A DNA stretch of 32,000 nucleotides from Nitrosopumilus maritimus SCM1. GTDB taxonomy: Archaea > Thermoproteota > Nitrososphaeria > Nitrososphaerales > Nitrosopumilaceae. The stretch is from contig NC_010085.1 of the NCBI RefSeq assembly GCF_000018465.1, positions 600,001 to 632,000 of the forward strand, in the 5' to 3' direction. The translations under genes and the position numbers were made by a program. The notes beneath the pieces were generated by a model, which ran no database searches, was not told the origin of the DNA, and worked only from the letters and a program-made list of their open reading frames with translations. Positions 1 through 32,000 of this stretch are shown here, piece by piece (positions within the stretch are counted from its first letter, which is position 1; each line of letters opens with the position of its first letter).

Positions 1-146
1 GTTAAAAATAAAATTCAAATTATCAAATATGATGAAAAAAGAATAATTTGATATTTTATCATCTTTTCTATGTCTAGCCTGAACCCAATAAGAGATCTCA
101 CTTAATCTGCATTTTTATTAATGGAAGCATTAATTTTTCTATAAAT

Positions 147-2594
147 ATGATGTTTCATATGGACTGCTCAAATTTAGAAAATTTTTTTAGTTCCAAATCT
201 GATGTACTAAAATTTCTTTTTCACAAACTCAAAAAATCCACTATCGAAGAAATGATGTTTTTTTCTATTTATGAATGGGATAAAAATAAAGAGAAAATTT
301 TGTGTGAACTTTCTAACAACTTCCCCTCTGAATTAGTTATTGTTAGAAGCTCAGCAATGGGTGAGGATTCAATACAAAAATCTGAAGCTGGAAATTATTT
401 GAGTATCCAAAATGTAAATTCTTCATCAAAGAAACAACTAGAAAAATCAATCCAAAAAGTGATTAATTCTTATCACAAGAAAGGCAATTACAATAAAAAT
501 AATCAAATTTTAATTCAAAAACAATCCCTTGATATTATTACAAGTGGAGTTATTTTTTCAAAATCTCTCAATATTGGTTCACCTTATTATATCATAAATT
601 TTGATGATGGAACAAATACTGATAGTGTTACAAAAGGTGAAGTTGGAAATATCATAAAAATTTCTAGATTTTCAGCTTCTGTAAAAATTCCATTAAAATG
701 GAAAAAACTAATCAAATCTGTTCAAGAAATAGAGAAAATCTTAGGCACTGATTTACTTGATATCGAGTTTGGAATTAATATACATAAAGAAATTATTATT
801 TTTCAAGTACGTCCGCTTACCTCTACAAAATCCATCACGATAAAAAATTTTAATAATCATTTTCCAAAATTAATAGAAACTAACAAAAAATATTTTTCAA
901 AACTTCAAAAAAATCCCTCTCTGATTGGTAACAGAACAATTTTTTCTGATATGTCTGATTGGAATCCTGCAGAAATAATTGGCAGTAATCCGAATTTGTT
1001 AGATTATTCATTATATGATTATTTGATTATGAAAAATACTTGGAGTAAAAGTAGAGAAATGTTAGGTTACACCAAAGTGAAGACTAATTCTCTTATGGTA
1101 AAGTTTGGCCAAAAACCCTATGTTGATGTAAGATCAAGTTTCAATTCATTAATTCCTGCAAAAATCCCCAAAAAATTGAAATCCAAATTGATGGCTTATT
1201 ATATGAATAAAATCCAAAATTTCCCACATCTTCATGATAAAATTGAATTTGAAATTTTATTTTCTTGTTATGATCCGACAATAAAAAATCGACTAAATGA
1301 ATTACATAAATATAATTTTTCTAAAGAAGAAATTCATCAAATAGATCAATTGTTGAAAAAATTCACTGGAGATTTAATTGATAACTTTCCTAGTATTCTG
1401 AATGCTACACTTGATGCTATGAGACAATTAAAAGAGAATCGAGAGAAAAGTCTCAAAAGCTTAATTGATGTCAAATCACCTTCGAAAATTTTGAATACTC
1501 TTGAAAAATTGCTGAATGACTGTAGAAATATTGGTACTCTTTATTTCTCAATAATGGCTAGATTAGCCTTTGTTTCTTCAATAATTTTGAAAGGATTGGA
1601 AAAAAATGGAAATTTAGACTCAAAAATATTGGAAAACTTCATGAATACTTTACAAACCCCATTATCTGATATTCAACATGACCTAAATTCTTATGTAAAT
1701 GGAGATCTTTCAAGAAAACAATTTCTTGTAAAATATGGCCATTTGCGACCTGGAACTTATGATATTACTGCATCTCGTTACGATAAAGATAAAAATTTTT
1801 TCAATAATGTAAAATATCTTAAAAATGAAATTGACAAAATTTCTTTTAATGAATTTAAATTTAAAAAAATTTTTCAAAAACACATTCCTTTTGAATCTGA
1901 GAAATTCTTGTTTTTTATAAAAGAATCAATTTCTCAAAGAGAAAAAACAAAATTTGAATTTACCAAAAATTTGAGTTCGGTGATAGAATTAATTGCAATG
2001 TTGGGTAAATTGTATGGATTTAGTAGAGAAGATGTTTCCAATTTGAGTGTCGATTTTATTCTTAGAAACAAAAACAAAAACAAAAATGAAATTCGTAAAT
2101 TATGGACAAAAAATATCTTAAAAGAAAAAAATTCTAAATCATTAAAAAATTATTTATCCCTTCCACCACTTTTAACTCATGAAAATGACTTTGATGTTCA
2201 TGAACATTATATTTCTAAACCAAATTTTATTACATCTAAAAAAATCACTGCTGATATATATACAATAAAAAATTCCAAGAAATTTTTAGATGTTGAAAAC
2301 AAAATTGTTTTGATAGAAAATGCTGACCCAGGTTATGATTGGTTATTCACAAAAAATATTTCTGGATTAATTACAAAATATGGAGGTGTTGCATCTCATA
2401 TTGCTATAAGATGTGCTGAATTAGGACTTCCAGCTGCAATTGGTTGTGGTGATATTTTATTTGAACAGTTAGAAAATACTCAAAAAGTATTACTTGACTG
2501 TAAACATCATCAAATAATTATTTTGGAAAAAAATACCGAAGATAACTATTCTGAAGAAAAAAAACTCTTAAAATCTTTAGGTTACATAAAATAA
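147..2594 (+). CDS. PEP-utilising-enzyme family dikinase-type kinase (ATP-grasp plus C-terminal phosphohistidine swivel domain); candidate Cj1418-like L-glutamine kinase
   Basis: 815-aa ORF. The N-terminal 'VIVRSSAMGEDS...EAGNY' resembles the nucleotide-binding ATP-grasp domain of PEP synthase/PPDK. The extreme C-terminus 'GGVASHIAIRCAELGLPAAIGCG' (His751, codon 2397-2399) is the phosphohistidine swivel-domain motif. No PEP/pyruvate TIM-barrel follows the His domain, which is the architecture of small-molecule dikinases (rifampicin phosphotransferase, Cj1418) rather than PpsA. Confidence 0.8.
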   Translation: MMFHMDCSNLENFFSSKSDVLKFLFHKLKKSTIEEMMFFSIYEWDKNKEKILCELSNNFPSELVIVRSSAMGEDSIQKSEAGNYLSIQNVNSSSKKQLEKSIQKVINSYHKKGNYNKNNQILIQKQSLDIITSGVIFSKSLNIGSPYYIINFDDGTNTDSVTKGEVGNIIKISRFSASVKIPLKWKKLIKSVQEIEKILGTDLLDIEFGINIHKEIIIFQVRPLTSTKSITIKNFNNHFPKLIETNKKYFSKLQKNPSLIGNRTIFSDMSDWNPAEIIGSNPNLLDYSLYDYLIMKNTWSKSREMLGYTKVKTNSLMVKFGQKPYVDVRSSFNSLIPAKIPKKLKSKLMAYYMNKIQNFPHLHDKIEFEILFSCYDPTIKNRLNELHKYNFSKEEIHQIDQLLKKFTGDLIDNFPSILNATLDAMRQLKENREKSLKSLIDVKSPSKILNTLEKLLNDCRNIGTLYFSIMARLAFVSSIILKGLEKNGNLDSKILENFMNTLQTPLSDIQHDLNSYVNGDLSRKQFLVKYGHLRPGTYDITASRYDKDKNFFNNVKYLKNEIDKISFNEFKFKKIFQKHIPFESEKFLFFIKESISQREKTKFEFTKNLSSVIELIAMLGKLYGFSREDVSNLSVDFILRNKNKNKNEIRKLWTKNILKEKNSKSLKNYLSLPPLLTHENDFDVHEHYISKPNFITSKKITADIYTIKNSKKFLDVENKIVLIENADPGYDWLFTKNISGLITKYGGVASHIAIRCAELGLPAAIGCGDILFEQLENTQKVLLDCKHHQIIILEKNTEDNYSEEKKLLKSLGYIK

Positions 2595-2645
2595 TCCCTT
2601 TAGCCGATTGTAACTGTTTTATAATGAAAATTCTCTTTAAAAATA

Positions 2646-3284
2646 TTGGTAAAAAAAATTGGCATTACTTTACGTATTGAAACTATTCAGGAATATGATG
2701 AAAAACGAGATGCTTTAAGTCATGATTGGTTTGACTTTTTTCAAAAACTAAATTGTCTTCCAGTATTAATTCCAAATAAACTCCGTGAAGTTGAATCCTT
2801 TTTAGAAGAAATGGACTTAAATGGATTGATTCTTTCAGGCGGTGATAATATTGGAGACGATCCTGAACGTGATAAAACTGAAAAAAAAATTATGACTTTT
2901 GCGATGACTAATAATATTCCTCTATTGGGAGTCTGCAGAGGTATGCAAGTAATTAACCAATTCTTCAATGGTAAAATAATTTTTGATAATTCTAATATTC
3001 ATGTTGGGAAAAATCATGTAGTTGATATTATCGATACAAAATTTTCCAATTTTTTACAAACTAATACAATGAATGTAAATTCATTTCACCATAATTTGAT
3101 TGATAAATCTTCTTTGGGGAAAAATCTAATTCCATTTGCATTTTCTTCTATTGATCAAACAATTGAGGGCTTCTATCATGAAAATTCCCCTATTTTGGGA
3201 GTCATGTGGCATCCTGAACGTGTGAATTTGAATTCAAATCAAACTGAACTTGTAAACATGTTATACTGTGATAAAATTTGGTAA
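2646..3284 (+). CDS. Class I glutamine amidotransferase-fold / peptidase C26 gamma-glutamyl hydrolase; candidate Cj1417-like gamma-glutamyl-CDP-amidate hydrolase
   Basis: 212 aa with a TTG start. The nucleophile elbow is 'LLGVCRGMQVIN' (Cys97) and 'GVMWHPE' supplies His189/Glu191 of the triad. It lies 51 nt after the kinase and overlaps the next gene by 7 nt. Confidence 0.8.
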   Translation: MVKKIGITLRIETIQEYDEKRDALSHDWFDFFQKLNCLPVLIPNKLREVESFLEEMDLNGLILSGGDNIGDDPERDKTEKKIMTFAMTNNIPLLGVCRGMQVINQFFNGKIIFDNSNIHVGKNHVVDIIDTKFSNFLQTNTMNVNSFHHNLIDKSSLGKNLIPFAFSSIDQTIEGFYHENSPILGVMWHPERVNLNSNQTELVNMLYCDKIW

Positions 3285-4069
3285 AATTAATAATTTTAGG
3301 TGCTGGTGAAGGAACTAGATTAAGACCATTAACTCAAAATTGTCCAAAATGCATGGTGAATATTTTTGGTAAATCATTATTAGAACACCAAATTAATACT
3401 GCAAAAAACTGTGGAATTGATGAAATTATTATTGTTAAAGGATTTCTTGGATATATGATCCAAATCCCAAATATTCGTTATTATGAAAATAAATATTATG
3501 ATTCTACAAATATGGTTGAAACACTCTTTTGTGCTGAAAAAGAATTGAATGAATCTGTAATTGTATCTTATGGTGATATTATTTATCAAAAAAACATCTT
3601 GAAAAAATTAATTGATTCTCCTGATGATTTTTCAGTGGTTATAGATAAAAATTGGAAAAATTACTGGCAAATTCGTTTTTCAAATATTCTTGATGATGTT
3701 GAAAGTTTACGATTAAAAGATGGTTATATAATGGATATTGGGCAAAAACCCAACTCATTAGATAATATCGACGGTCAATACATTGGTTTGATGAAATTTC
3801 AACATAATGCATTATCTACTCTAAAGACTTTTTATCATAATTCAAAAGAACAATCAAAATTAGGAACAAATCCTCTCAATCCAAAAATCCCTTTTACAAA
3901 ATCATACATGACAGATTTGTTACAAGGCCTAATTCATAATGGACAAAACATCAAAGCAATTGAAATTAATGGTGGATGGTTGGAATTGGATACTTTGAAT
4001 GATTTTGAAATTTATCAAAAACTATATGCTCAAAACTCATTAAAAGAATTTTTTAATTTGGAGAGTTGA
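3278..4069 (+). CDS. LicC-like nucleotidyltransferase (cytidylyltransferase family); candidate Cj1416-like CTP:phosphoglutamine cytidylyltransferase
   Basis: 263 aa. The N-terminal 'LIILGAGEGTRLRPLT' is the G-x-G-T-R NTP-transferase signature, and the C-terminal 'GGWLELDTLNDFE' is typical of LicC-type enzymes. It overlaps the upstream gene and is 1 nt from the downstream gene. Confidence 0.8.
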   Translation: MVKLIILGAGEGTRLRPLTQNCPKCMVNIFGKSLLEHQINTAKNCGIDEIIIVKGFLGYMIQIPNIRYYENKYYDSTNMVETLFCAEKELNESVIVSYGDIIYQKNILKKLIDSPDDFSVVIDKNWKNYWQIRFSNILDDVESLRLKDGYIMDIGQKPNSLDNIDGQYIGLMKFQHNALSTLKTFYHNSKEQSKLGTNPLNPKIPFTKSYMTDLLQGLIHNGQNIKAIEINGGWLELDTLNDFEIYQKLYAQNSLKEFFNLES

Positions 4070-4070
4070 A

Positions 4071-5186
4071 TTGAAGCCTAACATTATTTTTGTATTATTA
4101 GACGGTGCACGGTGGGATCGTATAGAAAATTCATTTGAATTTTCAGATTTAAGAAAAGATGGAATTTTTATAAATAATGTTTCAACTGTTTTTCCATACA
4201 CTTCTGGTTCACTAAATGTAATTTTTTCAGGACAATTTGGTAAAGAGAATGGTGTAGATGGCTATTACAAAGTATTGAAGTTAAAAAATTCCATACAAAT
4301 TTTGCCTGAGATTCTTCAAAATTATGGATATTTTACTGCTCGGGGGTTACTTAATGATAAATTATTGTCTCCTAGAGGATATGATCTTCGAACTGTTCAT
4401 AATGAATTTGAAGATGATCTAAATGACATTCATCCAAAATTAATTAATGATGTATTTCAAAAGGCAAATGGAAAACCTGTTTTTCTTTTTTTACATTTTA
4501 CTCGTATCCATACATTTACGGTTTCTGAAATTTTAGATAAATATGACTGGAACGATAAGACCTTTTATGATTTAGTAAATTCCAATCTTAAGAAATATGA
4601 TCAAACAATTGATGAAGCTGGGCATTATGCCAAAAAAATCACCAATACAATCAAGATTCTTGGAGAAGAGGAAAACACAATAATTATTTTCTTTTCAGAT
4701 CATGGTACTGGTGTTGGAGAAAGATATGGTGAACGAAGCTATGGTTCATTTACGTATGAAGAAACAATTAGAACTTTTTATCTTTTCACAGGGTCACTTC
4801 TTCTAAAAAATAAATTTTCTGACAAATTAAGAAGTACTTTGGATATAATGCCTACTATCCTTGAATTGTGTAAAATAGATGAAAATCTGAATCTCTTTGG
4901 AAAAAGCTTTGCAGGATTTCTCACTGGAGAAACAACTCATCTTAGTGAAAACCCATTTACTTTTTCTGAAACTGGTGCATTAGAAGGTCCATTCCCTTCT
5001 CCTGAGCATTCTAATGTTTTTTGTATTAAAACATCTAATTATAAATTAATTTATTATGTTTCTAACAATTCTTGGGAATTATTTGATTTGCAAAAAGATT
5101 TCCATGAAAAAAATAATTTGATAGGAACTTTACCATTAATTGAAGATGATTTAAAACAAAAACTCTTGAATTGGATAAATCGTTAA
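4071..5186 (+). CDS. Alkaline-phosphatase-superfamily (sulfatase-like) enzyme, cytoplasmic, Thr-type nucleophile (probably a phosphotransferase or phosphodiesterase, not a true sulfatase)
   Basis: 371 aa. Metal ligands are 'FVLLDGARWD' (Asp11) and 'FFSDHGTGVGE'. The position of the sulfatase C/S-x-P-x-R formylglycine motif reads 'PYTSGSLNVIFSG' (Cys->Thr, Pro->Gly, Arg->Leu). No signal peptide or TM segment is present. Confidence 0.7.
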   Translation: MKPNIIFVLLDGARWDRIENSFEFSDLRKDGIFINNVSTVFPYTSGSLNVIFSGQFGKENGVDGYYKVLKLKNSIQILPEILQNYGYFTARGLLNDKLLSPRGYDLRTVHNEFEDDLNDIHPKLINDVFQKANGKPVFLFLHFTRIHTFTVSEILDKYDWNDKTFYDLVNSNLKKYDQTIDEAGHYAKKITNTIKILGEEENTIIIFFSDHGTGVGERYGERSYGSFTYEETIRTFYLFTGSLLLKNKFSDKLRSTLDIMPTILELCKIDENLNLFGKSFAGFLTGETTHLSENPFTFSETGALEGPFPSPEHSNVFCIKTSNYKLIYYVSNNSWELFDLQKDFHEKNNLIGTLPLIEDDLKQKLLNWINR

Positions 5187-5260
5187 ACTCCCACTTTAAA
5201 ACTATAAAATAATTTTCTGTATTTGATTCATTGATTATTATACCAATAAAATCATCAATT

Positions 5261-6412
5261 TTATTTTTTTTTTAATAATTTAATTATGTATTCAGTTCCT
5301 ACTATCACTGATTTTCCAATGTTAAAAACTGTTTCATCACGATTATTTCTTATTTGATTTTTAATTGATTCTTGATTTGTGTATATCTCTTCAATTTTTT
5401 TTGGAATAGTTTCTAACTCTGTTGTTGGCACAATTATTCCAATTTTATTCCTAATACTTTCTTCAATTGGTATTTGTGAAATATCTTTAAAGTTAGGATT
5501 GCGCATTTTTTTTGGTGTATCGATATACATTACTGGTTTTTCAAAACCAAATGCAAATTCTAATGCAACACCTGACCAATCTGAAATCATAATATCTGAT
5601 TGTAAAAATGAATCAAAATACGATATATTTTGCTCTAAGAAAAAATTAGAATTTTTTGAAAATGTTTTTAAAATATGTTCAACTTTCTTTTTTGATTTTT
5701 TTTGTGTCATTGGATGAATGCGAAGAATTACTTTATATCCTGAATTTAATAATATGTTGATTATTTTTTCAGAAACTGTTTCAAATAACCCATCTTTTCC
5801 CCATGATGGTGCAATTATAATTTGATATGAATCTTTTTGTTTTAAAGTTATGTCTGTATTTTTTGAATGTATTTTTAGTAGATTATCTAAATGTGTATAT
5901 CCAAATTGAACTAATTTTTTTGCTTTTAAATTATATAGTTTCTCTGCTTCTTTTATTTCATTAATCTGATAATTTCCTACACAAAAAATAGAATCAAAAT
6001 AATCAAAGGCTTCTTTTCTGTATCCTAAATGTGTACTGATCATTGAATGAAACATGTAGATGTAGTGCACATTATGCATTTTTGATCTTTTAATATGAAA
6101 TGCTTCTAGATCTGGCATGGTCATAATCAAAATATTTGCCTGTAGTTCTAAGAAAAATTTTGTTCTAGCAACCCCTTCTCCAACATAAAATGCTTTAATT
6201 TTTTTATTTTTTGAAATTATGTCTAATTCTTCTTTACTAGATGTAACATAACAAATACTTACATCATAATTTTTAATTAATTCATCAATAAATGATTCAA
6301 AAATAATTGTTGAGTTTTTGTCTTCTGAATAGAAAACAATTTGTTTTTCTGCTATATCTAAATTTGAAAATTCTTTTAGATCGGTCGATTCATTTTTAGA
6401 AAAAAAACCCAA
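5261..6412 (-). CDS. TagB/TagF-family CDP-glycerol glycerophosphotransferase-like enzyme
   Basis: 383 aa with a TTG start. Family blocks are 'IIIAPSWGKDG' (cf. YAPTWR), 'ILRIHPMTQKK' (catalytic His region) and 'FLQSDIMISDWSGVALEFAFGFEKPVMYID' (cf. LITDYSSv.fDf...KPiif). Confidence 0.8.
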   Translation of the reverse strand: MGFFSKNESTDLKEFSNLDIAEKQIVFYSEDKNSTIIFESFIDELIKNYDVSICYVTSSKEELDIISKNKKIKAFYVGEGVARTKFFLELQANILIMTMPDLEAFHIKRSKMHNVHYIYMFHSMISTHLGYRKEAFDYFDSIFCVGNYQINEIKEAEKLYNLKAKKLVQFGYTHLDNLLKIHSKNTDITLKQKDSYQIIIAPSWGKDGLFETVSEKIINILLNSGYKVILRIHPMTQKKSKKKVEHILKTFSKNSNFFLEQNISYFDSFLQSDIMISDWSGVALEFAFGFEKPVMYIDTPKKMRNPNFKDISQIPIEESIRNKIGIIVPTTELETIPKKIEEIYTNQESIKNQIRNNRDETVFNIGKSVIVGTEYIIKLLKKK

Positions 6413-6587
6413 ATTAATTATCTTATATCACTGCTGTTAATTAGTATTAGTCTTAACTAAACCGAAAAAATTTATAATGTTTCTTCCATGAATATGTGTT
6501 GATTTTTAAAAGATTCATTTTGCTTACTGCTCAATTTTTTATCTGTACTGTATCAAAACATCATAAATATAATTAATTTGCCTAAAT

Positions 6588-8129
6588 ATGGTCTCTTTGT
6601 TTTCTGAACCTATTTCAAAATTCCCTTTTCATCCATTTTTAATTGGATTTTTTTTCGTTATTTCATTATTTTATAATAATATACGTGTACTAAATTTTGA
6701 CGAAATCCTAATTCCTCTAATTATTGTACTTGGAATCATTACAAGTATTTGGATTTTGATAAATCTTATTGTAAAAAATAATTTAAAATCCTCCCTTATT
6801 TTATCTCTAGTTTTAATTTTATTTTTTTCTTATGGACATATTTATCTAGAAATTGATCATTTCACTATAAATGAATTTGATATAGGGAAGCATCGATTTC
6901 TTTTAATTCCATTTTTTTCTATGTTTATTTTAGGAACTATTTTACTAATTCGAACGAAGAAAATATTAGATAATACTACATTAATTACTAATACCATTTT
7001 TTTAGTTTTAGTAGTTATAGTGTTAGTTAATATTCAATTATATTATTTTGAAAACCCTTCTTATTTTTATCTCAATCAAAACATTGAATCAAATACAATT
7101 TCAAATAATATAAACACATTTCCAAATATTTATTTCATCGTACTTGATGGCTATCCTGGATATCGTAGTCTTGAACTATCGCATCAAAATGATGGTGAAT
7201 TTTTTAATTATTTTAAAAATAATGGGTTTTTTGTTTCTGAAAATAGTTTTAGTAATTATCAAGTTACGCATTTATCTGTTCCCTCTACATTGAATTTAGA
7301 TTATCTCCATCCTCTTGCAGAAATTAAAGATGGTGTTTATGATCAACGTGATTTTCATTTATTAGGAAATGATAACAAGTTGATGAACTTTTTAAAATCT
7401 AACGGATATCTAATTGTTAATTTTGATTCTAGTTGGAGTTTTTCAAGAGACATGAAGCATGCTGATCTACAACTTTGTGGTGATAATCAATTTTTAAATT
7501 CTGAATTCCTAATTATGTTAACAAAAACTAGTATGCTAAATCCTGTTTATACAAAAGCCTTTGAAAATGATCTAGTTGAACTAAGACTTTGTGCATTTGA
7601 CCAAATACTAGATATTGATAAACGTGTATCGGAACCTTTTTTTGTTTTCTCTCATATGTATATGCCCCATCCTCCTTACTTATTTGGTCCTAATGGAGAA
7701 ATTTTATCTCCTGATGAATTAGATTTAATTGCATATTCACCTGAAAAACAGTCTGCATATTTTGATCAAGTCAAATTTCTTAATAAAAAAATCCCTCAAA
7801 TTGTAAATAATTTACTCGATTCTGAAAATCCTCCAATAATAGTAATACAATCTGATCATGGTTCGGCATTTTTAATGGGTGAAGACGACACAAATTGGAA
7901 ACATCCTGACAATAACATGCTTCTTGAACGAATGAATATAATCAATTTTATTTATTTGCCTGATTCTCCTGATATTCTTTATGATGAAATTACTCCTGTC
8001 AACACATTTCGAATCATACTTAATCATTACTTTGGAACTAATTTTGAAATACTAAATGATAATTCATATATTTTTAATGGCACTGATTTTGAGGATGTTA
8101 CTATCAAACTGAAAAATATAGAAAATTAG
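6588..8129 (+). CDS. Polytopic membrane protein with C-terminal alkaline-phosphatase-superfamily domain (LtaS/EptA-like architecture)
   Basis: 513 aa. About 5 hydrophobic segments occupy the first ~160 aa, followed by 'IYFIVLDGYPGY' (metal-binding Asp) and 'IIVIQSDHGSAF'. No C/S-x-P-x-R sulfatase motif was seen. Confidence 0.65.
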   Translation: MVSLFSEPISKFPFHPFLIGFFFVISLFYNNIRVLNFDEILIPLIIVLGIITSIWILINLIVKNNLKSSLILSLVLILFFSYGHIYLEIDHFTINEFDIGKHRFLLIPFFSMFILGTILLIRTKKILDNTTLITNTIFLVLVVIVLVNIQLYYFENPSYFYLNQNIESNTISNNINTFPNIYFIVLDGYPGYRSLELSHQNDGEFFNYFKNNGFFVSENSFSNYQVTHLSVPSTLNLDYLHPLAEIKDGVYDQRDFHLLGNDNKLMNFLKSNGYLIVNFDSSWSFSRDMKHADLQLCGDNQFLNSEFLIMLTKTSMLNPVYTKAFENDLVELRLCAFDQILDIDKRVSEPFFVFSHMYMPHPPYLFGPNGEILSPDELDLIAYSPEKQSAYFDQVKFLNKKIPQIVNNLLDSENPPIIVIQSDHGSAFLMGEDDTNWKHPDNNMLLERMNIINFIYLPDSPDILYDEITPVNTFRIILNHYFGTNFEILNDNSYIFNGTDFEDVTIKLKNIEN

Positions 8130-8180
8130 ACTATAATTTAGACTTCAATATGTTTAGGAAGATGTTTTTAGATCTAATTC

Positions 8181-8897
8181 ATGATTTCACATATACATTC
8201 TCCTAACTTTAATATAATTAGCAAATTTTTGCAAAACAGAAATCAATTGCTAGTAATTTTTGATGTTGAAGGTGTTTTGTATGATGAAGAATATCTTCCA
8301 ATCCTTGCAGAGAAACTCAATAAACAAGATGAGATTTGGGCAATTACAAAACAAGGAATTCAAGGAAAAATTAACTGGGAAGAAGGACTTCGAACTAGAG
8401 TTGCTGCTCTAAAGGGCCTTGATGAAAAAACATGTCAAGAAGTTTCTGATGCATTACCCATTATGACTGGTGCAAAAGAAGCATGTAGAGCATTAAAAGC
8501 TGCTGGTTGGAAGTTGATGGCTGTTTCAGGCGGATTTACACTGATGATGGAGAGATTAAAAGACGAATTGGGATTAGATTATGTTTATTCCAATGAATTA
8601 ATTTTCAAAGACGGAAAACTGGATGGCGTAAAAATCAATGTTGATTCAGACAAATCAAAATCTGCACGAATTAAAATTGAAGAATGGGGAGAAAAGAAAG
8701 AGAATATTGTATGTGTTGTAGATGGCGCAAACGATGTAAAATTATTTGATATTTGTGGATTGGGAATCGCATATCGTGCACAAGACTTGGTAAAAGATTT
8801 GGCAACCACAACTCTGGAAGAAAAGGATCTTTCAAAAATTTTGGATATTATTAACAAACATTACAAATTAGAATTAGAATCTCCAACTCCTGCATAA
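8181..8897 (+). CDS. serB: Phosphoserine phosphatase (HAD superfamily, SerB type)
   Basis: 238 aa, collinear by eye with the Methanocaldococcus PSP layout: motif I 'VIFDVEGVL', 'AVSGGFTLMMERLKDELGLDYVYSNELIFKDGKLDG', and 'VVDGANDVKLF'. Motif I is D-x-E rather than D-x-D. Confidence 0.8.
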   Translation: MISHIHSPNFNIISKFLQNRNQLLVIFDVEGVLYDEEYLPILAEKLNKQDEIWAITKQGIQGKINWEEGLRTRVAALKGLDEKTCQEVSDALPIMTGAKEACRALKAAGWKLMAVSGGFTLMMERLKDELGLDYVYSNELIFKDGKLDGVKINVDSDKSKSARIKIEEWGEKKENIVCVVDGANDVKLFDICGLGIAYRAQDLVKDLATTTLEEKDLSKILDIINKHYKLELESPTPA

Positions 8898-8931
8898 ACA
8901 ATTTTTTAGTCCACTCTTTCAGATATTATAA

Positions 8932-9657
8932 TTGGAAATCATACCTATTCATATTGAAAAAGAGATTGAACCTTCAGATGATCTTTCAGAATTGATCATC
9001 TCTTCAAATCAAATCCAAGATGGAGATGTCATAGTAATTGCTCAAAAAATAATTTCAAAACAAGAGAGACGTCTAGTTGAATTGTCTACTGTAAAGCCTT
9101 CATTGCTTTCTGAAGGAATTAGTTCACAATATCAAAAAGATCCTCGTATTACTGAATTAATTCTATCTGAATCAAAACGAATCATTCGTATGAAAAATGG
9201 AATTTTAATTGTTGAAACAAATGATGGTACAATTTGTGCTAATGCTGGCATTGATGAGAGTAATGTAAAAGATGGATTTGCAACCCTGTTGCCATTGGAT
9301 TCAGACAAATCTGCCAAAAACATACGTGAAAAAATTTTCAAACATACAAACAAAGATGTTGCAGTGATAATTTCTGATACATTTGGTCGTCCATTTAGAT
9401 TGGGACAAACAAATTGCGCTATAGGAATTTCAGGATTGTCACCTATAATTGACTATGAGGGAACTCAAGATACATTTGGAAAAACTTTACGTGTTACTGC
9501 AATTGCAATTGCTGATGAACTCTCAGCAGCATCTGAATTAGTTATGGGCAAAACATTGAAAACCCCTGTAGCAATAATTCGAGATTGTTCGTTTCCAAAA
9601 GGTGAACAAGGAATCAGTGAATTAATCCGTGCGGAAGATGAAGATCTTTTTAGATAA
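8932..9657 (+). CDS. cofE: Coenzyme F420-0:L-glutamate ligase
   Basis: 241 aa. Contains 'VIAQKIISKQERR' and the highly characteristic 'ICANAGIDESNV'. The track start is TTG. Confidence 0.85.
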   Translation: MEIIPIHIEKEIEPSDDLSELIISSNQIQDGDVIVIAQKIISKQERRLVELSTVKPSLLSEGISSQYQKDPRITELILSESKRIIRMKNGILIVETNDGTICANAGIDESNVKDGFATLLPLDSDKSAKNIREKIFKHTNKDVAVIISDTFGRPFRLGQTNCAIGISGLSPIIDYEGTQDTFGKTLRVTAIAIADELSAASELVMGKTLKTPVAIIRDCSFPKGEQGISELIRAEDEDLFR

Positions 9658-9707
9658 TTTTTTGTTTTGATTCCATAAGATTATTACCTAAAGACAAAAA
9701 ATTTCAT

Positions 9708-10628
9708 TTGAAAATGCCAATAAATGCTGAATTACATTGTCATAATTCTTTTTCAAATTTTCATGTAGGTCATGATGAACCTCCTTATGATTGTGATATC
9801 ACTATACGAGATCAACTTGAGCGATCATATCGTTTGGGATTAGATGCAATTTTTGTTACTAATCATAATACTCTGGATGGATACCGTCAATTGTTAGAAT
9901 ACAAAAATAATCATTCCAAATTCAAAAACATCGATGTTTTTCCGGCAGAAGAAATCACCACTGATACTGGTGCTCATGTTTTAGCTTATGGAATTCATGA
10001 TGTGATCTCACCTGGCCTTTCTCTTGAGGAAGTAATAGATGAAGTTAGAAAACAAGGTGGAGTGTCGTCTGCTCCTCATCCATTTAGTTTACTTGATGCA
10101 CTACGTGACAGTGCCAAAAAATGTGACATGGTGGAGGTCTTTAACAGCAATAATGTTGATATTCTATCTAATGCTCGTGCAACAAAATTTGCTTTGGATA
10201 ATAACATGATTCAAGTTGCAGGGAGTGATTCCCATGTTTTATCAACACTTGGAAGATGTGTCAATGTAATTGATTCTGAAAATAATCTAGATGATATTTT
10301 ATTTGCTATGAAACATGGGAAAATAGAAATTTCTCAAACAGGTTATGCTCATCAAGCTGAAACACTTGACCATTTGCGATACAAAATTAATAATTCCAAA
10401 GAATATTTGATTGATTATATTTCTGAACACTATCCAAATGCAAAATGGCTTTTGACATTGTTATTGAGAATTTACGATTCCAATCAAAATAGTCACATGT
10501 GGGCACTTTTTTACAAAATTGCAATTTATTTGATGAAGAGAATTTCTCATAAAATCAATTTCCAGAATCAAGATCCAAGTTTCATGAAAGACAGAAATCT
10601 TGCAACCATGTTCAAAATGGCACTGTAA
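9708..10628 (+). CDS. PHP-domain metal-dependent phosphoesterase
   Basis: 306 aa. Contains 'AELHCHNSFSN' (H-x-H), 'IFVTNHNT', 'APHPF' and 'GSDSH'. ATG at 9714 is an alternative start. Confidence 0.7.
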   Translation: MKMPINAELHCHNSFSNFHVGHDEPPYDCDITIRDQLERSYRLGLDAIFVTNHNTLDGYRQLLEYKNNHSKFKNIDVFPAEEITTDTGAHVLAYGIHDVISPGLSLEEVIDEVRKQGGVSSAPHPFSLLDALRDSAKKCDMVEVFNSNNVDILSNARATKFALDNNMIQVAGSDSHVLSTLGRCVNVIDSENNLDDILFAMKHGKIEISQTGYAHQAETLDHLRYKINNSKEYLIDYISEHYPNAKWLLTLLLRIYDSNQNSHMWALFYKIAIYLMKRISHKINFQNQDPSFMKDRNLATMFKMAL

Positions 10629-10695
10629 GCAATAATTAATCTAAAAAACTCAAATAGCTTTTAATATGACAGAACGTCCTTTTTCAGTTAGTTAA

Positions 10696-10932
10696 ATGTC
10701 CGAATCAACAGAAAAAAAATTAGATGCAACTGGATTATTTTGTCCAGAACCTGTATTCAGAACTAAAATTGAAATTGAAAGGATGCAAGTCGGTGAAACA
10801 TTAACAGTTTCTGCTGATGATCCTGCAGCTGAAGATGATATCTCTAGATGGGTAACAAGACAAGGTCATGAATTACTTGACATGTCTAAAAATGGAGATG
10901 TAATTACATTTCAAATTAAAAAGGTGAAATAA
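10696..10932 (+). CDS. TusA/SirA-family sulfur-carrier protein
   Basis: 78 aa. Contains 'LDATGLFCPEPVFRTK' with the conserved C-P-x-P persulfide-carrying Cys motif. It ends 8 nt upstream of the cysteine synthase gene. Confidence 0.75.
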   Translation: MSESTEKKLDATGLFCPEPVFRTKIEIERMQVGETLTVSADDPAAEDDISRWVTRQGHELLDMSKNGDVITFQIKKVK

Positions 10933-10940
10933 CCAAAATT

Positions 10941-11933
10941 ATGACTACTGTAACTGACACAGATGTTTTGAATCGTGTAGGTAACACTCCTCTTGTAAAA
11001 TTAGATTCCCTTTCACATGATAATGTGGATTATTTTGCAAAATTGGAAGGTCATAATCCATTTGGTTCTGTAAAAGACAGAGCTGCATACTGGATGATAA
11101 AAGATGGCGAAGAAAAAGGAATTCTGACAAAAGGTAAGAGCATTATCATAGAACCAACTTCTGGAAATACTGGAATTGCTTTAACTGGAATTGCAAATTT
11201 GTTGGGATACAAAGTTGAGATTGTTATTCCTGAAAAGGCAAGTAATGAAACTAAAGATATTATTCGAAATTTGGGCGCCAAAGTCTTTGAAACAAGTGAT
11301 GATTTATGTCCTAAAGTTGGTGCGGGAACTGATCAAAGTATCGCACTTGCAACTTCTATTGCATCCTCAAGACCTGATACCTATTATTCTCCAAATCAAT
11401 ACGCTAATGAAGCAAACTTCAAAGGTCATTACATTGGAACAGGACCTGAAATTTGGAGACAAACTGAGGGTAAAGTGACTCATTTCTTTACTGGTGTGGG
11501 TACTGGTGGAACAATTACTGGTATTGGTGCATTTCTTAAAGAAAAAAACCCTGATGTGAAAATTATTGGATGTCAACCCCAACAAAACCACCTCATTCAA
11601 GGATGGAGAAACTTTGAAGAATCTGCAAAACCTGATTTATTTTTGAAGAGAGAAAATGTTGTTGATGATTGGGTTTCTGTTGATAATGACGAAGCATTCT
11701 CTGTTGTAAAGGATGTTTTTGAAAAAGATCAACTTTTGATTAGCCCTTCATCTGCTGCAGTCTATGCTTGTATGAAAAAATATCCTATTGAAGGAGATGC
11801 ATGTGTTGTTGGAATTTTTGCTGATGATGGCCGAAAATTCAAGAGTGTTTATGCTAAACAAAATGTAATGCCTGAAGAAAGTTTTGAAAATTGTCTTAAG
11901 GACGCAAAACACATGTCAGAATTAGCATACTAG
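10941..11933 (+). CDS. Cysteine synthase family PLP enzyme (O-acetyl/O-phosphoserine sulfhydrylase)
   Basis: 330 aa. Contains the PLP-Lys motif 'GSVKDRAAYWMI', plus 'EPTSGNTGIAL' and 'GVGTGGTITG'. Confidence 0.85.
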   Translation: MTTVTDTDVLNRVGNTPLVKLDSLSHDNVDYFAKLEGHNPFGSVKDRAAYWMIKDGEEKGILTKGKSIIIEPTSGNTGIALTGIANLLGYKVEIVIPEKASNETKDIIRNLGAKVFETSDDLCPKVGAGTDQSIALATSIASSRPDTYYSPNQYANEANFKGHYIGTGPEIWRQTEGKVTHFFTGVGTGGTITGIGAFLKEKNPDVKIIGCQPQQNHLIQGWRNFEESAKPDLFLKRENVVDDWVSVDNDEAFSVVKDVFEKDQLLISPSSAAVYACMKKYPIEGDACVVGIFADDGRKFKSVYAKQNVMPEESFENCLKDAKHMSELAY

Positions 11934-12407
11934 TTATTCTAAAATATTTTTCAAGTGTTTTTCATAAAAATCTCTAAAATATGAATTCATATCTCTTTCA
12001 TGATGTAGACATTTATCACTTTGATCTGTAATGTTGTTTTTTATTTCTCTGCTCCATTGACTTTGTTGTCTGTCTTTAGAGTTGATGATTGTAGGGTTCT
12101 CTTCAATTTTTTGCATGATATCTATCAATGATGATGACAATTGTCGGAATTTGCTAATCTGTAAAAGAAATCTTTCTGATTCCTCCTTGTCTGCAATTTT
12201 CATTAATGAGAATACTTGATTGTAATATTCTAAAGCTTTTTTGTTATATTCTTCAAAATTCTTGATTCTTTTTTGCCAATATTCTTTTGATGTTTTTTCT
12301 TCTACTTTGTAGCTAAATTGAATTTTGCTTAATTCCATGCCTAATTTTGCTAGTTTATCACTATGTTCCTTCATGGTTTTTTGACTATTTTCTATCTCGT
12401 CAGTCAT
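11934..12407 (-). CDS. Hypothetical helical/coiled-coil protein
   Basis: 157-aa ORF, K/E/Q-rich and helical-looking, with no recognised motif. It is co-directional with trxB and the 71-aa ORF. Its stop codon abuts the cysteine synthase stop (11933/11934). Confidence 0.4.
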   Translation of the reverse strand: MTDEIENSQKTMKEHSDKLAKLGMELSKIQFSYKVEEKTSKEYWQKRIKNFEEYNKKALEYYNQVFSLMKIADKEESERFLLQISKFRQLSSSLIDIMQKIEENPTIINSKDRQQSQWSREIKNNITDQSDKCLHHERDMNSYFRDFYEKHLKNILE

Positions 12408-12439
12408 GAAAATCTGTATTTTTTATTCCAATAAAGAGT

Positions 12440-12655
12440 TTAGATTTGTGATTTGTTCCAAGATTCTAAGGATTCTTTGGAATATTCCAACAGACATTTT
12501 TCACAAAATGAATCCCATTCTCCAATTCCATTCTTTTTGAAATAATCTAATGACCATTTGTATGGTGGTTTTTCTCTGTATTGAAATTGCTGAATCGTAT
12601 AGATTTCTTTTTCAAAAAATTTGTTTAAGCATTTTTTGCATTGTGCATTTTTCAT
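12440..12655 (-). CDS. Small double-CxxC protein, translationally coupled to trxB
   Basis: 71 aa. 'CKKC' (res 6-9) and 'CEKC' (res 51-54) lie about 40 aa apart. Its ATG overlaps the trxB TGA (ATGA at 12652-12655). Confidence 0.45.
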   Translation of the reverse strand: MKNAQCKKCLNKFFEKEIYTIQQFQYREKPPYKWSLDYFKKNGIGEWDSFCEKCLLEYSKESLESWNKSQI

Positions 12656-13656
12656 TCTTGATTATCTGCACTTTCTGTTAGATATTTATCTACATCAATT
12701 GCTGCCATACAACCATAACCTGCAGCTGTAATTGCCTGTCTGTAACTTCTATCATGTACATCACCTGCAGCAAAAACACCTTCAACATTTGTATGTGTTT
12801 TATTTTTCAGTACAACATACCCCTCATCATCTAAATCAATTTGATTTTTGAATAATTTTGTATTTGGTTCGTGTCCAATTGCGACAAAGAGGCCTCCTAC
12901 ATCTAATGTTGATTCTTCATTTGTTTTTAGATTTTTTAAAACTGCTTGTTGCATTTTTTGATCACCTTTAATGTCAACTACTGCTGAATCCCAATGGAAT
13001 TTTATTTTTTCATTACTATGTGCTCTGTCTTGCATTACTTTGCTTGCACGTAACTCATCTCTTCTGTGAACCAAATGTACAGTTGTTGCAAATTTTGTAA
13101 GAAAAGTTGCTTCTTCTACTGCAGAATCTCCTCCTCCAACTACTACTAACTCTTGATTTCTAAAGAATGGTCCATCACATGTTGCACAATAAGATACTCC
13201 TTTTCCTCCAAAAGTCTCTTCCCCCTCTAATCCAAGTTTTCTGGGATTTGCACCTGTTGCAATAATAATTGCCCGGCCTTCATATTCTTCAGATGCTGTC
13301 AACACTTTGAGTGGTTTTCGCCTAAAATCTACATCTACGGCCTCATCATCTACAATGGTTGTTCCCATTCTTTGACACTGTTTTCTCATTTCTATCATTA
13401 AATCTGGACCCATGATTCCGTTTTCAAATCCTGGATAGTTCTCAACTTCAGTTGTATTGACAAGTTGGCCTCCAGGTAATATCCCTGATAAAATTAAGGT
13501 GTCATATCCTGCTCTGGAACAATAAATTCCAGCTGTATAACCAGAAGGACCTGCACCAATAATCACAACATCAAATTTTGTTTTTTTCTTATCTGGCATT
13601 TTTGGACCGTCGTCTTTTGATTCTAGAACTGTAGAACCAGCATCTGCTGCCATCAT
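12652..13656 (-). CDS. trxB: Thioredoxin reductase (low-Mr type)
   Basis: 334 aa. Contains FAD motif 'VVIIGAGPSGYTAG', redox centre 'CATCDG', NADPH motif 'VVVGGGDSAVEEA' and 'FAAGDV'. It carries an N-terminal extension of about 25 aa. Confidence 0.9.
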   Translation of the reverse strand: MMAADAGSTVLESKDDGPKMPDKKKTKFDVVIIGAGPSGYTAGIYCSRAGYDTLILSGILPGGQLVNTTEVENYPGFENGIMGPDLMIEMRKQCQRMGTTIVDDEAVDVDFRRKPLKVLTASEEYEGRAIIIATGANPRKLGLEGEETFGGKGVSYCATCDGPFFRNQELVVVGGGDSAVEEATFLTKFATTVHLVHRRDELRASKVMQDRAHSNEKIKFHWDSAVVDIKGDQKMQQAVLKNLKTNEESTLDVGGLFVAIGHEPNTKLFKNQIDLDDEGYVVLKNKTHTNVEGVFAAGDVHDRSYRQAITAAGYGCMAAIDVDKYLTESADNQE

Positions 13657-13706
13657 GATAACTCATCTTTTAATTTCAATAATTTAAGTGAATATCCTTT
13701 TTTTGA

Positions 13707-14204
13707 TTAATCATCTTTCATTCTCATAAGAATCTGGTCACATATTTTGCGCATTTGAGAATCAGATCCCACACTAGAAATTCTTACAATATCTGTGGTG
13801 GTAATGATCCCTACAATTTCCTCATCTTCTATAACTGGTAGCTTATGTATTGATTTTTCTTTCATAATTTCTGCTGCTTCCCAAATTGTACTCTCTGATT
13901 TTATTGTAATTAGTGGTGATGACATTACTTCAAAAATCTTAGTATGTGGAGTTTTTCTTTCTGCAACAATTTTTGTAACAAAATCTCTTTCTGTTACTAT
14001 TCCTAAAGTTGCAATTTTATCTACAACAATAACACATCCTACATTTTCTTCTTTCATTTTTTTTGCTACTTCTTCTAATGTTTCTGACACTTTTACCGTT
14101 AGAACGTTTTTACTCATTATTTGATTTACAAATGTATTTTCCACATATTTTTTTAGTTTGTTAACTATATGATTAGATTTCAAATTATCATTTCTGAAAA
14201 TCAA
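13707..14204 (-). CDS. CBS-domain pair protein
   Basis: 165 aa with two CBS repeats ('IMSKNVLTV...GIVTERD' and 'VMSSPLITI...GIITTTDIVR'). The track start is TTG. ATG at 14117 (Met30) is an alternative start. Confidence 0.8.
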   Translation of the reverse strand: MIFRNDNLKSNHIVNKLKKYVENTFVNQIMSKNVLTVKVSETLEEVAKKMKEENVGCVIVVDKIATLGIVTERDFVTKIVAERKTPHTKIFEVMSSPLITIKSESTIWEAAEIMKEKSIHKLPVIEDEEIVGIITTTDIVRISSVGSDSQMRKICDQILMRMKDD

Positions 14205-14221
14205 TCAAGAAAATCAAAAGG

Positions 14222-14240
14222 CCTTTTAAATTAATTATTA
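14222..14240 (+). promoter_or_regulatory. TATA-like element in the 49-bp divergent CBS/usp spacer
   Basis: 'ccttttaaattaattatta' lies about 15-30 nt upstream of the usp ATG at 14254. It would imply a leaderless or near-leaderless mRNA. Confidence 0.25.
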
Positions 14241-14253
14241 ATCAATTATTAAT

Positions 14254-14685
14254 ATGGTGATAAAAACAAAAAAAATCTTAGTTCCTCTAGATGGTTCTAA
14301 AAACTCAATTCGTGGTTTAGATATGGCCATTCATTTAGCAAGACAATCTCAGGGTGTAATCGTTGGATTATCTGTAAAATCTGTGCCTGGAATTTATGCT
14401 ATTCACCCTTTAGGTTTTTTAGATTTTAATACTTCAAAAGAAATGAAACAAATCCTTGATGATGCAAAATTACGCGCAGCAAAAAAAGGAATTAAATTAA
14501 TTTCAAAAAAATTATCTGGTGATCCTGGATATGATATTGCTAGATTTACAAATAATAAAAAAAATGGAATTGATTTAGTAGTTATCGGTGCTCGTGGAAG
14601 AAGTTCTGCAAAAGAGCTTTTTTTGGGCAGTGTTTCAAATTATGTGTTACATAAATCCAAAAAACCGGTACTTGTTGTGAAATGA
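14254..14685 (+). CDS. Universal stress protein (UspA family)
   Basis: 143 aa. Contains 'KILVPLDGSKNS', 'DLVVIGARGRS' and 'FLGSVSNYVLHKSKKPVLVV'. Confidence 0.8.
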   Translation: MVIKTKKILVPLDGSKNSIRGLDMAIHLARQSQGVIVGLSVKSVPGIYAIHPLGFLDFNTSKEMKQILDDAKLRAAKKGIKLISKKLSGDPGYDIARFTNNKKNGIDLVVIGARGRSSAKELFLGSVSNYVLHKSKKPVLVVK

Positions 14686-15029
14686 CTGAAGTTCCATTAT
14701 ACATTACTGGATTATCAAAAGATGATCTTGCTAACCAAACTCTCTTCTCAAAATTTGGTGCCGCTCTTGAGAAAGTTCAACCAGTACTACCTGATGTTAT
14801 TGAAGCAAAAATTGATGTCAAGACTCAAAATATTGAAGGTGCTAGAACACATTATGATGTTACTGCTACAATAAAGGCCTCCAAAAATCATCTTGTCTAT
14901 ACTGAATCTGATTGGGATATAATCAAAATTGCTGATGAGTTATGTAGAAAACTTGAACGCGAATTATCTAAACATGATGACAAACGTCAAAGAGACAGTG
15001 TTCGAAAAAGAGATGTTAGGAATCTCTAA
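14682..15029 (+). CDS. HPF/RaiA (ribosomal S30AE)-like putative ribosome hibernation factor
   Basis: 115 aa. The layout is collinear with E. coli HPF/YfiA as recalled: beta1 'LYITG', helix 'FSKFGAALEKV', a beta-hairpin 'IEAKIDVK...HYDVTATI', and a C-terminal helix 'IIKIADELCRKLERELSKHDDK' (cf. 'AINELINKLERQLNK'). It overlaps the usp stop (ATGA). Confidence 0.55.
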   Translation: MTEVPLYITGLSKDDLANQTLFSKFGAALEKVQPVLPDVIEAKIDVKTQNIEGARTHYDVTATIKASKNHLVYTESDWDIIKIADELCRKLERELSKHDDKRQRDSVRKRDVRNL

Positions 15030-15046
15030 TAGTGAAAGAATAGCAT

Positions 15047-15958
15047 GTGATGTGTTTGATTTCAATTGTAGGTACTGGTAGGGTTGGTGCATCTATTGCA
15101 TTTCTTTGTGTATCAAATGGCTTAGATGATGTATTGTTGGTAAACACTACTAAAGAGAAAGCCATTGGTGAATCTCTAGATGTGGCAAGTGCAATTCCTG
15201 CAAATTCTAAATTTTCTATTCGTGGAACTGATGATTATTCTGAATTAATAGGATCTGATATTGTTATTATTGCAGCAAGTGTTGGTATCTATACCAAACA
15301 CCGTGCTGAGAACATTGATCATCAAGTGGCAATGATAAAAAACATTGCAAAAAAAATTAAAAAATATTGCCCTTCTGCAATTGTTTTATTAGTTTCAAAT
15401 CCTCTTGATGTTTTAACTTACTTTTTTCAAAAAACAACTGGTTTTTCTAGATTCAAAGTAATTGGTATTGCATCTAGTCTTGATACAAGTAGATTTCGTT
15501 ATTATATTTCTGAAACATTATCTGTTCCACAATCTTCAGTTTCAAATGCCCTTGTTTTAGGTGAACATGGTGATTCTATGGTTCCGATCTTTTCTGGTGT
15601 TTCTGTTGGTGATAACCCTCTCTTCTCTATGATTGATAGTCGTGATACCATCACTGACAATGTACGAAATTATTGGAGAACTTTGAGAAATTTTAAGAGC
15701 AGATCTCAATTTGGTATTGCCAAAAATGTATTTGATGTAGTTGATGCTATTCGAAATAAAAAAGAAATCTCTATTCCTGCTTCAGTTGTTCTTGATGGTG
15801 AATATGATGAACACGATGTTGCGATGGGTATACCAGTAATAATTAATCAAAATGGGGTATCTGAAATACAAAAAATTAAACTTGATGATACTGAATCTTC
15901 TTCTCTCAAAAAGTCAGCTGAAAAAATTCGTAGTGACATTAAATCTGTTCATGATTGA
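15047..15958 (+). CDS. mdh: Malate dehydrogenase (LDH-like family)
   Basis: 303 aa. Contains the Rossmann motif 'ISIVGTGRVGASIAF', 'VSNPLDVLTY', and 'VLGEHGDSMVP' with the catalytic His. ATG at 15050 is the likely start. Confidence 0.85.
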   Translation: MMCLISIVGTGRVGASIAFLCVSNGLDDVLLVNTTKEKAIGESLDVASAIPANSKFSIRGTDDYSELIGSDIVIIAASVGIYTKHRAENIDHQVAMIKNIAKKIKKYCPSAIVLLVSNPLDVLTYFFQKTTGFSRFKVIGIASSLDTSRFRYYISETLSVPQSSVSNALVLGEHGDSMVPIFSGVSVGDNPLFSMIDSRDTITDNVRNYWRTLRNFKSRSQFGIAKNVFDVVDAIRNKKEISIPASVVLDGEYDEHDVAMGIPVIINQNGVSEIQKIKLDDTESSSLKKSAEKIRSDIKSVHD

Positions 15959-16719
15959 TTGATTATTTTTTCAAAACTCTCTTCATGCTTTTTACAAAAT
16001 TTCTTGTTTGTTTGTGCGTAAAGTAGTTCTTTTTGCCAGTGTGCATTATACAACCTACATTCTTTGTCTTCGCAAAATGCATCTCCTGTTTCATAATACA
16101 TAATAGCTTGTAACAGATAACTCTCTGCAACTTCTGATAGTCTTGGATCGTTATACTCTAAAAATTCTCCCTTGTATTTCTCTTTGATTTTTTCTGTATT
16201 TTCTTTGGTAAAGTTTGTCATTAATTCCAAATAGTACTCTTTAGGTTTTGCAGGTGCTTCAATTATTCCTGTCGTTGAAATTATTGTGGGATTTGTTCCA
16301 ATTAATGCCCTTGCATGATATCTAAAGTCACTTTCATCAAATGTACATGTTAGTTTGTTTGTAAAAATTATGTTTAGAATATCTTGATTGCCTTCATCTG
16401 CAGGAATAAATTTTGAAATTCTTTTCTGAAATTCAAATCCATCATAAAGAATCTTTTCTTCATTTTGTGAATTATCTGTATTTTCTTTTTCCATTTGTAT
16501 TTCTGATTCTGTTGGAATGTGACTTGAAAATGGTTTTTTTAATTCATAAATTCTTGTAGTGGCAATTTCTTGAAATAATTTTTCATTTGTGTTTTCAAAA
16601 AAGTTTTTTCGGATTTCTATCTCCACATGAAATGTTTCTTTAAGAAATTTCTCTATGTTGTTTATTTGAATTTCTGGAACTGTAGGTTCGTCATAAATGA
16701 TAATTTTACTTGTTTTCAC
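15949..16719 (-). CDS. Conserved hypothetical; archaemetzincin (peptidase M54)-like scaffold lacking the HExxH catalytic residues
   Basis: 256 aa. The C-terminal 'AIMYYETGDAFCEDKECRLYNAHWQKELLYAQTNKKFCKKH' keeps the G-x3-C-x4-C spacing and a distal C-x-x-H. The positions of HExxH...H read A,I,..Y,..F. It overlaps mdh convergently by 10 nt. Confidence 0.4.
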   Translation of the reverse strand: MKTSKIIIYDEPTVPEIQINNIEKFLKETFHVEIEIRKNFFENTNEKLFQEIATTRIYELKKPFSSHIPTESEIQMEKENTDNSQNEEKILYDGFEFQKRISKFIPADEGNQDILNIIFTNKLTCTFDESDFRYHARALIGTNPTIISTTGIIEAPAKPKEYYLELMTNFTKENTEKIKEKYKGEFLEYNDPRLSEVAESYLLQAIMYYETGDAFCEDKECRLYNAHWQKELLYAQTNKKFCKKHEESFEKIINQS

Positions 16720-16742
16720 TAGAAAAACAATGGATTGATTGC

Positions 16743-17561
16743 TTATCTTTCTAACTCTTTGATTTTCTCAGCTGCAATCTCTGCTGCTCTCTTTCCAGAG
16801 TATAACATTGAACCAAATGTTGGTCCCATTCTTGCTAATCCGTGAGTTTCTGTGACTGACATTCCTGCTGCGATTAGTCCTGGGTAAATTTCACCTGTTT
16901 TGTGAACAACATGTTCTTCACCGTCATTTACAAACATTGGTTCCATTCCTTTCCACTCGGCTAAACCTCTGTCGACTAGTCTTTTTACTGCAACAGAATC
17001 GTGTCCTGATGCATCGATGATTATTTTTGCTTCAAATGCAACTGGATCAACACATGTAATGTTACGTGGTAATGCTGAAACTGGCATCCAGTTAACAACA
17101 ATTCCTGCAACTCTTCCGTTCTTTAGAACCAAGTCATCAAACTTTGTTAGTTGTAAGAATTTTACACCTGCATCACATGCACCTGCAATTAATTTTGAAA
17201 CTGCATGTGGACCTGGTGTCAAATACAAACCATCTTGTACTTTTTGATATGGAACACCTAATTCGTCCCAAATTTTTTGTGCAGGTTCTCTAACTGTAAC
17301 TGGGTTCATCATATAACCCCCTAACCAATATCCTCCCCCTAGGTAGTTGTTTTGTTCAATAACTAAAACTTTGAAACCCAAGTTTGAAAGTTCTCTACTT
17401 GCAGTAAGTCCTGCTGGACCTGCACCGATAATGATTACATCTGACTCTGCTCTATCAACTAGAACTTTGTGAAATTCATTTGCTATTGCTTGTGTAATTT
17501 CAACTTCACGTACGTCAGTAAATATTTTTGATGATTGTTCTGCTACAGTTGCTTCTTGCAT
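16743..17561 (-). CDS. thi4: Thiamine thiazole synthase, Thi4 family (Cys-type)
   Basis: 272 aa. Contains 'DVIIIGAGPAGLTA', 'LGGGYWLGG', 'IIDASGHD' and 'LARMGPTFGSMLYSGKRAAE'. 'NITCVDP' places Cys170 (codon 17052-17054) at the position of yeast THI4 Cys205 ('QCCMDP'). Confidence 0.9.
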   Translation of the reverse strand: MQEATVAEQSSKIFTDVREVEITQAIANEFHKVLVDRAESDVIIIGAGPAGLTASRELSNLGFKVLVIEQNNYLGGGYWLGGYMMNPVTVREPAQKIWDELGVPYQKVQDGLYLTPGPHAVSKLIAGACDAGVKFLQLTKFDDLVLKNGRVAGIVVNWMPVSALPRNITCVDPVAFEAKIIIDASGHDSVAVKRLVDRGLAEWKGMEPMFVNDGEEHVVHKTGEIYPGLIAAGMSVTETHGLARMGPTFGSMLYSGKRAAEIAAEKIKELER

Positions 17562-17714
17562 GGAAAATTTCTTGTCTAGAACCCATTAATACTTTGCCAC
17601 CTCAAAAATTAGGATATACTAATTATTCTATATCTGTAAAACGAATCTTTCCTGAAAATATAGGAAATATTGAGTCAGCCTTGAAAGTTTGAGTCCCAAA
17701 ACCTCCATTTCTCA

Positions 17715-17727
17715 AAAATTTATATCC
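17715..17727 (+). promoter_or_regulatory. TATA-like element upstream of sir
   Basis: 'aaaatttatatcc' is centred about 28 nt upstream of the annotated start at 17751, consistent with a very short or absent leader. This is weak evidence in an AT-rich genome. Confidence 0.3.
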
Positions 17728-17750
17728 AAACAAAAAGGAATTTTGTTGTA

Positions 17751-19559
17751 TTGACAGTATCTGATCTTAAACAATCTCCAGCTGATTCTCCTAAACATAA
17801 AATCAATTGGGCAAGAATTGAAGAGGCTGATAATTTTGCAAAAACTGTAAAATTATTCCGTCAGGGAAAATACGATGAAGATAGTTTTAGACGATTTAGA
17901 CTCCAACATGGCGCATATGGTACTAGAATGACTAATGACTATGCTATGGTTAGAATTAAACTCCCTGCAGGTGAAATTTACCCTCATCAAATTGAAAAAT
18001 TATCTCAATTAAGTGAACAGTATTCTATTGGAAGTGCACATATCACAACCAGAGAAAGTGTTCAATTACACTGGGTAATTCTTGAAGATGTATCTGAAAT
18101 TCTCCGTGGTCTTGCTGATGTAGGAATGACATCAAGAGAGGCATGTGGAAATAGTGTAAGAAATGTAATGTGTAGTCCTATGACCGGTGTTTGTCCAAAT
18201 GAGGAATTTGATTCAACTCCATATGCACGTGCTACTGCAAAATTCTTTTTGAGAAACCCTATGAGTCAAAATCTTCCTCGTAAATTCAAATTCACTTTTA
18301 CATGTTGTGAGAAACATGGAATGGTAAGAATAGTTGATGTTGGGTTAATTCCTCAGATAAGAGAAATAGATGGAACTAAACAAAAGGGATTCAAAATATT
18401 TCTTGGTGGTGGATTAGGAAACAGATCATTTGTTGGACATCAATTAGAAGACTTTACTCCTGAAGAAGATTTACTTTACACCTCAATTGCTGTAGTGAAA
18501 ATATTTGATAGACTTGGTGATAGAAAAAATCTTGCAAGAAATAGAATGCGTTATCTTGTAAATGATATGGGTTGGGAAAAATTCCAAAATCTTGTATTAA
18601 AAGAAAGAGCTGTAGTAAGAGCCACTCAATCTGTAATTACACAACTTGATGTTGATCACACTCCTGATGAAATTAAACGCCCAATCAGAGTAAGTGACGA
18701 GAGTGGAACTGGAACTCCTGATGGCTATGCAAGATGGCTAAAAACTAACACTGAAACACAAAAACAATCTGATTATAGAACTGCATACATCACACTTGAA
18801 GCTGGAGATATTACGTCAAGTCAATTACAAGCATTAGCAGATATTATTCGTGACTTTTCTGCAGAAGGTAAGGCTCGTGCTGGCTTTGTACAAAATATTG
18901 CATTACGTTACGTTCATGAAGATGATTTGCCCCGTTTGTATTCTAAACTGCTTGAAATCGGTCTTGCAAAATCAGGTGCCCTTACCATGACTGCTCCTAT
19001 TGGATGTTCTGGCACAACTTCATGTAATTTGGCATTAACAAATTCACATAGACTGGCTAAAGAAATCCAAAGAAAATTCTTGGAACTAAAACTTGATGAA
19101 GATGATGACTTGCGTGATGCTTCTATCAAAATTAGTGGATGTCCAAACTCTTGTGGTCAACATGGAATTGCAACTATAGGATTCTTTGGCGGTGGTGCAC
19201 GTCTTGGAAAAGACATGTATGCAAATTATCAGATGTTGTTAGGTGGACGTTCTGATGGTGATGCAATGCTGGGACAAATCTGTCACAGAGTTCCTGCAAA
19301 AAGAGTGCTTCCTGTAATTTTGAAAATCATAGAGTTGTTTAAAGAACACAAGAAACCAGATGACACTCTAAAGTCTTGGATTCATAGAGTTGCTACAAAC
19401 ACTGAGGATTCTGAAATTAAAACCCTCAATGACATCAAAAAAGCAATTGACCCATTAACAATTCCTCCAACAAAAGAAGAGGATCCTGATTTCTATCTTG
19501 ATTATGGCAGCGACACTAGTTACCATACTAAAACTGGAAAAGGTGAGTGTGCTGCTTGA
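17751..19559 (+). CDS. sir: Ferredoxin-type sulfite (or nitrite) reductase hemoprotein, siroheme/[4Fe-4S]
   Basis: 602 aa. It has two NIR_SIR ferredoxin-like halves ('FRLQHGAYGTR', 'SREACGNSVRNVMC') and the cluster motif 'SGCPNSCGQHGIA'. The track start is TTG. Confidence 0.85.
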   Translation: MTVSDLKQSPADSPKHKINWARIEEADNFAKTVKLFRQGKYDEDSFRRFRLQHGAYGTRMTNDYAMVRIKLPAGEIYPHQIEKLSQLSEQYSIGSAHITTRESVQLHWVILEDVSEILRGLADVGMTSREACGNSVRNVMCSPMTGVCPNEEFDSTPYARATAKFFLRNPMSQNLPRKFKFTFTCCEKHGMVRIVDVGLIPQIREIDGTKQKGFKIFLGGGLGNRSFVGHQLEDFTPEEDLLYTSIAVVKIFDRLGDRKNLARNRMRYLVNDMGWEKFQNLVLKERAVVRATQSVITQLDVDHTPDEIKRPIRVSDESGTGTPDGYARWLKTNTETQKQSDYRTAYITLEAGDITSSQLQALADIIRDFSAEGKARAGFVQNIALRYVHEDDLPRLYSKLLEIGLAKSGALTMTAPIGCSGTTSCNLALTNSHRLAKEIQRKFLELKLDEDDDLRDASIKISGCPNSCGQHGIATIGFFGGGARLGKDMYANYQMLLGGRSDGDAMLGQICHRVPAKRVLPVILKIIELFKEHKKPDDTLKSWIHRVATNTEDSEIKTLNDIKKAIDPLTIPPTKEEDPDFYLDYGSDTSYHTKTGKGECAA

Positions 19560-20353
19560 CAGAATCTGGTAACATCACAACGGATGTAGATTCTTTACGT
19601 TCAGAGATAAGAGACAAAAGTGTTAGAGTAATTGATGTAAGGCGAGAAGATGATTACAAAAAGGATCATATTTCTACTGCAGTAAATCTACCTTTAGCAA
19701 ATCTTTTGTCTGATGATAGTCCTGAACGTGTTGTAAAATTAGTAAACTCAATGGGAATTGATGATGAAACTCGTGTTGTAGTTTATGATGATACCTTTGG
19801 AGCATTAGCATCTAGAGTTGCATGGACTTTGGAATACCTTGGACATTCAGATGTAAGTTTGCTTGAAACTACCTATAGTAACTGGAAATCCCTTGGTTTA
19901 GAAAGCGATTCTGACACACCTGATATTCAAAGTAAAGAACATTCTATGAATCTTCAATCTGATATTTTGGCTACTTCTGATTATTTGGAATCTGCAAAAG
20001 AACGTGATGATGTTATTCTAATTGATAATAGGGAGAGATTGAACTTCCTTGAACAACACATTCCTGGTGCAATTAGTCTTCCATACAGAACACTTGCATC
20101 AAATGACAAAATCTTACGTCCAAAAGAGGACATGAAACGCTTACTCGATAATCGTGGTGTATCTGGAAATACTGAAATCATTACTTATTGTGGAAGTGTA
20201 GGAACTCTTTCTGGATTGGCATATTATGCACTCAAAACTGCAGGCTTGCCAAACGCAAAACTATACGTTCGTTCTTTCAAAGAATGGAAAAATCTTCAAA
20301 AACCTACTGCAAAACAAGAAGATGCAAACTATTGGGACCTATCTGCTGAATAG
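19547..20353 (+). CDS. Tandem-rhodanese sulfurtransferase (thiosulfate/3-mercaptopyruvate type)
   Basis: 268 aa with two rhodanese domains. The active-site loop 'ITYCGSVGTLSG' resembles the MST-type C-G-S-G-V-T loop. The GTG start overlaps the end of sir by 13 nt, and the start is uncertain. Confidence 0.8.
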   Translation: MCCLTESGNITTDVDSLRSEIRDKSVRVIDVRREDDYKKDHISTAVNLPLANLLSDDSPERVVKLVNSMGIDDETRVVVYDDTFGALASRVAWTLEYLGHSDVSLLETTYSNWKSLGLESDSDTPDIQSKEHSMNLQSDILATSDYLESAKERDDVILIDNRERLNFLEQHIPGAISLPYRTLASNDKILRPKEDMKRLLDNRGVSGNTEIITYCGSVGTLSGLAYYALKTAGLPNAKLYVRSFKEWKNLQKPTAKQEDANYWDLSAE

Positions 20354-21481
20354 TTAAGAAATTTCGTTTCTAAGTTTTTTGGTAATTGTAACTTCAATGT
20401 TATCAAATACTACTAACATCTTTTCTTTATTCTCTTCAAAGTAATCGTTTCCTCTATCTTTTAGTCTAATTTTCCATAATCTGATTTCTCTATGTTCATC
20501 AAAGAAATTTTCAATCATGTGTTCGCCTGATTTTTTTGGATCAATAAATTCTTCAAATATCTCTATTGCCTTTTCTGCATTTTCTTCTTCAATTGCCTCT
20601 TTTGCAATTTGAATTGCTTGACTCAATTCTTTTAGATTCTTTACTGGCTTTGGTAACTTCTTTCTTGTAATTCCAAACAATCCTTTCTTCTCTTTGCCCA
20701 TTTTCTCTGCAACATTTGGTGCAAGATCATAGACTGGAATTCTACTTAGACCGTCTCTCTTTTCGTTTTTAACAATCAATCCTTTCTCTAATAATTTTCT
20801 TAATGCATCTTCTGCATCTTTCTTATCTAGAAATGTTGTCCATACTATTGAACCAATTGTGTGATACCCTTGTCTAACTGATTCTAAAACAACTACTTCT
20901 TGAATTCTTTTGAATCCTTCTTCAACTCTGACATTAACAAAATCTTTATCTCTAATTGATTTTCTTGCATTCTTTACATCAATTTCAATTGAACGTTTCA
21001 ATGATTCCAATGATTCTGGAACTTGATTTAGTAATGATAAGAAACATGCCTTGTTGTACCAAGCCATTCCGTATGTTGGATCAGTTTCAATTGCTTTTTC
21101 AACTGAGTCAAGAGCTTTAGAATAATTTTTTTGCTCATAATGTACTAATCCCTTTAGATTCCAAGCCTCTGGATTTGTAACATCAATGTCTAAAATTTTA
21201 TCATATACTCTTAGTGCTTCGTGATGATCATCAAGATGGAACCTTGCATAACCTAATTTCAGTAATGTTTCAACGTTATCTGGATCTATTCTTAGTGCTT
21301 GCTCAAAAACTGTAATGGCCTCTTCGAGTTTTTCATCTGCCATGAGATTAACTCCTTTCTTAAAGAGTCTCTTTCGATTGTAATCAACATCTACTAATGA
21401 TGTCTCTTTGGACACTTTCTCTACTTTAGGTTCTTCTTCTTTTTCCTCTGATTTTTTTCCGAAAGGTTTCTTCACTAGCAC
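20354..21481 (-). CDS. TPR-repeat protein with uncharacterised C-terminal half
   Basis: 375 aa. At least four 34-aa TPR units span res ~50-190 ('EEAITVFEQALRIDPDN', 'HEALRVYDKILDIDVTN', 'PEAWNLKG...YSKALDSVEKAIETDP', 'GMAWYNKA'). It has a GTG start, and its stop abuts the rhodanese stop. Confidence 0.7.
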   Translation of the reverse strand: MLVKKPFGKKSEEKEEEPKVEKVSKETSLVDVDYNRKRLFKKGVNLMADEKLEEAITVFEQALRIDPDNVETLLKLGYARFHLDDHHEALRVYDKILDIDVTNPEAWNLKGLVHYEQKNYSKALDSVEKAIETDPTYGMAWYNKACFLSLLNQVPESLESLKRSIEIDVKNARKSIRDKDFVNVRVEEGFKRIQEVVVLESVRQGYHTIGSIVWTTFLDKKDAEDALRKLLEKGLIVKNEKRDGLSRIPVYDLAPNVAEKMGKEKKGLFGITRKKLPKPVKNLKELSQAIQIAKEAIEEENAEKAIEIFEEFIDPKKSGEHMIENFFDEHREIRLWKIRLKDRGNDYFEENKEKMLVVFDNIEVTITKKLRNEIS

Positions 21482-21595
21482 AAAATGCTGTTTTATCTAG
21501 ATAAATACTATCCTTCGTGAGCCTAAAAAATAATTCAATTCCTACTCTAATCATGCGATCTAAATACAGAAATACTTGAAGTATAAACAATCGTT

Positions 21596-23224
21596 GTGTC
21601 GTCTCAATCTAGATTAGAAATCCAAGGTCAGGCACCATTCAAGCAATCTGGCGTCTATGAGGCTCAAATTGCAATCGTTGGCAGCCGACCTTCTGATGCA
21701 CAAATTAAATCTAAACAATTCACATCTCTTTGGCGTGGAAATTTCCATCTACGAGTTAAAGATGGAGTATTTTCTGAAACAATTGGTTCTCCTGAAAACC
21801 CAATTCCATCATCTGTCTTAGAATTAGAAACAATTTGGATAGTTGTAACTGATCTGTTTTCATCACTACATTCTGTATTTGATGTCCCATTATCAAAACC
21901 AAAATCTTCCCCAAAACCTCCTGAATCAAAACCTTCTGAAACTAAATCAAATCTTGAAACTCCAAAACAAACACGTTCAACAAAATCAACTCAAAGCACT
22001 CCTGGCGTACGAGGTAGCCCTGGTGAAAAAGGCGCACCTGGATTACAAGGTCCAACTGGTGACAAAGGTCCACAAGGTCCTCCCGGCCCAACTGGTCCTC
22101 CCGGTGACAAAGGTCCTGACGGTCCACAAGGTCCTCCCGGTGACAAAGGTCCAACTGGTGACAAAGGCCCTGCAGGTGACAAAGGTATTGCTGGAGATAA
22201 AGGAATTACTGGTGACAAAGGAATTACTGGAGATAAAGGTGATAAAGGTGACAAAGGAATTCCTGGTCCCGTTGGTGATAAAGGTGACAAAGGAGCAACT
22301 GGTCCAATCGGAGAAAAAGGTCCAACTGGATTAAAAGGCCCAATCGGTGAAAAAGGAGAAAAAGGTCCAACTGGTCCTCCCGGCGACAAAGGATTATCTG
22401 GATTAAAAGGTCCTCCCGGTGAAAAAGGAGAAAAAGGTCCAACTGGTCCTCCCGGCGATAAAGGTTTAACTGGTCCTGTCGGAACTCCTGGAGAAAAAGG
22501 TCCAACCGGACAAGCAGGAGTTCAAGGAGAAAAAGGAATTCAAGGTGGTCCTGGTCCAATCGGAGAAAAAGGTCCAGCAGGTCCAGTTGGTGACAAAGGT
22601 CCAATCGGTCCAGCAGGTCCTCTTGGCGACAAAGGATTATCTGGTCCAACCGGAGTTCCTGGTGACAAAGGTCCAATCGGTCCTCCTGGTCCAATCGGAG
22701 AAAAAGGTCCTAAAGGAACTGAAGGTCCAATCGGAGAAAAAGGTCCACAAGGTCCACAAGGTCCAGCTGGTGCTAAAGGATTAACAGGCGTTCCTGGTCC
22801 ACAAGGTGAAAAAGGAGAAAAAGGTCCAACAGGTCCGCCCGGAGAAAAAGGATTAACAGGTCCAGCAGGTCCACCTGGAGAAATTGGTACAGTTGGTCCA
22901 CAAGGTTCTCAAGGAGAACGCGGTCCAACAGGTCCATCAGGAGAAAAAGGTCCACAAGGTCCACAAGGAATTCAAGGTCCGCAAGGAGAACGCGGCCCAA
23001 CTGGTCCAATCGGTTCTATTGGTGAAGCAGGTCCTCGTGGAGAACAAGGCCCATTAGGTCCAGCAGGACCAAGAGGTCCACCCGGTCCACCAGGCGAAAA
23101 AGGTCCATCAGGTGGAATGTCTTCTGAACAAAAAGCATTGTTCAAAGAATTGCTAGAAATACTAACTGAGAAAAATATCATTAGCACTGAAGAACAAATC
23201 AAACTAATGAGTTATCTTTACTAG
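21596..23224 (+). CDS. Collagen-like (Gly-X-Y triple-helix repeat) protein
   Basis: 542 aa with a GTG start. It comprises a ~100-aa N-terminal domain, an S/T/P/K-rich linker, 123 uninterrupted G-X-Y triplets (hand count) and a 36-aa helical tail, '[37 protein letters not shown]'. No signal peptide or TM segment was seen. Confidence 0.85.
22004..23110 (+). repeat. Coding 9-nt (G-X-Y) periodic repeat region, 123 triplets
   Basis: Runs from 'GVRGSPGEK' to 'GEKGPS' with Gly at every third residue and no interruption. It includes an exact 41-nt repeat at 22346-22386 and 22418-22458 ([14 protein letters not shown]). The region leaves many alternative and antisense frames open. Confidence 0.9.
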
Positions 23225-23267
23225 TTTTTTAAAATAATTTTTTAAAAATTTTTCTTACAAATTTTTT
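23225..23267 (+). terminator. Cluster of oligo-T tracts (archaeal-type terminator) after the collagen-like gene
   Basis: T6 at 23225-23230 immediately follows the TAG stop. Further tracts are T6 at 23238-23243, T5 at 23249-23253 and T6 at 23262-23267. Confidence 0.5.
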
Positions 23268-23320
23268 ATTCAAAAATATTTTCGAATAGTTTTCACTAAT
23301 CTGTTTTAGAAAAATGGAAA

Positions 23321-23343
23321 ACAATTCGTCTTGTGACGATTGT
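23321..23343 (-). terminator. Imperfect hairpin plus T-runs downstream of the basic repeat protein gene
   Basis: 'acaattcgtc ttgt gacgattgt' forms a 9-10 bp stem with one bulge and a 4-nt loop. On the minus strand it is followed by 'ttgttttccatttttct'. Confidence 0.3.
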
Positions 23344-23359
23344 TAATTTGTTGACGAGT

Positions 23360-23740
23360 TTATCTTCGTCTTTTTGCTGCTTTTCTCTTTGGAGCGGCTT
23401 TGCGTTTTGCTGCTGCCTTTCTCTTTGGAGCTGCTTTTTTAGCTGCAGTCTTTCTTTTTGCTGCTTTTCTCTTTGGAGCGGCTTTGCGTTTTGCTGCTGC
23501 CTTTCTCTTTGGAGCTGCTTTTTTAGCTGCAGTCTTTCTTTTTGCTGCTTTTCTCTTTGGAGCGGCTTTGCGTTTTGCTGCTGCCTTTCTCTTTGGAGCT
23601 GATTTTTTAGCTGCAGTCTTTCTTTTAGCGGCCTTTCTCTTTGGAGCTGCTTTTCTCTTTGGAGCTGCTTTGCGTTTTGCTGCTGCTTTTCTCTTTGGAG
23701 CTGCTTTTCTCTTTGGAGCGGCTTTTCGTTTAGCTGCCAT
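23360..23740 (-). CDS. Extremely basic Ala/Lys/Arg/Pro repeat protein (histone H1 C-terminal-tail-like / AlgP-like low-complexity polycation)
   Basis: 126 aa, 'MAAKRKAAPKRKAAPKRKAAAKRK...KRRR', built of 6-aa PKRKAA-type units organised into three 28-aa units. This frame was chosen over the overlapping 154-aa frame because its third codon positions are mostly A/T, matching the rest of the window, against roughly half G/C in the other frame. Confidence 0.6.
   Translation of the reverse strand: MAAKRKAAPKRKAAPKRKAAAKRKAAPKRKAAPKRKAAKRKTAAKKSAPKRKAAAKRKAAPKRKAAKRKTAAKKAAPKRKAAAKRKAAPKRKAAKRKTAAKKAAPKRKAAAKRKAAPKRKAAKRRR
23377..23628. repeat. Tandem 84-bp repeat x3 (two copies identical)
   Basis: 23377-23460 and 23461-23544 are identical base for base. 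23545-23628 differs at a few positions (e.g. 'gctgat' for 'gctgct', and its 3' end). The repeat lies inside the basic protein CDS, and 84 bp equals 28 codons. Confidence 0.9.
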
Positions 23741-23856
23741 GGTTTGATCGACATTTTCATTCTTTTTCAGTGGTTAAACTAAAGAAATTTACACAAAGTG
23801 ATTACAATTTCTCAAGTAATTTTTTTCACAAAAAATTAATTTTGATCGTAAATTTT

Positions 23857-24033
23857 TCAATAAACTCCTTCAGCAGACGGTCTTCTACCTTGCAACCAAC
23901 TTGTTTTTCCACAAATTGTACATTTGTACTTTCTTCTACGCTTGTATGTTGCCATTTCAGGTAAGAAAATTAGTTCTTGTTTTGTTTTTGTCATGCAAAA
24001 TTTACACCAACGATGTTCAAAATCTTGATCCAT
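23857..24033 (-). CDS. Small zinc-ribbon protein (58 aa), not in the ORF track
   Basis: Hand translation gives MDQDFEHRWCKFCMTKTKQELIFLPEMATYKRRRKYKCTICGKTSWLQGRRPSAEGVY*, running from ATG 24033-24031 to TGA 23859-23857. CxxC pairs sit at res 10-13 and 38-41. It starts 16 nt downstream of the DRG GTPase stop on the same strand. Confidence 0.5.
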   Translation of the reverse strand: MDQDFEHRWCKFCMTKTKQELIFLPEMATYKRRRKYKCTICGKTSWLQGRRPSAEGVY

Positions 24034-24049
24034 GTTTACACTTTTTTAA

Positions 24050-25159
24050 TTATGTTCCGCGTGTTTTGATAATTGTTAACACATCTTCGTCTTGTAAAAT
24101 ATGACTCAAACCTACTCTTTGTCCTCCAAACTTTACACTCTTTCCCCAAACCATTCCATATCTGAACTCTCTTTTCATTCTTCGATGTAACTTGTTACAA
24201 ATATCTTCAACAGTATCTCCTTCTCTTGCAATTAATGGTTCTTTGAAATCTGTTTCTCCTCCTTTTGGTCGCATGTATATTCTAATGAACTTTAATTTTT
24301 CATAGATTTTTTCTTTTAATTGTTCAATATTGATATCTGAATTTGCAGACACTTCGATTACATCTGATTTTATTTTTGTTTTCAAATCATCTAGGAATTT
24401 TTTATCAACTAGATCAATTTTGTTTAAAATTGTAAGTGCTTTTGAATAACTTATGTTTCCTGCAATGTGGTCTGATAGTTGTTCTGATGTAATATCTTCT
24501 CTAACAACTACTCTTGCACTAACTATTCCATAAAGATGTAAGATATCTTTCAAATGTTTTTCTGTAATTCTTGTAAGCTTTACTTGTTGTGCAATTGCAA
24601 TACCTCCCATTGATGCTTTTTCAATGGTAATGTTTGGTGGGAGTTGATTTAATCTAATTCCGATATTTCCTAATTCGTTAACTAGTACATCCTCATGATA
24701 TGGCTGAAATACATCTAAAACCAGTAATACCAAATCTGCGGTTCTTGCTACTGATAGTATTCTCTTTCCTAATCCTTTTCCTGTTGATGCACCTTTGATG
24801 ATTCCTGGTAAATCTAGTACCTGAATTTTTGCTCCTCTGTATTCCATCATTCCTGGAACTACTGTTAGAGTTGTGAATTGAAATGCTCCTACTGCTGACT
24901 TTGCACCTGTTAGTCGGTTTAGCAGTGTTGATTTTCCTACACTTGGTAATCCGATAAACACAACTGTTGCATCACCTGTTCTTCTAACATCAAACCCATC
25001 TGATTTCATTCCAGATTTTTTTGCAACATTGTCTTCTTGTTCTCGTTTGAGTTTTGCAATTTTTGCTTTTAGTAATCCAAGATGGTGTTCTGTAGCTTTG
25101 TTAATTTGAGTTCTCGCCATCTCATCTTGAATGGCTTTAATTTTTTCAGGAATTCCCAA
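24050..25159 (-). CDS. DRG-family (Obg-like) GTPase with C-terminal TGS domain
   Basis: 369 aa. Contains G1 'GLPSVGKSTLLN', G3 'LDLPG', G4 'NKID' and a TGS-like tail 'VKFGGQRVGLSHILQDEDVLTI'. Confidence 0.9.
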   Translation of the reverse strand: MGIPEKIKAIQDEMARTQINKATEHHLGLLKAKIAKLKREQEDNVAKKSGMKSDGFDVRRTGDATVVFIGLPSVGKSTLLNRLTGAKSAVGAFQFTTLTVVPGMMEYRGAKIQVLDLPGIIKGASTGKGLGKRILSVARTADLVLLVLDVFQPYHEDVLVNELGNIGIRLNQLPPNITIEKASMGGIAIAQQVKLTRITEKHLKDILHLYGIVSARVVVREDITSEQLSDHIAGNISYSKALTILNKIDLVDKKFLDDLKTKIKSDVIEVSANSDINIEQLKEKIYEKLKFIRIYMRPKGGETDFKEPLIAREGDTVEDICNKLHRRMKREFRYGMVWGKSVKFGGQRVGLSHILQDEDVLTIIKTRGT

Positions 25160-25161
25160 TA

Positions 25162-25389
25162 CTATTCACTCCTTGCTAGTTTCTTTTCAAATAAAATCGT
25201 ATTATTTTTTTTAATTTTCTTTATTCTGCTGATTGGTATTGTTTGTAGATTATCTGACTGAATCAAGAATTCTGGCAAAGTTGTTTCAACTATTCTTTCA
25301 AAATTTCTGTAGAAAATTTTGTATGACTCTGATTTATCTGCGAATTTTGCTTTACTAAAAATCTCTGCAATTATTCCCTTTTTTGCCAT
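25162..25389 (-). CDS. DUF504 / UPF0248 (MJ1316-type) small protein
   Basis: 75 aa. 'YKIFYRNFERIVE...TIPISRIKKIKKNNTILFEKK' follows the family pattern (igY.dR...e...IP.HRI..i...g.ilw.R) as recalled. It ends 2 nt before the DRG start. Confidence 0.5.
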   Translation of the reverse strand: MAKKGIIAEIFSKAKFADKSESYKIFYRNFERIVETTLPEFLIQSDNLQTIPISRIKKIKKNNTILFEKKLARSE

Positions 25390-25480
25390 GTTTTGAGTAA
25401 AATTACTACATTAATGAACAATACGCATTTCTTTTTGTTTTATACGTAGCAAATATTATTCAGTACAAAAAACATTTGAT

Positions 25481-26176
25481 GTGAAAAAAAGAACTTTTGC
25501 TGTAGATATTGATGGAACTATCACTGAAAATGGTGGAGGACGAATTCATCTTGATGCATTAGAATCACTAAGGCGTCTTGTTAACATGGGTCATGATGTA
25601 ATTTTTGTAACTGGGCGATCATCAGTTGAAGGGTTTTTGCTTTCAGTGTTTGGAGGTACAACAAAAGTATCTGTGGGTGAAAATGGTGGATGCATCACTC
25701 TTGATTCAAACGATCATATTTTGCTTGGCAATCTTGAAGAATGCAAAAATGCACTGAATATTTTGAAAAATAATATGGAAAATGTAGAAGAAAAATATGT
25801 TTTTCCACGAATGACTGAGGTTGTATTGCAACGAACATTTGATCTCGATCAAGCAAGAAAAATCCTATCTGAAAACAATATTGATGTTGTATTGTCTGAT
25901 AGCCAGTATGCTTACCACATTAACTCTCCTGGAATCGATAAAGGCACTGGGTTTACTGAAATTATGAAAAAATTCTCAATATCTCGAGATGATGTTATTG
26001 CAATTGGTGATAGTGCAACTGATGTTCCTTTATTCAAAGTAGCAAAGACAAGTGTTGCGTTAGGCAACGCATCTGATGATGTAAAATCTGAGGCTACAAT
26101 GACTGTGTCTGCACATGCAGGTGATGGAGTACTTGAAGCATTAGATAAATTAGCACCCATATTATCTGAGATATAG
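25481..26176 (+). CDS. HAD-IIB hydrolase, archaeal phosphoglycolate phosphatase type
   Basis: 231 aa with a GTG start. Contains motif I 'FAVDIDGTITE', 'IFVTGRS', 'GENGG', 'GIDKGTG' and 'IGDSATDVPLF'. Confidence 0.75.
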   Translation: MKKRTFAVDIDGTITENGGGRIHLDALESLRRLVNMGHDVIFVTGRSSVEGFLLSVFGGTTKVSVGENGGCITLDSNDHILLGNLEECKNALNILKNNMENVEEKYVFPRMTEVVLQRTFDLDQARKILSENNIDVVLSDSQYAYHINSPGIDKGTGFTEIMKKFSISRDDVIAIGDSATDVPLFKVAKTSVALGNASDDVKSEATMTVSAHAGDGVLEALDKLAPILSEI

Positions 26177-26177
26177 T

Positions 26178-28064
26178 ATGACTTTCAAATCTATACTTGA
26201 TGAAATTGAAAATAATCTTAACAAAATTCTAGACGATCTTTCTATTTCTGATGTAAAATTCTCTGTGGAACCTGCAAAGCCTGGATTCGGTGATGTTAGT
26301 TCTAATGTCTCCTTCTTACTTGCAAAACAACTCAAGAAAAGCCCTAAAGAAATTTCAGAAATGTTGTCTGAGAAATATTCACAATGTGTTAGTACTCTCG
26401 TTTCAAAATCTGAATCTCATCCATCAGGATATCTGAATTTCTATGCTGACTGGCCAAAATTAAACCAGTTAATTTTATCTGAATCAAACTTGCCTGAGTT
26501 TGGAGATGTTGATATTGGAAAAAATTCTACTATTGTAGTTGAACACACTAGTGTAAATCCAAACAAAGCTCTTCATATTGGTCATATACGTAACATCATA
26601 ATCGGTGACACCATTTCCAGAATTTTACAAAAGGCAAACTACAAAGTTAATGTCTTAAACTATGTAGATGATTCTGGATTACAAGTTGCAGACATTATTG
26701 TTGGTTTCAAACATTTTGGATATCCGATAGAACCACCTCAAGGAAAGAAATTTGATCATTATTGTGGTGATGATGTTTATGTTAAAACCACCGAGAAATA
26801 TGAACAAGATTCTAGTTTAGAGGAAATTCGAAAAAATGTTCTCAAAGAATTAGAAGATGGAACTTCTGAAACTGCTCAATTTGCTGATAAAATCACACGT
26901 CGTGTACTCTCTAACCAACTTGAGACCTGCTGGAATCTAGCAGTTTCTTATGATTGCCTAAATTTTGAATCTCAGATTATACGTTCAGGTTTGTGGGATG
27001 GAATTTTTGAAAAACTCAAAGAAATGAACCTTGTAGAATTTGAAAATGACGGAAAAAACGCTGGATGTTGGGTTATTCGAGGTGAAGGAAAAGAAGAGGA
27101 TAAAGTGATTGTTAGAAGCAATGGCACTGCCACATACATTGCAAAAGACATTCCATATGCAGCATGGAAATTGGGATTGCTTGATGATCCATTCCATTAT
27201 GAAAAATATGAAAAAGAACAACCAAACTCTCGTGTTCTATGGCAAACTATACTAAATGATGGTGCTTCTGAATCTCAAAATTTCTCTGGTGATAAAGTAA
27301 TTACAGTAATAGATTCTCGTCAAGCAAGATTACAAAAAATTATCACTTCTTTAATGGGAAAATTCAAATCAATTCCTGATGCGTATGTTCACCTAGGATA
27401 TGAATCAGTCACACTAAGTTCTGATACTGCAAAAATTCTTGGATTAGAAACTGATGGCAAACAAGCTCAAATGTCTGGCAGAAAAGGATTGTATGTTAAT
27501 GCTGATTCTGTTTATGATTTACTAAAAGAAAAAACAACTGAAGAAACCAAGAAGAGACATCCTGAGATGGATGACTCTGAGATTGAAAAAATTTCTCATT
27601 CTGTATCTGTTGCAACATTACGTTATGAGATGATCAAACAAGATTTAGACAAAATCATTGCATTTGATTTAACAAAATCTCTTAGCTTGGAAGGTGACAC
27701 TGCACCATATATTCAATACACTCATGCAAGAGCATCTAGAATTTTAGAAAAATCTGGAAGAACTCCTTCTATTGATGTTGATTTCTCTTTACTCAAAGAA
27801 CAATCTGAAATTGATTTAGTAAAGATGATTGGCCTTTTCAATTTACAAGTTCGTGATGCTGCAAATAACTTGTCTCCAAAAGTAATTTCTAGATATTGTC
27901 ATGATTTGGCAGTTACCTTCAACTCTTTTTATGAAAAATCAAAGGTACTTGATTTAGGTGATGAAAAATTAGAAAATTCACGTCTATGTTTGGTAAATTC
28001 ATTCAAGATAACTATTGAAAAAGCATTGAATCTTTTGGGAATTTCTGCACCTGATAAGATGTAA
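26178..28064 (+). CDS. argS: Arginine--tRNA ligase
   Basis: 628 aa. Contains the class I 'NPNKALHIGHIRN' motif, 'QMSGRKG' in place of KMSKS, and a DALR anticodon-binding tail ('PYIQYTHARASRIL', 'LSPKVISRYCHDLAVTFNSFYE'). Confidence 0.95.
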   Translation: MTFKSILDEIENNLNKILDDLSISDVKFSVEPAKPGFGDVSSNVSFLLAKQLKKSPKEISEMLSEKYSQCVSTLVSKSESHPSGYLNFYADWPKLNQLILSESNLPEFGDVDIGKNSTIVVEHTSVNPNKALHIGHIRNIIIGDTISRILQKANYKVNVLNYVDDSGLQVADIIVGFKHFGYPIEPPQGKKFDHYCGDDVYVKTTEKYEQDSSLEEIRKNVLKELEDGTSETAQFADKITRRVLSNQLETCWNLAVSYDCLNFESQIIRSGLWDGIFEKLKEMNLVEFENDGKNAGCWVIRGEGKEEDKVIVRSNGTATYIAKDIPYAAWKLGLLDDPFHYEKYEKEQPNSRVLWQTILNDGASESQNFSGDKVITVIDSRQARLQKIITSLMGKFKSIPDAYVHLGYESVTLSSDTAKILGLETDGKQAQMSGRKGLYVNADSVYDLLKEKTTEETKKRHPEMDDSEIEKISHSVSVATLRYEMIKQDLDKIIAFDLTKSLSLEGDTAPYIQYTHARASRILEKSGRTPSIDVDFSLLKEQSEIDLVKMIGLFNLQVRDAANNLSPKVISRYCHDLAVTFNSFYEKSKVLDLGDEKLENSRLCLVNSFKITIEKALNLLGISAPDKM

Positions 28065-28067
28065 TGT

Positions 28068-28109
28068 CCCAGTGAGTGCACTACACGAATGCTGGCTGTT
28101 CTCACTGGG
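28068..28109 (+). other. GC-rich perfect 9-bp stem / 24-nt loop hairpin immediately 3' of argS
   Basis: CCCAGTGAG (28068-28076) pairs with CTCACTGGG (28101-28109). The element starts 4 nt after the argS stop and has no trailing T-run. Confidence 0.5.
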
Positions 28110-28173
28110 TTGTTGGCGTGCAAACCAATTATTGTATAGAGAATATTTTAAACCAATAAGTGTTGTGAAATTC

Positions 28174-29472
28174 ATGAAAACTAAGCTTTTGATAATTTTT
28201 GTATCTCTTGGTCTGTTTGTATCAATTCCTTATGCTTTTTCTTCTGAACCTGTAGGTATTCTTGTTCATCCTCCTCCATTAAAACAAGTTCAATTAGAAA
28301 TTTCATTACATGAAATACAATGTAATGGTGATCGTACTTTGATTTGGCAAAAAGATACTTTGAAACCTGCTTGTGTTTTTCATGAATCTGAATTAATTTT
28401 TGACAGGAAATGGGCTAAGATGAGAATTGGAATGCCTGCTGAAGAGATAACTCAAGAAAAACTCTGTTTATGGTATGCAGATAACCTACCAAAATATTTG
28501 AAACCCTACTGTATATCTGAATCTAAAGTTTTGCAAAGTGACTCCAAACCTCTAGTAGTGATGGTTGCACCATCAATTAATGAAGAGTATTATCGAGAAG
28601 TTTTTCACGACATTATAGATTATGACATACAAACTGTCAACACAATATATGGAAAAGACAATGTAGTATTGCTTGTAGATAAAGAAACAAAACATTTGTT
28701 TGAAGGAAAGATTCCTGATGATGCTTTACTTGAGGCAAATGTTGCAGATATTTGGATACGTGATTTTGGAACTGTAGATACCATGACAGAAGTAAAATTT
28801 GATTTTAAACCTCAATATCTGACAAATGAGGATTCTGTCTGGATTAATGACAGTTTTGAAGATTGGTATGATCAAAAAAATCTATCTGGTAAAAAATCTG
28901 AATTAATCTTAGATGGCGGGAATCTTGTCTTTAATGGAAAAGACAAGGCAATAACTACTGTAAGAGTTTTTGAAGATAATCCTCAATATGATGAATTAGC
29001 GATTGATTCCAGATTAAAGGAATTACTACAAGTCACTGAGATTGCCTATCTTCCTGAAGAAGAGGGTGACATTACAGGGCATTCAGATGGAATGGTGATG
29101 TGGGCAGAACCTGATAAATTACTAGTCAATGAATATGAAGAACCTTTTAGAAGTCAGGTATTGGGAGAACTTGAAGCATCATTATCTGGAGTTGAGATAA
29201 TTGAAATTCCTTATGTGAATCAGAATGAATTTTGGAGGGACTGGCCTTCTGCATGTGGGTATTATCTCAATTCTCTTGTAACAGATGATTTCATCTACGT
29301 TCCCGTTTACGGTTTAACCGAAGATCAAATGGTGTTGGAATTGATTCAATCTCATACTAGTAAGGAAGTAATCAGTATTGATGCATCAAATGTTTGTTTT
29401 ATGGGTGGAAGTGTTAGATGTCTTACTTGGACTGTAGATGGATTAAATGCAGAAAAAATCCTTGAACACTAA
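28174..29472 (+). CDS. Exported or membrane-anchored guanidino-group-modifying enzyme (agmatine deiminase / Porphyromonas-type peptidyl-arginine deiminase family)
   Basis: The start is re-called at ATG 28174, giving a signal-peptide-like 'MKTKLLIIFVSLGLFVSIPYAFSS'. A ~120-aa domain with 5 Cys follows. PAD_porph-like blocks are 'ADIWIRDFG', 'LDGGNLVFNGKDKAITT', 'GHSDGMVMW' and the C-terminal nucleophile block 'GGSVRCLTW' (cf. GGGIHCITQ). The track's GTG 28072 start lies inside the argS 3' hairpin. Confidence 0.7.
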   Translation: MKTKLLIIFVSLGLFVSIPYAFSSEPVGILVHPPPLKQVQLEISLHEIQCNGDRTLIWQKDTLKPACVFHESELIFDRKWAKMRIGMPAEEITQEKLCLWYADNLPKYLKPYCISESKVLQSDSKPLVVMVAPSINEEYYREVFHDIIDYDIQTVNTIYGKDNVVLLVDKETKHLFEGKIPDDALLEANVADIWIRDFGTVDTMTEVKFDFKPQYLTNEDSVWINDSFEDWYDQKNLSGKKSELILDGGNLVFNGKDKAITTVRVFEDNPQYDELAIDSRLKELLQVTEIAYLPEEEGDITGHSDGMVMWAEPDKLLVNEYEEPFRSQVLGELEASLSGVEIIEIPYVNQNEFWRDWPSACGYYLNSLVTDDFIYVPVYGLTEDQMVLELIQSHTSKEVISIDASNVCFMGGSVRCLTWTVDGLNAEKILEH

Positions 29473-29473
29473 C

Positions 29474-29986
29474 TTATCCGTACATTGATTTTTCAGTTGT
29501 TTCATCTGCAGGATTTGACTGTCCTGCAAAACCACTAAAATTTGCACGAAGAATTTTTTGAATGTGTGCAGTAACCCTTGCTACATTATCCCAAACATCA
29601 TGAAATGACACTCTGTTTAGAACTTGCTCATCTACATGTGAAAATATTGCCAAACCTGCAATGTTTTCCTTATCTTTGACCCATTGATGTCCAACATTAC
29701 AAACTGTACATATTTCACTGATGTCCATAACTGCTTTTGAAAATGATGGATTTTTCATTACCAATAATTTTGAATCATCTGGTGGAAATCTCATATTTAC
29801 ATTCAAATGAATTCTATCTGTTCTGTTTGCATTTTTACTTACAATAACATTTGTTCCAACTCTAAATTGCCATTCAATTAGATTACTTTTCTCTCTAACT
29901 TTTTCTGTTTGATCTTCGTAATTGATGTTAGTTACTTTGATAAAATCTTCTACAAGATCTTTCATTTCGTCAGAAGTCTTTGTCAT
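29474..29986 (-). CDS. Hypothetical protein
   Basis: 170-aa ORF with normal composition and no motif I can name confidently. Its stop is 1 nt from the convergent deiminase-like gene. Confidence 0.5.
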   Translation of the reverse strand: MTKTSDEMKDLVEDFIKVTNINYEDQTEKVREKSNLIEWQFRVGTNVIVSKNANRTDRIHLNVNMRFPPDDSKLLVMKNPSFSKAVMDISEICTVCNVGHQWVKDKENIAGLAIFSHVDEQVLNRVSFHDVWDNVARVTAHIQKILRANFSGFAGQSNPADETTEKSMYG

Positions 29987-30036
29987 GAAACCACTCAGAA
30001 TATCTGTAATATATGCATGTTATAGAAAAAAGAGAT

Positions 30037-30174
30037 TTAGTGGCTGTGTCCACAACCGCAGGAGTCATGTCCATGACTACCTTGTGATTCCTTTCCGTCA
30101 CATCTAGAGCATTTGTCTGAACCTGTTGCAGAGAAAAATCCTATGCCACAAGAGACACATTTTTGATTTGCCAT
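30037..30174 (-). CDS. Small Cys/His-rich metal-binding protein (45 aa), not in the ORF track
   Basis: Hand translation gives MANQKCVSCGIGFFSATGSDKCSRCDGKESQGSHGHDSCGCGHSH*. It has CxxC at res 6-9 and 22-25 and the tail 'HGHDSCGCGHSH'. The locus is GC-rich, and a TATA-like 'aataaatac' lies about 25-33 nt upstream. Confidence 0.45.
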   Translation of the reverse strand: MANQKCVSCGIGFFSATGSDKCSRCDGKESQGSHGHDSCGCGHSH

Positions 30175-30213
30175 GGGTTTAATGAAAAATTACTGTATTT
30201 ATTGAATACTGAT

Positions 30214-30555
30214 TTATCCGCTTGGTCTGGCGCTTCCTACTTCGCCTTTCTTTTGGAATTTTCTGTATTCACCTATTACTCCACTACATTTTTCACAGAC
30301 ATATTGCCCTCTTTCAATTAAGATCAAATTGTCTGCAACTTCTTCATTAGGACTTTCTTCTAACTGAATTTTTGGTGGATTATCAAATTCTGTTTCACAA
30401 TTATTACAATAGTGTTTGAGCATTTTTTCAGTTTCAATTTTTCCAATTGGAGCCAAAAATAATTTTCCAACACCTAGATCTGCTTTTTTAGCTTGCTCAT
30501 CAGTAAGGTCTGCAATAACATATCCTCCAGAACCTTGAACTTTTAATTCTGCCAT
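30214..30555 (-). CDS. Hypothetical zinc-ribbon protein
   Basis: 113 aa. 'CNNC' (res 50-53) and 'CEKC' (res 87-90) form a ribbon-type pair. Confidence 0.5.
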   Translation of the reverse strand: MAELKVQGSGGYVIADLTDEQAKKADLGVGKLFLAPIGKIETEKMLKHYCNNCETEFDNPPKIQLEESPNEEVADNLILIERGQYVCEKCSGVIGEYRKFQKKGEVGSARPSG

Positions 30556-30619
30556 TTCACATTGTTCTTTTTTTAGTTATTAAAATACTATTTGTGATAA
30601 AATGATGATTGTTGATAAC

Positions 30620-30721
30620 AACGAGACACACGGAAAGCGTATTTTTTTCCTAGGACGTTGACCTAACATGAAACGCTTTCCATACCATCACTCTACGACG
30701 CAGAACAACGGTTTTCTCGTT
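30620..30721. other. Nested inverted repeats in a GC-enriched intergenic segment (candidate structured RNA or operator)
   Basis: The outer pair is AACGAGA (30620-30626) / TCTCGTT (30715-30721). The middle pair is GGAAAGCGT (30632-30640) / ACGCTTTCC (30673-30681). The inner pair is TAGG (30651-30654) / CCTA (30662-30665). A T7 run lies at 30642-30648. Confidence 0.35.
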
Positions 30722-30789
30722 ATATAATATACGTCAAAATGATATTTAACAATGATCATGATTATCACCTGATGCCAACCTTGTATTCA

Positions 30790-30978
30790 TCATGAATTGA
30801 TGAACACTTTGGAATTTGATACAGTTATCATTTCTGCCATTGCAATTGGAATTTTTTCTTTTTTTGCAACATCTGCCAATTCGTTTTGGTGTTCTTCTCT
30901 CAAATGTTTTAGAAATTCTTCTTCTTCGATGTTGTTCTGTTTGAAATTACATTCTGGAAATACACAGTTGAAATTCAA
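30790..30978 (-). CDS. Small C2H2-like zinc-finger protein
   Basis: 62 aa. 'CVFPEC...(14 aa)...HLREEH' gives C-x4-C ... H-x4-H. Its TTG start comes two codons after an in-frame TAA, and the upstream frames look like frameshifted fragments (see findings). Confidence 0.4.
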   Translation of the reverse strand: MNFNCVFPECNFKQNNIEEEEFLKHLREEHQNELADVAKKEKIPIAMAEMITVSNSKVFINS

Positions 30979-31180
30979 TTTTTACTCTCTAACTCTTTGA
31001 TTTTAGCCTCAAGTTCTTGAATTTTTTTTCGTAATTCTATATTTTCATCTCGAAGTGAATCTATCTCTCTTTGGTGTATTTCACTAAGATCCATAATTTT
31101 TCTCATCTGTCTGTAAACTTAAGCGTAATGTTTGCTTTCTCAAACCATAGGTTCTTATCTAAAATTTCTCAGCAAAATTC

Positions 31181-32000
31181 ATGGATAAAATTAAGCAAAA
31201 TTCTCCTGTTCTGTTCTACTTTAATCATTCAAAAAAATGGCTCGTTAAAATATCAAAAAAAGACTCCCTTCATACACATATTGGAGTTATCAAACACTCT
31301 GATGCTATTGGAAAAGAATATGGTTCTAGATTAATCACAAACAAGGACAAGTATGTCTATCTTCTCAAACCAACAATGTATGACTATGTAATGAAAATCC
31401 AACATGGAACTCAGATAGTCTATCCAAAAGATATTGGTTACATTATTGCAAGAGCTGGAATAGAGAGCGGTCAAAAAATTTTAGAAATCGGAACAGGTAG
31501 TGGCTCACTTACATCTTGTGTTGCAAGTATTGTAAAACCACGTGGACATGTCTACACATTTGATGTTGATGAAAATTTCATGAAGATTGCAGAGAAAAAT
31601 ATCGAAAAAGCTGGAGTTTCAAAATATGTAACACAACACAATCAAGATTTGAAAACTGCAAAGAAGATGCCTCTCAAAGACATGGATGTTGCACTAATTG
31701 ATCTTGGTGATCCATGGATAGTGATTCCTCAAGTTCGAGAGATGCTAAAGGGCAGCGGTTCTATTTTTGCAATCTGCCCTACAATGAACCAATTGGAGAA
31801 ATTGACTATGACTCTAGTTGAAAATGAATTCACTGATATTGAATCAACTGAACATATTTTGAGAACCATCGAAGCCCGTGAAGGAAAAACAAGACATTCA
31901 TTTCAAGGCATAGGTCATACAACCTATCTCTGCTTTGCAAGAAAGGCATTTTTTGGCAGAGATGCAAAGAAATCTTCTTCAAAAACTAGCAAGCCTACTT
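31181..32000 (+). CDS. trmI: tRNA (adenine-N1)-methyltransferase, TrmI/Gcd14 family (3' end beyond window)
   Basis: Not in the track because it has no stop within the window. Hand translation from ATG 31181 gives MDKIKQNSPVLFYF...KPTMYDYVMKIQHGTQIVYPKDIGYIIARAGIESGQKILEIGTGSGSLTSCVA...DLGDPW... It remains open through 32000 (273 codons) and carries the SAM motif 'EIGTGSGSLT'. Confidence 0.8.
   Translation, partial: MDKIKQNSPVLFYFNHSKKWLVKISKKDSLHTHIGVIKHSDAIGKEYGSRLITNKDKYVYLLKPTMYDYVMKIQHGTQIVYPKDIGYIIARAGIESGQKILEIGTGSGSLTSCVASIVKPRGHVYTFDVDENFMKIAEKNIEKAGVSKYVTQHNQDLKTAKKMPLKDMDVALIDLGDPWIVIPQVREMLKGSGSIFAICPTMNQLEKLTMTLVENEFTDIESTEHILRTIEAREGKTRHSFQGIGHTTYLCFARKAFFGRDAKKSSSKTSKPT

What the first reader, a model, noticed from the sequence alone, without database searches (positions are those of the whole stretch)
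147..4069. Operon with the domain content and order of the Campylobacter phosphoramidate (P-N) donor pathway, in an archaeal context
Three co-directional genes are tightly spaced (51-nt gap, then a 7-nt overlap).
- The first encodes an 815-aa ATP-grasp protein with a C-terminal phosphohistidine swivel domain (His751) and no PEP/pyruvate barrel.
- The second encodes a 212-aa class-I amidotransferase-fold hydrolase with Cys97/His189/Glu191.
- The third encodes a 263-aa LicC-like nucleotidyltransferase.

C. jejuni uses the same triad in the same transcriptional order to make cytidine diphosphoramidate, the donor of the capsular O-methyl-phosphoramidate group. Those enzymes are Cj1418 (L-glutamine kinase, a dikinase-type PEP-utilising-family enzyme), Cj1417 (gamma-glutamyl-CDP-amidate hydrolase) and Cj1416 (CTP:phosphoglutamine cytidylyltransferase).

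An ordinary CDP-glycerol or CDP-choline route explains neither the dikinase nor the amidohydrolase. I know of no description of phosphoramidate glycan chemistry in archaea. No Cj1415-like (APS-kinase-fold) 3'-kinase and no methyltransferases are visible here, so the donor or end product may differ from the Campylobacter one.
Basis: partly seen in the sequence, partly recalled or inferred. Interest (0 to 1): 0.8.

Follow-up and report, generated by a model that had tools for sequence, protein, structure and literature searches.

The report
Phosphoramidate-donor operon in a marine archaeon
The ammonia-oxidising archaeon Nitrosopumilus maritimus carries the three-enzyme gene set that Campylobacter uses to make a rare phosphorus–nitrogen sugar decoration, but with different downstream genes, which suggests this chemistry is far more widespread than the Campylobacter literature assumes.

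Summary
The window is from Nitrosopumilus maritimus SCM1, and the three ORFs, their spacing and the named catalytic residues are exactly as described.

- ORF1 is a full-length member of NCBIfam PRK05849 (996 bits). JGI names relatives at 51–54% identity "glutamine kinase".
- ORF2's best family by far is gamma-glutamyl-CDP-amidate hydrolase, although it scores below the curated cutoff.
- ORF3 is a LicC/PntC-type cytidylyltransferase. JGI names some of its relatives "L-glutamine-phosphate cytidylyltransferase".
- The gene order kinase→hydrolase→transferase is conserved in most of 80 loci from many bacterial and archaeal phyla.
- The three enzymes also occur as pairwise fusions, and as one triple-fusion protein in a giant-virus contig.

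Corrections to the finding:
- The kinase family is not rare in archaea. It is found in at least 588 species genomes, and a 2024 preprint already predicted such a cluster in archaeal Borg elements.
- The operon is longer than stated. A fourth gene (4071–5186) starts one base after ORF3 and follows the triad in close relatives. It is sulfatase-family, with Thr in place of the formylglycine residue.
- A TagF-like gene and a membrane LtaS/EptA-like gene follow.

No Cj1415-type kinase is present, so the transfer step probably differs. I could not compare directly with the Campylobacter sequences. No P–N compound has been shown in this organism.

The parts
147..2594 (+). ORF1, 815 aa. Member of the L-glutamine-kinase family (Cj1418-type). 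It has an ATP-grasp domain, a helical substrate domain and a C-terminal phosphohistidine swivel domain (His751), with no PEP/pyruvate barrel.
   Evidence: NF004508 PRK05849.1 at 996 bits, cutoff 501, full length. Pfam PPDK_N plus PEP-utilizers. AF2 model pLDDT 89. The only full-length structural match is rifampin phosphotransferase, at 14-16% identity. JGI names relatives at 51-54% identity 'glutamine kinase'. H751 and 50 other residues are invariant in 44 diverse members.
2646..3284 (+). ORF2, 212 aa. Class-I amidotransferase-fold hydrolase (Cys97/His189/Glu191), the candidate gamma-glutamyl-CDP-amidate hydrolase (Cj1417-type).
   Evidence: The best NCBIfam family is NF045546 GCDPHdlase: 121 bits, E 5e-35, covering 3-187 of 198 positions. 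The next family scores 54 bits and PuuD 28 bits. The score is below the cutoff of 250. A homolog is adjacent or fused to the kinase in 77 of 82 loci. Fusions P0320 and P0339.
3278..4069 (+). ORF3, 263 aa. LicC/PntC-type cytidylyltransferase, the candidate CTP:phosphoglutamine cytidylyltransferase (Cj1416-type).
   Evidence: Pfam NTP_transferase. AF2 model pLDDT 96.6. Nearest solved folds are PntC 6pd2 (TM 0.78) and LicC 1jyk. JGI names relatives at 56-60% identity 'L-glutamine-phosphate cytidylyltransferase'. Homologs lie beside the kinase and hydrolase in 59 of 82 loci. N-terminal fusions to the kinase, P0300 and P0338.
4071..5186 (+). ORF4, 371 aa. Soluble alkaline-phosphatase/sulfatase-superfamily enzyme with Thr44 at the formylglycine position. 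It is the fourth gene of the operon and a candidate phospho(amidate)transferase or phosphodiesterase.
   Evidence: It starts 1 nt after the ORF3 stop. Pfam Sulfatase at 86 bits. The alignment to sulfatase 5g2v puts 'PYTSGSL' where C/S-x-P-x-R should be. D11, T44, D210 and H211 are invariant in 4 triad-linked copies. It lies directly after K-H-NT in L001, L004, L019, L088 and L094, in P0468's contig, and as a 458-aa variant in L093. It occurs without the triad in L095.
5261..6412 (-). ORF5, 383 aa. TagF-like CDP-alcohol-type phosphotransferase (Glyphos_transf), convergent with the operon. It is a candidate enzyme for transferring the phosphoramidate group from CDP-amidate to a glycan.
   Evidence: Pfam PF04464 at 58 bits. 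Close homologs (126-329 bits) lie next to the triad in L006, L048, L051, L060, L064, L073, L074 and L075. A more distant TagF-like gene follows K-H-NT on a Vibrio plasmid.
6588..8129 (+). ORF6, 513 aa. It has 5-6 N-terminal TM helices plus a C-terminal sulfatase/AlkP-like domain, an LtaS/EptA-like architecture. Possible extracytoplasmic transferase; membership in the system is tentative.
   Evidence: Hydrophobic segments span residues 17-157. The C-terminal 353 aa hit Pfam Sulfatase at 33.5 bits, cutoff 25. Homologs are adjacent to the kinase in L001 and L088 (divergent) and near it in L018.
1..8130 (.). Low-GC end of a surface-glycan island (GC 0.23-0.30, against 0.30-0.37 in most of the rest of the window). 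Housekeeping genes (serB, cofE and others) begin at 8181.
   Evidence: Composition profile. Annotation of downstream genes. Relatives place the module among glycosyltransferases, epimerases and methyltransferases.

Best explanation
ORF1-ORF3 encode the nucleoside-diphosphoramidate pathway known from Campylobacter jejuni.

- ORF3 would couple L-glutamine phosphate to CTP, giving CDP-L-glutamine.
- ORF2, using its Cys97/His189/Glu191 triad, would cleave off glutamate and leave cytidine diphosphoramidate (CDP-NH2).

The family assignments and the functional coupling of the three genes are shown here. The substrates are inferred from the Campylobacter enzymology.

In this thaumarchaeal lineage the donor is probably not 3'-phosphorylated, because no Cj1415-type kinase is present. 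Instead it would be used directly by other enzymes of the island: the co-transcribed AlkP-superfamily enzyme ORF4 (Thr nucleophile) and/or the TagF-like ORF5, which normally transfers X-phosphate from CDP-X with release of CMP. The target would be a hydroxyl of a surface glycan, most plausibly the S-layer N-glycans or an exopolysaccharide. This last step is inference only.
For: Family level:
- ORF1 scores 996 bits, full length, on PRK05849. It scores 52 bits or less on PEP synthase, PPDK and RPH models.
- ORF2's best family is the Cj1417-derived model.
- JGI gives relatives of ORF1 and ORF3 the names of the Campylobacter enzymes.

Coupling:
- A hydrolase homolog is adjacent or fused to the kinase in 77 of 82 loci. 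A nucleotidyltransferase homolog is present in 59 of 82. The usual order is K-H-NT, across more than 20 phyla.
- Fusions exist as K+H, NT+K and cytidylyltransferase+K. A giant-virus MAG has an H+NT+K triple fusion.
- K-H-NT-APS-kinase, the order of cj1418c-cj1415c, occurs in L025, L049, L058, L072 and L081.

Structure:
- ORF1 has the three-domain dikinase-type architecture without a barrel.
- ORF3 groups with cytidylyltransferases for small phospho-headgroups.

Downstream genes:
- ORF4 is separated from ORF3 by 1 nt and follows the triad in at least 7 related loci, with its catalytic residues invariant.
- ORF5-type TagF homologs flank the triad in 8 other loci.

Acceptor: the N. maritimus S-layer carries 17 glycans per monomer, of unknown chemistry (PMC11153153).
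Against: - No direct comparison with Cj1418, Cj1417 or Cj1416 was possible. PRK05849 is labelled only 'hypothetical protein'. PGAP calls these homologs 'PEP-utilizing enzyme' and 'phosphocholine cytidylyltransferase family'.
- ORF2 reaches only 121 of the 250 bits required for NCBI's equivalog call.
- ORF3's nearest solved structure is a phosphonate-specific cytidylyltransferase, and this organism makes methylphosphonate (PMC8931226).
- No Cj1415-like kinase is in the window or in close relatives, and no methyltransferase is in the window.
- An ORF4 homolog exists without the triad in L095.
- The apparent exclusion between TagF-like and APS-kinase genes is not significant (p = 0.19).
- No P-N compound has been reported from any archaeon: no paper in the library mentions Nitrosopumilus together with phosphoramidate.
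Confidence: 0.7

Rival explanations
1. The triad is homologous to the Campylobacter one and works by the same logic, a glutamine-borne group activated on a nucleotide. But in this lineage the product or its destination differs. Examples are CDP-L-glutamine itself as the donor, free phosphoramidate released by ORF4 acting as a pyrophosphatase, or a lipid or small-molecule acceptor rather than a glycan.
For: - The 3'-kinase, the methyltransferases and the 426-aa protein that accompanies them elsewhere are absent here.
- The downstream partners of the triad vary widely across loci: CDP-alcohol phosphatidyltransferases in 12, TagF-like genes in 9, sulfatase-family genes in 12, formyltransferase-like genes in 16.
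- ORF4 is soluble, and the relatives of its fold include nucleotide pyrophosphatases (faint Phosphodiest hit).
Against: - The hydrolase is retained next to the kinase in nearly all loci. That argues the glutamate is removed, so CDP-amidate is the common product.
- The island is otherwise devoted to glycan synthesis.
Confidence: 0.17
2. The locus serves methylphosphonate decoration. ORF3 is a PntC-like phosphonate cytidylyltransferase making CMP-methylphosphonate. ORF4, ORF5 and ORF6 attach it to polysaccharide. ORF1 and ORF2 have an unrelated or auxiliary role.
For: - ORF3's top structural match is the phosphonate-specific cytidylyltransferase PntC.
- N. maritimus is an experimentally confirmed phosphonate producer (PMC8931226; PMC8942020).
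- One ORF3 relative is named 'phosphoenolpyruvate phosphomutase' by JGI.
- Borg elements have a PEP-mutase fused to a similar transferase.
Against: - No PEP mutase or MpnS is in the 32-kb window. None was recorded within ±7-10 kb in L001, L088, L093 or L094.
- ORF3 homologs are locked in K-H-NT order, or fused to the kinase, across phyla. The phosphonate route does not explain this.
- LicC scores nearly as well as PntC, so the fold match does not define the substrate.
Confidence: 0.08
3. This is an ordinary teichoic-acid-like CDP-glycerol or CDP-choline route, with an unrelated PEP-synthase paralog and a stand-alone gamma-glutamyl hydrolase that happen to lie next to it.
For: - PGAP and NCBI use generic names: 'PEP-utilizing enzyme', 'gamma-glutamyl-gamma-aminobutyrate hydrolase family', 'phosphocholine cytidylyltransferase family', 'CDP-glycerol glycerophosphotransferase family'.
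- Older JGI labels call ORF3 relatives 'choline kinase'.
Against: - ORF1 lacks the PEP/pyruvate barrel. It scores 52 bits or less on PEP synthase models whose cutoffs are 598-1063.
- PuuD scores 28 bits, against 121 for the CDP-amidate hydrolase model.
- Chance adjacency cannot explain conservation in 77 of 82 loci, or the fusions.
Confidence: 0.03

Closest known systems
Campylobacter jejuni cytidine-diphosphoramidate pathway (Cj1418 L-glutamine kinase, Cj1416 CTP:phosphoglutamine cytidylyltransferase, Cj1417 gamma-glutamyl-CDP-amidate hydrolase), part of O-methyl phosphoramidate capsule modification
   Same: The three protein families and the transcriptional order (K, H, NT) are the same. So are the phosphohistidine swivel domain, the Cys-His-Glu triad and the location in a surface-glycan locus (pathway as summarised).
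   Different: - The window has no Cj1415-type 3'-kinase and no SAM methyltransferase.
- Whether homologs of the Cj1421/Cj1422 transferases are present could not be tested.
- An AlkP-superfamily gene is co-transcribed instead, and a TagF-like gene and an LtaS/EptA-like gene follow.
- ORF2 is too divergent for NCBI's equivalog cutoff.
- The host is an archaeon.
Predicted MeOPN-like cluster of Borg extrachromosomal elements of Methanoperedens (bioRxiv 10.1101/2024.11.05.622173)
   Same: It is an archaeal context with an in-silico assignment of glutamine kinase, cytidylyltransferase and hydrolase genes in a glycan region.
   Different: - The Borg cluster sits on an extrachromosomal element and includes a PEP-mutase fusion.
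- This one is chromosomal, in a cultured model organism.
- Neither has biochemical support.
Rifampin phosphotransferase (RPH-Lm, PDB 5hv1/5fbs) and PEP synthase/PPDK
   Same: They share the ATP-grasp domain, a substrate domain and a swivelling phosphohistidine domain. RPH is the only full-length structural match.
   Different: - Identity is 14-16%.
- The RPH NCBIfam model scores 20 bits against a cutoff of 999.
- The central domain is conserved within the PRK05849 family, not with RPH.
- There is no PEP/pyruvate barrel.
LicC (CTP:phosphocholine) and PntC (phosphonate) cytidylyltransferases
   Same: ORF3 has the same fold and the N-terminal G-x-G-x-R-L nucleotide-binding motif. TM-scores are 0.7-0.8.
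   Different: Identity is 20-25%. ORF3's family is syntenic with, or fused to, the kinase and hydrolase, which LicC and PntC are not.
TagF/TarF CDP-glycerol glycerophosphotransferases and EptA/LtaS-type AlkP-superfamily phosphotransferases
   Same: ORF5 matches Glyphos_transf. ORF4 and ORF6 carry the AlkP/sulfatase core with Asp/His metal ligands and, in ORF4, a Thr nucleophile.
   Different: - No solved homolog of ORF5 is detectable by sequence.
- ORF4 is soluble and lacks the sulfatase C/S-x-P-x-R motif.
- The donor substrate would be CDP-amidate rather than CDP-glycerol or a phospholipid. This is inference.

Membership tests
L-glutamine kinase (Cj1418 type; NCBIfam PRK05849.1) | Three-domain architecture: N-terminal ATP-grasp, central helical substrate domain, C-terminal phosphohistidine swivel domain, and no PEP/pyruvate TIM barrel | tested here: met
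   Pfam PPDK_N plus PEP-utilizers only. AF2 model and full-length match to the equally three-domain rifampin phosphotransferase.
L-glutamine kinase (Cj1418 type; NCBIfam PRK05849.1) | Score above the curated family cutoff over the full length | tested here: met
   996 bits against a cutoff of 501, covering model positions 2-789 of 789. The model itself is named only 'hypothetical protein'. Its link to Cj1418 rests on JGI 'glutamine kinase' names for relatives at 51-54% identity and on synteny.
L-glutamine kinase (Cj1418 type; NCBIfam PRK05849.1) | Catalytic histidine in the swivel-domain G-G-x-x-S-H motif | tested here: met
   His751 in YGGVASH. G746, G747, S750 and H751 are invariant in 44 diverse members.
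L-glutamine kinase (Cj1418 type; NCBIfam PRK05849.1) | Direct sequence or structure similarity to Cj1418 itself, and reciprocal-best relationship | not tested
   The Cj1418 sequence was not obtainable, no PDB entry exists, and AFDB50 was unavailable.
L-glutamine kinase (Cj1418 type; NCBIfam PRK05849.1) | ATP + L-Gln -> AMP + Pi + L-glutamine phosphate | not testable with these tools
   Requires an enzyme assay.
gamma-glutamyl-CDP-amidate hydrolase (Cj1417; NCBIfam NF045546) | Class-I amidotransferase fold with a Cys-His-Glu triad | tested here: met
   Pfam Peptidase_C26/GATase. C97, H189 and E191.
gamma-glutamyl-CDP-amidate hydrolase (Cj1417; NCBIfam NF045546) | Score at or above NCBI's equivalog cutoff (250 bits) | tested here: not met
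   121 bits (E 5e-35). It is the best family by 67 bits and covers 3-187 of 198 positions, so ORF2 is a distant relative rather than a curated equivalog.
gamma-glutamyl-CDP-amidate hydrolase (Cj1417; NCBIfam NF045546) | Genetic coupling to the kinase | tested here: met
   Adjacent or fused in 77 of 82 loci. K+H fusions. Triple fusion.
CTP:phosphoglutamine cytidylyltransferase (Cj1416) | GT-A nucleotidyltransferase of the small-headgroup (LicC/PntC) type, coupled to the kinase and hydrolase | tested here: met
   Fold matches. Present in 59 of 82 loci in K-H-NT order. NT+K fusions. JGI name for relatives.
CTP:phosphoglutamine cytidylyltransferase (Cj1416) | Specificity for L-glutamine phosphate over phosphocholine, phosphonates or sugar-1-phosphates | not testable with these tools
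   No NCBIfam model or solved structure of Cj1416 was found.
Complete Campylobacter MeOPN system (Cj1415-Cj1422) | APS-kinase-fold cytidine diphosphoramidate 3'-kinase (Cj1415) | tested here: not met
   There is no homolog in the 32-kb window, nor within ±7-10 kb in L001, L088, L093 or L094. It is present in 17 of 81 other loci.
Complete Campylobacter MeOPN system (Cj1415-Cj1422) | SAM-dependent methyltransferases (Cj1419/Cj1420) | tested here: inconclusive
   None lies in window positions 1-8130. Methyltransferases lie 0.3-1.7 kb upstream of the kinase in relatives L001 and L093. The SCM1 upstream flank is not available.
Complete Campylobacter MeOPN system (Cj1415-Cj1422) | Cj1421/Cj1422-type MeOPN transferases | not tested
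   No reference sequence or model was available.
PEP synthase / pyruvate phosphate dikinase | C-terminal PEP/pyruvate-binding TIM barrel, and score above the family cutoffs | tested here: not met
   There is no barrel domain. Scores are 52 bits or less against cutoffs of 598-1063, and only over the swivel domain.
Formylglycine-dependent sulfatase (for ORF4) | C/S-x-P-x-R signature at the nucleophile position | tested here: not met
   ORF4 has T-S-G-S-L at that position. T44 is invariant in orthologs.

The most novel reading that the evidence does not exclude
Marine ammonia-oxidising archaea, and hundreds of other archaeal and bacterial species that carry the K-H-NT triad, decorate their cell surface with phosphoramidate groups. 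The thaumarchaeal lineage does this by a route not yet described: CDP-amidate is used directly, without 3'-phosphorylation, by an AlkP-superfamily (ORF4) and/or TagF-like (ORF5) phosphoramidate transferase. P-N-bonded phosphorus would then be an overlooked component of microbial envelopes and possibly of marine dissolved organic phosphorus and nitrogen.
Probability: 0.3. Interest if true: 0.8.

Novelty: new variant of a known kind. Interest (0 to 1): 0.6.

Why it matters
O-methyl phosphoramidate has been treated as a Campylobacter peculiarity. A 2019 review says it is known only from Campylobacter (PMC6429109). A 2022 review calls the kinase 'C. jejuni-specific' (PMC9561416).

Here the same biosynthetic core turns up in a cultured, globally important nitrifier whose S-layer glycans are chemically uncharacterised. 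It also occurs in at least 588 species-level genomes across both prokaryotic domains, and in a giant-virus contig.

If the chemistry is real, three things follow:
- P-N glycan or lipid modifications are widespread.
- There are at least two ways of transferring the group, with and without the 3'-kinase.
- N. maritimus offers a direct test through 15N-ammonium labelling and 31P NMR.

It would also affect how 'sulfatase' and 'PEP-utilizing enzyme' genes in marine metagenomes are read.

Tried and rejected
- **Campylobacter sequences.** I could not obtain them. The Raushel papers are not held. Checking 10 family members of about 780 aa for names found only an Ekhidna entry. The genome scan returned the best 80 of at least 588 loci, none of them from Campylobacter. 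AFDB50 was unavailable.
- **SCM1 flank upstream of position 1.** ORF1 is not on record, and ORF4 is found only on assemblies of about 4 kb or less.
- **Sigma-70 promoter and terminator scan.** It was uninformative: 62 sites found against 60.5 expected, and the host is archaeal.
- **Rfam.** No RNA families were found in the window.
- **ORF6 versus the hypothetical gene after the Vibrio triad.** There is no similarity.
- **TagF-like versus APS-kinase exclusivity.** The overlap is 0 among 9 and 17 of 81 loci. This is suggestive but not significant (Fisher p = 0.19).
- **ORF4 as a dedicated component.** It is not exclusive to the triad: in one of three independently chosen homologs the triad is absent. 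Shared contig lengths link 9 of the listed ORF4 homologs to listed ORF1 homologs.
- **Rejected readings.** PEP synthase, rifampicin phosphotransferase and PuuD are rejected on family scores. A true sulfatase role for ORF4 is rejected on the missing motif.

Full report
**Origin and observation**

The window is from Nitrosopumilus maritimus SCM1. ORF1 is 100% identical to a 'conserved hypothetical protein' of that organism on a 1,645,259-bp contig. ORF4 is identical to its 'sulfatase family protein'.

The gap is 51 nt and the overlap 7 nt, and the residues His751, Cys97, His189 and Glu191 are as stated. Pfam gives three results:
- ORF1 has a partial PPDK_N (ATP-grasp) match plus the PEP-utilizers mobile domain, and no PEP/pyruvate barrel.
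- ORF2 matches Peptidase_C26/GATase.
- ORF3 matches NTP_transferase.

**What the three proteins are**

*ORF1.* It matches NCBIfam NF004508 (PRK05849.1) over the full length at 996 bits, against a cutoff of 501. PEP synthase, PPDK, PTS enzyme I and rifamycin phosphotransferase models score 52 bits or less, and only on the swivel domain. That model is named 'hypothetical protein', so it does not by itself say 'glutamine kinase'. However, JGI applies the name 'glutamine kinase' to several full-length relatives at 51-54% identity.

An AlphaFold model (pLDDT 89) has one kind of full-length structural neighbour, rifampin phosphotransferase. That enzyme shares the ATP-grasp / helical substrate domain / His-swivel layout, at 14-16% identity. 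PEP synthase aligns over only about 240 columns. Across 44 family members at 33-50% identity, 51 positions are invariant. They include the G-G-x-x-S-H motif and many residues in the central domain, which suggests one conserved substrate.

*ORF2.* Its best family is NF045546, gamma-glutamyl-CDP-amidate hydrolase, at 121 bits and nearly full length. GMP-synthase-type amidotransferases score 54 bits and PuuD 28 bits. The 121 bits fall short of the 250-bit equivalog cutoff.

*ORF3.* It is generic by sequence models. Its model (pLDDT 96.6) is closest to the phosphonate cytidylyltransferase PntC and to LicC. JGI names relatives at 56-60% identity either 'choline kinase' (the older label) or 'L-glutamine-phosphate cytidylyltransferase'.

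**Evidence that the three work together**

The kinase family is large: 1,516 clusters at 50% identity with E ≤ 1e-30. A scan of one genome per species found at least 588 loci. The best 80 include:
- Archaea: Marine Group I thaumarchaeotes, Woese-, Pace- and Nanoarchaeota, Altiarchaeales, Methanosarcinales and Haloferax elongans.
- Bacteria: Bacteroidota, Clostridia, Planctomycetota, Legionella, candidate-phyla-radiation lineages and others.

In 82 loci, an ORF2 homolog lies directly after the kinase or is fused to it in 77. An ORF3 homolog is present in 59, usually in the order kinase-hydrolase-transferase.

Natural fusions join the activities:
- kinase with a C-terminal hydrolase domain (P0320, P0339);
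- kinase with an N-terminal ORF3-type transferase (P0300, P0338);
- kinase with an N-terminal HIGH-motif cytidylyltransferase (P0243 and others).

A giant-virus MAG encodes a single 1,167-aa protein with hydrolase (12-191), transferase (207-434) and kinase (443-1167) domains.

An unbiased clustering of neighbours found an APS-kinase-family gene (NF004041, 171 bits) in 17 of 81 loci. In L025, L049, L058, L072 and L081 it gives the order K-H-NT-APS kinase. This matches cj1418c-cj1415c, where all four genes are needed for O-methyl phosphoramidate and cj1415 lies downstream of cj1416 (PMC3907429). An Azospirillum plasmid shows APS kinase-methyltransferase-K-H-NT.

Together these results make chance adjacency, a PEP-synthase paralog or a stand-alone gamma-glutamyl hydrolase untenable.

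**What is different here**

The window has no APS-kinase-like gene anywhere in its 32 kb. The close relatives L001, L088, L093 and L094 have none within ±7-10 kb.

*ORF4 (4071-5186).* This fourth gene starts one base after ORF3. It is annotated as a sulfatase, but it aligns Thr44 ('PYTSGSL') to the formylglycine position and lacks C/S-x-P-x-R. D11, T44, D210 and H211 are invariant in four triad-linked copies. It follows K-H-NT in L001, L004, L019, L088 and L094 and in the contig of P0468, and as a longer variant in L093. In a reverse test on ORF4 homologs not chosen through the kinase, two of three sat directly after the triad and one did not.

*ORF5 (5261-6412, minus strand).* This is a TagF-like Glyphos_transf protein. 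Its close homologs flank the triad in eight other loci from unrelated phyla. A Vibrio plasmid has K-H-NT followed by a more distant TagF-like gene.

*ORF6 (6588-8129).* It combines 5-6 TM helices with a sulfatase/AlkP-like domain, an LtaS/EptA-type layout. Homologs lie beside the kinase in L001 and L088.

The whole block (1-8130) is low in GC and ends a glycan island; housekeeping genes start at 8181.

**Mechanism proposed**

By analogy with the Campylobacter enzymology (pathway as summarised):
1. ORF1 makes L-glutamine phosphate through phospho-His751.
2. ORF3 makes CDP-L-glutamine.
3. ORF2 releases glutamate and leaves cytidine diphosphoramidate.

Without a 3'-kinase, I propose that the donor is used directly. 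A TagF-type enzyme transfers X-phosphate from CDP-X with release of CMP. An AlkP-type enzyme with a Thr nucleophile can carry a phosphoryl-type group covalently. Either could place phosphoramidate on a glycan hydroxyl.

A plausible acceptor is the dense N-glycan coat of the N. maritimus S-layer, which has 17 glycans per monomer of unknown chemical structure (PMC11153153). Glycoproteomics has so far detected no glycoprotein in a marine AOA (PMC12153357).

The family assignments and gene coupling are shown. The substrates and the transfer step are inferred.

**Rivals**

The main rival keeps the homology but changes the product or the acceptor.

The phosphonate rival rests on two facts: ORF3 resembles PntC, and the organism makes methylphosphonate. 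No PEP mutase is in the window or was recorded in the flanks of relatives. This rival also does not explain why ORF3's family is locked to the kinase and hydrolase.

The CDP-glycerol or CDP-choline reading is contradicted by the scores, the synteny and the fusions.

**Comparison with what is known, and novelty**

The core is a member of a known kind, the Campylobacter nucleoside-diphosphoramidate pathway. The thaumarchaeal locus is a variant of it, with a different downstream complement.

A 2024 preprint predicts such a cluster in Borg elements, and many archaeal genomes carry the triad, some with the APS-kinase gene. No paper in the library links Nitrosopumilus to phosphoramidate. Curated annotation still uses generic names.

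**Limits**

- There was no direct alignment to the Campylobacter proteins.
- ORF2 is below the equivalog cutoff.
- The upstream flank is unseen.
- There is no chemical evidence for a P-N bond in this organism.

Noticed in passing
window 21596-23224 (+): A 542-aa ORF consists largely of collagen-like G-x-y triplets (Pfam Collagen, E 8e-61). It produces a local GC peak of 0.51 in an otherwise roughly 33% GC genome. A collagen triple-helix repeat protein is unusual in a marine archaeon.
   Followed up: partly
L090 4708-8208 (giant-virus MAG contig IMGVR_UViG_GVMAG-M-3300009496-9_000001): A single 1,167-aa ORF fuses the hydrolase, nucleotidyltransferase and kinase domains of the triad. A giant virus may therefore encode the whole CDP-amidate pathway in one protein.
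   Followed up: partly
P0243, P0246, P0258, P0259, P0266; loci such as L005, L006, L009 and L016: Many kinases carry an N-terminal HIGH-motif (TagD/RfaE-type) cytidylyltransferase domain while the locus still encodes a separate ORF3-type transferase. That gives two unrelated nucleotidyltransferases per system. The role of the second one is unexplained.
   Followed up: no
L005, L006, L009, L012, L016, L022, L023, L049, L063, L066, L080: An uncharacterised protein of about 426 aa, with only a faint SGNH/GDSL-like signal, recurs next to the triad in 11 loci, often beside the APS-kinase and methyltransferase genes. It could be the transferase of the kinase-dependent variant. It has no homolog in the window.
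   Followed up: partly
L001, L088, L094, L095 (gene pair directly after the ORF4 homolog, opposite strand): A formyltransferase-N-domain protein (about 228 aa) and an unannotated protein of about 195-206 aa always follow the ORF4 homolog in Nitrosopumilus-like contigs, even where the triad is absent (L095). In SCM1 this position is taken by the TagF-like ORF5.
   Followed up: no
window 2646, 3278, 4071, 5261-6412(-): Four consecutive genes of the island (ORF2-ORF5) appear to start with TTG. Independent gene calls on short SCM1 assemblies give the same protein lengths.
   Followed up: no
L008, L011, L012, L015-L017, L020, L022, L031, L033, L064: CDP-alcohol phosphatidyltransferase-family membrane proteins accompany the triad in 12 loci, mostly archaeal. 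This hints that in some lineages the activated group may go onto a lipid rather than a glycan.
   Followed up: no
contig of P0468; L083; L084: Sulfate-activation genes (ATP sulfurylase/APS kinase, cysDN) and sulfotransferases lie close to the triad in several loci. Some of the APS-kinase-like neighbours may therefore serve PAPS synthesis rather than 3'-phosphorylation of CDP-amidate.
   Followed up: no

Follow-up and report, generated by a model that had tools for sequence, protein, structure and literature searches.

A collagen-like protein of Nitrosopumilus maritimus SCM1 with 123 uninterrupted G-X-Y triplets: a candidate trimeric rod conserved in the Nitrosopumilaceae

The 32,000-nucleotide stretch of the Nitrosopumilus maritimus SCM1 chromosome analysed in this study (contig NC_010085.1, positions 600,001 to 632,000; hereafter the window, to which all coordinates refer) encodes a collagen-like protein in which 123 consecutive G-X-Y triplets are flanked by an N-terminal head and a short C-terminal tail. 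Weighing the comparative, sequence and structure-prediction data, we consider it somewhat probable (roughly 55%) that the product of this Nitrosopumilaceae core gene is a structural, homotrimeric rod of approximately 105 nm, which is nucleated at its C-terminus and most likely acts as a spacer, tether or scaffold inside the cell. The designation 'collagen-like protein' is already present in the NCBI annotation, while the head, the tail and this archaeal variant of the prokaryotic collagen-like proteins are new. The original prediction held that collagen-like proteins are rarely reported in archaea, which is true of the literature, where a search that was non-exhaustive for all archaea returned no study of the Nitrosopumilus family; NCBI nevertheless applies this family name in Nitrosopumilus MAGs.

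The coding sequence (21596..23224, forward strand) is complete and specifies 542 amino acids (~53 kDa, pI 8.6) without a single cysteine; it commences with a GTG codon and is preceded, 12 nt upstream, by an in-frame TAA. Of 79 orthologous loci, 67 start with GTG and 11 with ATG. The DNA immediately upstream (21555..21595, forward strand) contains a BRE/TATA-like element, gcgaTCTAAATAcag, centred approximately 33 nt ahead of the GTG and followed by a short leader, and is near-invariant in these 79 loci, with variable DNA beyond it. Judging from this sequence, the block is probably an archaeal promoter producing a transcript that is leaderless or has only a very brief leader. Directly after the TAG stop codon, a T-rich stretch composed of A and T only (23225..23282, forward strand; TTTTTTAAAATAATTTTTTAAAAATTTTTC...) is likely to represent an archaeal oligo-T terminator common to this gene and its convergent neighbour. 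ORFs that lie antisense or out of frame over 21879-23202 mirror the Gly/Pro codon repeat and were dismissed as genes; an Rfam scan of the whole window returned no RNA family.

The collagen domain (22004..23110, forward strand; residues 137-505) is uninterrupted. A mechanical count places glycine at every third position in a single run covering residues 137-508 (nt 22004-23119), corresponding to 124 triplets, the last of which, G-G-M, was assigned to the tail, so that the count of 123 triplets given in the original prediction stands; so many consecutive glycines in register cannot be a product of chance. The Pfam Collagen model (PF01391) matches with 202.2 bits (E=7.8e-61) against a gathering threshold of 27.2. 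Proline occupies 56 of the 123 X positions, followed by Glu (21) and Asp (17), while Lys (37), Pro (18), Thr (17) and Gln (15) are the main residues at Y. Charge is strictly partitioned between the two positions, with acidic residues at 38 X and two Y positions and basic residues at no X and 42 Y positions, a pattern repeated across the family (X:Y counts of 2073:133 for acidic and 7:2377 for basic residues). The 33 G-(D/E)-K triplets counted in the original prediction were recovered (17 GDK and 16 GEK). Their interpretation as a charge-pair pattern that confers stability fared less well: KGE and KGD (Yaa-Gly-Xaa), the best-documented stabilising charge motif, typically at 3-6% (PMC11923368), account for six of 122 cases (4.9%; family mean 4.8%), a share inside that range but fewer than the 11.2 +/- 2.4 obtained when triplet order is shuffled, and this lack of enrichment counts against a triple-helical rod. 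The A/T bias at third codon positions persists through the repeat (GC3 of 0.137 for the collagen codons versus 0.162 for the N-terminal part), even though the overall GC content of the collagen region reaches 0.51, in agreement with the earlier view of a host-adapted gene.

The C-terminal end of the rod carries its most helix-stabilising triplets, GPRGPPGPP (23066..23092, forward strand; residues 491-499), which adjoin the tail (23111..23221, forward strand; residues 506-542), where conservation within the protein peaks. Sequence identity across 59 orthologues is 0.93 over residues 496-510, and 41 C-terminal fragments yielded an 11-residue consensus. An AlphaFold2 model of the tail, computed from 41 sequences, shows a helix at 510-525, a loop and a second helix at 531-539, with pLDDT values of 96-98 over both helices; residues K513, T531, Q534, I535, L537, L541 and Y542 are invariant. 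The amphipathic C-terminal helix envisaged in the original prediction is therefore helical as expected, but is modelled as a helix-loop-helix hairpin and not as a single helix. A fold search against the PDB returned nothing significant for the tail, and, as modelled, this nearly invariant 35-residue helix-loop-helix is a new domain. Collagens are nucleated at the C-terminus and fold from C to N (PMC11923368), and by analogy GPRGPPGPP is proposed as a nucleation clamp. Given the confidently predicted hairpin, its outstanding conservation and the clamp alongside it, the C-terminal end fits a nucleation role, and the modelled tail is proposed to be the domain that trimerises and registers the chains.

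At the opposite end, both the ~100-residue globular domain and the S/T/P/K linker that had been predicted were borne out by AlphaFold2 and alignments. The head (21596..21895, forward strand; residues 1-100) is modelled from 95 sequences (pLDDT 88.1, pTM 0.80) as a beta-sandwich of approximately seven strands, including those at residues 7-12, 19-28, 46-55, 58-63, 79-86 and 92-98, and 17 columns of its alignment are invariant. Neither the head nor the tail had a credible Pfam match up to E 10. Profile matches among PDB sequences were confined to the collagen columns, Foldseek found nothing significant for the head in the PDB or BFVD, and a search of 2.9 million viral contigs turned up no relative of it; on the strength of these searches and of its predicted fold the head is a previously undescribed domain family. 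An exhaustive profile search with a head alignment that still bore collagen tails gave 11,355 matches, most of which reflected G-X-Y periodicity only, and retaining just those that span profile positions 1-115 left P0285, P0288 and short fragments. From residue 103 onward pLDDT drops below 50, at the start of the basic linker (21896..22003, forward strand; residues 101-136, pI 10.1), which varies in length and sequence and shows the lowest conservation in the protein (identity 0.23-0.42), although a [ST]PKPKR[ST]xK motif recurs about ten residues ahead of the collagen start.

Taken together, these features suggest a mechanism in which the invariant 35-residue helix-loop-helix would put three chains in register by forming a six-helix bundle, the neighbouring GPRGPPGPP clamp would nucleate the triple helix, and zipping from C to N along the 123 uninterrupted triplets would generate the rod, whose length would be ~105 nm if the collagen domain is indeed triple-helical (95-106 nm where a fixed length is assumed). 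Such a rod would be free of hydroxyproline, its stability presumably being provided by ~20% proline, mostly at X, and by approximately 35 triplets that pair an acidic residue at X with a basic one at Y. Three flexible, basic S/T/P/K linkers at the N-terminal end of the rod would each present a 100-residue beta-sandwich head for docking onto a partner, and the rod may function as a spacer, tether or scaffold of fixed length in the cell, or at the envelope if it gets there by an unconventional route.

Several elements of this arrangement have counterparts in known collagen-like systems. The streptococcal proteins Scl1 and Scl2 likewise possess a hydroxyproline-free, charged G-X-Y domain that forms a homotrimeric rod with a flanking trimerisation module, giving the 'lollipop' that is here predicted. 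The Scl proteins, however, carry a signal peptide and an LPXTG wall anchor and owe their trimerisation to a helical V domain at the N-terminus, whereas the SCM1 protein has no signal or anchor (its C-terminus reads ...IKLMSYLY, without an LPXTG or transmembrane anchor), carries a beta-sandwich head and has its proposed trimeriser at the C-terminus; the collagen part of Scl is also shorter, at ~50-80 triplets. BclA of the Bacillus anthracis exosporium similarly lacks a classical signal peptide, is assembled in the cytoplasm, has a C-terminal trimerising domain and varies between strains in its triplet number, which sets filament length. The analogy to BclA drawn in the original prediction nonetheless finds no support. 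BclA is spore-attached, contains mainly GPT repeats that are glycosylated at Thr and ends in a C1q/TNF-like beta jelly-roll of ~130 residues, while in SCM1, an organism without spores, GPT makes up only 11 of the 123 triplets, compared with 33 for GDK and GEK combined, and the jelly-roll is absent, the C-terminal region being 37 residues long, modelled as a helical hairpin and without a Pfam match. In collectins and C1q-type proteins, and in engineered foldon-collagen fusions, a short C-terminal helical element directly behind the last triplet registers the chains before C-to-N zipping (PMC11923368), as is proposed here. Collectins and C1q-type proteins also bear globular heads at one end of a rigid spacer, although collectin heads lie C-terminal to the neck and not at the N-terminal end as here, and collectins are secreted and hydroxylated; none of these systems is related to the SCM1 protein in sequence or fold. 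Legionella Lcl and Burkholderia Bucl are, equally, prokaryotic and strain-variable in repeat number, but are secreted or located in the outer membrane and have flanking domains unrelated to those of the SCM1 protein.

Where such a rod would reside is the point on which the alternatives diverge most. To our knowledge every characterised prokaryotic collagen-like protein sits on the surface of a cell, spore or virion, which counts against an intracellular location, as does the S/T/P-rich linker, a feature typical of extracellular stalks. A surface fibre or adhesin that, in the manner of Scl, BclA or Lcl, makes up a 'hairy nap' or an S-layer spacer, with an O-glycosylated linker and a head that binds an external ligand or the S-layer, is accordingly possible, if doubtful. 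It would be compatible with the structure that the head resembles best, albeit weakly, which is the ligand-binding domain of SgrA, an enterococcal adhesin (5fce, TM 0.49, E=0.25), but it would demand non-classical export, because Sec, Tat, class-III, transmembrane and C-terminal sorting signals were sought in the protein and none was found. The absence of a signal peptide, as originally predicted, is reinforced by the hydropathy profile, in which the highest 19-residue Kyte-Doolittle mean is only 1.28 and falls within the beta-sandwich, and by an N-terminus that is fixed by the upstream stop and by conservation. N-X-S/T sequons are missing from 46 of the 59 orthologues. We know of no description of a 100-nm nap on Nitrosopumilus cells. 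A 2026 report on 'Ca. Nitrosotenuis chungbukensis', from a related genus, describes a highly expressed 'LPXTG-anchored collagen-like adhesin' that was also detected by proteomics and whose association with the S-layer is discussed (PMC13037477). It may be an orthologue, since the best NCBIfam matches of the SCM1 protein are Lcl, SclB and SclA; these models nevertheless align with the G-X-Y part only and score far below their cut-offs (203 bits against 500 for Lcl, NF046116; 192 against 400 and 198 against 325 for the Scl1/Scl2 models NF038330 and NF038329, respectively). For the Nitrosopumilus gene itself, no specific expression data were found in the literature.

The distribution of the head domain points in the other direction. 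In P0288 it is fused to TPR repeats, a DUF4011/AAA_11/AAA_12 helicase and an MTES_1575 nuclease, and in P0285 it lies C-terminal of a transmembrane segment that is followed by RKTKKEK and, by the positive-inside rule, is predicted to belong to the cytoplasmic tail of a membrane protein. These two architectures, which are the only two on which this part of the argument is founded, favour a cytoplasmic location together with the complete lack of a hydrophobic segment and the scarcity of sequons. A more specific form of the proposed intracellular rod, namely a cytoskeletal spacer or ruler of ~95-106 nm, close to the cell radius, docked by its head and tail, can be put forward only tentatively and is on the unlikely side; such a ruler would, for example, help to set the shape or width of the cell or to place its nucleoid or envelope.

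Within the cell, the basic linker (TPKPKRS, S/T-P-K-K-like) might instead bind AT-rich DNA, the rod then spacing or bundling chromatin as a nucleoid or nucleic-acid tether, and a possible partner might be the product of the convergent gene (23360-23740, reverse strand), an extremely basic, histone-H1-like K/A/P protein with AAPKRKAA repeats that is kept in the same slot in at least 17 loci. The linker's pI, its recurrent motif and the fusion of the head to an SF1 helicase-nuclease are in keeping with this proposal, but the support is purely circumstantial: the linker is the part of the protein that drifts most, adjacency carries no information within a fully syntenic block, and Pfam and NCBIfam scans recognised no DNA-binding domain. 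We therefore regard a DNA tether as improbable.

The gene is single-copy and syntenic in at least 160 species genomes of the Nitrosopumilaceae and was retained in all genomes examined; of the 160 genome loci found, 80 were fetched, all from Nitrosopumilus, Nitrosarchaeum or related MAGs. In all 59 complete orthologues the glycine register forms one unbroken run, of between 90 and 162 triplets, and the length differences in the 20 that were inspected consist of whole triplets, with indels in multiples of three residues. The frequent frame disruptions that, according to the original prediction, would have marked the repeat as non-functional are thus absent, and with the 202-bit Pfam match this identifies a genuine collagen-like protein as opposed to low-complexity noise. 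As had been anticipated, the triplet number can vary by in-register indels. The exact 41-nt repeat noted earlier (22346-22386 and 22418-22458, forward strand) indeed consists of two identical copies, 72 nt apart, that encode the same 14-residue peptide and belong to a tandem array with a 72-nt period (22274-22500), and one orthologue (L053) lacks 72 residues from this repeat region onward. Rod length is constrained all the same, since 34 of the 59 orthologues have 120-125 triplets and 15 have 108-111 in spite of the slippage-prone repeats and the divergence between the sequences (mean pairwise dS ~0.75-0.9). The ratio of dN to dS, derived from ~870-1570 orthologue pairs with dS between 0.05 and 1.5, lies between 0.07 and 0.17 (head, 0.14; C-terminal 147 collagen codons, 0.16; tail, 0.07), demonstrating a real coding sequence under purifying selection. 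Residues other than glycine are conserved in the rod as well, with identities of at least 0.89 at residues 376-405 and 0.98 at residues 451-465. More distant relatives, P0150 (333 aa, ~61 triplets) and P0402 (~75 triplets), retain a head, a linker, a collagen domain and the same tail.

It is consequently very improbable that the domain is a non-helical, disordered Gly/Pro/charged stretch of low complexity, or a decaying repeat that mimics collagen periodicity. The KGE/KGD frequency would be in line with that explanation, but the kept register, the whole-triplet indels, the strict X/Y partition and the position-wise conservation of X and Y residues are not expected of disordered linkers, which know no such constraint, as the freely drifting linker of this very protein illustrates. 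Apparent signs of decay were traced to other causes: the seemingly frameshifted metagenome products P0018, P0061 and P0047 reflect either contig ends or, in L086, one isolated +1 shift within a long-read MAG whose copy of the gene is otherwise intact. Short-read assemblies almost always break within the gene, resulting in its under-representation in databases and in 'partial' labels. A search with the full-length protein placed unrelated animal, phage and bacterial collagens on top, with no true orthologue, and was not used for inference.

In all 80 loci the surroundings are of a housekeeping nature, and the gene forms part of a conserved block of about ten genes that includes SiR-rhodanese-TPR-Col-DRG-HAD-ArgRS. 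From this shared block, the 160 loci, the host-like GC3 and the lack of viral relatives, the gene is, on genomic grounds, a vertically inherited and host-adapted core gene of the Nitrosopumilaceae. A fibre gene domesticated from a virus or provirus, akin to those for collagen-like tail fibres or spindle-virus fibres, might be suspected because collagen repeats are common in phage fibres and several collagen-only matches are tail-fibre proteins, but hardly any credence can be given to it in view of the identical chromosomal context, the host-like codon usage, the absence of the head from the viral contigs, the insignificance of its BFVD fold match and the absence of viral genes among the larger ORFs scanned in the window.

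The divergent neighbour within this block encodes a 375-residue TPR protein (20354..21481, reverse strand; Pfam TPR_1, E=3e-24) with repeats at ~36-190 and an uncharacterised C-terminal half, and is adjacent to the collagen-like gene in 79 of the 80 loci. As the entire block is syntenic, this adjacency says little about function, and the head-TPR fusion in P0288 is so far the sole hint of a connection. The speculative link to collagen prolyl hydroxylase that had been suggested for this neighbour was not sustained: the matches of the TPR protein are of the TPR type only and include neither a 2OG-Fe(II) oxygenase nor a P4H domain, and a scan of the 28 larger ORFs of the window (a size class above that of, for example, 30214-30555) likewise detected no 2OG-Fe(II) oxygenase. 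In locus L085, within a rearranged neighbourhood, TPR and Col seemed to form a co-directional pair, which would have spoken for a functional link; this was rejected, because the 5' part of the collagen-like gene proved to be duplicated in inverted orientation around the TPR gene, in all likelihood as a fold-back chimera. Identity to the window's proteins in the L085 lineage is 69% for the TPR protein but only 40% for the head, a disparity that speaks against close co-evolution of the two.

Archaea of the Nitrosopumilus type rank with the most abundant cells of the sea, and the basis of their shape and internal order is poorly understood. If the proposed rod is intracellular, collagen would join the materials of the prokaryotic cytoskeleton, and this would be the first structural collagen at work inside a free-living prokaryotic cell, and that in one of the ocean's most abundant organisms. 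Should it instead be located on the surface, it would have to leave the cell by an unrecognised route and form a ~100-nm fibre on an S-layer considered smooth. A hydroxyproline-free collagen with 369 uninterrupted residues and a natural 35-residue registration tag may also be of interest for the design of recombinant collagens, and, whichever location holds, the gene represents a concrete and expressible target.

The collagen-like protein is encoded by an ORF at positions 21596–23224 (+) of the window which starts with GTG and specifies 542 aa, exactly as originally predicted, and an in-frame TAA four codons upstream of the GTG means that the N-terminus of the protein cannot be longer. A scripted count identified a single run of glycine at every third residue spanning residues 137–508, corresponding to 124 triplets; as the last of these (G-G-M) belongs to the C-terminal tail, the 123 uninterrupted G-X-Y triplets placed at 22004–23110 in the original prediction are correct. 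A score of 202 bits places the protein above the Pfam Collagen cut-off of 27.2. The reported 41-nt internal repeat is indeed exact, both copies being identical, and the A/T bias at third codon positions was also borne out by a GC3 of 0.137 in the collagen codons versus 0.162 in the N-terminal part; given this low GC3, the local GC peak over the gene (0.51) is due only to the first two positions of the Gly and Pro codons. Cysteine is absent from the protein, and the other ORFs that overlie the gene on both strands were rejected as frame-shifted mirror images of the repeat.

Within the collagen domain (residues 137–505), proline occupies 45% of X and 15% of Y positions and charged residues are sharply partitioned, with 38 Glu/Asp at X versus 2 at Y and no Lys/Arg at X versus 42 at Y (family-wide X:Y ratios of 2073:133 for acidic and 7:2377 for basic residues). 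Alignment of the orthologues revealed that X and Y residues are conserved site by site and not merely in composition, non-Gly identity being at least 0.89 at residues 376–405 and 0.98 at 451–465; the conserved patches on the rod point either to binding sites or to lateral self-association. At the collagen rise of 0.286 nm per residue, these 369 residues would form a rod of about 105 nm if triple-helical. Stabilisation had been attributed to G-(D/E)-K charge pairs: the count of 33 such triplets was reproduced, but the Yaa-Gly-Xaa motif with direct experimental support, KGE/KGD, for which reported triplet frequencies are 3–6% in collagen-like proteins and 13% in viruses (PMC11923368), occurs in only 6 of 122 cases (4.9%), fewer than the 11.2 ± 2.4 expected from triplet shuffling. 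The G[DE]K triplets are usually followed by GP, and the commonest Y-G-X′ steps are KGP, TGP and QGP, of which TGP and QGP are unusually frequent in archaeal collagen-like proteins (PMC11923368). Given that KGE/KGD is not enriched and that G[DE]K mostly precedes GP, the stability of the rod would derive mainly from its 20% proline and from within-triplet or lateral acid/base pairs. BclA, previously invoked as a precedent for the charge pattern, is a poor one, being a GPT-rich, glycosylated collagen.

Concerning the flanking domains, the rod terminates in GPRGPPGPP (491–499) followed by GEKGPSGG, after which AlphaFold2 places a helix (510–525), a loop and a second helix (531–539) with a pLDDT of 96–98. 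No other part of the protein is as conserved as this tail, by identity or by dN/dS, and the tail yielded no Pfam or fold match. The head (residues 1–100) displays 17 invariant columns among 95 sequences and is confidently modelled by AlphaFold2 as a beta-sandwich (pLDDT 88, pTM 0.80). It matched nothing in Pfam or among PDB sequences, and fold searches were equally negative, the best hits being an enterococcal adhesin domain in the PDB (E=0.25, TM 0.49) and a BFVD entry at E=6e-3 and TM 0.32. The intervening linker (residues 101–136) is basic (pI 10.1), rich in S/T/P/K and disordered; it varies in length and sequence, with frequent ETKP-type repeats, and a [ST]PKPKR[ST]xK motif recurs approximately 10 residues ahead of the first collagen glycine.

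The complete gene was recovered from 59 of the 80 loci, the rest reaching a contig end inside the repeat, with one case masked. All 59 complete copies contain a single unbroken G-X-Y run, and frameshifted metagenome fragments, considered as possible signs of decay, proved to be artefacts of contig ends; consequently, the frequent frame disruptions that would be expected of a non-functional repeat are not found among the orthologues. The single +1 frameshift within the repeat of an otherwise intact gene in L086 (3001–4648), a 1.73-Mb long-read MAG chromosome in which the gene caller split the gene into products of 200 and 367 aa, is probably a sequencing error. Estimates of dN/dS are lowest in the tail (0.07), with values of 0.14 in the head and 0.16 over the final 147 codons of the collagen domain. 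Directly upstream of the GTG, a 41-nt block (21555–21595, gcgaTCTAAATAcagaaatacttgaa...) is almost invariant in 79 species-level loci, among which the other intergenic DNA nearby diverges; it is probably a BRE/TATA promoter from which transcripts would carry a very short leader. The non-canonical GTG is itself kept in 67 of these 79 loci, which together with the invariant block suggests that the initiation of transcription or translation is under tight constraint. The TAG stop codon is followed by runs of T.

Triplet number is variable, as anticipated, ranging from 90 to 162 among the 59 orthologues in classes of 90 (one orthologue), 108–111 (15), 114–119 (three), 120–125 (34), 138–145 (five) and 162 (one). 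Relative to the window protein, all indels in the 20 orthologues inspected are multiples of three residues, with hot spots near residues 160 and 187 and especially at 325–355, and in one lineage 72 residues are missing at the 72-nt-period array in which the 41-nt internal repeat lies. The same three deletions occur throughout the 110-triplet class, indicating one clade and not convergence. Although the DNA is highly repetitive and the mean pairwise dS is approximately 0.75–0.9, orthologues of one class differ by only about two triplets, a constancy that speaks for stabilising selection acting on rod length. The distant relatives P0150 and P0402 retain head, linker, collagen domain and tail with approximately 61 and 75 triplets, respectively.

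The predicted lack of a hydrophobic N-terminal segment was upheld, as the top 19-residue Kyte-Doolittle mean is only 1.28 and lies within the globular domain. No Sec, Tat or pilin-type signal, transmembrane segment or C-terminal sorting signal was identified in the protein, and N-glycosylation sequons are entirely absent from 46 of 59 orthologues. An exhaustive profile search located the head domain in two further architectures. The first, P0288 (L081, 8001–13304; 1767 aa, on a 2.47-Mb contig), comprises the head, a basic linker, TPR repeats, a DUF4011/AAA_11/AAA_12 SF1 helicase and an MTES_1575 nuclease and is certainly cytoplasmic; as its gene is surrounded by IS66, IS4 and IS630-type transposases, the head is a mobile module that also occurs outside collagen proteins. 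The second, P0285 (L082, 8001–10949), is a 982-aa membrane protein with a signal peptide, InlB-B-repeat-like ectodomains, one transmembrane segment, RKTKKEK and a tail of approximately 400 aa, in which the head homologue (residues 687–815) lies between two similar helical segments; this tail is predicted to be cytoplasmic by the positive-inside rule. These two proteins constitute the main positive evidence for a head that works inside the cell. The main alternative, in which the protein leaves the cell by a non-classical route and forms a surface fibre, is judged unlikely; it draws on a 2026 paper on a related genus, which reports an expressed 'LPXTG-anchored collagen-like adhesin' (PMC13037477), a candidate orthologue whose name may come from the same sub-threshold NCBIfam matches as were obtained here.

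We therefore favour, with a probability of about 0.55 for the statement as a whole, a C-terminally nucleated homotrimeric rod with an intracellular role as spacer, tether or scaffold. The helical hairpin and the GPRGPPGPP clamp would bring three chains into register and nucleate folding at the C-terminus; the triple helix would then zip up towards the N-terminus to a length of approximately 105 nm, where each chain would carry its beta-sandwich head on a flexible basic linker. That the protein is a genuine triple-helical structural protein is, taken separately, very likely.

A query with the N-terminal 136 residues returned 104 proteins (P0001–P0104), none exceeding 228 aa and many labelled 'collagen-like protein, partial', the named sources being exclusively Nitrosopumilus, Nitrosarchaeum or Nitrosopumilaceae, while the C-terminal 52 residues returned 41 fragments of at most 89 aa (P0225–P0265). 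Short-read assemblies evidently almost always break inside the collagen repeat, and the run is truncated by the locus end in 19 of 80 genome loci (L005, L007, L012 and L014 among them), so that the family is mostly annotated as 'partial' and is under-counted. Scanning one genome per GTDB species identified 160 loci; all 80 that were fetched are from Nitrosopumilaceae, the best being a complete Nitrosopumilus MAG chromosome (98% identity). The order Thi4, sulfite/nitrite reductase, rhodanese, TPR(−), collagen(+), [basic repeat protein], DRG GTPase(−), HAD and ArgRS is retained throughout these loci and also on more distant thaumarchaeal contigs, and no viral relative was found in 2.9 million viral contigs. 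By these comparisons, the gene is a vertically inherited core gene. The remaining window genes are ordinary housekeeping genes. At positions 1–8200 the GC content is only 0.23–0.28, and genes for a PEP-utilising enzyme, an amidotransferase, a nucleotidyl transferase, a sulfatase and a CDP-glycerol glycerophosphotransferase (5261–6412, −) accompany a 513-aa ORF lacking a Pfam match (6588–8129); this region looks like a variable surface-glycan island adjoining the conserved core block.

The divergent neighbour (20354–21481, −; 375 aa) consists of TPR repeats and an uncharacterised C-terminal half, and Pfam and NCBIfam scans detected no oxygenase domain in it, leaving the proposed connection with prolyl hydroxylase without support. 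It adjoins the collagen gene in 79 of 80 loci, an adjacency that carries no information given the synteny of the entire block. The fusion of the head to TPR repeats in P0288 weakly hints at a TPR link in the 'Rosetta-stone' sense; the TPR similarity is generic (28%). In the lineage of L085, identity to the window is 40% for the head and 69% for the TPR protein; at L085 3519–5611 the 5′ part of the collagen gene occurs twice, inverted, around a truncated TPR gene, an operon-like arrangement that was rejected, a fold-back chimera of the long-read contig being its most likely origin. Residues ~190–375 of the neighbour have no family assignment, the segment VVLESVRQGYHTIGSIVWTTFL...KGLIVKNEKR being highly conserved between lineages and a very weak MIT-like match (E=0.0013) covering 19 residues. 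Convergent with the collagen gene is an extremely basic Lys/Ala/Pro repeat ORF of 126 aa (23360–23740, −; MAAKRKAAPKRKAAPKRKAAAKRK...) with 3.4 copies of an 84-nt unit at 97% identity (23369–23727); it resembles a histone-H1 tail and matched nothing in Pfam or NCBIfam. In 17 loci tblastn placed it in the interval separating the collagen gene from the DRG gene, and as the different repeat that fills this slot in L085 (TTGTKRKTTTKRR) is also basic, the basic frame is the conserved one of three overlapping ORFs.

By analogy, the protein would share the 'trimeriser plus collagen rod plus head' plan of Scl2, BclA and collectin-type proteins; family-specific membership tests for Scl, BclA, Lcl and phage fibres were all negative, and both flanking domains are undescribed. 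Archaeal collagen repeats are not new, as the existing annotation already reads 'collagen-like protein'. What is new is a core gene that is universally conserved and length-constrained among the Nitrosopumilaceae examined, and that encodes a collagen-like protein devoid of an export signal, with a novel head and tail and with evidence pointing to the cytoplasm.
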